Shown here one piece after another: positions 1 to 64,000 of a stretch of 64,000 bases of DNA; the first letter of the stretch is position 1; the number at the start of each line of letters is the position of its first letter. The position numbers and the translations under genes are program-made. The notes beneath the pieces are model-generated. The model saw nothing but the letters and a program-made list of their open reading frames with translations, did not search any database and had not been told where the DNA came from. Source of the stretch: Mobula hypostoma (lineage: Eukaryota); contig NC_086097.1 in assembly GCF_963921235.1 (NCBI RefSeq), positions 154,320,001-154,384,000 of the forward strand, written 5' to 3'.

Positions 1-339
1 AAGGAATGTACTTCTCAATAGCAATAGTCTGCGTCTTGATGTGCACATATGCTGCATCCACAGTGTTTAAAGAATTTGTACAGTTCTCTAATTGGGTGAT
101 GTAACCAGTATTGTGATTGCCTAAAATGAGATCATGTGGCATTCAAACTAATGACTACTGCTTGGAGTGCACATTTAATTAAGGGTTTAATCTTGCACAT
201 GCCTAATTATTAGTGAGTCAGTTCCTTAATAAAACAAGCTGGTTTGTATTTGTAACCCTGATAAATGAGAGATGAGCACCATGTAATTAAAGTGATATCC
301 CATACGGTACAGTCATGACAAGAATCGACATTCGGACAT

Positions 340-1900
340 TAGAGCTTATCGACAGGAGCAGGCCATTCGGCACAACAAAGCTTGCTAAATTCACATAGTG
401 TGTTAAAATAACTATCAAATTTAGATTTGAAAGTCTCTAAGCTATTATTCTCAACCACACAACTAGGTAGTTTGTTCCTTGTATCCGCAACTCACTGTGT
501 AAAGAAATGCTTCCTGTTGTTAGTCTGAAATCTCCTCTTAACCAGTCTCCACCTGGGCACCATGTCCTTGATGATGGATTAATTTCAAGGTTGCAGCTGG
601 CATCCACTTTACTTATACACTTAATGACTTTGAACACTTCTATCATGCCTCCTCTCATTCTACATCTACTTACGCTAAAAAGATTTAATTCTTTCAATCT
701 TTTTCATAGCTCATACCCTGAAGACCTGGAACGAGTCTAGTCACCCTTCTCTGGACTCTCTCCCGTGCCTTCACATCCCTCACACAAAATGGAGACCAAA
801 ATTGTACACAGTATTCAAGGTGTGGCCTCATAAGCGCATTGTACAGCTTAAGGAGAACATCTCCAAACTTGAACTCCACTGAGCGCATTATATAGCCCAA
901 CATTCCATTAGCCTTCCTAATCACTTCTGTGTATTGTCTAGATGTTGATAGGAATGAGTCAACCAGGATGCCCAAATCCTTCTCACACAGTGCACTTTCT
1001 AACTCCAGACCCCCCCACTGTATATTTATATCTAATATTTCTACTTCCTATATGTAATATTGTATTGGCCTTCATCAACCGTGGGATTGAGCTTAGGAGC
1101 CAAGAGATATATAGCTATATAGGACCCTGGTCAGACCACACTTAGAGTACTGTGCTTAGTTCTGGTCATCTCACTACAGGAAGGATGTAGGGAGCAGAGG
1201 AGATCTACAAGGATGTTGCCTGGATTGGGGAGCATGTATTATGAGAATAGGTTGAGTGAACTCAGCCTTTTCTCCTTGGAGCAACAGAGGATGGGAGGTG
1301 AACTGATAGAGGTGTACAAGATAATGAGATGCACTGATCGTGTGGATAGTCAGAGATTTTTTCCCAGGGCTGAAATGGCTAGCACGAGAGGGCATAGTTT
1401 AAGGTGCTTGGAAGAAGGTACAGAGGAGATATCAGGGGTAAGTTTTTTTTACACAGAGAGTGGTGAGTGCGTGGAATGGGCTGCCAGTGACGATAGTGGG
1501 GGTGGATATGATAGGGTCTTTTAAGAGACTCCTGGATATACATGGAGCTTAGAAAAATGGAGGACTATGGGTAACCCGAGTAATTTCTAAAGTAAGTACA
1601 TGTTTGGCACAGCGTTGTAGGCCAAAGGGCTACGTAATTTCTATGTTTCTATGTTAATACTTTACATTTACTTAGATTAAATTTCATCTGCCATTTAACT
1701 ACCCACATCTGGATTTTGTTATGATCTAACTGTATTGATTCTGCTGCCAGAATGTTATCAGCCCGTCCCCTTAATTTTGTGTCATTGGCAAACTTTACCA
1801 GTTTATTTGCTGTGTGCTTATCCCAATCATTAATATAAATTATAAACAGCAGCTCCCCCAAAATCCATCTCTGCAAAATCCCACCTTTAACTCTTCTAGG
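340..1900 (-). mobile_element. CR1-type LINE, 3' part of ORF2 (degraded), interrupted by a younger CR1
   Basis: ORFs 1649-1876 (FIIYIND...KFANDTKL...WQMKFNLSKCKV), 694-975 (LYNALMRPHLEYCVQFWSP) and 437-697 are collinear CR1 RT/C-terminal motifs. Confidence 0.9.
1060..1654 (+). mobile_element. 5'-truncated CR1 3' end nested in the minus-strand CR1
   Basis: ORF 1213-1524 (LFSLEQQRMGGELIEVYKI...TRGH), (TTTCTATG)n tail, TAATA repeated at 1055-1059 and 1655-1659. Confidence 0.9.
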
Positions 1901-2678
1901 TGTAAAAATTATCCTGTCACTGAGAAGACCACTTTGTCAGTTCTGTCTCTAAGCTTTCCATCTAATTCTTTAAATTTGTCTTGTAGAACTGACAGCCTGT
2001 TCTTACCTATGTCAATTGTTCTGATGTGGACCATAGCTACCGGATCCACCCCAGCTCTGGCCAGGAGCTTATCTACTCAGCCAGGGGGATTTTCTACTTG
2101 TGCCCCTCACAGGCAACACAGCTTAGAAGAGTCCTTGTCAGTAGATAACTGATTCTCAACCCCACCCCCAATAACTGAGTTCCCTATTACCATTACTTCC
2201 TTCTTATGAGGTTTAAGTTTAGGTTCAGAGAGGGTCCATTGTTACTAAAGTACAGGAAATAGTGATCGGCAGACTGAAGAAGTTGATGCAACTCTTCAGA
2301 ATTTGCCATATATCCTGGGACCATCAGGCAACTGTATTCCTTATCCAAGACTGGGTTGCTGCACTAAAATTTCCACTCAGCCCCAAACATTATTAAAAAG
2401 CAAATGTACAAAACTCTAGCATGTTAAATGAAGAGGGCAGGTTACAGAACACTAAGCTGAGTGGTTGTTTCCATTTCAGGGAAATAAAAGTGGGCAAGAA
2501 GAGAGGAAAATAGTGAGGTAATGTTTATGGACCATGAGGTAATGACAGGACACATAGGAGAGCCCAGCTCTGGGCAGTGAGTGAGTAGAGAGTAATCATT
2601 TTGTTTTTTGAATAAGCAACAGATGCTTTGTTCAGCACGAGGCTACTTTCCATTTATGTAATAGAAAGTAAATTCCCA

Positions 2679-2995
2679 CAGTGGTGTAGCTAGTCGAGCC
2701 ACTGCCCCAGGGATCGAAGTTCAATCTTGACCTTAAATGCTATCAGTGTGAAGTTCACACATTCTCTCTGTTACTGCATGGGTTTATTCTGGAAGATGTA
2801 GTTCCCTCCCACAAGCTGAAGATGTGTGTTTTCTACATTAATTGGTGAGTATATGAGTGCTCGATTCTGAGGTGAATAAATGAATGTGTGGGGAAGATTA
2901 AAACAAAGATTAATGTGGGATCAATTTAAATCGATGATTGATGGAGAGTGTGGACACAATTGTACAAAGGACCTGTTTCTCTGCTGTATCTCTAT
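2679..2995 (+). mobile_element. tRNA-derived SINE, HE1/V-SINE-like (related copies near 18390-18660, 26080-26370, 42230-42420)
   Basis: A/B-box-like head (GTGGTGTAGCTAG...GTTCAATC), V-domain-like core (CATTCTCTCTGTTACTGCATGGGTTT...TCCCACA), CR1-like tail. Confidence 0.65.
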
Positions 2996-3093
2996 TGCTG
3001 AGCACCATGACAAAACGTGACCATTCATTTCAGCACTCAGAATTGCTCACTGAGCATACATAGATAACCCATGCAAAGTCAGCATAGAGGTAT

Positions 3094-3335
3094 TGATGCA
3101 CTATCAACTACTCCAAAAGACAGGAAGTAGAGTAAATACTGAAAGGCTTTTTATTAACAGTAAATGGACCGACATCCATGCTGAGTATCTGTCCTGGACT
3201 GAGGGAGGAGCAGTGACACAATCGCCTTTATTCAGGGGTCTGTGGAAGGAGCCACAGGAGCAGTCAGCAGAGGGGCGTGCCCAGGCATGTCCAGACAGGT
3301 AACCTGGTTACAACCTATATACATGGTTTATCACA
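3094..3335 (-). mobile_element. Solo LTR related to the Gypsy element at 31414-35898
   Basis: TG...CA ends; aligns by eye along its whole length with 31414-31642 (ACTCCAAAAGAC, GGAGCCACAGG, CAGTCAGCAGAGGGG, CCAGACAGGTAACC, TATACATGGTTTA). Confidence 0.9.
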
Positions 3336-3394
3336 GATCACAAATTTGACTCCAACATTGAATGGCTTGTTACATGAAGAGCACTCTCACTAAA

Positions 3395-3772
3395 ATGTAT
3401 TGAATGGTGAAAGGCTTTGATAGAGTGGATGTGGAGAGGATGTCTCCTATGGTGGGAGTGTCTAAGACAAGAGGACACAGCCTCAGAATAGAGGGGCATC
3501 CTTTTAGAACCGTGATACAGAGGAATTTCTTAAGCCACAGAGTGCTGAATCTGTTGAATTCATTGCCACAAGCAACTATGAAGGCCAAGTCTTTATATAT
3601 ATCAAAGACAGAGGTTGACAGATTCTTGATTAGTCAGGCTATGAACGGTTATGAGGAGAAGGCAGGAGACTGGGAGCTGAGAGGAAAATTGGATCAACCA
3701 TGATGAAATGGTGGAGAAGACTCGATGGGCCAAATGACCTAATTCTGTTCCTATATCTTATGGTCTTGTGAT
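3395..3772 (+). mobile_element. CR1 3' fragment
   Basis: ORF 3404-3703 (KTRGHSLRI...RNFLSHRVLNLLNSLP) plus CR1 3' UTR. Confidence 0.88.
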
Positions 3773-4189
3773 CTATTCCAAATTATATGTTGGACACAAT
3801 GATTACTTGCTATTCATGGTAACAAAACCACAGCCAAAGAAGCTTGGTTAACGCTTACTGGTTAAAGACACTGGCAGCTGTGGGGGTGGGGATGAGAAGA
3901 AGATTATTGGAAACCTCATCCATACAGCTGATTCGTAAGTATATGACCCCTAGATGGCAAGAATGGGTGCCATCACCATGTTGACAATTATTTGCTCTTC
4001 ACATGCCAAATTGAATCAGTGTACAATTTGGAATGATGAATATCATAGATATTTTATTCAAATTTAGCACTGAAGGAGAAATGCAGCTCCACCACAAATA
4101 AGTTGAAAGCATGGTGCTGTAAGCAGAATGTACAAAATAACTTCAAGCACCTTCAAGAAAGCCATCAAAAGATAAATCTGCAACTGAAC

Positions 4190-5897
4190 ATCAAGGGTAG
4201 GATGGATTACAAACCTACCTGACTGGCAGACCATGGTATGTGCAGCTTCACAGCTGTTTGTCAGACATGGCTGTAGGCAGCACTGGGGCTCAACAGAGGA
4301 CTATATTGGCTCCCTTCCTGTTTACCCTGTATACCTTGGATTTTAGGTACAACACTGAGTCATGTTGAGTGAAATTCTCTGATGACTCAGCAATAGTTGG
4401 GTTTATAAAGGGAGGACAGGAGGATGAATGCGGGGTCCTGGTGGAGGACTTTCTCAAATGCTGCAATCTAAAATATCTGTAGCTCAACATCAGTAAGACA
4501 AAACAAAGAGCTGGTTGTGGACTACAGGAGGAGTGGAGACAGGATAACCCCTAATGACATCAATGGATCTGGGCTTGAAAAGGCTCACACTTTAAGTTCC
4601 TTGGCATACACGTCACCGAGGATCTCAGGTGGTCTGTACATACCGGCTGTGTGGTGAACAAAGCACAACAGCACCTTTTTCACCTCAGACGGTTGAAGAA
4701 GTTTGGTATGAGTCCCCAAATCCGAAGGACTTTCTGTAGGGGCACAATTGAGAGCATCCTGACTAGCTACATCACTACCTGGTATGGGAACTGTACTTCA
4801 CTCTATCGCAGGACTCTGCAGAGAGTGGTGCGGACAGCCTAGCACATCTGTAGACATGAACTTCCCACTATTCTGGACATTTACAGAGACAGGTCCGTAA
4901 AAAGGATCCAAAGGATTATTGAGGACCCAAGTCACCCCAACCATAAACTGTTCCAGCTGTTACCATCCAGGAAATGGTACCACAGCGTAAAAGCCAGGAC
5001 CAACAGGCTTCGGGACAGATGCTTCCGCCAGGCCATCAGATTGATTAATTCACGCTGAAACAATTGTACTTCTATGTTATATTGACTGCCTGTGTACATA
5101 CTATTTATTACAAATTACTATAAATTGCACATTGCACATTTAGACGGAGATGTAACGTAAAGATTTTTACTCCTCGTGTATGTGAAGGATGTAAGAAATA
5201 AAGTCAATTCAATTAAAGGAAATTGTGATGGGCTTTAAGAAGACAAAGCCTGCATTGTTCCCTGTTACTACTGACAGTGAGGAGGTGGATGTGATGAGGA
5301 CCTACAGGTACCCGGGGTGCTCCTGGATGACAGACTTGAGTGGAGCACCAGCACAGAGGCTGTGTACAAGGGCCAGGGTCGCCTCTACTTCCCGAGGAGA
5401 ATGAGGTCCGTTGGAGTATGCAGGCCTCCCCTTTACATGTTCTACCAGTCTGTTGTCACCAATACAATCTTCTATGCGGTAGTGCACAGGGTGATGCCAA
5501 CAGGCTCAATAAACTGGCTCTGTTATAGGAGTCAAACTGGACACACTGGAGACTGTGGTAGAACAAAGGACCCTACGGAAAATCCCAGCAATTCTGGACA
5601 ATGTTTCTCACCCTCCACTTGCCACCTTGGCTGAACAGAAGAGCACTTTTAGTAGTAAACTAATACAACTGTGCTGTTCCAAAGTGTGCGAAATGTCATT
5701 CTTACGCTCGGCCACTCGGCTCTATGATGAGTCTACCTATAGATGGGGAAGTGATGACCCCCTCCTGCTAAGATTGTTTGTGGTAACCTATTTTTTATTC
5801 TTTCTATTTCTCTTCTAATATTTATATCTGTGCACTTGTATTGCTTCTGTGACACTGTAATTTCCTTTGGGATCAATAAAGTCCTATCTATCTATCT
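4190..5897 (+). mobile_element. Rex1/Babar-type LINE 3' part (degraded), split by a second Rex1-type insertion
   Basis: Degraded YLTGRP, STGAQQRTILAPFLFTLYT, KFSDDSAIVG and LNISKT motifs at 4200-4500; resumes at about 5214 (KEIVM..., YPGVLLDDRLEWS); AATAAA + (TATC)n tail. Confidence 0.8.
4501..5213 (+). mobile_element. Second Rex1/Babar-type LINE 3' end
   Basis: KELVVDYR, ORF 4651-4842 (KAQQHLFHLRRLKKFG...IESILT...WYGNC), tail AATAAAGTCAATTCAATT. Confidence 0.85.
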
Positions 5898-7603
5898 GAA
5901 AAGGGAAAGGGTCATGTGATGCATTTACAGTTTTGTTTACAGACTTCTAAATGGATACTATTTCTAGTGCAATGACCTATTATGAGATCATGTGATGAGC
6001 AATATGATGATGTTGCCATGTGGAGTTGACATTCCAGTATAGGTACAATGCTAGTGGGCCAGTCAGTTCTTCTAAAGAAAAGCCTCAAATAGACCCATTG
6101 TTTGTAATGTATTTTATATATAAATAGTGAAAGGTTGCCAAACTCACAAAGGTATAAATGTTTGTGCCTAATTCCCACAGAAGTCCAATCCAGAGAGAAA
6201 ATGACCGGGTACGTCCTGTAACCATTCATCTTGCTGCATGTTTTCTTTATCTCTGGTAATTCCTGCTTGTTTTAAATGTGTTCAGCTTCTTAGATATAGA
6301 GATTATGATCTATGATTTTGTAGTTTACTCACAACAAAACATTTATTTTGAAAGCGAATTCATCATTTCAAAGGACATCACTGGGATGTAGCTATATTTT
6401 ACAAATCACTCACCGTTTCCCATATGAAATCTATTGTATTAAAAATAGCTACTAAGTTCAACATGGAGAGTGATTACAGTCCCCTCCTCACCCCCAACCT
6501 TAATGAGGTACTTGCCACCTGTACAACCCACTGTCCCATCAGGTTGTGCCTTTACAAATCTCCCACACTCCACCACTACAGCCATTGTCTCATAAGACCT
6601 AGGAGCAGAGGTAGGCCATTCAGCCCATTGAATTTGCTCCACCATTCCATCATGGCTATTTTATTATCCCTCTCAACGTCATTCTCCTGATGTCACAACC
6701 TTTAATGCCCTGTTTAATCAAGCACCTGTCAAACTCCACCTTAAATATACCCAATGACTGGGCCTGCAGAGCTGCCTGTGGCAAAAACTCCACAGATTCA
6801 TCACTCTCTGATGAAAGAAATTTTTCCTCATCTCTGGTTTAAATGGACATTTCTCAATTGTGAAGCTGTGTCCTCTGGTCCTAGACCCCCAATATAGGAA
6901 ACATCCTCTCCACATCCACTCAATCTAGACCATTCAATATTCAATAGGTTTCAATGCGATCCCACATCATTCTTCTAATCGTCAGTGAGTACAAGCCCAG
7001 AGACATCAAATGCTCTTCACATGTTAACCCTTTCATTCCTGGGATCATTCTCATGGACCTCTTCAGGACTATTTCCAATGCCAATGCCAGCACATCCTCA
7101 CGAAATGCAGTGTGGTCTAACCAATGCCTTATAAAGCATCAGCATTACATCCAAGCTTTTTGTATTCTAGTCCTCTTAAAATGAATGCTAACATTGCATT
7201 TGCCTTCCTTAACACTGGCTCAACCTGCATGCTAAGCTTAAGGGAATCATGCATGAGGACTTCCAAGTCCTTTTGCACCTCTGATTTTTTTTTAATTTTC
7301 TCCGCGTTTACAAGATATTCCACGCCTTTAATACTTCTGACAAAGTGCATGACCATGCACTTCCTACATTACATTCCACCTGCCACTTCTTTTCCCATTC
7401 CTCTAATCTGTCTAAGTCCTCTGCAAACACCCAGCTTCCTCAACACTATTTGCCCTTTTATCTGTCTTTGTATCATCCACAAATTTGGCCACAAAGCCAT
7501 CAATTCCTTCATCCAAATCAATGACATACAACATGAAAAGAAGTGATCCCAACACCTACCCCAGCAACACACCTAGTCACCAGCAGCCAACCAGAAGAGG
7601 CCC

Positions 7604-8118
7604 TGTTAGAGAAAAGAATTTGCTAAGGAAATTTGATTAAAATTGGTCACAAGTAAATTAGACATAGACTTCAAAGTAAAGAGACCTTTATTCACAATAT
7701 CATGGGGAGTGGAACCACTAGCAGTTAGTGTCGAACGTCAAATTGTACAGATAGCATAGTTCCTTTTATACATGTACAAATCGATCGAAAATCAAAGGGT
7801 GTTCGATTAACCATGTGAATTGCAAAAGCTAAGCTAGGTTCACATGCAGTTCTCTTGTGGTAGACTAGCCATAGCAACAGCCAAAAATTAAAAATTCAGT
7901 CATGTGTATAACTTTATATGAACAGACAGTTTGTCTCATATCCTTGAGGCTAATTCTTACAAGATAAGCAACTGGAAGTATTTATTCTAAAACTTGGCTC
8001 AGCTAAAAATCAAGGCCAGATCTCTTACAAACTAAGCTGCAAACTAGTTTCCATATTCAAAAGCCAGTATTAACCCTTTGTCTATCAAAATCTTTAGCTT
8101 GCAATATTTTCCTCCACA
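7604..8118 (-). mobile_element. Solo LTR of an unassigned family (515 bp)
   Basis: TGTTA...CCACA ends, flanks GGCCC/GTCCC (4/5), host CR1 is continuous once it is removed, TATAAA then AATAAA on the minus strand. Confidence 0.75.
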
Positions 8119-8397
8119 GTCCCCCTTTGTTCCCTCTCTTTGCTTCCTGCCAGTCAGCCAATCTTCTAACCATCTAGTATCTTTCCCAAAATACCATTGA
8201 CTCTTATTTTGTTTATCAGCCTCATGTGGGCATCTTGTCCAAGGCTTTCTGAAAATCCACTGACTCTCTTTGGTCTATCATGCTTGTTATGTCCTCAACA
8301 AATTCCAACAGATTTGTCAGTCAAGATTTCCCCTTTAGAAAACCATGCTGACTTTGGCCTATTTTATCAAGTGCCTCCAAGTACCCCAAAACTTCAT

Positions 8398-8918
8398 CAT
8401 AGAAACATAGAAACATAGAAAACCTACACCACAATACAAGCCCTTCAGCCCACAAAGCTGTGCCGAACGTGTCCTTACCTTAGAACTACCTAGGCTTACC
8501 AATAGCCCTCTATTTTTCTAAGTTCTATGTACCTATCCAGGTTTAAGAGGGTCCCTTAAAGAACCCTATCATTCCTGCCTCCACCGCACTGCTGGCAGCC
8601 CATTCCACGCAGTCACCACTCTCTGTGTAAAAAAAATTACCCCTGACATCTCCTCTGTACCTACTTCCAAGCACCTTAAAACTACGCCCTCTCGTGCTAG
8701 CCATTTCAGCCCTGGGAAAAAGCCTCTGACTATCCACACGTACAGCGCATCTCATTATCTTGTACACCTCTATCAGGTCACCTCTCATCCCCTGTCGCTC
8801 CAAGGAGAAAAGGCCGAGTTCACTCAACCTATGAGGCATGCTCCCCCAATCCAGGCAACATCCTTGTAACTCTCCTCTGCACCCTTTCTGAATCCCTGCC
8901 CCCTGCTCCAATCCCTCA
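8398..8918 (-). mobile_element. CR1 3' end nested in the long CR1
   Basis: (CATAGAAA)n tail at 8398-8420; LFSLERQGMRGDLIEVYKI motif; same family as 1060-1654. Confidence 0.9.
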
Positions 8919-11039
8919 TTCTTAATAATAGACTCCAACATATTTCCAATCACTGAAATCAGGTTAACTTGCCAATAATTTCCTTTCTTCTGTCTCCCTC
9001 CCTTCTTGAAGAGCGGTGCCATTTGCAATTTTCTTGTCCTCAGGAACCATCAAGAAGCTAGTGATTCTTGAAAGATCATTACTAATGCCTCCATAATCTC
9101 TTCGGCTAACTCTTTCAGAACCCTGGGGTGTAGTCCATCTGGGCCAGGTGACTTACCTACCATCATTTTTGTCAGTTTCCCAAGCATCTTCCCCTTAGTA
9201 ATAACATTGACACTCATTTCTACCCATTGACACTCATACTTTTGGCATTGTGACAGTGACTTCCACAGTGAAGATACTTATTAAGGTCCTCAGCCATTTC
9301 TTTATCCCCCATTACTTCCTCTCCAGCATCATTTTCCAGCAGTCTGATATCCACTCTCACCTCTCTTTTACTCCTTATATACAGAACCTGAATTTTTTTG
9401 TATCCTCTTTTATATTATTAGCTAACTTATCTCCTTATTTCATCCTTTCTCTCCTTATGGCTTTTTTATTGCCTTTTGTTGATTTTTAAAAGTTTCCCAA
9501 ACCTCTACCTTCACACTATTTTTTGCTATATTACATGCCTCTCTTTAGCTTTTATATTGTCTTTGACTTCCCCTGTCAGCCATGGCTGACCCATCCTCCC
9601 TTCAGAATACTTCATCTTTGTGATATATCCTTCCTGCACTTTCTGAATTTCTCCAAGAAGCACCAGCCATTGCTGTTCTACCACCATCCCTGCTAGAGGT
9701 TGCCTTCCAAACACCTTTGGCCAGTTCCTTTCTCATGCCTCTATAATTCTCTTTACTCCACTCTAATACCGATATATCCAATTTTAGCTTCCCCTTCTCA
9801 CTAAGGGTGATTTCTATCATATTATGATCATGGTGTCCTAAAGGTTCCTTTACCTTAGCTTCCTAATGAAATCTGGGTCAGTACATAACCAGAATTGCTG
9901 TTCCCCTAGTGGGTTCAACCACAAGCTGCTCTAAAAAGCCATCTCATAGGCATTCTACAAATTCCTTCTCTTGGGATCCAGCACCAACCTGCCTTTCCTG
10001 CCTATTGAAATCCCCCATGATTATCGCAACATTCCATTTTGACATGCCTTTTCTGCCTCCCGTTGTAATTTCCAGCCCACATCTGGCTACTGTTTGGAGG
10101 CTTGTATAAAACTCCCATCAGGGTCTTTTTACCCTTGTAGTTTCTTAACTCTATCCACAAGGTTTCTACATCTTCCAATTCTATGTCACTTCTTTCTAAG
10201 GATTTAATTTCATATGTTACCAAAACAACCATGCCAGTTTGTTAACACAGTCTCTAAGGAGTTGAAGCTCAATGCATTTCATGCAGATGTAGCTTTCCAA
10301 GAGACTGGAGATCTCTCACATTTTCCACACCTCAAACAAGGAACATACCACTACCTTTTGAGTGTAATAGCCATGTTCTAACTGAAAAAAAACTAAGAAA
10401 CTTTATTACTTATTTACTTAGAAACTCCAGCTGTGCTTGCCCAAGCCTGTTCTCAAATAGACCCTGTTGAGCCAAAGCCAGACAACTGTAATCATTCCCC
10501 AGTCACACAATAACTGCTCCAATAGTGGCCGCTCCACATAAACCTCCGTTCTTTTTATTGGCCCCGTGCTGTTTGCCATCTGCCAAAAAGCACCCAAACT
10601 CTTTCTGAACCTCATGCAGTATCACCAAAGTATGACCTCTCGTGCCATTTGCAACCAGCCGATAAAAATGGTATCCCATCCCCACACTTGAGTACACACC
10701 ATCCTGCTCCATTCCTCGACTTCTCTGACTTTGATTTGCAGATTTGCTTTTAACAGCCCAGAATCATTTCTGATGGGTCAGCAAACAAATGCCATTGCTC
10801 TCTCTTGTCTAGCAAGCGGAAGTGTGTGAGAAACACTAGTCAAGTTATAAATTCTTAGGAAGGGAGTATATCTCATTAAATCACAGTACCAATTCCTTAA
10901 GTGAAGAATTCTACTTTTTTTTACTTCCAACTTGATTTTGGACATGAACAGACATTTATCACTGCAAAAATTGCGATAATCTATTTTTTTCTGTTTGAGT
11001 AAATTGATCATTTGAACACAATTATCATAGGAACATCTA

Positions 11040-11370
11040 TTAAATTTAAGAGAGGCATGGGTAGGGTAGGCATTCAAAATCTTCCTCCTACAGTAGAAGT
11101 GTCCAGAACCAGAGGGCATGCATTTAAAGTGAGAGGGGTAGTTTAAGGGAGATGTCCAGGGCAGGCTTTCTTTGACACCGTATGGTAGGTGGCTGAAATG
11201 GGCTGCCATGGCAATGGTGGAAGCAGACAGTATAGTGGGATTAGATGGATGCAAGAACATGTAGGAATGCAGGGATAATAATCATGTTCAGGCAAGAGGG
11301 ATTTAGTTTAATTTGGTGTAGACATTGTGGATTGAAGGGCCGCTTCCTAAGCTGAATGTTTTATGTTCTA
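11040..11370 (+). mobile_element. CR1 3' fragment (old)
   Basis: AGAACCAGAGGGCATGCATTTAAAGTGAG (RTRGH) and CR1 3' UTR ending TTTTATGTTCTA. Confidence 0.75.
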
Positions 11371-12239
11371 ACCCAGTGATTCCAAATGGGGGTGGATACA
11401 TGTCTTGAGGGAACATTAAGGTAAATAGAAGTCATCGGGGGGCATTCTAGATTCTTGGGGGGGCAGTGGTAAGCAGTACCCTAATTTGAGGCATTAAACC
11501 TGACTGACTGATAGTAAGGCAGGCTCTTCCTGAAAAAACAAGGTTGAGCGACTGGAACACAAGTAGAACCATAACTCTGCAGGCGTGAGCACTTGCCGTC
11601 ACAACACATCTGAAACTCAGCAATCTCATCTGACCTTACCAACCAAACAGGCATTATTGGGGATACCAATAATTGGGGATAGCAACCAGGTTGCCCAACA
11701 GTTCCCCTTGACTCGCAGCATGGAAAGAGTTCACGCAATTTAACAGTGGATAAGTCAAGTAAACCCTCTCAACTTTCTCTACAGATCTACAGAAAACAGG
11801 TCATGCAACAATGTAGTGCTGGCTGGAACCAACAGAGAAACCGAGCCTATCCGTGAACCTGCCAACCCCAAGGATTCCTCCTGAGGTGCTTAAAGTGACC
11901 TCAGTTTCAAATGGCGATGAAGAACCACCTTTGGGGATTATGAGACCTAACGTCAATCACGTTAATAGGAATAGTGTAAAGGTAGCTTGTCAAATATGAA
12001 TCCTTGTCAGCATAGTTATCACTGTCGTGATAGTCTTCATCTTCACCTCAATGTTCCTTTGTGTGCTGCTACCATCGTTCCATCCATGTCAACTTGCTGC
12101 TGTTGTCAACATCCAATTGGCATTCCCAGTTTGTGTTAATTTTTTTATTTTAATTTAGCCCTGTTAACGATGGATAAATACACACAGTATTTTCTCTATG
12201 AGTCTGAAGGCAGTGAAGCCTTGAATTCTAATCCTGCTA

Positions 12240-13130
12240 TGAAAAGGAAACTACAGAAAATGTGTTAATACAATGTTACATACCTGGAGTACGGTTTTAT
12301 TCTGTTCCTGTCAGATCAGTGATGGCCCATTTCTCTTATTTGTTACACTCGACTGTCTAATGAAGCCATGAAACCATCAAGATTGCAGGATTACTTTCAT
12401 AAAAGACGCCCTGAAAAAGCTTCTTATGGTATTACTCAGTTCCAGAAGATGAAAGAAGTATTTAAAAAGCATTGCACACTCAAGCCGTTTACCAATAAAG
12501 TTAAAAATGATTTTGATAGTGGTCTCAAAATAGTAAAGTGTGGAAAATCTCATAATATTGGTGAAAGATTAATAATGCCTGCTGTATCAGAAGTGCTCAC
12601 CACTGTGCTCAAAATGGATACCAGTATTTTAAAATCAATTCCTCTGAGAAATAACCCTGCAGCTCCTTGTATTGATGAAATGAGTGAAGGCACTGAGTAT
12701 CGACTATGCACAGAGCAACAAAAACAGAAGTTAGGATTCAACTGAATTGTGCAAGACAATGAGGCATTGCTAATGGCATATGTATGGTTTATCAACAATG
12801 AAAAGTTTATGAAAAAAATCTTTCTTAAAAGGTTAAGAACAATCATCAATGAATGATGAAGAAGCAAAAATGCTTTTCTAAAATGTCAGTTTTTGTGGTA
12901 TGAGGCTACAATTTCGTACCAAGTTTCCTGGTCTTTGAAGAAGAGCCATGCTGCTCTTTATTGCTTTTTCATCCTCCTTCCTTGTAAAAAGAGGCCACAG
13001 TGCAGTGAACCACATCGCACATAAAGCAGAAACTGCTTGGTCATTGCTATGCATGGGGGCTTAAGGATTTTGCTGTCACCACTTGAAACAGATATTTCAA
13101 CTCTTGCTAAAAACCATCAAGGATCACACT
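12240..13130 (+). pseudogene. hAT Buster/Charlie transposase remnant
   Basis: YLEYGFI, LSNEAMKPSRL, HNIGERLIMPA, IPLRNN (ORF 12368-12745); C-terminal dimerisation-like LFIAFSSSFLV...SAV...RNCL at about 12955-13070; central catalytic part missing. Confidence 0.85.
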
Positions 13131-13432
13131 GTCAAAGCTGCTGTTTAGCACACAAGTACTGAGTAAGCTAGGTTTAAAGACAAATAAAGATTCAAAGTAG
13201 AATAATTTTTCTCATATTAGCATATGGTAGATGTACCATATAGGCTACTATATATTATGGGACTACTTTATGTTGTAGTAACACATCGTTGCATGCGCTA
13301 TTAGGTGCGTATTGATTTGTACATGTGTGTTCAGTTCGGTTTCAGTCAGTAAGGAACCCTGTAATTTAGCTCCCCTCTCCAGCATTTTTATTTATACCTT
13401 TGAGGTGTAACTTGGCCACATACACAACGAAT

Positions 13433-13446
13433 TGGCGACAAGGTTG
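13433..13446 (+). promoter_or_regulatory. Primer-binding site, tRNA-Ser(GCU)-like
   Basis: TGGCGACAAGGTTG, 3 nt after the 5' LTR; 12/14 to TGGCGACGAGGATG, the complement of the vertebrate tRNA-Ser(GCU) 3' end as I recall it. Confidence 0.75.
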
Positions 13447-13536
13447 ATGAACCTACATCGTATCGGAACACCGTGTTTTAATTGATAACAACACTCGGAA
13501 GAAGAGTGCAAGGTACGAGCCAAGGCAGAGCGAGGC

Positions 13537-14690
13537 GTGAGACTGAAAATGGAGTTGGATACAGGCTCAGCTTTATCAGTGATCTTTGTACACAACTACA
13601 AACAACTGTTACCTCTGAAACGAACTAAACTACTGTTAAAGACGTACACAGGACAGAAAGTGCACCCTGAAGGCAAAATTAAAGTGACAGTGCAGGCCCA
13701 TATGTCAAAGGATAAACTGACGCATATTTTTTCCAATATCAATCCTATTTGTGACAGATGTAATATTGAGGTGGTCACCTTAACTCATATGTATTGGTTT
13801 TGCATAAAGCTAGATAACTTTTGGAGAGATGTTTTTAAAATGCTATCAAAAGTCTTGGATCTGGATCTACAACCTAATTTGCTTACAGCAATTTTGGGGA
13901 TTATCCCATTGGAAGCAGGAAATATTCCTGTTTCTGCTCAACGTATGATAGCCTTTTTGACCTTTATGGCTAGGAGAGCCATTTTATTGAAGTGGAAGGA
14001 TTCTAATCCACCTACGGTCTTTTATTGGCTCTCCTCCATTATGTCCTGTTTAAGTTTAGAGAAAATAAGAAGTCAGACATTTGATACATCCTTTAAATTT
14101 GAGCAAATCTGACGACCTTTCATCCAATATTTTCATCTAATTTGACTTACCACTCTTCCAATGTTTTTTTGAAGTTTTAGATTTGATCAGAAAGTCTTTC
14201 TTTTTTTTGGTCATATCCTCAAAGTTGACTGCCCAGTCCCTTTTTTTGTTTCTTTTTTATGTATTGTGTAGTTGTTATTTTTCTTCATTTAAAATTCAAT
14301 GATTTTTCTTTCCTCTTCATGAACAGATAAGAGGAGAATGGCTGTATTCTGTTTTTTATTATATATTTTGTACTAGCTTAACAATATATATGATTTTCAT
14401 AATGTCTATCTTAATCTCGGTTTGTACTGTTATTGATATATATATATATATATATTTGAGATAATTCTCCTCTTGTTTGTATTTATGTTCCTTTTAAATC
14501 AATAAAAAGATTAATAAAGAAAGAAGGTAAAGTGAGTGACCCACGGAGGTAAAACACAGCAAATGATCCTCTATGTACTGAAAAAGGGAGGACCACCTTT
14601 GCTGGGACGTGAATGGCTCAGGAAAATCCAGTTGGATTGGCACACCATCAAGGCACCAGATGTGTCAACAATGAAGGGCAGCTTGGCGGG
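13537..14690 (+). pseudogene. Retrotransposon aspartic protease remnant, split by an L1/Tx1 insertion
   Basis: LKMELDTGSALSVI...LLLKTYTGQKV...GKIKV (13537-13687), continuing as VTHGG...[24 protein letters not shown] (from 14536). Confidence 0.88.
13688..14527 (+). mobile_element. L1/Tx1-clade LINE 3' end
   Basis: ORF2 C-terminal zinc finger CDRC...LTHMYWFC...FW and ARRAILLKWK; T-rich 3' UTR; AATAAA/A-rich tail; TAAAGTGA duplicated at 13680-13687 and 14528-14535. Confidence 0.9.
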
Positions 14691-14694
14691 GAAG

Positions 14695-15556
14695 ATGTCC
14701 GCAGCTCTCCTCTCACACATTGTCAACTATTACAACGAGGAGGAGGAGCTAGACAGCGTCAATGGTGAGGACGAATGCAGTATCCGTGGCCATGACTCGG
14801 ATGAAGATACAGAGGATACAAGGGAGACAGATATTGCCAATAAGCAGGATGATGAAGACTACCTGGAAGTAAAAGAGCAGATGTACCAGGAGAAATTGAC
14901 ATCTCCCAAATGACAGGTACAGCAGTTACAGGAAGGCATTTTACAGGAGTATCAGAAAAGGATGAAGAAATTAGATCAACAATACAAGGGAAGGATACGA
15001 AATGCAGAGCTTTTCCTGCAACTGGAGACAGACAAGTGGAAAGGAATTATATTAAAGAGAAGAAAGCAGCAGTGAAGGAATTTGAAGATAAAAAGATTGT
15101 TAGAAGAAAGAAAAAGTTGATTGAGAATGAGAGGCTACCAATGGAACTCACAGGAGATTCTATGATGGTAAAGCCAATGATGACTAGGAAACCTAATGAT
15201 CCTGTTCCAATTACAGACAAAAGACGAAAACCTGCACCAGCGCAGTTTGGGTTTGGGTTTGGGTATTTGATCCTGTACAATGTTCAACATGAGAATTTAA
15301 ACTGGAGGTGGCAGTGTTTTTTTTTTACGAGGTCAACATCAACCTGGCACGGATGAAGAGCACGCTCGGGAGCGGTCTGTCACTGGATCAAACTCAGGAA
15401 CCTCCATTCTCGAGCCCGGTGCTGATCTCACTGCACCACCAGCCGGCAGTTAAATTATTTGTTAACAAATGAACAGATAATGGAAGATCTGCAAACTCTC
15501 AATAAGCTTAAATCTCCGAAAAGACCAGCATCTCCATCTTCTCCTGAACAATTTCC
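14695..15556 (+). pseudogene. SUDS3: Intronless SUDS3 (Sin3/HDAC corepressor subunit SDS3) fragment, N-terminal two thirds
   Basis: MSAA..., [118 protein letters not shown]; premature TGA at 14911, frameshifts, small deletions. Confidence 0.95.
15248..15445 (-). mobile_element. tRNA-derived SINE inserted in the SUDS3 copy
   Basis: Head GGCTGGTGGTGCAGTG...GAGTTTGATCC on the minus strand resembles 57210-57464; (CCCAAA)n tail; GCAGTT duplicated at 15242-15247 and 15446-15451. Confidence 0.85.
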
Positions 15557-16362
15557 TTGGGAAAGATCCATGAAAATTGGTCATCCCTTAAAAGCTCTTA
15601 GACAAAATCAATTCCATTCAAACAAAACAGCTTTCGCACAAGGTAAATCTTGAACCAATGATTTCCTCCATTGAGAATCATACACTTCATCCTTTGCAGG
15701 GAAGTTTCTTTTTCACGTACATATTCTGAATCCTCAGCCAATGTGTCTTGTTTTGCACAAAGAAGTTGGGAAACAGCATCAGAGCAGAGGCGAATTCTGG
15801 CAACAAACTGTAAGTTTTCTGTTGTTGCATTTTCACACTCGTGCTGAATGCGCATCTGAAGGAATCCTCCCTCTTGAGCTAGGTACGCAATCTTTTCTTG
15901 CACTGTGCACAACTGGGATTTTTCACACATAGGATCCTCCAAACAATTCAGAAACAGTGCATAGAGTTCAGTCTCATTTTCTTGACCAAGATTTGTTTTT
16001 TTTTAAACTTCAGACAGATAGCACTGCAAGTAATCCTTAATATCAGCAAAACTGTACTTTAACAGCAGCTTAAGAACAATGGAACAAACAACAGGATTTC
16101 GATCAACTGCTTCATCAAATGGTGAAAGATTACTGATAAAGTACTGATCTTTCTGTGAGTTATCATTGGATGGCCCTGACTTTTGAATAACTAGCAGAGA
16201 CAGCAGATCACTAACCACTTCTTTTGGAAACCAAAGCTACGAAAAATGCATCACACCTCTTGTGAAATATGACTAATTTTGCTACAGCTTCACTTATTTC
16301 TTCTGTTACCACTGGTACATAACCATCATCTAGAGAAGTATGGCACATTGGGCAGATTCCCC
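15538..16362 (-). pseudogene. RNF213: Intronless RNF213 (mysterin) fragment, from the end of the RING finger into the E3 module
   Basis: CPMC...[87 protein letters not shown]...GIDFV, WIFPKE; one frame from 16218 down with two stops (16003, 15598). Confidence 0.92.
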
Positions 16363-16509
16363 CCAGACCCTTGAGTTATAATTATTATTATTATTATGTT
16401 AATTTGTTATAATTTGATATTATTAACTTACTAAGTAAACAATTGGTAGGCGTTTTATGTTAAGGGTACACATATTTGTTTAGCGTAGTGACCCAGGTGA
16501 TACACTATT

Positions 16510-16527
16510 AAAATAAAAGGGGAGGAG
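16510..16527 (+). promoter_or_regulatory. Polypurine tract
   Basis: AAAATAAAAGGGGAGGAG abutting the 3' LTR. Confidence 0.9.
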
Positions 16528-17379
16528 TGTACCATATAGCCTACTGTATATTATGGGACTACTTTATGTTGTAATAACACGTCGTTGCATGCGCTATTTG
16601 GCGCATATTGATCTGTACGTGTGTGTTCAGTTCAGTTTCAGTCAGTAAAGAACCCTGTAATTTAGCTCCCATCTCCATCGTTTTTATTTATAGCTTTGTT
16701 GTGTAACCCGGCCACATACACAACAGTAGACATGTTTTTACACTATGGGGGTGCCGGAAAGTATATTGTGCCTAACAGGGGAATTGGCATGCATGATGGT
16801 GTTTTAGGGGGGCATTGGCAAATATGAAACTTCTTTAAGGGGCAGGGTGGGGCTAAAAAAAGTTGGGAAACACGGTTTTAACCCATACACCACAGCTTTT
16901 CATCTAAAAGTGAGTTTGTAGATGTTTTTTTAGATCCAGAATTCATCATAAGAAAAGAAATCAGTGTGAAATACAGAACTGGAACTGAGGTCCTTAGTAA
17001 TCCTGATCCCTTCCACTGATCTTGTTTAGAAAGCCAACAATGGAAGGTGGGAACCTGCTGGCTCAGTTCCTCACCGAATGAACTCAATGAGCTATCAAGG
17101 AGCTACTGATTAGTATTTTCAACTAAGTTTAAAATATACACGTTTCCTACAATTTCACTGCAATACTACTTCAATATTTTATGCTTCATGTGCAGCTGAA
17201 CAGTCCCACAGTGGAAAAGTATTCATAATAAACACATGTACAGTAGGTTTGTGGGTAAAAGAAATCAAGCCTACTTTTAGGAATTCATTAAAACAGACTG
17301 TAACTCTTAGAAATTTTACAGCCGTTTCATATTTCCAGGTTCAAAAGAAAGAAGGAACATTAAAAAAAGCTTTCCAAGT

Positions 17380-17740
17380 ACTCATATCATCCCAAGGTGT
17401 TTCACAGCTGATAAGTTACTTTTGATGTGCAATCATTGTTATACAGGGAAACACAGCAATGCCGACATGCAGAGTAATAAAACAAATGCATTGTTGGTGT
17501 TAGATTGGACATTGAACCATATGCTGAGATTATACCTCCCCCAGTCTTTCTCAAGTAGTCAAAGGATCTATTACAGCTATCTGAACATGCAAAAGATGCA
17601 TTGGTTTAGGTTCTTATATAAATCCTTTCAATGCATCCCTCCTAGAGTACTCCACCATTATGTCAAGTCTCTGGTTAAGGCCCTGGACTGAGACTTGAAT
17701 TGTGATTACCTGACACAGAAGCAAAAATGCTACGCAATCA
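17380..17740 (-). mobile_element. Old Deu-domain-like SINE (related copies near 37300-37490, 47740-47990, 53740-54060)
   Basis: TTCACAGCTGATAAGTTACTTTTGATGTGCAATCATTGTT...GGAAACACAGC resembles my recollection of the DeuSINE/SacSINE1 body; very diverged. Confidence 0.45.
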
Positions 17741-20700
17741 CTAAAGAGGGCAGTTGGAAGACACTAGCCATTAACATTTATAAGTGGCTCTTTGTTATGT
17801 TGTCAATACACCAATGATCTTGCTGCAGTATTAATATTTTTATGAAGTTGTAATTACATTAGGAGGAATTGATCCATTCTGTCTATAATGCTGTTCCAGG
17901 AATTCATTCATACTGAAAATAAAGCTGATTTTACTTAACTTGCAGGTTTCCCAGGAAGGGGGTGGGACCATGTCTTACACAGTCTTATGGACAGAACACA
18001 ATGGTTCGGGTTTCAACAAGATGCCCTAAAGCCTGGTAAAGCCTTACAGTTCAGATGCCATCTTAGCAACAGGATTGCAAAGGGGACACATGACAAGACA
18101 TGCCTGGTTTTATTTTCCTGATATGGAGCATGCTGAAACTGGATACTGTCAAATTCCATTGATAATTAAAACAAGTCACATAAATCTTTCAAAATGATGC
18201 AATACAATTGAACTTCATGACAGCCAAGACTTAATTATATCCTCCAACTAGTTGTGGGATTCCAACAAACCAACTCTTATGCTTTTGCTTTTTTTAATAC
18301 ATTTTCAGACTTGGGTATGACTAGCATCTATTGCCCATTCCAATTGCCCTTGACAAAGTGATAGTGAGTCAGTGTATCATTGTGCCAGGGACGAAGGTTC
18401 AATCCTTACCTTGGGTATTCATTGTGTGGACTTTGCATGTTGTCCCTGTGACAATGTGGATTTTCTCCAGGTGCTCCCAGAGATGGGGCCAGTAGGTTAC
18501 TTCACAACTGTAAATTGTGCAGGTAAGTGTTAGATTCTAGGGGAGCTGATGAGAATGTGGGAAAATTAAAATGAGGTTAATGTAGCATTAGCGTAAAAGG
18601 CCAATTGATAGTTCATGCAGACAATGGCCAAAGGGACTGCTTCTGTACTATATGACTCTAAGTCTCCTAACTGATGCAAGTCTTCTGGTGAAGAAACACC
18701 ACAGTGCTATTTAAAAGCAAGTTTGACCAGATGTGGTAACATAATGGTAATAATATTTCCAAGTCAGGATGATGCATAAATTGGAGGGGAAGACGCAGGT
18801 GGCAGAGTTCACATGCACCTTCTCCCCTCACTCTCCTTGGTGGTAGAAATCACAGGTCAGCGAAGTTCTGCTGGAGTTGCCTACACAATTAACTGCAAGA
18901 AATTCTGGAGAGCATGCACAATACAGCTGCAGTGTTCCTGTGATGGAGGTTAGTGTGCCTTGATGGAGAACCTATCAAGCAATCTTTTTAACTTGGATTG
19001 TGTCAAACTTCTTGAAAGTTGCTGCTTCTCTACTCATCCAAATTATGTGTATTCCATTATGCTCCTGACTTTAGCCTTGTGAATGGTGGACAGGTCTTGG
19101 AGTATCATGATTCACTTGTTACAGGATGCCTAGCCTCTGATTTGCTCCTGTGACTAAAGTTTTTAATATGGTTGGTGCATTTCTGGTCAGTAGTAACTTG
19201 CAGGATATTGATAGTGGTGTGCTAGAATGCCAAGGATGGATGGGGACATTCTCTTGTGGAGGTGGTCATTGCCTGTCACTTTGTAACCACAAATTTTACT
19301 CATCTAGAGACATGGGCTACTCCATTTGCCTTGGAGCTGCACATTGCACAAACATCAATCAAATTCTCCACTTCTAACTTTACGAGGGAAGGAAAGTTAT
19401 TGACAAAGCAACTGAAGATGGTTAGGGCTGGGGGACTGTCATCAGTAACTTCCACAATGATTCCTGTGTTGGACCACTGACAATCACAACGATCTTCCTT
19501 TGTATAAAACATTACACTAACCACGGGAGTGTTTTCACTTCCATTAGCTCAGCTTTGCTATATTTCCTTGTTACCATACTCAGTCCATTCTCAAAATTGT
19601 TGATGTGTGTTTGCCAAAGTGCTACCTTAAAATAACTACCAGGTATAGGTTTGTTACGCCGATGGATAGTTTGACTATTACTGCAGGTGCTCATCCCATT
19701 TGATTTGTGAGTTTAAATTAAAAATTGATCTCCTGTTATATCTCCTTTTAAATATACCATCAATTGTCTCTTCCACATATATTTCACCTCCCATTCTTGA
19801 AAACTGTTAGCTTAAACCCAAGATATATTTCCTCTCCAAGGACCTTGATCAATTTCAAGCCTATTTTTGCACAAATCCATGCTTGAAGCATCAGTCATGG
19901 TCCAATCCCTGTACTCAGCTCTAAACACCCTAGATCAAAGCCAGAAACAGCACTCTCCCTGACCTTAATTGTAATCCACAATACTCTTGCATTGTTTTTG
20001 ATTTATCTGCAACTTTTGTCACATTTACTGTTGACATCCTCCCCAAATAACTTGCCTCCACTGTCTAAATGAGCTGGACTCTTTTCCTTTATTGCCCACT
20101 GCTTGAAAACATCCTAAAAATCAGTTATCTCAGTCTCACCATAAACACTTTCATCACAAATTCCATTCGTCTTTTGTCGTATTTCAGACCGAAACAACCA
20201 TCTTTGCATCCTGAAAACTAAAAATAACTGCAATAAAAATAGACAATGCTGGAAACACTCAGCGGTTAGGCAACATCTTCCAAATGTGAAACAGAAACTA
20301 CTTTACCTGCCTCTCATAGTATATATCACATCACCTAAGAGTCACTTTTCATCATATTTCATATTAGAACTCGATGAAGTAGTCTCTGGTTATCTTAGCT
20401 CAAAGTTGAGACTAAATCAACTCACAATTTTAATATGAAGGACGAATATGATGCACAAGAATTAAATGTGCATAGCTTGGGAGCGTGGAGGCTCAACTTA
20501 ATCCACACTTTAGCTGGCAAAAGGAAGGGATTTCTGGCAACAGGAGACAACAACAGCATTTGAGGGTAATAAGATCCAGCAGGAGTATGGGTTCTGGCAG
20601 CATTTCTGTTCCTTATGCCATAAAGGAAACCTTTCAATAAAATTGTTTATTCTTTAAATCTGCTAGTGGAACACAAGAAAACTCCCAGTGGTATGGCCGC

Positions 20701-20794
20701 ATTGGAAAACCATCAAAGCTTCTCCACTCACCTTGCACTAAGCATATAGAATACGTCAAGGTGATGATGTCATTAGACCCTATTCGAATATTTA

Positions 20795-21425
20795 ATAGAA
20801 CATAGAATAGTACAGCACAGTACAAGCCCTTCGGCCCACAATTTTGTGCCGACCCTTAAATCCTGCCTCCCATATAACCCCCCCCCCACCTTAAATTACT
20901 TCATATACCTGTCTAGTATTCTCTTAAATTTCACTAGTGTATCTACCTCCACTACTGACTCAGGCCGTGCATTCCATGCACCAACCACTCTCTGAGTAAA
21001 AATTTTTCCTCTAATATCCCCCTTGAACTTCCTACCCCTTACCTTAAAGCCATGTCCTCTTGTATTGAGCAGTGGTGCCCTGGGGAAGAGACGCTGACTG
21101 TCCATTCTATCTATTGCTCTTATTATCTTGTACACCTCTATCATGTCTCCTCTCATCCTCCTTCTCTTCAAAGAGTAATGCCCTAGCTCACTTAATCTCT
21201 GATCATAATGCATACTCTCTAAACCAGGCAGCATCCTGGTAAATCTGCTCTGTACCCTTTCCAATGCTTCCACATCCTTCCTATAGTGAGGCGACCAGAA
21301 CTGGACACAGTACTCCAAGTGTGGCCTAACCAGAGTTTTATAGAGCTGCATCATTACCTCACGACTCTTAAACTCTATCCCTCGACTTATGAAAGCTAAC
21401 ACCCCATAAGCTTTCTTAACTACCA
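20795..21425 (-). mobile_element. CR1 3' end, well preserved
   Basis: ORF 20896-21438 (LYKTLVRPHLEYCVQFWSP...TRGH...FTQRVV); ATAGAAC-type tail. Confidence 0.93.
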
Positions 21426-21693
21426 CTGTAAAGGTCATCCAGTGTCTCTCTGCACACTACTGCCCATCTAGTCAATAGAGACACTGGGGTTGGACCTCCC
21501 TGACAGGATAGATTTTAATCTCCACATGTCCATGCCCACTTTATGTCACTTGAGGTCATTAAAGCTGGGCCCAATAAAGAAAATGATTCATTAAGTCAGG
21601 TACTCCAGTTCAGTTTTAAAATAACAGAAGATAACAGTATTTGCTTTCAGAATTCTTGGGAAGCATTTACAAACTAGTAAGTACAGAATCTCA

Positions 21694-21786
<93 letters not shown>

Positions 21787-22039
21787 TCACCTGGAAACAA
21801 AGAGGTCAATAAACAATTAAATCAAATTCAGAATTGAGGCACTGACCCTAAATTAAGTGTACTAAAAATATCATAAAGTTATTCCTAATGTCCCCAGGAG
21901 GTAAATTAGTAAATTGGTTTGTTATTGTCACATGCACTGAGGTAAAATGAAAAAAAAATGTTTTGCATTCCATTTATACAGATCATTTCATCACATCAGT
22001 ACACTGAGGCAGTACAAGAGAAATGCAATAACATTACCT

Positions 22040-22455
22040 AGAATGCAGAGCTGTTGTTATGAGGAGAGATAGGATGGGCTCAGTTTATCCTTACTGGAAC
22101 ACAAGAGGCTAAGGATTAGAAACTTATGAGTGTCAGGGACATAACAAACCATCAAAACCCTTTTTTTTCTCAGGGTAAGGGAGTCTAGAACTAGAAATAA
22201 CTAGTTCAATTCAAAGGTGGTCTGAGGGATATGTTTTTCACACAAATGGTGGTGAATATCTGGAATAAAATGCGTGAAAAGATGGTGAAGACAGAAAAAA
22301 TTACAACACTTAAAGTCATTTGAAATGTTACTTGGAGGGGATGGATACAGACTAACTTGGGCAAATGGGATTAGCATAGATAGACATAATAATTGGTATG
22401 GATGCGGTGGGCCAAAACAGTATATTTCAATGCTGTAAGATTCTACAATTCTATG
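22040..22455 (+). mobile_element. CR1 3' fragment (old)
   Basis: Degraded YEER/RL, TTTTTCACACAAATGGTGGTGAATATCTGGAAT, CR1 3' UTR. Confidence 0.65.
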
Positions 22456-22874
22456 AATGCACACGTCATTATGTGTAATGGTTTCCATTTATTTCCTTGG
22501 AACACACTACTGTGCTTTCTTCCCTCAGCCACTGTTCTACCGAATGAATTGCTAGGAATCATGAGTGTTCTGTGAAGCTGTAGGTCATAAATAAATCAAG
22601 TTACTTTAACACCTCTTCACTTTCCTCTCCCCTAAAGACAACAATGCAATTGTTTTCAGCTCCTTGAGCTCCTTGTGAATCATTTACTTTCAAAACATAG
22701 ACATTGCAATTTCACATTGCTAAGCCTAAAACAAGGGTCAGTAAGATATTTGGATAAGAAAACTTTTATCGTGCACACACTTGATCAACAAGAGTTTATG
22801 CTTTAAGAACTTACTTAGTTCTGGTGGATCCAAGTTGAAACCCTTCAAGAGTCCTCTAAAGTTAATATTTATGA

Positions 22875-24148
22875 ATATTTATGAACATTTGGAGAGGCAT
22901 GATTAGGAATAGTCAGCATGGCTTTGTCAAGGGCAGGTTGTGCCTTACCGAGCCTGATTGAATTTTTTGAGGATGTGACTAAACACATTGAAGAGTGTAG
23001 AGCAGTAGATGAAGTGTATATGGACCTTAGCAAGGCATTTGATAAGGTATCCCATGCAAGGCTTCTTGAGAAAGTAAAGAAGCATGGGATCCAAGGGGAC
23101 CTTGCTTTGTGGATCCAAAACTGGCTTGCCCACAGAAGTCAAAGAGAGGTTGTAGATGGACCAGTGGTGTGCCTCAGGGTTCTGTTCTGGGACCCCCACT
23201 CTTTGTTATTTTTATAAATGACCTGGATGAGGGAGTGGAGGGATGGATTAGTAAAGTTGCTGATGACACAAAGGTTGGGGGTGTTGTGGACAGTGTAGAA
23301 GACTTTCAGAGTTTACAGCGGGACATTGATAGGATGCAAAACTGGGCTGAGAAATGGCAGATGGAGTTCAACCCACATAAGTGTGAGGTGGTTCATTTTG
23401 GTAGGTCAAATATGATGGCAGAATATAGCATTAATGGCAAGACTCTTGCCAGTGTGGAGGATCAGAGGGATCTTGGGGTCCAAGTCCATAGGTCACTCAA
23501 AGGTTGACTGTGTGGTTAAGAAGGCATATGGTGCATTGGCCTTCATCAATCGTGGGATTGAGTTAAGGAGCCGAGAGGTAATGTTGCAGCTATATAGGAC
23601 CCTGGTCAGACACCACTTGGATTACTGTGCTCAATTCAGTACAGGAAGGCTGTGGAAGCCATAGAAAAGGTGCAGAAGAGATTTACAAGGATGTTGCCTG
23701 GATTGAGGAGCATGCCTTATGAGAATAGGTTGAGTGAACTCGGCCTTTTCTCCCTGGAGCGACTGACGATGAGAGGTGACCTGACAGAGGTCACCTAAGG
23801 AGAGGCATTGAGAGGCATTGATCCTGTGGATAATCAGAGGCTTCTTCCCAGGGCTGAAATGGCTAACACGAGAGGGCATAGTTTTAACGTGCTTGGAAGT
23901 AGGTACAGAGGAGATGTCAGAAGTTTTTTTACGCAGAGTGTGGTGAGTGTGTGGAATGGGCTGCTGGCGGCGGCGGTGGTGGAGGTGAAAACGATAGGGT
24001 TTTTTAAGAGACTCCTGGATGGATCCATGGAGCTTAGAAAAATAGAGGGTTATGGGTAAGCCTAGGTAGTTCTAAGGTAAGTACATGTTCAGCACAGCTT
24101 TGTGGGCCGAAGGGCCTGAATTGTGCTGTAGGTTTTCTATGTTTCTAT
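22875..24148 (+). mobile_element. CR1 RT to 3' end with internal deletions
   Basis: [33 protein letters not shown], (TTTCTATG)n tail. Confidence 0.93.
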
Positions 24149-27100
24149 TTTTTTTTTAAATATAGCATTCAAAATTGAAAATAAGGTTCATCTAAACATT
24201 ATACAAATGAAATAATCAGTTGCGAGAGAGAGAGAGAAAACAATCTGTTTCTCTTTTCACTGATGTTGCCCAACCTGCTGAGGTGTTCTTCCCAACATTT
24301 TCTGTTTCTTTTCCATGCTTCGAACTTGTGTAATTGTTTATTTTAATAATTATTAAGCATTTTCATTAAATCTTCAAATTAAGCATGACAATCTCATTTT
24401 TGCATTCTAATTCCCTGAGAGGTAAAGCTTAACATTAAAGTAATTTGGTATACAGTGCCGGGCACAAAATAATTACTTAAGATAATGCTTAAAGCTAATT
24501 GAAAGACATTTCTAATTCTGAAAAACCAGAATTTTATAGAGTTTAAAATTACTTCATGGCTCTTGAATTGGCTAGAGTGTCTCAGGATTTAGAAGACCTG
24601 GTGACAATAACAAATGAGCAAAGTATTTAGAAATCAGGAAGATGTGCAATAGCAGTTGAATACCTTAGCTACTATCCTGTTGTACTCCTGTAGATGAAGA
24701 ATAAAATATCTTCATTCATGTTTACATAGAATATGCCCAACCAACGCCTGCTGTTATAGATGACAAAGTAGGAAAAATGTCCTAAGCACCCAAAAAGATT
24801 GACTGGGTCTATAACTTTGAGCTTGATCGGATAAAACTGACTCTCAGGATGGGTAATATTGAAACAATGCCTGGATTCTAGCTTTGGCATGCAAAACAAA
24901 CTGAAATATTACAGCACAGAAATATTGACTAGATAGTTGCAAACTGTCAAAGTCCCGATGCAAACTATTATGACTAGAAACTAAATCATGATGTAAGCAC
25001 AATTTTAATTTCAATTAGACTATTTGCCTACTGGGCTTGTGTTAGCTTTTCATTATCTGCTGCCATACTTTGGGTAATTTTTCTATCTTGTCTAAATGTA
25101 GGAGGGAATCTCTGCTCAACAGTGTCCTTCACAGGTCACTGACGGTAGGCTGAACAACAGCAAATCACCGGAAACATTTTGAGGATAAGCTAAGAGAAGA
25201 CGGAAAGGCACAATTCTCTTCTGAAAAGATCCAAGTGGTGAGCATAGTAGTAATAACTGCTCAGAATTCAATGAACAGACACTGATGGCACAAAAACAAC
25301 CCTTACAGTTCACTATCTACTGAACCAAACCGATTGACCAACACCTGATTCATAGTGTTCTATGTGTCGATGATTCATGTGTTCATCTAGATACATCAAA
25401 CATTTTAAGGAGTACTTGACTACACCACCCACTTGAAAAGTTTGTTTCAATTTCTAACCACCCTCTGGTTGAAACAGTTCTTTCTGAGATCCCCTTTAGA
25501 CCTCTAAGTCCTCACCCTAAACCTATTCCCATTAGTCTTTGCCCATGCATGCCTTACTTAGCCAAATGTTTTACTGGTGGGCTGAATAAAAGTTACCACC
25601 ATCCTGATAGGAAAAGATTAAAATAAACACTGTTGGGGTGTTCGGTAGAATGGGAAGGGAGAGAGTTTTGTGGGAGGTAGTGCAGAGAAGGCCATTAAAC
25701 TCCGAACAACAAAAAAATGCCATTCATGCATGTTATACTGAACAATCACTCATCTATTCAATAAAATATCTGATAAAATAGGTGGGCTAAACAGCAAGTT
25801 ACATTATTTTAATTAACTGACTGAACTATAATGCAAAGTAAGATTTTAATTGATCACCAATGATGTTAGTCTCAACACAATCTAATGGCATTTGCTTACA
25901 ATGCATTACTTTGCTATTACATGGAATTCTCATTCAACTAATGCTACGTTTGTATAAAATAGCTTGTCACATTGAAAGTACATCCACTCAGTTTATTAAA
26001 AGCAACCATGAACATGGAAGCTTTTACATCTGCAAGTACATTATACATTTAATGTATCTAGAGGGTGCTGATTCACCACAGCTAGAGCCAGTAGAGCTGC
26101 AGCCTCTCAGCTCCCGAAATGGAGGTTCAATCCTGACCTCCAGTGCTATCCAGGTAGAACTTTCACATTCTCTCTGTGACTGGGTGGGGTTCCTTCTGCT
26201 GCTTTTGATTCCCAAAGACGTGTTAGGTGGTAATTTGGTTGGTCACTATAAATAGTCTCTAGTGTGTGGGTGAATGGAACAATCTGGGGAAATGCATGAG
26301 AATGTCGGGAGAACAAAAATAGATTAGAGAAAATGAGAGCTTGATGCTTGGCATCAAGGATCTGTTTTTGTTCTGACTTTACAGAAGCTTTTGCCTAAAG
26401 CAATGATCTGATGGGAAGACCAACCAAGTTCATGGGAACTAGTTATCCATATAAGTGTTTCAGTTTGCTCAAAATGGGCAGAGAACAAATAACGCTGCAT
26501 TTCTAATTCAATCAAGTAACTAGATTCTTCTTAAGGATGAACACTCCTAATTTGTGGGAACGCTTGTGCTGAATGAATGCTGTTATCCAACTTGCCCTCA
26601 AGAGCAATAGATGACATACCCATAAGGAGGTAGAGAAGCTAGGATGGGTTGGGACAGAGCTGCTGGAAAGAAAGCTTGGAGATAGTGGTGCATTTTTCCC
26701 AGTGGATCTTAAGGCTAGCAATAACTCAGACCATTGCAATATTGTGAAGTTGACAGTATTTTGCAATGCAGTTCTCTGTTTGCATTAATGAAATGTAAAT
26801 TTATTCCACAATTTGGCATGAAGCTACCTTACTTTGTAATAAAATATTGGAATAAAAAATTATTTAATTAAGCTGCAATGCCTCTTGTAGATACTTCCAG
26901 TGGTGGGAAAAGAAATGTTAATGATGTATTGGGCCATGTCCGCCACTCTCTGCAGCTTCTTACATTCATGAGCATTTGAATTGCTGTACCAGACCAAGGT
27001 GAAACAATGATGAGCCCCCAAATTTTAGACTTCACCACCCTGGTAAAATGTCAGTGACCTTCCACTCTATCCTGATTTTATATACACTCCTGATTTTATA

Positions 27101-27179
27101 TACCTCTATAATGTCACTCCTCAGCCTCCTAAATTTGCTCTTTCCAGCATCCCATGGATCTCCATCTATTTTTACCAAA

Positions 27180-27830
27180 CAGCCTGGAGGCTATAAATGC
27201 CCTTTCTCCATTTTGTGCAGTCATGTCTCAGGGATTCCCATGAGTCGGGATCGTACACCTTTACAAGGATGCTTTGAGAATATCCTCAAATCGTTTCCAA
27301 CACCCATCTGGTGAACTCTTCCTTTGTGAAGGATTTTGGATTAGAATGCATAGTTCAAGGATCTAGTGCCTGACTATCAGAGCCAAATCGTTGTAATTGA
27401 CTTCCCACTGCAAACAGTGGAAGCCTGGGAGAGAACACTGATGTGGACTTACTTATGACAGTATTGAATGACGAAGGATTTTATGGAGATGGCATTGTTA
27501 GTATCGCTCCAGATCTCAGAATTGGGTAGTCCATTCCTGTAAACATACAGGAGGGCAGAGATCATCGTAAAGCATGTGCTAGATCTGAACATTTGAGTCT
27601 TAAACATTCTTTTCCTTAAGATGGCTAAAAGACCCGCACTCAATGTGAAAGCATATCTGTCTTCTGCTAAGCTCTGTTCAAGCAATAGGAAGGAGTATAC
27701 ATTTTCCAGGATCTCATCATGTATGTACTTCATTTGACATTAGCATTATTATACAGCAGGGCAGATTAGTTGAAGACCTTTGCTCAGTAGTTGTTAAGTA
27801 TCGGGTTCTTATATTGGCATGCTTCAGTGG
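27180..27830 (-). mobile_element. RTE-clade LINE 3' part (very degraded)
   Basis: Broken ISALLY...W...HKIL motifs in and around ORF 27449-27733. Confidence 0.45.
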
Positions 27831-27859
27831 ACAAATTGACAAGCGCTTAAAGACATAAA

Positions 27860-28040
27860 AGACAGCAGGTGCCTGCAATGTAGAGCAATAAACAACTGCT
27901 GGAGGGACTCTTTGGTCAGGCAGCTTCAGTGGAGGAAAGTGGACAGTCACATTTCGGGTTGAGGTCCTTCATCTGGAGTGAAAGAGGTGAAGACTATCTC
28001 CTCACTAAACTTTCAGTCCAGATTAAGGGTCTCAACCCAT
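27860..28040. mobile_element. Penelope-like terminal repeat fragment with inverted arm
   Basis: CTGCTGGAGGGACTC...GGCAGC...TTTCGGGTTGAGGTCCTTCATCTGGA, then its complement TCCAGATTAAGGGTCTCAACCC; same family as 36620-36815 and 46560-47150. Confidence 0.65.
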
Positions 28041-29149
28041 GAATATGCTTCACTATTTCCCCCTCTCTTTTTGCACTACTTATTATTTATATATATACAA
28101 ACACTTATTGTAATTTAGTTTTTATTATTATGTATCACAATGTGCTGCTGCTGCAAAACAATAAATTTCATGACATATGCCGGTGATGTTAAATCTGATT
28201 CTGAAAGACACATAATCATTTTAAAAAATTAAGCAGGATTGCACGATATGGGACAAATACTTGAATGCACAAAACAACCAAAAAGCAAGCACTGAGTTAG
28301 AAGCATTACAAATACAGAGCATTGCAATATGGTAAATACAACTGATTTTGGTTGAAGTCTAGACCCTTAGAGTGGTAGAAATGTATATCTCTGTTTCTCT
28401 TGGAAAGGCTGAGGAAGGATTTTGTTAGAATGATACCAGAGATGGTGGACTTCTGTCACGTGCAGCGACTAAAGATTCTAAGGTTATTAATTTATGGAAA
28501 ATATTTTAAAAGTTAGAAATCTATTACAAGAAGTTGGAGTCAAGGAAACTTTCTCTTAACATTCACTTAATCACTCAGGTTATTAATTGAGTACTGCAAT
28601 CATTTGGTGAACCTGAAATAAGTCAGATCACTTATGGATCTATTCATTGAGGTCACCAAACAAAATTGATTCCATTAGTGCTGGGGTTCTGATTCCCAAA
28701 GCAGTACTTGTCCATTTCCATTTCAATCAGTTATGCTTCCTCCCATGGTGCTCCTTACATTGCAGCCTGTAATGTAATTTATAATTCAGCAAGACAGAAA
28801 AAATATAAATAAGAGAAAACAACAAATTAAACAGGTAGACAGTATGACAATATGACACTGTAAGGTTTGCACTCTGAGGACCTGCTAAGTTTTTTTCTAA
28901 AGCGTCTTTTCAATTAGCAATGTCATAATATTATGTTAAGCAGCACAGAAGTGGTGCAGCATTTAAAATGATAATAACTATCAACAGTATTTCAGCTTCC
29001 TACCTTCTGATCATAAATCTCAGAAATCGTAACATTTGCAAACAACACAATGAGGTTCAATAGAAGAACAATCCTTAAAATTAGGCCAATCAAGTTTAAT
29101 GTCAGAGGAAGCACCTTTTTAGGAATGATCATCAGTTAGCTGTTTGTAA

Positions 29150-29475
29150 GACCATTCAGCCCATTAAACCTGCTGCACCATTTGATCATGGCTTATCTAT
29201 TTTCCCTCTCAATCCCACTCACCTACCTACCCCCTGCCATCTTTACTAACCAAGAACCTGTCAAAATCTGCTCTAAATATTCATAATGATCTGGCCTCCA
29301 CAGCTGTTTATGGCAATGAATTCCACTTATTCACCACGCTCTGAGCTAAAGAAATTCCTCCTCATCTCTGTTCTAAAGAGATGTCCTTCTATTATAAGGT
29401 TGTGCCCTCTTCTGAGACTCTTCCACCATTGGAAACATCTTCCCATGTCGACTCTATCCAGGCCTTTCAATATTC
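29150..29475 (-). mobile_element. CR1 3' fragment
   Basis: ORF 29327-29560 (GHNLIIEGHLFRTEMRRNFFS). Confidence 0.8.
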
Positions 29476-29699
29476 TTTCTTTTAATGCAAGATCACAGCT
29501 AGATGTTTTGAAGCGAAGATTAAGAGATTGCTGGATGGCAAGTGGAATAAGGGTTATCAAACTAAGTAGATGGAATTAAGATACAGGCAAGCTATGATCT
29601 ACTGAACAGCAGAACAAGTTGGCTAACCCTACTCCTGCTCCTATTGTTCAGCATATACATAAAGACAAAGGTGCTGTGGAAGCATTTATGCATTTTTTG

Positions 29700-30260
29700 G
29701 TTCCTTAAGAATGTTATAGCTAGGGGTAGCAGTGGGAATCAGCTCCCATTACCTATTAAATGCTCCCAAAGACATGAATCTCAAATAGTCTCTGACCAAC
29801 AAGTTCAAATCCTAGCCTTCTCATGCAATTTAGCTACCAAGCCCAGCGGAACCATTTCTACTGACAGCAGAAGGGATTACTGGCAGCTTAAAACCAGGAA
29901 CTTCATTCAGATGTGGCTCATCGGCTGTGCTATCTCAACTAGGTGAAAGAAAACTCCAATCTCAAACCTCTGCTGCCTCGCAGCTATACCCACTCATAGG
30001 GAAGGGTTCAGGAGTAAACCCTGAATAAAAATCCAGAGCAGTCCTACATTGAGTTCAATGCTGATTGGCAATTCCTGCCATGACACTGACGTCAAACTAT
30101 CGGTCTCTGCCATTTCTTTGGATTCATCAGTTGTGTGGAGAGGCAGAGCCTGACGCATGGGCAACAGCTTGCTCTTTATATCGTACTGCCCCAGCTTGTG
30201 TATCATGTAGACAACTGGGGCACAACAACTATGGTCAACTTCGATCAATGGATGGCCTCA
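29700..30260 (+). mobile_element. Probable RTE-derived 5' UTR or non-autonomous element
   Basis: CTCAAACCTCTGCTGCCTCGCAGCTATACCCACTCATAGGGAAGGGTTCAGGAGTAAACCC resembles RTE-family leaders; recognition only. Confidence 0.4.
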
Positions 30261-31642
30261 ATATTCAGTTCTTAGTTTAATGTAGTTAGCTGGCATGGCT
30301 CAGAGTGTACTGTTTAGCTTAGTATGGAGGAACTTATATCAAATAGCAAACCAAAGAAGACCAATGAGTCAAATGTTATTTAAATTTTATAGGATACTGA
30401 TCTGGATGATATTGCCCAAGAAGCCTTTCCACATTGGAAGGTATGAATTATGCTAACCTGATGCATGTTTTCTGCTTGGGACCCCAGCTGCAATATCTTA
30501 TTGCCCATGAGTGCAATGCAACATGTACAGTAGAGCTGGCCATAAGCAACCAAACAAAGAACTTCTGCTCAGGCCTCTAGAAGAATTCAGCTAGATTGTA
30601 GGCTATAGTAGCAGAGCGGGGAGAAATCCTGTTCAGGCAATATGTGCCGAGGTTTGGTCAGTGAAGGATTAGAAATCCTGGAGTCATAATGGAGCACCAG
30701 TAATGGTTGCAGGGGTGAAAATGAGAAATGCATGGGACTCGTGAAGCATCACAGACACCTCTGTTGTCATCTTACATTCTTGATGTACTGTGTACTCAGC
30801 ACTGAGCTGAGCCACGTCCTCAAGAGGCAATTTAAAATTATGTACAGACAGTACTCATCATGAAGTACAGTGGCAGAGAGCTGAGTTTCCACCTGGTATA
30901 CACAATGCATATAAAGTTAATGACATAATGCTATTACATGATCAATATTTTTATAAACCTTATATGCAACAGTTAGGGAAATGATCAGGCTGACATCTGG
31001 GAAACAGGCAGGTCCAGCACAACAGGCCAGGTGTACAAGACTGTCACAGTACAACACTGGGTGTGGTGAGGATGATGCATATATAAGGAGTAGCTTCGAA
31101 TTTTGGTAATGAATTCCAGGGCTGTGAACCAGGTCTTGCAACTCTAGTTTAAATCATAAAGAAGTAATTATACCTCCCATCTTTTGAAAAACCTGCTTCC
31201 ACCCAAGGAGCTGATGCCAAAGTCACAGACTGTGCAGTTGTAGTGACATGGCATGCAAACACACACTGAATACTTCTGGAAGACTTTGTGCACCAGTATG
31301 CTAAAAATAGAGAGGGAATGGGAGCAAACTGATGTTCTAAGGGCCTGATCATACTTAGTGGCCGAACTTTGGTAATATTCTGTGGCATAACACACAAAAG
31401 GAATTGTACTTCCTGAAGCACCTTCAATTACTCCAAAAGACTGAGGTTTGGTAAAATACTGAAAGGCTTTTATTCGCTGTACAATACGACCTCCACAGTG
31501 AGTGTCTGCCCTCGGACTGAGGGGGAGGGGCAAGGCGAACACCTTTATACAGGACTCTGTGGGAGGAGCCACAGGGGCAGTCAGCAGAGGGGTGTGTCCA
31601 GACAGGTAACCCAGTTACAACATATATACATGGTTTACCACA

Positions 31643-31660
31643 TTCACCCCTCCTTTTTTT
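31643..31660 (-). promoter_or_regulatory. Polypurine tract of the Gypsy element
   Basis: AAAAAAAGGAGGGGTGAA directly before the 3' LTR on the minus strand. Confidence 0.9.
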
Positions 31661-31736
31661 GAAAAAGAGTCCCGCGGGGTGAAGTGACTGACAATATTTA
31701 CAAGAAGTATATTTACAGGTTAAGTCTATCAGGCGG

Positions 31737-34700
31737 TCAAGTCCGTCGCCGTGATCTACGTAGCACCAGCGGTGATTGCACCAGCGATGGCGGTTGTGCT
31801 GGCTCCGGCCTGACTTCAGGTGCCAGCACGTTAGGCATCGGTAATCCCTCATGCGTGTGCATCGCGCCCGGTACGGGAGTGTCGTGTGGTGTCTGTATAG
31901 GGTTTGGGGTGCACGGTGTCTCGTAGGTACATACATTGGTGGGTACGGGGTCAATAGTCACCACGGAGTGTTCAGGGTAGGGGCCCGGAGCTCCTGCGGG
32001 CGCCAGGTCGCGGATGGAGATCGTGTCCTCCCGCCCATCAGGTAAAACCACGTAGGCATACTGGGGGTTCGCATGAAGTAAGTGAACCCTCTCGACTATC
32101 GGGGAGTATTTATTGCTCCTCGCATGTTTCCAGAGCAGCACTGGCCCCAGGGACGTCAGCCAAGATGGTAGAGTGGTTCCAATGGTCGATTTTCTGGGAA
32201 AAGAAAAGAGCCGCTCATGAGGGGTGGCATTGGTGGCTGTGCATAACAGGGAGCGGATGGAGTGGAGTGCCTCGGGAAGGACCTCCTGCCAGCGGGAAAC
32301 CGGCAGTCCCTTTGACCTGAGGGCTAAGAGTGTGGCTTTCCACACTGTGCCATTCTCCTTCTCTACCTGTCCATTCCCCCGGGGATTATAGCTCGCGGTC
32401 CTACTGGTTGCAATTCCCCTAGCCAGTAGATATTGGTGCAGCTCGTCACTCATAAACGAGGACCCTCTGTCACTGTGGATATAGCATGGGTATCCGAACA
32501 GAGTGAAGAGCTTGCGCAGGGCTTTTATAACTGACGTGGTAGTGGTGTCGGGGCAGGGGATGGCGAAGGGGAACCGCGAGTACTCGTCAATTATGTTAAG
32601 AAAGTACACATTGCGGTCAGTGGAGGGAAGGGGCCCTTAAAGTCAACACTCAGTTGCTTAAAGGGGCGGGTGGCCTTGATGAGTGGTGCCTTTTCGGGTC
32701 GGTAGAAGTGCGGTTTGCACTCTGCGCAGACTTGGCAGTCCCTGGTCATCATCCTAATCTCCTCAAGGGAGTAAGGCAGGTTCCAGGCTTTCACGAAGTG
32801 GAAAAGCCGGGTGACTCCCAGGTGGCAAAGGTCTACATGTAGGGCGTATAGCCGGTCAATCTGCGCGCTGGCGCATGTTCCCCGGGATAGGGCATCGGAG
32901 GGCTCGTTGAGCTTCCCAGGCCTGTACATGATGTCATAGTTGTAGGTGGAGAGTTCGATTCTCCACCTCAGAATTTTATCATTTTTGATTTTGCTCCGCT
33001 GCTGATTATTAAACATGAATGCGACTGAGCGCTGGTCAGTTAGCAGGGTGAACCTTTTGCCGGCAAGATAGTGCCTCCAGTGCCTTATAGCTTCCACTAT
33101 GGCCTGGGCCTCCTTCTCTACCGCAGAGTGCCGAATTTCAGGGCCTTGAAGAGTACGGGAGAAGAACGCCACTGGTCTTCCTGCCTGGTTGAGGGTAGCG
33201 GCCAGCGCAAAGTCGGAGGCGTCACTCTCTACTTGGAAGGGAATGGCCTCATCCATCGCATGCATTGCTGCTTTGGCAATGTCCCCTTTTATGCGGTTGA
33301 AGGCCGCGTGGGCCTCGGCAGAGAGGGGGAATGTGGTGGACTTGACCAGGGAGCGAGCCTTGTCTGCATAGTTAGAGACCCATTGGGCGTAATATGAAAA
33401 GAAGCCCAGGCACCTTTTGAGGGCTCTGAGGGTATTGGGAAGAGGGAGTTCCAACAAGGGGCGCATACGGTCGGGGTCAGGGCCAATGACTCCATTCTCC
33501 ACGACACACCCAAGGATAGCAAGTCGGGTGGTCCCAAATACACACTTGTCCTTGTTATAGGTGAGGCTGAAAGATTTGGCCGCTTGGAGAAATTTTTGGA
33601 GGTTGTTGTCGTGATCCTGCTGGTCGTGACCGCAGATGGTGATGTTATCCAGATATGGGAACGTGGCCTTCAGTTGGCACTGGTCCACCATCCAGTCCAT
33701 TGCCCTCTGGAAGACAGATACACCATTCGTGACACGAAAGGGGACGCGCAGGAATTGATAATGCCTGCCATCCGCCTCGAAGGCAGTGTAAGGGCGGTCC
33801 TCCCGGCGGATGGGGAGCTGATGGTAAGCAGATTTTAGATCTATGGTCGAGTACACCTTGTACTGTGCTATCTGATTGACCATATCCGCGATGCGGGGTA
33901 GAGGGTACGCGTCGAGCTGCGTGAACCTATTAATGGTCTGGCTATAGTCCACGACCATCCTATTCTTCTCCCCGTTCCGAACAACCACCACCTGCACCCT
34001 CCAAGGACTTGTGCTTGTCTCAATGACCCCCTCCCTGAGCAGCCGCTGCACCTCCGACTTAATGAAAGCTCTGTCCCCCGCGCTGTACCTCCTGCTTTTA
34101 GTTGCCACAAGTTTACAGTCAGGGGTCAGGTTGGCGAACAGCGGTGGGGGAGGGATCCTGAGGGTGGAGAGGCCGCAAGTGGTGTCGGTAGTGTGGCAGT
34201 TGGCATGATGTTGGGTGGGATGCGCGGGTCGGTGTGTGTGTGTGGTCAGTAGCGGGGTACATGACATATCTCTACAAAACAGGGGATTTATGACAGTAAT
34301 TGGCGGGAGGGGCCCATCATACTTCATTGTCACGCTTTTCAGGTGGCTCTGGAAGTCCAACCCCAACAGCACAGGGGCACACAGTTGAGGCAAGACCAGT
34401 AACGTAAAGTCCCAATATTCTGTGCCCTGCACCACTAGTGTCGCTACACAACCCCCCGGATGTCTGTTGTATGCGACCTGGAGGCCATGGTGACCCTCCG
34501 ACTTACCGGCCGTATCATGAGTCCACAATGCTGCACCGTGGCCGGGTGGATAAAACTCTCCGTGCTGCCTGTGTCAAACAGGCAGCTTGTCCTGTGCCCC
34601 TCCACCAGGATGTCCATCATTGACCTTGCGAGCTGGTGGGGAGAGCTTTGGTCGAGGGTCACGGAAGCCAGGGTGGGGTCGCTGTCTTGGTCCGGCGTGG

Positions 34701-35645
34701 TGGGGTGCCCCGTAAGCACCCGTTGGTCGTAGGCGGTGGGAGGTGGCGCCGACCAAGATGGCCGCCCCCATATCTCGCACGTGGTGGTGGCGTGCAGGGA
34801 AGATGGTGGCAGGCAAGATGGCGACCCCCATGTCTCGCACGTGGTGGCAGTGTGCAGGGAAGATGGCAACCCCCACGTCGCGCACGCAGTGCTGCTCGAT
34901 CCCGCTCGCGGTTTTGACTTACAAACCTTGGCGAAGTGGCCTTCTTTCCGCAGCTGGAGCAGGTAGCTTGTCGGGCCGGGCAGCGTTTCCGGGGATGCTT
35001 CTCCAGTCCGCAGAAGTAGCACTTCGCGGATTCACAACTGGCGGCAGCCGAGGTCGATTCGCCGGCAGGTTGCGGGGTCTGCGGCACCCACAAGGCCATC
35101 GGGGGATCGCGTGCCTGGAGAGCCTCGGAGTTATGCAGAGCGGCCTCCAACGTATTAGCCAGCTCCATCGCCGAATTTAGGGTAAGATCGGCTTTTTCCA
35201 GCAGCCGCTGGCGCACGTACACTGACCTGGTCCCCGTGACGAAGGCTTCCCTCACTAGGAGTTCTGCATGCTGCGCCGCCGTCAGCTCCTGGCAATTGCA
35301 GGCCCGCACGAGCGTCCGTAGGGCCTGGACGAACTCAGCACTTGATTTCCCGGGACGTTGTTGCCGTGTTGCTAAACGGTGCCGAGCATAGACGCTGTTT
35401 ATCGGCCGCAGGTATTGCCTTTTGAGTGGGTTCATCGCGCCGTCGTAGTTCGGCTGGTCTCTGATCAGCGAATAGACCCGTGGACTGACCCTGGAGAGTA
35501 GAACTCTGCGCTTCGCTACGGGGTCGGTCGCTTTAATCTCCTCTAGATACGCTTCGAAGCAGGCCGGCCAGAGTTCAAAAGCGTTTCCAGCTTCAGGTGT
35601 TTGTGGATTGAGGTCTAATTTTTCTGGTCTCGGGGCCTGTTCCAT
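31737..35645 (-). pseudogene. gag-pol polyprotein broken by three frameshifts
   Basis: Two CCHC knuckles (CYFCGLEKHPRKRC; CSSCGKK/GHFAKVC), PR LFDTGS, RT YLDN box, RNase H ESDAS...EKEA...TDQ, IN HHCC + VDFKG/HSDRG/QVEKEN; frame breaks near 34940, 34455 and 32630. Confidence 0.95.
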
Positions 35646-35770
35646 GTTTTAAAACGTACAGCGAATAAAATTGAAGCACCTTCAATTACTCCAAAAGACT
35701 GAGGTTTGGTAAAATACTGAAACTCTTATTCGCTGTACAATACGACCTCCACAGTGAGTGTCTGCCCCCG

Positions 35771-35805
35771 GACTGAGGGGGAGGGGCAAGGCAAACACCT
35801 TTATA
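35771..35805 (-). promoter_or_regulatory. LTR core promoter (TATA + Inr)
   Basis: TATAAA at 35805-35800 and CTCAGTC with its A at 35774, 31 nt apart; same motifs in the 3' LTR. Confidence 0.65.
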
Positions 35806-36619
35806 CAGGACTCTGTGGGAGGAGCCACAGGGGCAGTCAGCAGAGGGGTGTGTCCAGACAGGTAACCCAGTTACAACATATATACATGGTTTACCACACT
35901 TCCATACAGAATTCATGCACCATAACATCCTTGGGTGATAACTACAAACTAGGTGAGATTTAACAAATATCATGGTGGCTCTCATGAAGAAGATGATATT
36001 GACAGTACACCTGATTCAAAAATTCGTTAAAGAAATGGATGGGATCTTGGATCTGAGTGAGAATGGAAAAATTATATTGCCTATGTTAAATATATTTAAT
36101 AAATCGTGAGCTTCTTCCTGAAAACTGTTTGTGAATGAAAAATTTCAAATCTTTTCCTTATTCTTGCTTTCTTATATACTTACATTTTAAAACTTTAAAA
36201 TATTTTCTTCAACAGACTTTCAACATTTATAAATGTCAGTATAAAATATATTACAAGTGAATTTTGTAGGAAAAGCAATGTTCTGTAATAATTTATTGGT
36301 ACTGGATGGATCATCGGATGGACATGCTGATCCAACTGAATGGATAAAAAGGCATGAGGTCAACATCATTCTACAGTGCATTAGTCAGTCACCAATGAGG
36401 TACCGACAGAAACTCTGGTTAACTAATTTCAAGGATACTCTATAGGGGAAAATTATTCTGGCAACACATTTTCTTAATCAGTAACTGTGGAAATGAAACT
36501 GGCAAGTCCTATATTGCAGTAATGAACACGTCCAATTACCAGGTACATTGTAAATGTTGAATTCCACTCTTTGTATCAATTTTAACAGTTTCTCTGCCAA
36601 GAACACAATAGCTGGATTA

Positions 36620-36815
36620 ATGGCACACAAGGGAGAATCTGCAGATGCTGGCAATTCAAGCAACACACAAAATGCTGGAGGAACTCAGCAGGCCAGGCAG
36701 AATCTATGGAAAAAAGTACAGTCAACATTTCCGGCTAAGACAGGATAGAAAAGATGAGGAGTACTGTCTGTTTTTCCATTGATGCTGCCAAGCCTGCTGA
36801 GTTCCTTCAGCATTT
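36620..36815. repeat. Penelope-derived inverted repeat (hairpin)
   Basis: CACAAAATGCTGGAGGAACTCAGCAGGCCAGGCAGAATCTATGGAAAAA pairs imperfectly with TTTTTCCATTGATGCTGCCAAGCCTGCTGAGTTCCTTCAGCATTTTGTG. Confidence 0.8.
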
Positions 36816-37749
36816 TGTGAGTGCAGCAAGATTAATGGGCTTAGCTCCAACAAGGAACCCTGGAAGCCAGGAAGAAGGTTACAGTTGCAGAATAAGGACA
36901 GATCTGGTACAAGTGCTGAGCAGTAGCAGATCCTGGTGAAAAACATTATACCACAGGTGTGACTAGGGCTAAAATTACAGAACATGGCTTAGATTGTGTC
37001 CTCTCCCAAATGTGGGGGAATCTTTGGATGATGGTAGAGCCACATATGACAATTCTGATAGCATGTTACCTTGGGGTGCTTACAGGAAGCCTCCTGGGAG
37101 CCTGTTTTCCATGTTGACAACCCATTTAACACACTTGTTAACCTATTTGGGTAATGAAAACTATGACGTGAATATTAGGGTCAATTTGATAGTCCTGTGA
37201 GCCAATAAACACTGCCAGGTTAAACGATATACCAGCTCTTCATTATATAACCTAGGCTAGCATATCAGTTTAGTACTGAGAGAATACAACATTGTGTGAG
37301 GTAGCACATTTCAAAGAGTTATTGTATTTATGTCTCATCAATCTGTTCAAGTGGAATATTATTCAAAGCAAAACTCAGCTGGAATTTCCCAACCTAAATC
37401 AGCAAAAAGTAGTTAACAATTTACCTGTATTTCTATGTGTGTGATCTTTTAATCACTAATAATCAACAAATTGCTACATTTGCCTTCAGAAATATAGCAA
37501 ACGCACGAGAACATCAAACCCATTCAACAGGATCACGGCCATTCTACTCTGGACTCAATTCTCTTCTTTGTCAGTTCCACATATACTTCAATTCTAGATC
37601 TTTGAAATATTTATCTATCTTCATCTTAAATGTCAAAAAATTTGCCCCGACATTAGAAATTTCATGAATTCAAATACATTATCAGAGTCAAAATTGAAGA
37701 AACCTAGACTTGGTTTTCAAAATACCATGTGAATACAAACACCTGTATT

Positions 37750-38275
37750 GTTATTGTGAGCAGTTTTGGATCCCTTATCTTAGAAAGGATGTGCTGAAAC
37801 TGGAGAGGGTTCAAAGGAGCTTCACAAAAATTCCAGAATTGAAAGGCCTGTCACATGAAGAGCATTTGATAGCTCTGAGCCTGTATTCATAAGAATTCAG
37901 AAGAATGAGGGGTGACCTCATTGAAATTTATCGAATGGTGAAAGGCCTTGATAGAGTGGATGTGGAGAGAATGTTTCCTATGTTGGGAGTGTCTAAGACA
38001 GAAGGACACGGCCTTAGAATAGAAGAGCATACTTTTAGAACAGAGATGAAGAGGAATTTTTTTCCACCACAGAGAAATTGTGGAATTCGTTGCCACAGGC
38101 AACTGTGCTGACAAATCTTTATATGTATTTAAGACAAAGGTTCATATATTCTTGATTGGTTAGGGCATGATACCGGTGGGGGGGGGGGTTGTGGGGGAGG
38201 CAGGAGGTTGGCTGATGAAATGGTGAATCAGGCTCGATGGGCCAAATGGCCTAATTCTGCAATACTTCATGGCCT
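37750..38275 (+). mobile_element. CR1 3' fragment
   Basis: ORFs 37710-37892 and 37905-38111 (MRGDLIEIYR...GHGLRI). Confidence 0.88.
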
Positions 38276-40218
38276 TAATAATTAACAATATTTATTTGAA
38301 CATATATTTTGATTGAATGTTCAAAGCCTAAGAGGCAAAAAATCAAAGGTATGAAGAGAAGGCAAGTACTACAGCTGTTCCACAGATAGTGTTGTAGATG
38401 TTCTTTGAAATAATGAGCATAAATCAGATACTTGAGCATTTAGGTATACCTGTGTACAAAGAGGTTGACAAATTCAGTAAATGGGTTATATTAGTGTTAG
38501 CTTATAATGGAGAGGCAATGTCATTGCTATATTTCCCAAATCTGAAGAGAAGCATATGGTACAATAAGAATAACATTTTAGTTTAATCAGTGTCAACAGC
38601 CTTCAGCATCACTGTGCAAACTTTGCCTGCCAACCTTTATATGTCCACGTTCTGACAGAGAATCTGCTGAGAATTCCAAAAGGTTAACATGCCAACTATG
38701 GGTAAATAAAAGACAACCGATACTTCAAACTCATCCGCTTTAAGTCAGCATGCATTATAGAGCAACAGAATATGATTTAACAAGACTGTGGTGGTTGTGC
38801 TCCTGTGATGTCCTGTCAAAGTAATCTGTACGGTAATGTAAAAAAACCCAAAAAAAACAAACAAAAATTCATCCTTATTATTATTATCATTCATTTCCCA
38901 GTAGTCATAATCAGGATCTATGATCCCACATTACATAAACAAAATTTTGACGAAAGCAATTGTCAGGGAAGTGATGAACAACAAAACACTTCATTTATTT
39001 CACAATACACTTGACCCTTCAATCTCCATTCGTAAAATTTATTATCTCCACAACCTCAACAAGTAGCAGAATTAATTGCCATCTGCCTTCACCATTCTTC
39101 TCTGACTCCCTGCACACAATATTCCCCATACACTGTTCCTTTCCTAATCCTGATCCCAAAGATGGGAGATTTGGTACAATTTATTTTTCTTTAACATTGG
39201 TTTTTGAGCAATGGGGATAGATGCATACAACATGCATTTTCAATAAGCTAACAAGAAAAAAAGTCATGCTACCTTAACTAGTTTAGTCCGTCTAATTTAC
39301 TGCAAACATTAATGTCTGTACAGCACGCAACAACCACATCTCGTATATCCCAACACAATCTCTCATTAAACCCACCTCACCATGTTCCTTGAAATGGTTA
39401 CGCTCTAAACAAACTGTTTGCCGTATTACACTCTAGTATAAAAATAGAACTGACAAAAAGGCACATTTAAACATCACATAATTATCGTTGCATACTTCTA
39501 TGCACAAGTAAACATCCACAGAATAGCAATTAATGTGATTAGAGACAGTTTAAAATTGAACTTCCACCTCTTTATTTGCTATGATCAAAGCGGCATGGTA
39601 AATGCTTGATCTTAAAAAGGCCATTCATTTGAAAACAAAGTCAGCTCAAAGCAAATTGAATTTTGTTCCGAACATTGCTCACCATTTATTTTAGTCAGTA
39701 AAACAATTTATCAACTTGTTGCTGAGGCAGCTGAATTACCAAAGCACATTTCAGTGTACCTTATATCATTCTGCACATTTATTTTGAAGGATATAACAGA
39801 TAAGTATCAATGAAGCTTTTCCCAAATTTGAATTGTTGGTTCTTACATTATATAACCATGTGTCACTTTTCTGCTTCACTTCGTGCAGCCTCTTCTATCT
39901 CCCTGCAGCTGTTCCGATGAAGACACCCAGCTGAAACATTAATCTGTATTTTACATTTTGGGTAGTGATAAACCTGTTTCCTATAAGCTTCCATATCAAT
40001 TCTGTTTGTGTTTAACTTTTCCAATATTCACAACCTTCTATTGCAACAAGAATTTAAAGTAAACAGTGTTTCCTATTTTTCAAATTATTTCCTTTTCAAA
40101 ATAGGACTGGTTTTTCTGTAACTATTCAGAAATGTAATAAATTAAATTACAGTCAATTGAGATATTGGTTAATTATTTCAAACACATCTTAAAGACAAAA
40201 CCTATTCAAGAACATAGC

Positions 40219-40961
40219 CTGGAATTCCTTTGTTCATTTGGGACACAATGTCACTTAATTGGGACAAGAGACTATGACTGAACTCTTTCTACCAAGCATC
40301 AGTTGCAAGATCTATTGTGACCATTAGACAATACACTATGCTCAGAGCAAACTGCTCTAAAATAGCATCAGTCGTATGTACATGATCAAAAAGCAGTGAC
40401 TTTCATCACTCATATTTGGTGAGAAATACGCAGTAAGGCTATTTAGAACTGTTTGGTTACTGTGGCTTCAAGCATTCAGGTTTGGAGATGCCAGAACCAG
40501 CCAGGTGAAAAAATGAAATGACTCCACTATGAGAGTAAGCTAGGAACTATGAAGAATTTGAAGGAATCAACAATCATCTTGAACGTTACAATGAAAATGA
40601 TGAGTTGGAGAATGCAATCTTTAAAAGTATTGTGTGAAGGCAGTTCATTATCTGTACTAGGTGTCTGGGCTGATTTTGTTGACTTACAGTCAACTAAAAG
40701 AACACGGCAGTGTACACTGGATGAATTCCTCCATCGATAACTATCATGAACTAACACGCAGTTTTATAGAAATACAGAATAATGTTTGTTCTGTATTTCA
40801 ATAAATACATAATTTGTTGCTCAGATAAGCAGCAGTTTGTCTTTTTTTATACCTTTTAAACTATTTCCATGAAAGTTCAGCTAATTGGGGCAGCCACTTA
40901 ATTGGGACAAAATGTACTGGTCTCAATGTGTCATGTGTCCCAATTAACTGGAATCCACTGC
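40219..40961 (+). mobile_element. Tigger/pogo-like non-autonomous DNA transposon
   Basis: Repeated TTAATTGGGACA subterminal motifs, right end GTCCCAATTAACTGGAATCCACTG, degraded left end, C-terminal RQCTLDEF motif. Confidence 0.55.
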
Positions 40962-41716
40962 ATTTACTTTTAAAAAATGCAGTAAGAAATTACTTGCTTA
41001 AATATACTGCAAAAGTCTGAGGCATATATATGCTAGGGTGCCTAAGACTTTTAAACTCTCCTCTGATTCACAAGCTGTAGATCATGTGATAATCACCTCT
41101 TTTTTCAAAAATAAAGACAGAAGTGCCAGTTCTGACCCAAATAAGAATGGCTGGTTCACAATTTTTGATTGCTCTATTCAGCTGAGTGCCTACAGGTGAA
41201 TTCTGGCCCTCAGATTCTGCTTCACCAGTTGGATATTTCCAGCGGTTTCAAATTTTCAGAATCTCATGTATTGTTATCCAGTAATTTCAAATAATAATTC
41301 AGAATTTGGATAACAATTCTGTGTTGATAATACAGAATATATGAATCTGTTTCACCTTGAGTGCTAGAATGATCTTTTGCATTATTCCTTATCCCATTCC
41401 ATGTCCCTCTTTCACCTTGCATTATCATTCCTTTCTCCATTTCATCTCTCCTGCTTTACAGCACACCACCATCTCTTCCAATATCTCCTCTCCTTTCACT
41501 TTTCTCTACATTTTAATGACTGTTCACCTTTCCAGATCTGATGAAATGTCCTTGTTTGGAAATTTAACATCATTTCTGACTTCACACGTGGTGCTTGTCC
41601 TGCTTAGTATCTCCAGCGTGTTATAGTTTGGTTATTGTAATAGATTACAACATTGTTTCTGACTACACACGTGTTACTAGCTCTGCTTAGTATCTCCAAT
41701 GTGTTATAGTTTGGTT

Positions 41717-42025
41717 GTGGGCACGTGGCCAAATGGTTAAGGCATTGAACTAGCGACCTGAAGGTCGTGAGTTCAAGCCCCAGCCGAGGGAACGTGTTGT
41801 GTCTTTGAGCAAGGTTCTTAATCACACATTACTCTGCGACGACACTGGTGCCAAGCTGTATGGGTCCCAATGCCCTTCACTTGGACAACATTGGTAGCGT
41901 GCAGAGGGGAGACTTGCAGCATGGGCAACTGCTGGTCTTCCATACAACCTTGCCCAGGCCTGCACCCTGGAGAGTGAAGACTTTCCAGGCGCAGATCCAT
42001 GGTCTCGCAAGACTAACGGATGCTT
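41717..42025 (+). mobile_element. tRNA-derived SINE, complete
   Basis: A box GTGGCCAAATGG, B box GAGTTCAAGCC, 13-bp duplication TTATAGTTTGGTT (41704-41716, 42026-42038); second copy at 60311-60620. Confidence 0.92.
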
Positions 42026-42539
42026 TTATAGTTTGGTTATTATAATAGACGTTGCATGTTTATTATAATAACCAAATTTTCCAATATTTGTAATGGTTTT
42101 CTCAGTCTTACAGTGCAGAAACAGGTCCTTTGAGTTTGTGCCAACTACCAAATGCCTATCTACATTACCTCAATGCTAATCTCATTTCAAGTTCCTCTCA
42201 ACAACCACATGATCTGTCCCCCATTCTCCCCTCCATACTAGCAACAATTTACAGTGGCCAGACAACCTAACACCCTACTGAACATTTCTTATTGAACAGA
42301 GAGAGGAAAATAGGGCACCCAGAGAAAACACGTGGCCATAGTGTGAGCATGCAAACTCCACACACTAATACCACCAGAGGGTTGGACTGAAACCCAATCA
42401 CCAGAACTGTGAGGCAATGGCTTTCTGAAAGGTCCAGTATTCTTTTTGTTTTTGCACCACCTGTTTATTTTGCAATTTATAGTGATGTTTATGCCACTCC
42501 TTACATTAAATACAATGTTCCATAGCCACCAGGGAAATA

Positions 42540-42606
42540 CAGTACTGTGAAAAAGTTTTCAGCATCCCAGCTATATATATGTGCCTATGACTTTTGCACA
42601 GTACTG
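42540..42606. mobile_element. 67-bp Tc1/mariner-type MITE (degraded sibling near 41000-41052)
   Basis: TIRs CAGTACTGTGAAAAAGT / ACTTTTGCACAGTACTG with TA on both sides. Confidence 0.8.
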
Positions 42607-44152
42607 TAAAAGTTTCTTGTCCACACAAAAATGATCATGTCATATTGTCAACTGAAAATTAAAATATGAAAAATTAAGATTAGTGAGAACAAGAATAGAG
42701 TTGGAATGTTCCTGAAGAAATCCATGTAGAACACGATAGCTAGCTAATTAAGACAAGAGTTTCAACAGAAAACTGTCTGAAGCTGTGAACCGTTAGCTTG
42801 AGAAGTTTATGTTCTGTGTTTCCTGGTTTATCTAATGCAGTGGCTGGGCAGAGAAATGGAAATGGAGGCAAAAATTCCATGAGAAGTGTGGGAACTGAGT
42901 TCATCAGATTCTACCTTGAGTAATATGACATCCTGTCCTACACAATCTTCAGTATTTTTAGAACTTTACACCATACATTTCCTTTACCAAAATAAACCTT
43001 GTATAAAGCATTACTCCATTTTTATTAGCCTATATCAGTTCACCCTTCAGATTTGTTCTCTTTTGTTTTTTAATTGAGTTGCATTAGACAAAGGTCCCAG
43101 ACTAACAACTTAGAAATCTGAGTTCAAATCCAATCAGAACAGTTATTGGACTTAAGATCAGTATTTGCAATAACAACTAGCCTAAGTAACAATGATGATG
43201 TAAAAATCCATTGGATTCACTAATGAAAGGAGAAAATTTGCCATCCTTACCTGGTCTGACCAGAATGTGACTCCAGGAATGCAAAGATTCCAAAAAATGA
43301 ATTTTTACAAAGGGGTATCAAAAAATCATGTCTGCTAATAGCAGCATCCAAAACTTTGCTCTCTGCTTGCAAAAGTTGAACACATGGCATGGCATGTCAA
43401 CCTCAGCAACTTCAAATCCTTATCTTGATACGCTGTAGCTTGTGGAATTCATACATACAGCTGATTCCTTCCATAAACCTACTTTGCACCTCAGGAAATC
43501 CAACATTAATATCTTAAACAGTCTTCAGAATCCTTAGTAAGTTTCACAATAATTACAGTGAGTCACACTGTGTCAGAACAGATTTGCAAATCAACCTCCT
43601 ACGGATGATTTCCAGAGAAATATCCAGCAGATTATGACAAAGTCCATAGTGTCCTACGGGAACTACAGAAGCTTAATGATTTCCAATGTGTTGTTATTCA
43701 CATTAAGCATGAACTTTCCATGCTATTTTCTACATACCCTCAGGGCTAAATATTCATCTTCAATTGCTTAGAATGCAGACAGCACGAGATGCAAGGGGTT
43801 ACCATTGCTCACCAGAGACAGGATTGAATGAAGTAAGTAAAAGTCCAAGAAATTTTCAAAAAACAAACAACATAAAACCATGTGAAAGATCACGGCAAAA
43901 GACAAACTCATGGAGTTGCAAATAAAAAAAAGCATAGAGAGTGAGTGGGCCACCAAACTAATATCAGAGAGGAGGGAAAACTGGGGCTTTTCAGAATGGC
44001 AAACTGCACCAATGGCATCTGTGTGAAGGTCTCATCTATTCTCAAGCTATCTTCAATATTCAAACAAGCTATCAAATAAATTATAGCCAAAATTCTTAGA
44101 AAGCTAAACAAGGATTTTGAAGAGGGAAGATTGAGAAAGTAGGCATAACTTT

Positions 44153-44960
44153 ACATAAGAACATAAGAAATAGGAGCAGGAGTAGGCCATCCGGCCCATC
44201 GAGCCTGCCCCACCATTCAATAAGATCATGGCTGATCTGTTCGTAAACTCAGCTCCATCTGCTTGCCTTTTCCCCATAGCTCTTAATTCCCTTACTATGT
44301 AAAAACCTATCTAACTGTTTCTTAAATATATTTAGTGAGGAAGCCTCAACTGCTTCCCTGGGCAGAGAATTCCACAGACTCACCACTCTCTGGGAAAAAC
44401 AGTTTCTCCTCATCTCCATCCTAAATCTTCTCCCCTGAATCTTGAGGCAATGTCCCCTAGTTCTAGTCTCACCTACCAATGGAAACAACTTTTCCTACTT
44501 CTATCTTATCTATCCCTTTCAAAATTTTGTATGTTTCTATAAGATCCCCTCTCATTCTTCTGAACTCCAGAGAGTATAGTCCCAGGCGACTCAATCTCTC
44601 CTCACAGGTTAACCCCTTCATTCCTGGAATCAACCTGGTGAACCTCCTCTACACGGCCCCCAAAGCCAGTATATCTTTCCTCAAGTATGGAGACCAGATC
44701 TGCACACAGTACTCCAGATGTGGCCTCACCAGTACCCTGTATAGTTGCAGCATGACCTCCCTACCCTTGAATTCAATCCCTCTAGCAATGAAGGCCAACA
44801 TTCCATTTGGCTTCTTAATAACCTGTTGTATCTGCAAGCCAAGCACTCCCAAGTCCCTCTGCACAACAGCATGCTGCAATCTTTCACCATTTAAATAATA
44901 ATCTGTTCTTCTATTATTCCTTCCAAAGTGGATGATCTCGCGTTTACCAACGTTGTATAC
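44153..44960 (-). mobile_element. CR1 3' end, well preserved
   Basis: ORFs 44649-44879 and 44249-44488; (ACATAAGA)n tail. Confidence 0.93.
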
Positions 44961-45084
44961 TCTTTAACATATAGAGTATAATTTAGGGAAATATAAAGTT
45001 ATCTACTTTGGCAAGGAGCACAGCAAAGTGGAATATGACTGAAAAGAGAAACCACCACAGAATGTCTGGGAAGATACTTAAACT

Positions 45085-45947
45085 GCTTAGTATTGAGGCC
45101 AAAATGTTCCACTTCAGTCTCATCCAACCACAAGACCTTCTTCCACATTTACAGTATCTTCTAAGTGACACTTTGCAAAGTCTTTACAGGCAAAGATATG
45201 CTTTTTTTTAGCGGTATGTGTAGTGTGAATCTAATACTGTGCATCAGCCAGGTAACACTATCCCTACTGTAAAGTATGGTGGAGATAGCATCATGCTATT
45301 AGGATGCTTTTCCACAGCAGTGACAGAAAATCTGGTGTGGATTGATGGGAAGATGAATAAAGATAGATCCTGGATAAAACCCGCTAGCCTCTGCCAGAAA
45401 GCTTAAACAGGAAAGGAAGTTTGTCTTTCAGCAGGACAATGACTCAAAGCACACTACCGGAGCGATCATGGAGTGGCTTCAAATGAAGAAAATTGATGTC
45501 CTTGAGTGGCCCTGTGAGTGTCCTGATCTTAACCTAATCGAACATCACTACAAGAGCTCAAGGTTGTTGCCCACCACTGGTCCCCTACTAACTTGGCACA
45601 GCTTAAACAATTTTGTAAGGAGGAATGGGTAAATCTTCGTCCATCATGTTGAACAACTCTAATGGAGACTTACCCAAAAAGACTACTGGCTGTAATAGCT
45701 GTGAGAAGTGGTTCATCCAAGTACTGAGCAAAAGGGGATGAATATTTTTGCACTGCTGACATCTCAGTTTTCAAATTTTTAGTTTTTCATGCTTTACAAT
45801 TTTCCCTGTTTTGGGTTCGACTGTGTAATAAAGCAGCACATTATTCACAGATGAAGATTCTCAGTTACAGTGATCAAAATCTATGGTTGTTTAAGTCATG
45901 TATGTGAACAAAGGGTTGGGGTCTGAGTACTTTTTTAACGCACTGTA
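45085..45947 (+). mobile_element. Tc1-type transposon remnant (DDE region + right end)
   Basis: [29 protein letters not shown]...PDLNLIE, right end ...GCACTG/TA; WKKVLWLDET segment on the opposite strand. Confidence 0.88.
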
Positions 45948-46559
45948 GCCCTGTTCTTTTTATCTTCTGCTAACATAAGGTTGAGGGGGTTTGATCAGGG
46001 GCCGGGGAAGATGATCACAGATGAGACAGTTGGTCGGCTGGGGAGGTGAGCAGTTGTCAGAGAAAAATTAAAATACAGAGATGGTTTGGTTGAAGAGAAG
46101 ATAATAAGGAGGCCAAGGTCAGGGAGGAGGTCAGAAGAGTTAAGCACAATTTGGGCCAGGGTTTCACATCGCAGCTTTTCACCAAATTTGAAAATGATAA
46201 TCAGGTTACAAGATGCAATTTAAAGAGAAAGGGGATGAAAGAATAAACAAACAGAGATAAGATGAAAAAATATGATAGTTTAAGGCAAAAGATTGTGGCA
46301 ATGTTTCAAGTAAAAATGCAGGAGGAACAGAACATTTAGAACGGCGAGGAGCCAAATCATTATACAACATTATAAAATGGAAAGGTCGTGGATGCTGGAA
46401 ACTTGAAAGAACAATTGCTGGGATAATTCATTACCTTAAATCCTTAACTGTAGGGCATCCAGTAGAGAAAAATGTGGAAATACTCATCAAAGTTGCATGG
46501 AGCTTAAATAAAACAGTGCAGAATGCCAAGTGCAAAATACTCAGACTACTAGTGAAATA

Positions 46560-47150
46560 GAGGATTAAATGCTGGAGGAACTCAGCAAGTCAGGCAGCAT
46601 CTATAAGCAGTTGATGTTTTGGGCCGAGATCTTTCTTCAGTACTAAAAAGGAAGGTGGCAGAAACCAGAATAAAAAGGTGGGGGAGGAGAGAAGTACAAG
46701 CTGGAAGGGGATATCTGGTAGAGATAAAGGGCTGAAGAAGAAGGAATCTATTAATAAAGGATTGTGGACCATGAAAGAGGAGGGAAACCGGAGGGAGGTG
46801 AAGGGTAGGTGAGAAGAAGAGAAGGGGTGAGCTGGTAACCAGAATAGGGAACATAAAATAGAGAAGGAGGGACCAGGGAAAAATTACCAGAAGTTAGAGA
46901 AATTGACATTCATGCTATCAGGTTGGAGGCTACCCAGGTAGAGGTGTTTCTCCTCCAACCTGAGCTCAGCTTCATCATGGCAGTAGAGGAGGCCAGGGAC
47001 AACATGTCACAATGGGAATGGTAAATCAAATTAAAATGGGTAGCCACTGGGAGATCCTGCCTTTTGAAGAAGACAAAGCAAAGATGCTCAGTAAAGCAGT
47101 CCCCCAATCTGTGTTGGGTCTCACCAATGTGCCAGGATCTCCAACGGCTG
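46560..47150 (-). mobile_element. Penelope-like element: GIY-YIG endonuclease remnant plus terminal repeat
   Basis: ORF 46910-47179 (HIGETQHRLGDCFTEH...LPVATHFN) followed by a pyrimidine-rich tract and the terminal repeat. Confidence 0.85.
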
Positions 47151-48589
47151 CCCATTTCAATTTGATTTACCTTTTTCATTCTGAACTAGATAAGAAAAGG
47201 AAACGATCGTATTGAGGAGAAAATAGAGGGAAATCCTCTCCAATCCCCTCAGGTGATCAAAACTGATAATTTTACGGGGGCATAGCTCTTTTATGAATTA
47301 TTCTTTGTGGACACAAATCAAGAGTTTTAAAAATAAGCAAAAATAGAATTGATCAGGAAATGATACTAAAATGACAAAACAGGCAGATGGTTCAAGACGA
47401 AGGCAGAAAGACATAAGAGGAAGACAGAGGTAAACCATTCCATGCCATTTTAGGAAAAAAAAACATAATAAGCAGAATACTACAAAATTAACAAACAAGA
47501 TGGGACAGCTTGTTTCATCAGTGGAAATTATCCTGTAGTCAAGGAATTTAATATCCCCAGTGAGCAAACACAGCAGTATTATGTTATTTAAAGGCCAGCA
47601 CTGATTCTGTATGATCAATCACAACGTTCAAATTGAGGTTTTCCTTTATGTGAAGTTACTGAACCAATGTCATAACACAGTAACAAAAATACTTAAGCCT
47701 ATAATCCAGATTGTCAGATCAGCAAGACACTAACAGAATGGTGCACTATTATTGGTATCATATTCGGGAAGAGCTGATCTTTCAGCAGAGCATAAAAGAA
47801 TGGGCTTACTTTCCATGATAGGGCTGGGGTGAGGGGGTGTGTCGATTCTGGTCAATATTCATCCCTTGTCTATCATCACTTAAACAGCTTCACTGGTTGA
47901 TATTACAATTCTATTTGTGGGACATTGTCATGTTCTAACCAATTACTAGATTTTATGCATTACAAAATGCACTCCTGGGGATAAGCTGTATCGCATTTTT
48001 CTATGTTTAGAGGTTAGAAAACATGTTATATAAATGTAGGTCTGCTGTCATATCCATTTCCCACTATCCTGGGTTTCATCAACATTGCAATCACCTCAGC
48101 ATCTCCCTTTCAACCATCGAGCATTATCTCCACACTCCCACAGCAGTGTGACTCAGCTACTCCAGTTCAAGTTAAAGTTTAATTGTCATTCAACTTTATC
48201 CATTTATACAGCTAAATGAAACAGCATACCTCTGGGACCAAGGTGAAAAATACAGCGTATATCGCCACGGACAACACACAGCACAGAGTTACCGTAGTAC
48301 ATACGGTCACAAAAATAATATTAGCATAAGTTCCTGAGTAGTATGACCTGTAGTTTGAAGTTTGAAGATCCTGCCTGTGTGCTCTGTATAACTCACCTAA
48401 AAATAATTCATGTGCCAAATTCTGGGAAAACAAGAAAAATATCACATCCAAAATGTGCACATAACATAATTTATCAGATATTTCACTCATTACATCTAGT
48501 TATCAAATATATGCATTTCTGGGCTTATCTGAATTGGATGGCCGAGTAGGCTGCAAAGTACTTGCATTATCTTTTGGCATTATTTAAAA

Positions 48590-51535
48590 CCAGACAGTGC
48601 TGACGGACTTTGCATGAACAGATAGTGGAGAGGTTGCGGAGACAGAAGTTGTTAAGACCTCAGACAAAGTCAGAAATCAAAAGGTTTGAGCATGGTGCAA
48701 CTAATGTTCTGAGCTGTGCATATTTCAATGCAAATAGTAAGAAAGGCAGAGGAGCTTAGCGCATGGATCAACACATGGAATTATGATACTGTAGCCATTA
48801 GTGAGACTTGGTTGCAGGAGGGCCAGGACTGGCAGCTCAATATTCCGGGGTTCCATTTAGAACTGACAGAGTGAGAGGAATTAAAGGGGGAGGGCAGGCA
48901 TTACTAGTCAGGGAAGTGTCATGGCAGTGCTCAGGTAGGATAGATTGGAGAACTCATCTAGTGAGGCTTTATGGCTGCCCCTGAGAAATAAGGAAGGCAT
49001 GATTATGTTCATGGGGCGATATTATAGACCGTGGGATTTAGAGAAAAATCTGAAGAGAGTTCACAGTCTTATAAGAAACATAAGGTTGTTAGAGTAGGTG
49101 ATTTTAACATATTGACAGGGACTCCCATACTGTAAAATGACCAGAGTGTCAAATTTTTTTCCTTAATTAGTACATTGAAGTTCAAATGAGAGAGTGTGCG
49201 ATACTTGATCTCCTATGAGGGAAAGAGACAGGGCAGGTGACAGAAGTTGGTGCAGGGGACCACGTTGCATTCAGTGACCACAATGCCATTAGTTTCAGAG
49301 TAAATAAGCAAAAAGATAGGTCTGGTCCACTGGTTCGGATTCTAAATTGGAGAAAAGCCAACTTTGATAGGGTCAGAAAATGTAGACTGGGACAGGCTGT
49401 TTCCTGGCAAAGTTGTACTTGGTAAGTGGGAGGCCTTCAAAAGTGAAATTTCGGAGTACAGAGCTTGTGCTCTCGAAGCTGAGCCCTTCGAAGTAGCCAG
49501 GTCCCAGTGGGAGGTACGATCTGCTGTGAAGACAATTTAAGCGCCGGCCCAAATCGGAGGTAAGAGCCGATTGAGCTCACTCTCCACAATGTTCACTCCT
49601 CTCTCCAGTGTGCGGAGCCACTTGAGCTTCCATTGTTTGGCCAATTTAAATGCCAGCCCAGATAGATTGAAAAGACCGGGTGTCGGGATCTGAGGTGAGG
49701 GCCAATTTCGCTTGTTCTTGCAATGGTCACTCCTCTCTCCATGGCGCTGAGGCTATGAAGACTGCACTGGCTGCTGTGCTCCAAGCCCAATAATATGATG
49801 AACTGATAAGTGAGGTTTTAGGCCTCTTCCATGCTGCCTCAGGGTTCAGATTTAAGAAAGTAATTTGGTTCGGAATGTTGTTGTTCGCTTCAATTGTCTG
49901 CATGATTTGGTTCTTTTTCTCTTTCTCTCATGCATGGGGTGTTGATCTTCAATGATTTTTCTTTAATTTGGTTCATTTGGGTTTGTTTGCTTTGTGGCTA
50001 CCTGTAAGCCAACAAATCTTAAGGTTGTATAATTTATACATTCTTTGATAATAAATGTATTTTGAATCTTGAACGTGCCTGTCAGAATAAAAGTTAGGGA
50101 TAACTGGATTAGGGAACCTTGGCTTTCAAGAGGTATTGAGCCCTAGTTAGGGAAAAATGGAGGTGCATAGCAGGTATAGGCAGATAAGAATAAATGAGGT
50201 ACTTGAGGAGTATAAGAAATTCAAGAGGACATTTAAGAAAGAAAGCAGAGGGCTAAAAGAAGACATGTGCTTACCCTAGCAGACAAGGTGAAGGAGAATC
50301 CTAAGGGATTCTACAGATATGTTTTACAGACATAGACTGATTAGGGATAGTCAGCATGGCTTTGTGCACGATAGGTCATGCCTAACCAAACTCTGAGAGA
50401 TTTTGAAAGAAGTTACCAGAACAGTTGATGAAGGCAAGGCAGCGGATGTTGCCTGCATGAACTTTAGCAAGGCCTTTGACAAGGTCCTGCATTGGAGGTT
50501 GGTCAAGAAGATTCAGTTGATCAGCATTCTAGATGAGGGAGTAAATTGGATTAGACATTGGCTTTGTCAGAGAAGCCAGAGAGAGGTAGTAGATGATTGC
50601 CTCTCTGACAGGAGGCCTCCGTCTACTGGAGTGCCGCAGGGATCAGTGCTAGGTCCATTGTTGTTTGTCATCTACATCAATGACCTGGATGATAAAGTGG
50701 TTAACTGAACCAGGTTGAAAGAGTATAGACAAAATTTACAAGAATATTGTTGGGGTTGGTGGACCTGAGTAACAAGGAGAGATTGAATGGGTTGGAACTT
50801 TATTCCTTGAAACGTAGAAGACTGAAGGGAGATTTGATAGAGGTATACAAAATTATGAGGTTTATAAATAGGAAAAATGGAAGGCAGTGTCCATTATTAA
50901 GGACCTCCAGCACCCAGGGCATGCCCTTTTCTCAAAGTCACCATCAGCTAGGAGGTATAGAAGCCTGAACACACACACTCAGTGATTCAGGAACAGCTTC
51001 TTCCTCTCTGCCATCCGATTCCTCAAATGGACGTTGAAACTTTGGACACTACCTCACTTTTTTTAATATACAGTATTTCTGATTATGCACATTTTAAAAA
51101 ATCTATTCAATATAGATAATTGATGTACTTGTTTATCGATTACTATTATTATTTTTATTTTATTTATTATCAGTGGTATTTTTTTTCTCTGCTAGATTAT
51201 GTATTGCATTGAACTGCTGCTGCTAAGTTAACAAATTTCACATCACATGCTGGTGATAATAAATCTGATTCTGATTTTGATTCTGAGCAGGCTTTTTCCA
51301 CTGAGGTTGGGTGGGAGTACAACTATAGGTCATGGGTTAAGTGTGAAAGACGAAATGTTTAAGGGGAACACGACACAAAACTTCTTCAAAGACAGAGCAA
51401 GTGAGTTCAATTTTAAAATTGAAGAGATGTTTAGATAGTTACATGGATGGCAGGAATATGGAAGGCTATGGTCCAGGTGCAGGTCAATGTGACAAGGCAG
51501 TTTAAATGTTTTGGCATTGACTAGATTAGCCAAAA
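48590..51535 (+). mobile_element. Degraded CR1 ORF2 with large deletions and two insertions (about 49470-50070 unassigned; about 50880-51285 Rex1-type 3' end)
   Basis: FNA/ISETW/SDHNAI endonuclease motifs; ORF 50403-50708 (FSKAFDKV...[10 protein letters not shown]); 3' UTR near 51450. Confidence 0.85.
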
Positions 51536-53004
51536 CCATGAGAGCAGGTGATGGATGGTCATATGAGCAGCTGGTGTATATCACAAGTATTGATAATGAC
51601 TAGGGTCACCCATCCTGTAAAAACACTGCCCACATCATACAATACGACACATAATGATGATGATAATGACTCTGGGATAAGTCTGTGACCATCCACCTTA
51701 TCTATGTCTTTCATGATTTTATACGCTTCAATAATGTCACCTCCAGAGAACTACTTGAAGTACTCAAGAGGAAGGTGGGCATAATGAAAAAGATGATATT
51801 GGTTGAGATCCAAAACATGTTACTAATGCTATAAGTTTTCCTGCAAAATAATTAAGTATATAGCAAGTTCTTCCTTACCTTTGAACAAAAACAGAGAAAT
51901 GTTAGTAACAATACTCTAGCACCTTCTATCTCCCATAATGCATTTTCTCCTCCCTCTTCAATGCTTGTCCTACACATAAATATCAACCATTGGCTCCCCA
52001 CTCCCCCACCCACACCCCTCCAACACTGATTCTGTTTCCCTCTGCTCTGCGCCTCACCCTAATGATTTCCATCATCACCTTCCGCACTTATCAGATTCCA
52101 GCACTGGTGGACTTTGTGCTGCTGCTTATCATCCTCCTAGCTGCCTCCAAACTCACTCTCATGTCCCCCTACTTGCTTCCATAAGCCTCTTTTTCTTTCA
52201 TCTATCTCTCTCCATCTGGCTCTGTCTCCCAACTTCACCACTCCCCCTCCCTCATCTGACTCGATCTGCCCATCACACTGCACCGTCATTTCTGGCCTTT
52301 TCTCACCACTACCCCTTTCCTCTTCATGCTGGCTACCAACCCTCTCAACTCCCAGTTCTAATACAGGGATTCTTCCTAAAACATTGACAATGTCCTTCCC
52401 ACCCCCACTGATGCTGCTCCATCCACTGAGTTTAAGTTTGAGGCTTAATGTTAATAATGCTTCTTTCTGGAAAACAAATTCATTCACTAACACACTAGAT
52501 GCCGAGGGTACTGGATTAGAAAAAGACCACTAATGATTGTTTTCCTATGCCAGAATCTCAAAAAATATATAATTGTATATAAATGTGCTTACTTGGATTT
52601 TCCATTGAACTAATATCTGTCAAGGAATTGAACCAACCATTTCTAGTTTCAATTCACTTTAAAGCACGTGTCATTTTCCTGCAGTGCATCTCACATGTAA
52701 CATCATGAACAAAGTGTACGGTGCTCTTAATAAGTTAATGACATATCTTTGAACCATGTGACCTATAAACCATTTTTAAACCTTCAATAAAACAAAGAAT
52801 ACTTTGTGCTGAATATTCTGAAACAGGAGATATAAAGTAACTGCTGGGGCATTGATTTTATATTTCATAAACAGAATGAGTGACATTTCTCTTGGCTTGC
52901 AACTTGAGCAACTTGAGCAGAGTAAGAAGAATCCGCACACTGACATTTTCAGCTCAGTCTTTTCCTACATTTGAGCGTTTTGGGACCAGTCATTCCACAG
53001 GATC

Positions 53005-53490
53005 AACTGAGTTCCTAAATGAATACTTCTCATCTGTATTCATCAAAGAGAAGCACTCAGGAGGATAGTGAGTTCAAGAAGGAATACACTGGTTATCTGA
53101 ATGTTGCACTTGTTAAGAAGGTAGAGGCGTTTGCAGTCTTGAAATGCATAATGGTGGATAAATTCTCAGGGCCAGAATGCTGTGAGAAACAAGGGAGGAG
53201 TTTCCTGGAGCCCTGTCAGAGATATTTCCACCTTCATTCCCATAGGTGAGGTATCAGAAGACTGGGGGATACTTAATGGTCTTCCTTTGTTTAAGGAGGG
53301 TATCAGGGATAAGCCAGGTAACCATTGGACACTGAGCCTTACATCAGTGAAGGGGAAATTATTGAGCAGTATTCTAAGGAGGAAGGGATTTATATTCATT
53401 TGGAAGTGCAGGGATTGATTAGAGATTGTGCAGGGGGAATTGTGCCTCACTTCTTGAGTTTTCTAAGGAGATCGATGAATGCAAGGTGAA
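53005..53490 (+). mobile_element. CR1 ORF2 internal fragment
   Basis: LNEYFSSVF, PLFKEG..DKPGNH..LSLTSV.GKLL. Confidence 0.8.
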
Positions 53491-56489
53491 CGAGAGAGCA
53501 CTACCTGCTATATTGCACATATCATGACTTAATGCTTCATAAAATGATTTAACCAGGGTAAAGGTTTCTTATAGTAAAATATGTCAAGTTCCTGATATAT
53601 TAAGTGACCCTAACTGTCAAAATGAGGACCCAAATGTGGTTAAGTGTATAAAATCTGGTTTTTGGACTTCTTCATAATTTCTACACAATTTCTACATCAA
53701 AGAAACTCGTTAAACTCGAGACATCCCAAATTACTTTGCAATCAGTTAAGTACTTTTGCAGCACCTCATAATATTGGAACCAAGTATCCAATTTACATAC
53801 AGTCCGCCTGGAAAACAGCAGTGTAATGATGACCACAGCATCCCTTCTGGTGATATCAATTGACAGAAGAATATATTGGTCAGGACTCTGGGAATAACTT
53901 GAAATTCTGCTAGGAACGTCATGAGGGAGCAGTTGACATTTTTCATTTGAAGGATGTACATCCAATAGTGGCTCATTCCCTCAGTATGGCAATGGAAGGT
54001 AACATTGGATTTCTCTGCTCAAAGCTGCGGAGTTTTAATTCAGAGCAATGAGTGTCATCAGCTATGTTACTTCCAACATATGCTGGCTACTCATCTAACT
54101 AATAACTAATTGTAATTCTGAAACTGTGTATATAAATATCACCTTTAAATAACATCTCTTAAACTAGCAAAGTTGCATGGTAATTCTAAATACACTTCAT
54201 ATACTCCAGTGAAGTGACCTATTTAAAGATCTACCAAAGTCACTCATTTGAAACAGTAAATAAACCCACTCGGATATTCCATATCTGCAGATACAATTCA
54301 AAAATCCAACAGACACATAACTGAACAAATCTTGCAGAAGATTTAGTCTAGAATTTAGTTAAGTTAGACCCTAAGCAAATTTGTAAAAGTATCGTTCAAA
54401 TGGTTCAGTTTATTATCAGAGAACGTATACAGTATACAACCTGAAATACTTATCTTCACAGACATCCACGAAAAAAGAACCCAAAAAGAATGAACGACAG
54501 AAAGATGTAAGAATCCCAAAGCCCCCTGTCCCCTTCCCCATGCAAGCAGCAACAAAGCATCAACGCCCTCCCAGCCCATTTCAGCAAAAGGTATCAGCAC
54601 CCACCACCCACCAAGCAATAGCAAAGCACCCAAAGAGAGACCATGATCTGCAGTCTACAAAAACTATGATCAACCCGACAGTTCCACCTGCCACAGACTC
54701 CCTCTCTCACTAACAAGGAACAGAGAGATATTACCCATTTCACAGTAAAAGGGGAGACTAACACTATTACGGTGTTAAAGTCTGCCAAGTCGCTTTTTAT
54801 TCTGAGATTCTCCGACTCAAGAACTGGCTTCAAACTCTCCCTATCAAGAGAAAGGGAAAGAGAGTGTGATTGCTTGACTGCAGAGCAAATCAGATTGTTA
54901 ACTTCTCAATTACAGCAAGAGAGTTAACAGACTTAATATCAGGCAATAAAAAGGGTTCTAATTTTGTCATGAAAAGCAATCTAAACTTTGGCTTAATCTT
55001 AGTTCAATTTGTCTTTTTATGCATTATCTTACCAATGTTAAGTTATGCTGCACACGTACGTGCCGGGAAATGACATTTCTTCAAATCACTGCATGACTAA
55101 TACAAAAAGTTATCTGGTCACAAAAAGAGGGTAAATGAGAGAATAGATATTGCCATTAATGGCAAAGGACAAAATGTATTTGAAGAAGACATATGGTTTA
55201 GGAAAATATATCAGCTCTGCAATTAGTACACATAATCTGAATATCGGGTCCAATGTTAGAAAGTCCTAGCCAAAATCATTATTAAGCTGTTTTAAGTGTT
55301 TCTGTTAGGATGTTAAAGTTTATTTTTAGAGTGTAAAGTTGGTAATGGTACTGAATTCCATGACTTACACAGCCCATAAAAATGTGAAGATTAAAATCTG
55401 TCTGCACTTTAGCATGAAGTGGTAGCTCTAACTAATGATCTGTGCAACAATGGACAATATGCTCAAAAACAGAAGCAAAATTGTTTATTTAAGAGAAAAT
55501 ATTTGAACTTCAGTAATTTTTCTGGGACCTTTCTGAATATTTCTTCTGGGGTTTTTGTGCTTTCCTTCATTACATTAATAGAGTAATGATTTTATAAAAA
55601 CAGATTCCTAACAACTGATTTATCTCATCAGAAAGGAACTACAAATGTTTGTAAATATTGAATTGACCAGTATTTAAACTGAGTTGGAAGCTGAGGAGAT
55701 AAAGCATTTTAGGATTCTTTACAGTTAACTTATTAATCAAATAATAATAATCATTACATTGACTTTTATGACCTGAACCAAATCCAGTCATGAGGTTATT
55801 CTGTGATCATTCAAGCTAGTTAAAGGGAATATGAGTGGGTTAAATATAGATTCACCTTCACAGGCTGCAACAGACAACTTACTTCACAATCAACCTCTGA
55901 TTTATTTCACTTATATAGCGGTCTGACATATTTACACTATTCCCAAAATCTCAGGTTAGATTTGGTCTTGTGGCCCATTGTACAGTGCTGGCAGGATGGG
56001 AGATATGGCCTTGGAATGGTCCTCCTGTAGGATATTGGAATTCTTGGAACCTGATGGTCTCCCTGATGACCTCACCTGCAGGAAGTGCAGCCAACTCCAG
56101 CTCCTGAAAGATCGCATTAAGGAACTGGAGCTGGAGTTGGATGAGTTAGGATCATGCGGGGGACAGAGCAATTGACAGATATGACTTTTCAGCAGGTGGT
56201 TACACCCAGAGTGCAGAATTCAGGGGGTAGATGGGTGGGCAGCACAGAAGGTAAAGGGAGAATGAAGACAGTGCAGGATGCTCCCGTAGCTATTCCCCTC
56301 AGCAACAGGTATACCCTTCTGGATACTGCTGAGGGGGATGACCTATCTGGGCAAGGCAGCAGTAGCCAGATCAATAGCACTGTGGTCAGCTCTGAGCCTC
56401 AGAAGGGTAGGGACTTCAGTCAGGCAGAGCAATAGTCATGGGGGACAGATAGGAGATTCTGTGGCAGCAGAAGAGGCACCAGGATAGTG

Positions 56490-56590
56490 CAAAGTCCTGC
56501 TGAAAGGTTTCAGCCCGAAACATTGACTGTTCTTTTTTCCATAGATGCTGCCTGGTCTGCTGAATTCCTCCAGCATTTTGTGTATGTTGT
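56490..56590 (+). mobile_element. Penelope terminal-repeat fragment inserted in CR1 ORF1
   Basis: CAGGATAGTG duplicated at 56480-56489 and 56591-56600; sequence matches the Penelope repeat arm. Confidence 0.85.
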
Positions 56591-57209
56591 CAGGATAGTG
56601 TGTTGCCTCCCGGGTGCGAGGGTCCAGGATGTTTGTGAGTGATTCCAGAATATTCTTGAAGGGAAGGGTGAACAGCCAGAGATCGTAGTACATATTGGTA
56701 CCAATGACATAGGCAGGAGAGGGGTACAGGTCCTGCACAGTAAGATTAGGGAGTTAGGAAGGAGGCTGAGGAGAAGACCTCCAAGCTGGTAATCTCCCAA
56801 TTTCTCCCAATGCCACAAGCTAGTGAAGGTCAGGAACAGGAAGACAGCACAGACGAATGAGTGGCTGAGGAGATGGTGCACAGGCCAGGGTTTCAAGTTT
56901 TTGGATCATTGGAACCTTTTCTGGGGAAGGGGTGACCTGTACAAATGGGACGGGTTGCACCTGAACTGGAGGGAAACCAATATCCTGGGAAGGAGGTTTG
57001 CTCATGCTGTTGGGGGGGGGGAATTAAACTAAATTTGTAGGGGGGTGAGAACCAAAGTGAAGAGGCAGAGGATGGAGCAGTTGGCACACAGGTAGTGACA
57101 GCTTGTAGCGAGTTTGTGAGGAAGGATAGGCAGATGATAGAGCAAAGAAGCACTCAGCCAAATGATTTGAGATGTGTTTATTTTAATGCAAGAAGTATCA
57201 TAAGCAAGG

Positions 57210-57464
57210 CTGGCTGGTGGCACAGTGACATCAGCGCCGGACTCTGGAGTGAAGGTTGCCGAGTTCGAATCCAGTCGGGCCGCTCCCGGGCATGCTTTCC
57301 ATTCATGCTGGGTTGAGTGTCGAGTTCGCAACTCGGCCTTGTTAAAAAAAACTGCGCCGTGAGAAGGACGTGGGGGACCACTCACAGAATCTTTCCTCCA
57401 AGACAACCACTTGAAAAAGTGGTCGCCGAGGCTCTGGCAGAGTATAGCACACAAAAATGAAATT
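57210..57464 (+). mobile_element. tRNA-derived SINE inserted at the start of CR1 ORF2
   Basis: A box GTGGCACAGTG, B box GAGTTCGAATCC; ATAAGCAAGG duplicated at 57200-57209 and 57465-57474. Confidence 0.88.
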
Positions 57465-60310
57465 ATAAGCAAGGTGGATGAACTTACAGCGCGGATCAAT
57501 AGCGGAACTATGATGTTGTAGCCATTACAGTGACTTGGGTGTCTCAGGGGCAGGAATGGCTACTGAGTGTGCTGGGCTTTAGAAGTTTCAAAGAGGTCAG
57601 GGAGAGAGGCAAAAGAGGTGGGGGTGGGGCACTGCTATTAGGAATAATATCACGGCTGCAGAAAAGGAGGAAATAATGGAGCGATTGTCTACTGTGTCAT
57701 TGTGGGTAGAAGTCAGAAACAGGAAGGAGGCAATAACTCTACTGGGTGTTTTTATAGACTCACCAGTAGTAACAGAGACATCAACGAGCAGATAAGGAGG
57801 CAGATTCTGGAACGGTGCAATAATAATAGGGTTGTTGTAATGAGTGATTTTAACTTTCCTAATATTGACTGATAGTTTCTTAGAGCAAAGGGTTTAGATG
57901 GGGTGGAGTTTGCTAGGTGAGTTCAGGAAGGTTTCCTGACACAATATGTAGATAAGCCAACTACAGGAGACGCTGTATTTGATCTGGTATTGGGAAATGA
58001 ACCTGGTTAATTATCAGTTCTCTCAGTGGTAGAGCATTTTTGAGGTAGTGATCACAAGTCTATCTCCTTCACTGGAGAAGAACAGAAGCAGAAAATTTGG
58101 AAACATTTAATTGGAGTAGGAGGAAATATGATGCTATTAGGCAGGAACTTGGGAACATAAATTGGGAGCAGATGTTCTCAGGGAAATGCATGGCAGAAAT
58201 GGGGCAAATGTTCAGGAAACATTTACATGGTGTTCTGCAGAGGTATGTTCCATTGTGCAGGGAAAGGATGGGAGGGTAGAAGAACCATGATGTACAAAGG
58301 ATGTAGAAAATTTAGTTAAGAAGGAAAAAGCTTATAAAAGTTTCAAGAAAGTACGTACTGTTTGAGTTCTAGAAAATTACAAGGAGCTGAAGAATGAAAT
58401 TAGGAGACCTAGAAGGGGCCATGAGAAGGCCTTTGTGAGCAGGATTAAGGAAAACCCCAAGGATTTCTACAAGTATGTGTAGAGCAAAAGGATGAGTCAT
58501 ATGAGAATGGGACTAATCAGGAGCAAAAGTGGAACCATGTGCATGGAGCCAGAGGAGGTAGCGGAGTTACTAAATGTATATTTTGCTTCAGTGTTCCCCA
58601 GTGAAAAGGACCTTGGCAATTGTGGGGGTGACGTACAGTGGACTGAAATGCTTGAGTGTATAGACATTAAGAAAGAGGATGTGCTGGAGCATTTGAAAGG
58701 TATTAAGTTAGATAAGTCAGTGAGACCGGGTGAAATATACCCCAGGCTACTATAGGAAGCGAAGGAGGTCATTGCTGAGCCTCTGGCAATGATCTTTGCA
58801 TCATCAATAGGGATGGGGGAAGTACCAGAGGACCAGAGGATTGGAGGATTGCAAACTTTGTTCCTTTGTTCAAGAAAGGGAGTAGAGATAACTCAGGAAA
58901 TTATATACCAGTGAGTCTTACTTCAGTGGTGGGCAAGTTGTTGGAGAAGATTCTGAGAGACAGGATTTATGAGCGTTTGGAGAGACATAATCTGATCAGG
59001 GATAGTCAGCATGGCTTTGTCAAGGGCGGGTCGTGCCTTACGAACCTGACTGAATTCTTTGAGGACGTAACAAAACACATTGATGAAGGTACAGCAGTGG
59101 ATGTAGTTTATATGGATTTCAGTCAGGCATCTGATACAGTTCCCCACATGAGGCTCATTCAGTAATCAGGCATGGGAATCCAAGGAGACCTTGCTTTGTG
59201 GATCCAGAATCGGCTTGCCCACAGAAGGTAAAGGCTGGTTGTAGATGGTTCATATTCTGCATGGAGGACGGGTACTAGTGGTGTCTGCAGGCATTTGTTC
59301 TGGGGCCCCTCTTCTTTGAGATTTTTATAAATGACCTGGATGAGGAATTAGAAGGGTGGGTTAGTAAGTTTGCTGATGACACAAAAGTAGAGGGTGTTGT
59401 GGATAGTCTGAAGGGTTGTCAGAGGTTACTGTGTGACATCGATAAGATGCAGAACTGGGCTGAGACGTGGCAGATAGCGTTCAACCCAGGTAGGCGTGAA
59501 GTGCTTCACTTCAGTAGGTCAAATTTGAAGACAGAATATAATATTAATGATAAGACTCTTGGCAGTGTGGAGGATCAGCGAGATCTTGGGGTCCATGTCC
59601 AAAGACAGTGTTGTTAAGAAGGTGTCTGGTGTGCTGGCCTTCATCAACTGTGAGACTGAGTTCAAGAGCCGTGAGGTAATGTTACGGCTAAATAAGATCT
59701 TTGTTAGACCCCACTTGGAGTACTGTGTTCAGTTCTGGTCACCTCACTACAGGAAGGATGTGGATACTATAGAGAGAGTGCAGAGGAGATTTACAAGGAT
59801 GTTACCTGGATTGGGGAGCATGCCTTATGAGAATAGGTTGAGTGAACTTGGCCTTTACTCCTTGGAGCAACGGAGGATGAGAGATGACCTGATAGAGGTG
59901 TACAAGATAATGAGAAGCATTGTTTGTGTGGATAGTCAGAAGCCTTTTCCCAGGGCTGAAATAGCTAACATGATGAGGCATAGTTTTAAGGTGCTTCGAA
60001 GTAGGTACAAGGGGGATGTCGGAGGTAAGTTTTTCACACAGAGAGCTGTGGGTGCATAGAATACACTGCCAGCAACGGTGGTGGAGATGGATACAATAGA
60101 GTCACTTAAGAGACTCTTAGATAAGTACATGGAATTTAGAAATATAGAGTGCTTTGTGGTAGGGAAAGTCTAGACAGCTTCTACAGTAGGTTACATGGTC
60201 AGCATAACATTGTGGGCCGAAGGGCCTGTAACGTGATGTAGATTGCTATGTTTCTATGTTTCTATGTTTCAGATATTTTTCCTCTTAATAATTGATCTGT
60301 TGTTCAAACA

Positions 60311-60620
60311 GTGGGCACGTGGCCAAGTGGTTAAGGCATTGGACTAGCGACCTGAAGGTTGTGAGTTTGAGCCCCAGCCGAGACAACGTGCTGTGTCCTT
60401 GAGCAAGGCACTTAATCACACAGTGCTCTGCGACGGCACTGGTGCCAAGCTGTATGGGTCCTAATGCCCTTCCCCTGGACAACATTGGTGTCGTGGAGAG
60501 CGGAGACTTGCAGCATGGGCAACTGCTGGTCTTCCATACAACCTTGCCCAGGCCTGCGCCCTGGAGAGTGAAGACTTTCCAGGTGCAGATCCATGGTTTC
60601 GCAAGATGAACGGATGCCTT
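60311..60620 (+). mobile_element. tRNA-derived SINE, same family as 41717-42025
   Basis: End-to-end similarity; flanks TTGTTCAAA(C/G)A. Confidence 0.92.
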
Positions 60621-60634
60621 TTGTTCAAAGAGAC

Positions 60635-63237
60635 AAGAATTAAGGAATTGGAAAGGTGTAGTAATACTTATAGGGGTGTATTATAGACCACCTAATGGGC
60701 AGCGAGAATTGGAGGAGTAAATTTGTAAGGAGATAGCAGATACTTGTAGTAAGCACAAGGTTGTGATTATGAGAGATTTTAATTTTCCACACATAGACTG
60801 GCAAGCCCATTCTGTAAAAGGGCTGGATGGTTTGGAGTTTGTAAAATGTGCGCAAGATAGCTTTTGCAGCAATACATAGAGGTACCAACTAGAGAAGGGG
60901 CAGTGTTGGATCTCCTGTTAGGGAATAAGATAGGGCAGGTGACGGAGGTATGTGTTGGGGAGCACTTCGGGTCCAGTGATCACAATGCCATTAGTTTCAA
61001 TGTAATTATGGAGAAGGATAGGACTGGACCCAGGATTGAGATTTTTGATTAGAGAAAGGCTAACTTTGAGGAGATGCGAAAGAATTTAGAAGGAGTGGAT
61101 TGGGAAAATTTGTTTTATGGGAAGGATGTAATAGAGAAATTGAGGTCATTTAAAGGTGAAATTTTGAGGGTACAGGATCTTTATGTTCCTGTTAGGTTGA
61201 AAGGAAGGGTTAAAAGTTTGAGAGAGCCACGGTTTTCAAGGAATATTGGAAACATGGTTCGGAAAAAGAGAGGGATCTACAATAAATATAGGCAGCTTGG
61301 AGTAAATGAGGTGCTTGAGGAATATAAAGAATGTAAAAAGAATCTTAAGAAAGAAATTAGAAAAGCTAAAAGAAGATATGAGGCTGCTTTGGCAAGTAAG
61401 GTGAAAATAAATCCAAAGGGTTTCGACAGTTATATTAATAGCAAAAGAATAGTGAGGGATAAAATTGGTCCCTTAGAGAACCAGAGTGGATGGCTATGTA
61501 CGGAGCCAAAATAGATGGGGGAGATTTTGAACAATTTCTTTTCTTCGGTATTCACTAAGGAGAAGGATATTGAATTGTGTAAGGTAAGGGAAACAAGAAC
61601 GGTAGTCATGCAAAGTATGATGATTAAAGAAGAGGGAGTACTGGCACTTTTAAGGAATATAAAAGTGGATAAGTCTCCGGGTCTTGACAGAATATTCCCT
61701 AGGATCTTGAGGGAAGTTAGTGTAGAAATAGCAGGGACTCTGACAGAAATATTTCAAATGTCATTAGAAACGGGGATGGTGCTGGAGGATTGGCATATTG
61801 CTCATGTTGTTCCATTGTTTAAAAGGGTTCTAAGAGTAAACCTAGCAATTATCGGCCTGTGAGTTTGACGTCAGTGGTGGGTAAATTGATGGAAAGTATT
61901 CTTAGAAATGGTATATATAATTATCTGTATAGACAGGTCTGATTAGGAACAGTCAACATGGATTTGTGCATGGAAAGTCATGTTTGGCAAATCTTATTGA
62001 ATTTTTTGAAGATCTTACTCGGAAAGTTGACGAGGGTAAAGCGGTGGATGTTGTCTATATGGACTTCAGTAAGGCCTTTGACAAGGTTCCACACGGAAGT
62101 TTAGTTAGGAAGGTTCAATCGTTAGGAATTAATATCGAAGTAGTAAAACGGATTCAGCAGTGGCTGGATGGGAGACGCCAGAGAGTATGGTGGATAACTG
62201 TTTGTCAGATTGGAGGCCGGTGTCTAGTGGTGTGCCTCAGGGATCTGTACTGGGTCCAATGTTGTTTGCCATATATATTAATGATCTAGGTGATGGGGTG
62301 GTAAATTGGATTAGTAAGTATGCATATGATACTTAGATAGGTGGAGTTGTGCATAATGAAGTAGGTTTTCAAAGCTTGCAGAGAGATTTAGGCCAGTTAG
62401 AAGAGTGGGCTGAAAGATGGCAGATGGAGTTTAATGCTGATAAATTTGAGGTGCTACATTTTGGTAGGACTAATCAAAATAGAACATACAGGTTAAATGG
62501 TAGGGCACTGAAGAATGCAATAGAACAGAGGGATCTAGGAATAATGGTGCATAGTTCCCTGAAGGTAGAATTTCATGTGGATAGGGTGGGGAAGAAAGCT
62601 TTTGGTATGCTGGCCTTGATAAATCAGAGCGTTGAGTATAGGAGTTACGATATAATGTTGAAATTGTACAAGGCATTGGTAAGGCCAAATTTGGAGTACT
62701 GTGTAGAGTTCTGGTCATCGAATTATAGGAAAGATGTCAACAAAATTGAGAGAGTACAGAGGTGATTTACAAGAATGTTGCCTGGGTTTCATTTCCTAAG
62801 TTACAGAGAAAGGTTGAACAAGTTGGGTCTTTATTCTTTGGAGCGTAGAAGGTTGAGGGGGGACTTGATAGAGGTATTTAAAATTATGAGGGGAATCGAT
62901 AGAGTTGATGTGGATAGGCTTTTTCCATTGAGAGTGGGGGAGATTCAAACAAGTGGACATGAGTTGAGAGTTAAAGGGCAAAAGTTTAGGGGTAACATGA
63001 GGGGGAACTTCTTTACTCAGAGAGTGGTGGCTGTGTCGAATGAGCTTCCAGCAGAAGTGGCTGAGGCAGGTTCGATGTTGTCATTTAAAGTTAAATTGGA
63101 TAGCTATATGGACAGGAAAGGAATGGAGGGTTATGGGCTGAGTGCAGGTCGGTGGGACTAGGTGAGAGTAAGAGATCAGCACGGACTAGAAGGGCCAAGA
63201 TGGCCTGTTTCCGTGCTGTAATTGTTTTATGGTTATA
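60635..63237 (+). mobile_element. 5'-truncated CR1 ORF2 (EN C-terminus, RT, 3' end)
   Basis: Collinear ORFs 60864-63161 (PTREGAVLDL, SDHNAI, YMDFSKAFDKV, RPNLEYC, FFTQRVV). Confidence 0.95.
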
Positions 63238-64000
63238 TATAGTTATTCTAAAAGGATTCTGATAATTTAGCACACACAGATGCTTTCAGTGAAAAATCTA
63301 TTTCTTGGAAGTTCTCTCTGAAATGCATTTGGTTAACTTTTCCCTTTACTTTCAATTGCAGTTAGTGTTGAAAATTGATCAGCAAGATGAGGACATTTTG
63401 TGCAAAGACAAGATACTCTGTTTGACCAGGGTTTCATACATCTGTGCCACTTCTGATTTCTGTTGAAAAAAGATGGCAATGAAATACTGAAGACAATCAT
63501 TGTGGTTCCCGTTTTCTAAAGAAAAGAATGCTCTTATCTGTTTACTACATTCTCCCATTCTTTCTCATTTCTTTTCACTTTGTATTCCTCCTCCATCTAC
63601 TAACTCAATTCAGCCCCAAAGTCACAATATCAGAAAAGTGATTCACCAGTAAATATACAAAGATTTTATGTGCAAAGCTGAGAGCAAAATTATTCTCCAA
63701 AAACACTTAGATTTTCACCACTTTCTATGTAGCTGGTTACCTAAATATCACATCAAACTAAAGGTAGCAGATATAATTTCAGAAATGTTTTAGGTAGTCT
63801 ATAGCAGTCAGCCTCGGTGATCATAAATAGGTTCAACAGCCATCTATTTCTTTGAATGATGATTAAAGCTTGCAGGTGCTATTCTTTAGCAATGAAAGAG
63901 ATGCCATACTATTATGTCATTAACAGCCTCTCAAACATTTTGGCACTGGTGTGCAAGGTCACAAGAAAGTCATGTACACAGCAATGAAATTACTTTAGAG

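Follow-up and report, generated by a model that had tools for sequence, protein, structure and literature searches.

The element described here lies at positions 13232-16725 of the window, the 64,000-nt stretch of Mobula hypostoma DNA that was analyzed, and we confirm that it belongs, as a decayed copy, to a family of non-autonomous Gypsy LTR elements of this species. It is flanked on both sides by the 5-bp target site duplication GTAGA (13227-13231 and 16726-16730) and delimited by two LTRs of 198 nt on the plus strand (13232-13429 and 16528-16725), which are 90% identical to each other, the 5' LTR being 92% identical to the 3' LTR of an RT-bearing relative (L127). The LTRs of the family end in TG...CA, and the CG terminus of the 5' LTR in the window copy is a point change. 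The 5' LTR is followed by the primer-binding-site-like motif and the start of the leader (13430-13532, plus strand); the motif, TGGCGAC at 13433, is common to the family, and a deletion private to this copy removes about 1160 nt directly after, taking out leader sequence and gag. On the 3' side, the last integrase codons and the 3' region of the element (16360-16527, plus strand) include a polypurine tract at 16515-16527. The two LTRs, target duplication, primer site and polypurine tract claimed in an earlier note, which was made from the sequence alone, are therefore all present.

The interior begins with an aspartic protease, also recognized earlier, whose N-terminal part bears the DTG motif (13533-13692) and whose C-terminal part (14528-14682) reads in frame into the 5' UTR of SUDS3, both on the plus strand. 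They are separated by the 835-nt 3' end of a LINE-like sequence (13693-14527, plus strand), with an A-rich tail and a duplication of about 13 nt, which we take to be an L1; a Pfam search of this insert gave no match. Protease matches in Pfam were obtained on a sister copy (L005), with a score under the curated cut-off. A 7-nt microhomology (14676-14682) marks the boundary with spliced SUDS3, which runs in sense orientation from cDNA position 1 to 612 (14676-15247, plus strand), including 19 nt of 5' UTR and exons 1 to the start of exon 8, and contains the region of a family-wide 24-nt deletion, one stop and frameshifts. After a 198-nt insert with a 6-nt duplication (15248-15445), SUDS3 continues through exons 8-10 (15446-15556, plus strand), including the Sin3-interaction helix, and ends around residue 230. 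Both inserts are private, i.e., absent at that site from all other family copies examined. The last cargo is a spliced RNF213 fragment of six exons, from the RING end onward, on the minus strand (15541-16359) and thus antisense to the element. The opposite strand of RNF213 and both private inserts had been missed in the earlier reading.

Alignment with the parent genes agrees with the intronless cargo proposed previously: SUDS3 matches its spliced parent at 88-94% identity over exons 1-10, with 9 junctions crossed, and RNF213 is 89% identical to its spliced parent over six exons, with 5 junctions crossed. The identity of the cargo was set through less broken sister copies and the parent genes, more specifically L003 for SUDS3 (Sds3 in Pfam, 4zqa/2n2h in PDB) and L004 for RNF213 (RNF213 in PDB), while the 10 short ORFs of the window copy itself gave no Pfam match. 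Neither gag, RT nor the integrase core was found in the window copy, which, with its stop, frameshifts and inserts in cargo and protease, is as decayed as had been noted. The reported lack of gag holds for this copy only, as the family retains a gag-protease fused in frame to SUDS3.

In the SUDS3-bearing family, the RT-RNaseH-integrase region is replaced, in frame with gag-protease, by a full spliced SUDS3 mRNA. Searching the genome with up to 2 mismatches, all controls being zero, we counted at least 333 SUDS3 junctions, 198 RT starts, 542 protease ends, and at least 118 RNF213 junctions. Among 30 protease-anchored loci examined, 22 run into SUDS3 and 8 into pol. A search for a further large pol-replacing cargo family found none, 542 being close to 333+198 and all 30 loci leading into SUDS3 or pol. 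Segments that were unexplained in family copies are mostly private inserts, presumably LINE, SINE or MITE-like, and not cargo. The 198 RT-bearing relatives carry the same LTRs as the SUDS3-bearing copies, and in these relatives RT directly follows protease, with the integrase tail at the end. The TG...CA LTRs, the duplication of 4-6 bp, the primer site and the purine tract are those of Gypsy/Ty3 elements; the coding regions for RT and integrase, expected of an autonomous Gypsy, are absent from the SUDS3-bearing copies. The order protease-RT-RNaseH-integrase of the autonomous form was identified by Pfam in P0255, a K02A2.6-like Gypsy. This element and P0253 share with the family a Gag zinc knuckle, the 5-bp duplication and the same integrase C-terminal motif, the protease of P0253 being 57% identical over 314 aa, whereas the SUDS3-bearing copies lack RT, RNase H and the integrase core.

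The target duplications indicate that these copies were inserted independently. Among the SUDS3-bearing copies with both LTRs, 24/26 have a duplication with 4/5 or 5/5 matching bases, and 25 different sites are represented. The movement of the chimera as one unit, previously suggested, is supported by the 118 matches to the RNF213 junction and by these separate target duplications, and the gene-capturing, non-autonomous family suggested along with it is likewise supported and has an RT-bearing partner. Mean LTR divergence is 0.10 in the SUDS3-bearing copies and 0.09 in five RT-bearing copies, and the SUDS3-bearing family looks extinct. Sequencing contigs bridge protease and SUDS3 in two of three runs, which are unstranded and only presumed to be RNA. 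No description of the family was found in the literature accessible to us.

The parent SUDS3 gene is single-copy in this genome and has 12 exons over 59 kb. The full family cargo crosses all 11 junctions, one of them an AT-AC intron. It starts in the 5' UTR and reaches the stop codon, so that the coding sequence is complete, and it is in frame with the protease end kept upstream of it. The replacement spans from the protease end to the last 16 integrase codons, and both the 5' junction and the short 3' junction show 7 nt of microhomology. The same 24-nt deletion, which removes 8 residues from the SUDS3 coiled coil, is found in 88/88 loci spanning the site, which points to a single SUDS3 capture. 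One could argue that these copies are LINE-made processed pseudogenes or segmental duplicates sitting by chance in LTR elements, given that SUDS3 is listed among the top retrocopy parents of cartilaginous fishes in a preprint that ties retrocopies to non-LTR elements (bioRxiv 10.64898/2026.06.26.734816). Nevertheless, of 40 loci selected solely through the SUDS3 junction, all 40 have element sequence joined to cargo; the copies share the same junction base and the same deletion, whereas the 5-bp target duplications outside their LTRs differ; and pol is replaced in them, not interrupted. The junction, deletion and target-duplication evidence refutes this explanation for the sampled copies, and we give it a negligible probability overall. 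The marks of a LINE-type processed pseudogene (poly(A), own duplication, no LTR shell) were not found for SUDS3; instead, SUDS3 and YBX1, a cargo found in a further branch, both show those of LTR-mediated retrocopies, i.e., replacement of part of the internal ORF, microhomology, and neither poly(A) nor a duplication of their own.

The YBX1 cargo, which extends the range of genes carried between the same LTRs, as the earlier note had suggested looking for, is spliced, comprises seven exons in frame, occurs in about 30 copies, and has junctions with 11-nt and 10-nt microhomology. The template switching proposed earlier is therefore well supported for SUDS3 and YBX1. For RNF213, it is put in doubt by a duplication of 12-22 nt in the longest copies, and the idea of one joint capture of both cargoes has to be abandoned: SUDS3 entered first and whole, and RNF213 was inserted into SUDS3 later, in antisense orientation. 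Across the family, the spliced RNF213 piece covers up to 8 exons, with 7 and 3 nt of microhomology at its ends. In five copies (L069, L083, L085, L139, and L157) SUDS3 resumes at cDNA 687 past the insert, and in other RNF213 copies SUDS3 runs to about cDNA 708 before it, which implies the 12-22 nt duplication; its reconstruction combines two branches, no examined copy having both original junctions. A poly(A) tail or own duplication had been named as a mark of later LINE-mediated insertion. SUDS3 has neither, and RNF213 is without poly(A) but, through its duplication, partly fits such an origin.

We thus consider it nearly an even chance, though somewhat short of it, that RNF213 entered by LINE-type target-primed reverse transcription, internally primed on the mRNA, into an integrated active copy, rather than by template switching within the particle. 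The duplication, the antisense orientation and the frequent LINE inserts in these copies are consistent with this route. However, poly(A) is missing, the fragment comes from the interior of a very long mRNA, the duplication is a composite of two branches, and the microhomology at both ends is also compatible with a switch of the plus strand to the mRNA and its subsequent return. The antisense orientation misfits a plain minus-strand switch model. An RNF213-like gene at C68:41.3 Mb was ruled out as the parent, showing only 35-53% amino-acid matches, and a profile-free search with representatives of the RNF213 piece returned distant matches only.

We propose the following history, which as a whole (SUDS3 capture by template switching, copying in trans, later RNF213 and YBX1, cargo as passenger) we regard as probable. 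A single-ORF Gypsy retrotransposon would have co-packaged a host SUDS3 mRNA, and RT would have switched template at the short homologies observed at the junctions. The product would have kept gag-protease along with the LTRs, the primer site and the purine tract, and presumably relied on intact relatives, such as those observed in this genome, for the RT and integrase that copied it in trans. Its reduced length and its continued production of Gag may have let the SUDS3 derivative spread more than the RT-bearing relatives. In one descendant, an antisense RNF213 cDNA would then have been inserted within SUDS3, further deletions probably leading to the form in the window copy, and another branch would have captured YBX1. 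Capture may reflect which mRNAs met the particle rather than the function they encode.

Substitution counts were used to examine whether the cargo was under selection. Low-frequency changes in the SUDS3 cargo give dN/dS-like values of 1.06 for transitions and 0.80 for transversions, and the fixed non-CpG synonymous differences (8 seen, unpolarised) are close to the 7.7 expected from drift of the host gene; the 3 fixed CpG changes are all silent, which brings the fixed differences to 11 silent and 3 replacement. Among branch-diagnostic changes, SUDS3 shows 8 replacement and 1 silent, the silent one only in the deletion alignment, after removal of junction-adjacent columns (cDNA 381-399 and 709-713; 6/15 rows) and one UTR row. 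Gag-protease shows 23 replacement and 16 silent changes, without AUT-involving rows (10 replacement, 1 silent), and this silent excess is significant with CpG included (p=0.027). Both branch tests exclude 13 loci of unclear type, and the contrast between SUDS3 and gag-protease is not significant (p=0.13). No purifying selection was found on the SUDS3 cargo in transposing lineages, with low power and unpolarised differences, and a Leu-to-Pro change is present in SUDS3 of 9/25 B1 copies. No branch-diagnostic stop was found. All four shared events downstream of protease (the SUDS3 fusion, the 24-nt and 57-nt deletions, and the YBX1 fusion) keep the frame, against 23/84 and 52/266 of private indels, which would occur by chance with a probability of about 0.012, counted after the fact; this in-frame bias is the sole hint of cargo function.

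It is conceivable that the family spread because of its cargo: a Gag-protease-SUDS3 protein would have been translated and cleaved, and the released SUDS3, with its altered coiled coil, would have poisoned Sin3-HDAC silencing as a dominant-negative subunit of that complex or replaced RT as the dimeriser of protease, with YBX1 later acting as an RNA chaperone. If true, host genes captured by a vertebrate retrotransposon would here have been turned against silencing. The full in-frame SUDS3 coding sequence behind the retained protease end, the frame kept by the shared events, the lack of a diagnostic stop, and the derivative exceeding its helper (333 vs 198) are consistent with this view, and, according to PMC8800102, SUDS3 binds both Sin3 and HDAC and is the source of dimerisation. 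We nevertheless find it unlikely: the SUDS3 cargo gives no purifying signal, branches without the SUDS3 C-terminal domain or the Sin3-binding helix still spread (at least 118 copies for those cut at residue 230, and about 30 for those cut at residue 126), the antisense RNF213 cannot be translated from the element, and it is common for non-autonomous LTR derivatives to become more numerous than their helpers although their cargo has no function, as stated in PMC5131818. Counter-defence, flagged as speculation when it was first raised, is unsupported because no purifying selection acts detectably on SUDS3 and branches lacking the Sin3-related part amplified.

The cargo as passenger, which we prefer, can be compared with known systems. 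In acutely transforming retroviruses, host cDNA replaces replication genes, is fused in frame to gag, and depends on a helper; unlike in these gag-onc viruses, there is no env here, the element is a germline retrotransposon, and evidence for a selected cargo protein is lacking. LTR-mediated retrocopies are also known (Tan et al. 2016, PMC5131818), and that work describes host mRNA replacing part of the internal ORF with both LTRs kept and about 6 nt of microhomology, as well as multi-gene chimeras and further rounds as non-autonomous elements, as observed here. It reports 15 polymorphic retrocopies in flies, nine of which account for 18 insertion sites, and a few cases in each vertebrate, the mRNAs being mostly partial. 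In the present family, by contrast, a single capture led to at least 333 copies, the coding sequence is complete and in frame with gag-protease, and three cargoes were taken up in series, each stage being amplified and one cargo being antisense. PMC5131818 also cites maize Bs1 and human HERV-K/FAM8A1, which are likewise LTR elements and have incorporated spliced fragments from as many as three host genes that are not linked; the family described here differs in being a vertebrate Gypsy, in its hundreds of copies (the copy number of Bs1 being outside this comparison) and in having a helper that could be identified.

The capture mechanism is thus already known, and it is the scale and the serial capture that are unusual. 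The SUDS3 family offers a large and readable vertebrate case of LTR-mediated gene capture, in which the copies outnumber the helper, later captures and recombination are layered on the SUDS3 capture, and parents and junctions are all mappable. The preprint mentioned above (bioRxiv 10.64898/2026.06.26.734816) reads lists of retrocopy parents as expression bias and selective filtering under non-LTR machinery. The present results correct this inference for SUDS3: in the Mobula genome, the SUDS3 copies are one hitch-hiking event, and the high rank of SUDS3 among these parents follows from one capture amplified at this scale in series; other listed parents (MIPOL1, SDF2L1, SLU7, and ZNF276) may likewise be hitch-hiking events. 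Among 55 matches, none was a longer, annotated Gag-protease-SUDS3 protein, which is weak evidence. In the Mobula annotation, several family copies appear as 'SDS3-like' genes, with six proteins carrying the family deletion.

The element at positions 13232-16725 was confirmed as the LTR element described in the earlier note: GTAGA lies on either side of it, the two 198-nt LTRs (13232-13429 and 16528-16725) are 90% identical to each other, a primer-site-like motif follows the 5' LTR, and a purine tract precedes the 3' LTR. Inside lie what remains of a protease and two spliced cargoes, SUDS3 (14676-15556) and, on the strand opposite to the element, RNF213 (15541-16359). The protease is interrupted by an 835-nt LINE-like 3' end and SUDS3 by a 198-nt insert, neither of them seen at those sites in other copies, and a deletion of about 1160 nt has removed the leader and gag in the window copy only. 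The missing gag is thus a feature of this copy but not of its sisters, which show, in one frame, LTR, primer site, gag with a zinc knuckle, protease, and SUDS3. Open frames of 321-407 codons spanning the protease-SUDS3 join persist in three of the family copies (L003, L005, L007). The nearest named proteins come from Pristis and Mobula. Among complete elements, the closest relatives of the sister copies are Gypsy retrotransposons whose single ORF includes RT, RNase H, and integrase, and RT-bearing Gypsy elements with the same LTR and gag-protease occur in the same genome at about 86-92% identity.

A genome search with the protease-SUDS3 region gave the same join in 40/40 scored candidates. Pattern searches allowing up to two mismatches gave 542 genome-wide matches for the protease end, 198 for the RT start, and none for control patterns; these counts, like those for the cargo junctions, are slightly too low, since the patterns detected 48/54 and 22/25 loci known from other queries. 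The proposed family of same-junction copies with differing target duplications is borne out by 333 matches for the SUDS3 exon 2/3 junction and by the target duplications: of the SUDS3-bearing copies in which the two LTRs are intact (n=26), 24 show a duplication matching at 4/5 or 5/5 positions, and 25 different sites are represented. On contig C1, SUDS3 comes next in 22 of 30 protease-anchored loci and pol in 8. LTR divergence averages 0.10 (0.047-0.148) in SUDS3-bearing copies and 0.09 in RT-bearing copies (n=5); the two kinds of element amplified during the same period, and both look extinct.

Host SUDS3 spans 59 kb in 12 exons and is single-copy, with one genome-wide match for a stretch that the cargo lacks; after splicing, its CDS corresponds exactly to the Mobula protein P0059 minus an 8-residue alternative segment. 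The basic cargo, 90-93% identical to the host gene, is the complete CDS flanked by 19 nt of 5' UTR and by a 3' UTR portion of either 113 or 339 nt. Its origin from spliced host mRNA is established by the crossing of all 11 exon junctions, including that of intron 7 (G000:C78:8395736-8398854), which has AT-AC ends of the minor-spliceosome type and is exactly removed. The same 24 nt of the coiled coil are missing in all 88 loci covering that part, and SUDS3 was therefore captured once. GGGCAGC is common to the protease end and the SUDS3 5' UTR, at the short 3' junction GACAGAC occurs both in the SUDS3 3' UTR and in the final 16 integrase codons, and no poly(A) was found at the SUDS3 cargo. The capture is of the double template switch type described for LTR-mediated capture by Tan et al. 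2016 (PMC5131818). The 3' junction lies after 339 nt of 3' UTR in 17 loci (e.g. L073, L082, L138) or 113 nt in 29 loci (e.g. L045, L050), and the shorter form retains more of the integrase tail, which implies post-capture recombination with helper RNA.

The RNF213 cargo derives from the gene at C68:48.81-48.83 Mb. That contig has a pair of RNF213-like genes encoding RZ fingers, at 41.3 Mb and 48.8 Mb, of which the second is the parent. The cargo covers 6 exons in the window copy and 8, including the RING finger, in the longest copies. In five of the latter, SUDS3 restarts at cDNA position 687 after RNF213, whereas other copies reach about 708 before RNF213; RNF213 was therefore inserted antisense into SUDS3, with a 12-22 nt duplication. 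The suggestion that the chimera was mobilised as one unit stands, the RNF213 exon junction having 118 matches genome-wide; the two cargoes were captured separately, RNF213 having entered the SUDS3 cargo later. The insertion ends show short homologies; RNF213 may have entered by a plus-strand switch onto the mRNA or by LINE-type internal priming, either route being compatible with these features. The form in the window is the product of a later deletion reaching the integrase tail.

In a third branch, spliced YBX1 takes the place of SUDS3 beyond residue 126. This sense cargo of about 700 nt spans 7 exons, has its parent at G000:C75:3285076-3305325, includes the cold-shock domain (Pfam CSD, PDB 6a6j), has junction homologies of 11 and 10 nt, and is in frame at the junction in 4/5 translated copies. 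It occurs at about 30 loci, with element context in 9/9 examined (L140, L154, L160, L163, L172, L174, L175, L189, L195). One RNF213-bearing copy, L096 (G000:C50:14925534-14925820), has a partial RPS8 cDNA in place of the 5' LTR end and primer site; RPS8 has only 9 matches genome-wide, so this cargo was not amplified. Among 40 loci chosen by the SUDS3 junction alone, 6 previously fetched loci being skipped, element sequence adjoins the cargo in every case; 23 carry SUDS3 only, 4 RNF213, and 7 RNF213 with YBX1, with 6 more of no assigned type. A 117-nt in-frame gag duplication is present across cargo branches (L071, L074, L083, L095, L141, L158, L168), pointing to recombination between co-packaged RNAs. 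Four independent inserts that differ in length but have similar inverted ends (L083, L150, L154, L163) share one site in gag, at about position 506-510, and are probably a DNA transposon with target preference.

The cargo is quite probably a passenger. A function for the element, which we regard as improbable, is favored by the frame being kept in 4/4 shared events downstream of the protease (chance about 0.012, calculated post hoc; private indels keep frame in 23/84 and 52/266 cases), although selection on the frame need not be selection for SUDS3 activity. Against such a function, low-frequency SUDS3 changes at 105 loci are neutral (dN/dS-like values of 1.06 for transitions and 0.80 for transversions), and stops arise at the neutral rate. 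Fixed differences from the host gene comprise 11 silent and 3 replacement changes, but the 8 non-CpG silent ones agree with the 7.7 to be expected from the host lineage alone. Changes marking transposing branches are 8 replacement and 1 silent, visible at the deletion, in SUDS3 and 23 replacement and 16 silent in gag-protease, a mild silent excess (p=0.027); the contrast between the two gives p=0.13. Moreover, RNF213, being antisense, cannot be translated from the element, its branch spread despite having lost the capped Tudor domain (residues 250-326 in the mouse; PMC8800102), and the YBX1 branch spread despite also losing the Sin3-binding helix (PDB 2n2h region). Given the neutral SUDS3 changes and the spread of these branches, counter-defence by the cargo, a speculation of the earlier note, finds no support.

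In two Mobula species, six proteins annotated as 'SDS3-like' have the deletion typical of the family as well as two of its fixed changes. Sampled words of one family copy were found in DNA runs of 5 organisms at fractions of 0.30-0.41. Four runs were compared, and the contigs listed for one DNA run (organism E) and for two of three presumed-RNA runs (organisms A and F) include some that bridge protease and SUDS3; presumed-RNA contigs are unstranded and may include DNA.

A literature search of limited coverage found no account of this gene-capturing family. The capture mechanism is already known; the family is a real, well-resolved, and unusually amplified case of serial LTR-mediated gene capture. 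A 2026 preprint (10.64898/2026.06.26.734816) counts SUDS3 as one of the top parents of retrocopies in cartilaginous fishes and links retrocopies with non-LTR elements and with selective filtering, whereas in the Mobula hypostoma genome the SUDS3 copies trace to one LTR capture.

Elsewhere in the window, a 140-aa frame left of the element (12323-12745), without a Pfam match, resembles a hAT/Buster transposase remnant. An unrelated Gypsy element on the minus strand (31737-35648) has gag-like, RT, RNase H, and integrase frames, and the tRNA-Gly called inside it by ARAGORN (32882-32972) is probably spurious.

Follow-up and report, generated by a model that had tools for sequence, protein, structure and literature searches.

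Self-complementarity of leader and LTR in a ray Ty3/Gypsy element and its relatives as a candidate basis for tRNA-free priming

How does a Ty3/Gypsy element begin reverse transcription when the place of its primer-binding site is taken by the complement of its own LTR? The question is raised by an element on the minus strand (35898 to 31414) of the window, that is, the whole 64,000-nt stretch of Mobula hypostoma contig NC_086097.1 that was analysed. The element, which is compact and of high copy number, was assigned to the Ty3/Gypsy LTR retrotransposons by its TG..CA LTRs, target duplication and polypurine tract, together with a gag-PR-RT-RNase H-IN domain order; among solved structures, its nearest RT is that of Ty3 (4OL8, E 3.6e-46), and its best gag matches are from rays. 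Its LTRs are three substitutions and one 2-nt indel apart. Because gag, protease, RT-RNase H and integrase are spread over four frames, this copy is broken; other genomic matches have open frames reaching some 1300 codons, which fits a single gag-pol frame. The features are collected in Table 1. An inverted repeat (85%, 60-nt arms, 40 nt apart) occupies window positions 36663-36822, about 800 nt upstream of the element.

Table 1. Positions in the window of the element's features and of a lone LTR of a second subfamily.
Feature	Position	Strand	Remark
Target site duplication, left copy	35899..35903	-	GGAAG, 5 bp
5' LTR	35672..35898	-	227 bp, TG..CA
TATA-like box	35800..35805	-	TATAAA, 67 nt before the motif; predicted start near 35774; function inferred
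Putative self-primer motif, 5' LTR	35724..35738	-	14/15 in the window copy; predicted cut at its 3' end, 35724/35723; role inferred
Loop between motif and primer site	35672..35723	-	
Gap between LTR end and primer site	35671	-	single unpaired base (A)
Primer-binding-site position	35656..35670	-	15-mer complementary to the LTR motif, no TGG
gag frame	34659..35645	-	ATG 26 nt past the LTR; Cys-His knuckle
Aspartic protease frame	34444..35031	-	
RT and RNase H frame	32591..34573	-	YLDN
Integrase core frame	31737..32636	-	no chromodomain or SH3 match
Polypurine tract region	31643..31660	-	ends AA before the 3' LTR
3' LTR	31414..31642	-	229 bp
3' LTR motif	31468..31482	-	15/15 complementary, ends AATAAAA with the AATAAA intact
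Target site duplication, right copy	31409..31413	-	GGAAG
Lone LTR, subfamily B	3094..3335	-	motif 3163-3149, four positions different

A sequence-only reading of the window had described a 5' LTR followed by one A and then by a 15-mer (35670-35656), with no TGG at the site and a gag ATG only 26 nt after the LTR. All of its coordinates proved correct: the ATG lies at 35645, 10 bases past the 15-mer, and no TGG occurs in the 26-nt leader between the LTR end and gag. The complementarity that it reported was likewise recovered, exact against 31482-31468 of the 3' LTR and 14/15 against 35738-35724 of the 5' LTR, where the mismatch gives a G-U pair; the same change destroys AATAAA in the 5' LTR of the window copy. 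By simple arithmetic, the chance of an exact 15-mer complement within a 229-nt LTR is about 229 x 4^-15 = 2e-7. In addition, the 141-nt region was predicted to fold at -41.9 kcal/mol (z -3.53), a value equalled by one of 200 shuffles.

A second copy (L313, G000:C1:155499307-155503960), about 1.14 Mb away and in opposite orientation, was inserted independently and has its own flanks and target duplication. It shares with window positions 35725-34880 a variant present in the 5' LTR only, with a 26-mer found at just these two genomic places and nine rare-allele columns in common over some 850 nt (48 copies compared); both copies have the common form in the 3' LTR. An old ectopic gene conversion is the likely source of this shared variant.

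The pairing recurs within a family that a profile search showed to be large. A genomic search met about 2000 candidates, of which 40 were scored and 30 fetched; within these 30 best matches the 15-mer was exact in 26, the window copy included, and carried one substitution in four, and none had a TGG site. For subfamily B, represented in the window by a lone LTR with a different motif, the complement of the B motif was predicted for full-length relatives before their leaders were checked. An internal region was found at three of 30 subfamily-B loci, each of which carries the sequence complementary to the B motif (exact in one, with one change in two), and was absent downstream in the remaining 27, lone LTRs being abundant. 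The covariation of motif and site proposed as a check by the sequence-only reading was thus borne out, complementarity being kept through compensatory changes between subfamilies A and B. The flanks of the lone B LTR in the window show no matching target duplication, and the same 10 bases come first after two further lone copies, L035 and L037, hinting at repeated insertion into one repeat.

The junction pattern was found in 99 of 150 genomic loci, giving 92 distinct junctions. Watson-Crick pairing holds at each of pairs 1-15 in 80-92 of these, with swaps at pair 8 (GC 68, TA 18), pair 9 (CG 64, TA 16), pair 11 (AT 74, TA 18) and pair 15 (GC 67, TA 17); the counts reflect a single A/B split, so the swaps at these pairs are not independent events. 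Pair 16 is mixed, and pair 17 is kept in only 7/92. The 51 loci without the pattern comprise 27 lone or 3' LTRs, 22 with the same layout, one without a leader and one unrelated. Furthermore, four intermediates (L099, L108, L109 and L116) combine A's motif with B's base at pair 15, and three of them have the B-type upstream box, which suggests that compensation went stepwise. Their mismatch at pair 15 indicates that primer copying would not correct every position. Copies whose motif and site carry private changes together (L090, L094, L105) were considered as signs of templating and set aside, the changes being of CpG type and too few. When the genome was searched twice with protein queries for divergent families, nearly all that came back was subfamily A.

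More distant relatives were sought by an RT alignment search of public contigs, from which 90 loci were fetched (RT 44-66% identical). The gag start could be located in 25 of them, 15 giving only partial gag matches and 50 none. A perfect leader:LTR stem of 11-18 bp was found in 18 of the 25 testable loci by a search that made no assumption about LTR ends, with 0/30 base shuffles as good for any of them, and it begins one base after the terminal CA (CA+1) in 15 of the 18. The other seven divide into five with no stem (L140, L144, L150, L160, L196) and two with an interrupted one. LTR pairs confirmed the LTR ends in L123, L125, L127, L130/131, L154, L169 and L194. Apart from a constant TAA(A) at the 3' end, the motif letters are mostly family-specific: pairing with the own motif averages 12.8 of 13, and cross-family pairing 8.3. 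Full cross-pairing is seen between the close relatives L121 and L123, and a single compensated pair separates L127 from L130. The presence of such stems, with different letters, in 18/25 loci argues that complementarity has been kept across distant families. The relatives search of viral contigs yielded zero loci and then one distant locus. Gypsy-like elements in contigs filed as bacterial MAGs (L201-L206, L208, L209) are probably animal DNA.

Compensated pairing between subfamilies and between distant families, together with the lack of TGG in any member examined, supports the self-priming proposed for this locus; of the observations that the sequence-only reading had named as refuting it, none was made in the material examined. 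We consider it probable that the element and its group prime reverse transcription with a cut piece of their own RNA, in the manner of Tf1. Taking the pairing, its compensation, the one-base spacer and the recurrence in the clade as seen in the sequence, and the cut, the priming next to U5 and the strand transfer as modelled on Tf1, the following course can be proposed. The 5' copy of the motif would fold onto the primer site over a loop of about 54 nt, and the element's RNase H would likely cut at the helix junction, after TAAA(A), leaving a free 3'-OH that lies 1 nt, perhaps 2, from U5 and from which minus-strand DNA would start. Strong-stop DNA would cover only the part of the LTR downstream of the cut, and the strand-transfer overlap would run from the cut site to the poly(A) site; such an overlap would explain why a poly(A) hexamer is found either at the end of the motif or a little way past it. 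By being copied into the plus strand, the primer would hold motif and site to the same match, and the hiding of the 5' AATAAA in the stem could be a side benefit.

The position of the cut may be marked by the fold itself. In folding predictions, the motif:site helix is paired with a mean probability of 0.88 or more in 14/17 elements, and in 13/17 (3.7 expected from dinucleotide shuffles) a second helix opens at +1, directly past the motif; with the elements collapsed to 13 lineages the count is 9, against 2.8 expected (P 1.5e-4). This +1 criterion was fixed after a first look, and a stricter four-pair version gave 9/17. The letters of the second helix vary, L201 having a TGG/CCA stem. In sister copies of the ray element the helix starts at the loop's first base, where the window copy is 2 nt short. 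From these models and by analogy with Tf1, RNase H likely cuts where the second helix begins.

Other explanations of the paired leader were weighed against this self-priming. A host RNA, such as an internal tRNA fragment or another small RNA, might be the primer and the LTR match incidental, as Ty1/copia lineages include elements primed by half-tRNAs (PMC6317226). A comparison of the 15-mer with host tRNAs, suggested by the sequence-only reading, gave a longest common word of 6 nt, in a sample of 30 loci that were all Lys(TTT); with sampling so restricted, the stronger argument is that the site varies by family and always matches the element's own LTR. Moreover, the 15-mer has no Rfam match and no CCA end, and its combination with a T-loop word within 30 nt has zero matches in the genome, so that a host primer appears very improbable. 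Tests of leaders recovered tRNA-type TGG sites in the control elements L205/L209 and L307-L311, the latter from the same genome. Of the fetched tRNA loci, 22/30 lie in a dense tRNA-Lys(TTT) gene array at G000:C90:4.02-4.33 Mb. It is improbable, too, that the motif is provided in trans or by the 3' R copy, through a second packaged RNA or lone-LTR transcripts trimmed to the TAAA(A) end. The perfect complementarity of the 3' LTR motif and the abundance of lone LTRs (27/30 of the subfamily-B matches) would suit such a source, but the cis fold is strongly favoured by the pairing probabilities given above, and cutting the 3' copy would presumably lose the strand-transfer overlap on that RNA.

Hiding the 5' poly(A) signal might also be the main role of the stem, priming being left to something else. 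The observation that the motif spans AATAAA stood for the window element and for 10/18 elements of the clade, but did not extend to the whole of it: in those 10, A[AT]TAAA is part of the motif, a separate canonical hexamer lies downstream in three, a variant lies downstream in two, and three have none. The masking of the signal by the stem, also put forward from the sequence, is possible where the hexamer sits in the stem, and the stem can form at the 5' LTR only; it is not a general reason for the pairing, as in 3/18 elements a canonical hexamer lies outside it. Since the overlap is not clade-wide, masking is at most secondary. As the main function it is quite improbable, given that pairing is kept in the three elements with a canonical hexamer outside the stem and in five motifs with no hexamer or only a downstream variant, that the 3' arm keeps to CA+1 in most stems, and that the 26-nt leader has no other primer site.

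Within self-priming, two geometries differ in where the primer's 5' end would lie. The sequence-only reading had placed the partner at +37 to +51; the arithmetic is right for a start 31 nt past the TATAAA at 35805-35800, a start that is itself only predicted. Its view that an internal cut would depart from Tf1 did not hold, for in Tf1, too, RNase H cuts the RNA, between bases 11 and 12 (PMC7175516). The only possible difference from the Tf1 cut is that about 36 unpaired bases would precede an internal primer. In three ray elements the sole TATA-like word lies 67-71 nt upstream of the motif, with none at 25-35 nt, and this spacing speaks against the primer being the extreme 5' end of the RNA. 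The position of the box is kept in both subfamilies, as TATAAA in A and as AATAAA in B and the intermediates; reading AATAAA in subfamily B, it may not be a TATA box. MLV is said to use an AATAAA-type word as its TATA. In two chromoviruses of the same genome (L303 and L306, the whole of this calibration), 31 nt separate a TATA-like box from the start of the LTR stretch matched by the leader, the spacing expected for a 5'-terminal primer. On this evidence from the sequence, an internal primer in rays, ending a capped 5' fragment of about 50 nt that would pair through its last 15 bases only, appears slightly likelier than a Tf1-like 5'-terminal 15-mer.

Plain Tf1 geometry, with the start at the motif's first base, a primer made of the 5'-terminal 13-18 bases and an upstream box that is not a working TATA, is nevertheless a serious possibility for the ray family, if not the expected one; self-priming is common to both geometries. 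Pairing stops sharply past 15-16 bases, as if copying ran off the 5' end of the primer, and a 50-nt primer would give plus-strand copying no obvious stop at base 15. The subfamily A motif begins T/G, a pyrimidine-purine start, Tf1 itself works by a 5'-terminal primer, and no fixed TATA spacing exists outside rays, where 11/15 elements have no TATA-like word within 125 nt. Against it stand the conserved box spacing in rays, which departs from that of the in-genome chromoviruses, and the motifs of many families, which begin T or C. Among the rows listed from contigs of seven runs of uncertain type, there were no poly(A) ends or start pile-ups. A deep contig that starts about 26 nt past the TATA-like box was not accepted as marking a transcription start, since its loose end is equal to the 31-letter word size. 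A splice-made primer was rejected, as the motif is contiguous in the DNA and the only joint within the LTR came from a single low-depth contig without GT-AG ends. Taken as a whole, the most extended form of the proposal remains tentative and somewhat doubtful: a large, animal-wide Gypsy clade whose self-priming arose independently of Tf1/sushi and works differently, with an internal R primer ending a capped fragment of about 50 nt, a cut at a conserved stacked-helix junction TAAA/RCC, and a fold that keeps the 5' poly(A) signal out of reach in many of the families while setting the strand-transfer overlap.

The placement of the clade bears on how this priming is to be compared with known systems. 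A quick tree of 86 rows put all 24 that were labelled self-complementary into a single group of 83, from which two TGG elements stood apart. A 22-row RT tree, to which two in-genome elements with SH3 and chromo domains and four other in-genome Gypsy elements (three with TGG leaders) were added, recovered the clade at 100/100 on a long branch, and the chromoviruses separately at 100/100, their side consisting of two rows with single partial segments. Holding clade and chromoviruses together gave a p-AU of 0.199; as sisterhood is compatible with the tree, no claim of independent origin is made. A scan of the integrase C-terminus found no chromodomain or SH3 match in the window element and found both in L303 and L306, and PF00385 matched 0/120 of the relatives listed, many of them partial. 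Having no chromodomain, the element was not filed as Tf1/sushi. L303 (3243-8288) and L306 (3221-8317) are sushi-like chromoviruses with SH3 and chromo domains and a leader-LTR match of 7-8 perfect pairs; judging from these leaders, two kinds of self-primers likely coexist in this genome.

For Tf1, self-priming has been proven; in animals it has been tied mainly to chromoviruses. Relatives of the ray element by RT match are named from rays, corals, nematodes, flatworms and arthropods. If the reading is right, a non-chromoviral self-priming clade would make tRNA-free priming much commoner, would bear on whether hairpin or tRNA priming is the earlier state (PMC3601003), and might place such elements beyond the reach of tRNA-fragment silencing. 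The conserved junction points to one specific phosphodiester bond, and the junction helix and TATA calibration make the cut and start sites testable. Leader:LTR pairing could furthermore serve LTR-annotation tools as a rule for families now scored as having no PBS.

Self-primed Gypsy families have entries in Repbase, and prior cataloguing of this family there is quite possible. 'Selfy' is a clade name, for which the literature search found no paper. Cigr-1 elements are about 4 kb long, with short LTRs and one ORF. Cigr-1 and MolGy/PolGy are little-described animal Gypsy clades that may match this one, compared here by description only (PMC6238403, PMC8556966); peptide searches gave no match in the parts covered of the supplementary data of two papers. 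The literature search, whose scope excluded Repbase, GyDB and subscription papers, returned no account of self-priming in this clade, and the Troyka paper and Llorens 2009 gave no relevant passage. Where excerpts of the papers retrieved discuss self-priming, it is placed in Tf1/sushi, Tcn1 and TAR copia elements (PMC3601003, PMC3286476, PMC12440569, PMC4600332, PMC6317226, PMC7175516, PMC10085805, PMC6238403, PMC5341516, PMC2774666, PMC3670739, PMC8556966).

Among described lineages, several invite comparison with the ray element. Its Cys-His gag is presumably Mag-like. The Mag lineage (A, B and C clades) likewise has short LTRs, a 5-bp duplication and compact size, but uses tRNA-Leu, -Ser or -Arg sites (PMC3286476), whereas the window element has no TGG; TGG-leader elements with Mag-type sites fell far outside the clade, in a tree that held no named Mag sequence. 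Outside Tf1/sushi, self-primers have been predicted in the TAR elements (Houba, Osr-1) of Ty1/copia and in moss Tcn1, by a complement of at least 10 bp lying 0-5 bp past the LTR (PMC6317226). The type of evidence is the same as here, and the window element passes their 10-bp test; those elements belong to another superfamily or to a chromovirus lineage and have plant hosts. The closest likeness is to Tf1/Tf2 of S. pombe, Tj1, Tosmo and the Tf1/sushi group, in which the site is complementary to the LTR, no tRNA is used, a cut is needed to free a 3'-OH and helices flank the primer duplex (PMC7175516, PMC10085805, PMC4600332, PMC5341516); the cut and the flanking helix of the ray element are predicted counterparts. 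The ray clade differs from Tf1/sushi in having neither chromodomain nor SH3 domain and in forming an RT clade separate from the in-genome chromoviruses. Its duplex measures 13-18 bp, against 11 in the Tf1/sushi group, and its partner motif lies 24-68 nt from the primer site, against about 225 nt in L303 and L306. In Tf1 the primer cut lies within a three-duplex structure (PMC10085805), the 'pretzel', in which the further pairing involves site-adjacent sequence, whereas the predicted second helix of the ray clade lies within the motif-site loop. Finally, the primer may be internal in this clade, whereas that of Tf1 is the extreme 5' end of the RNA.
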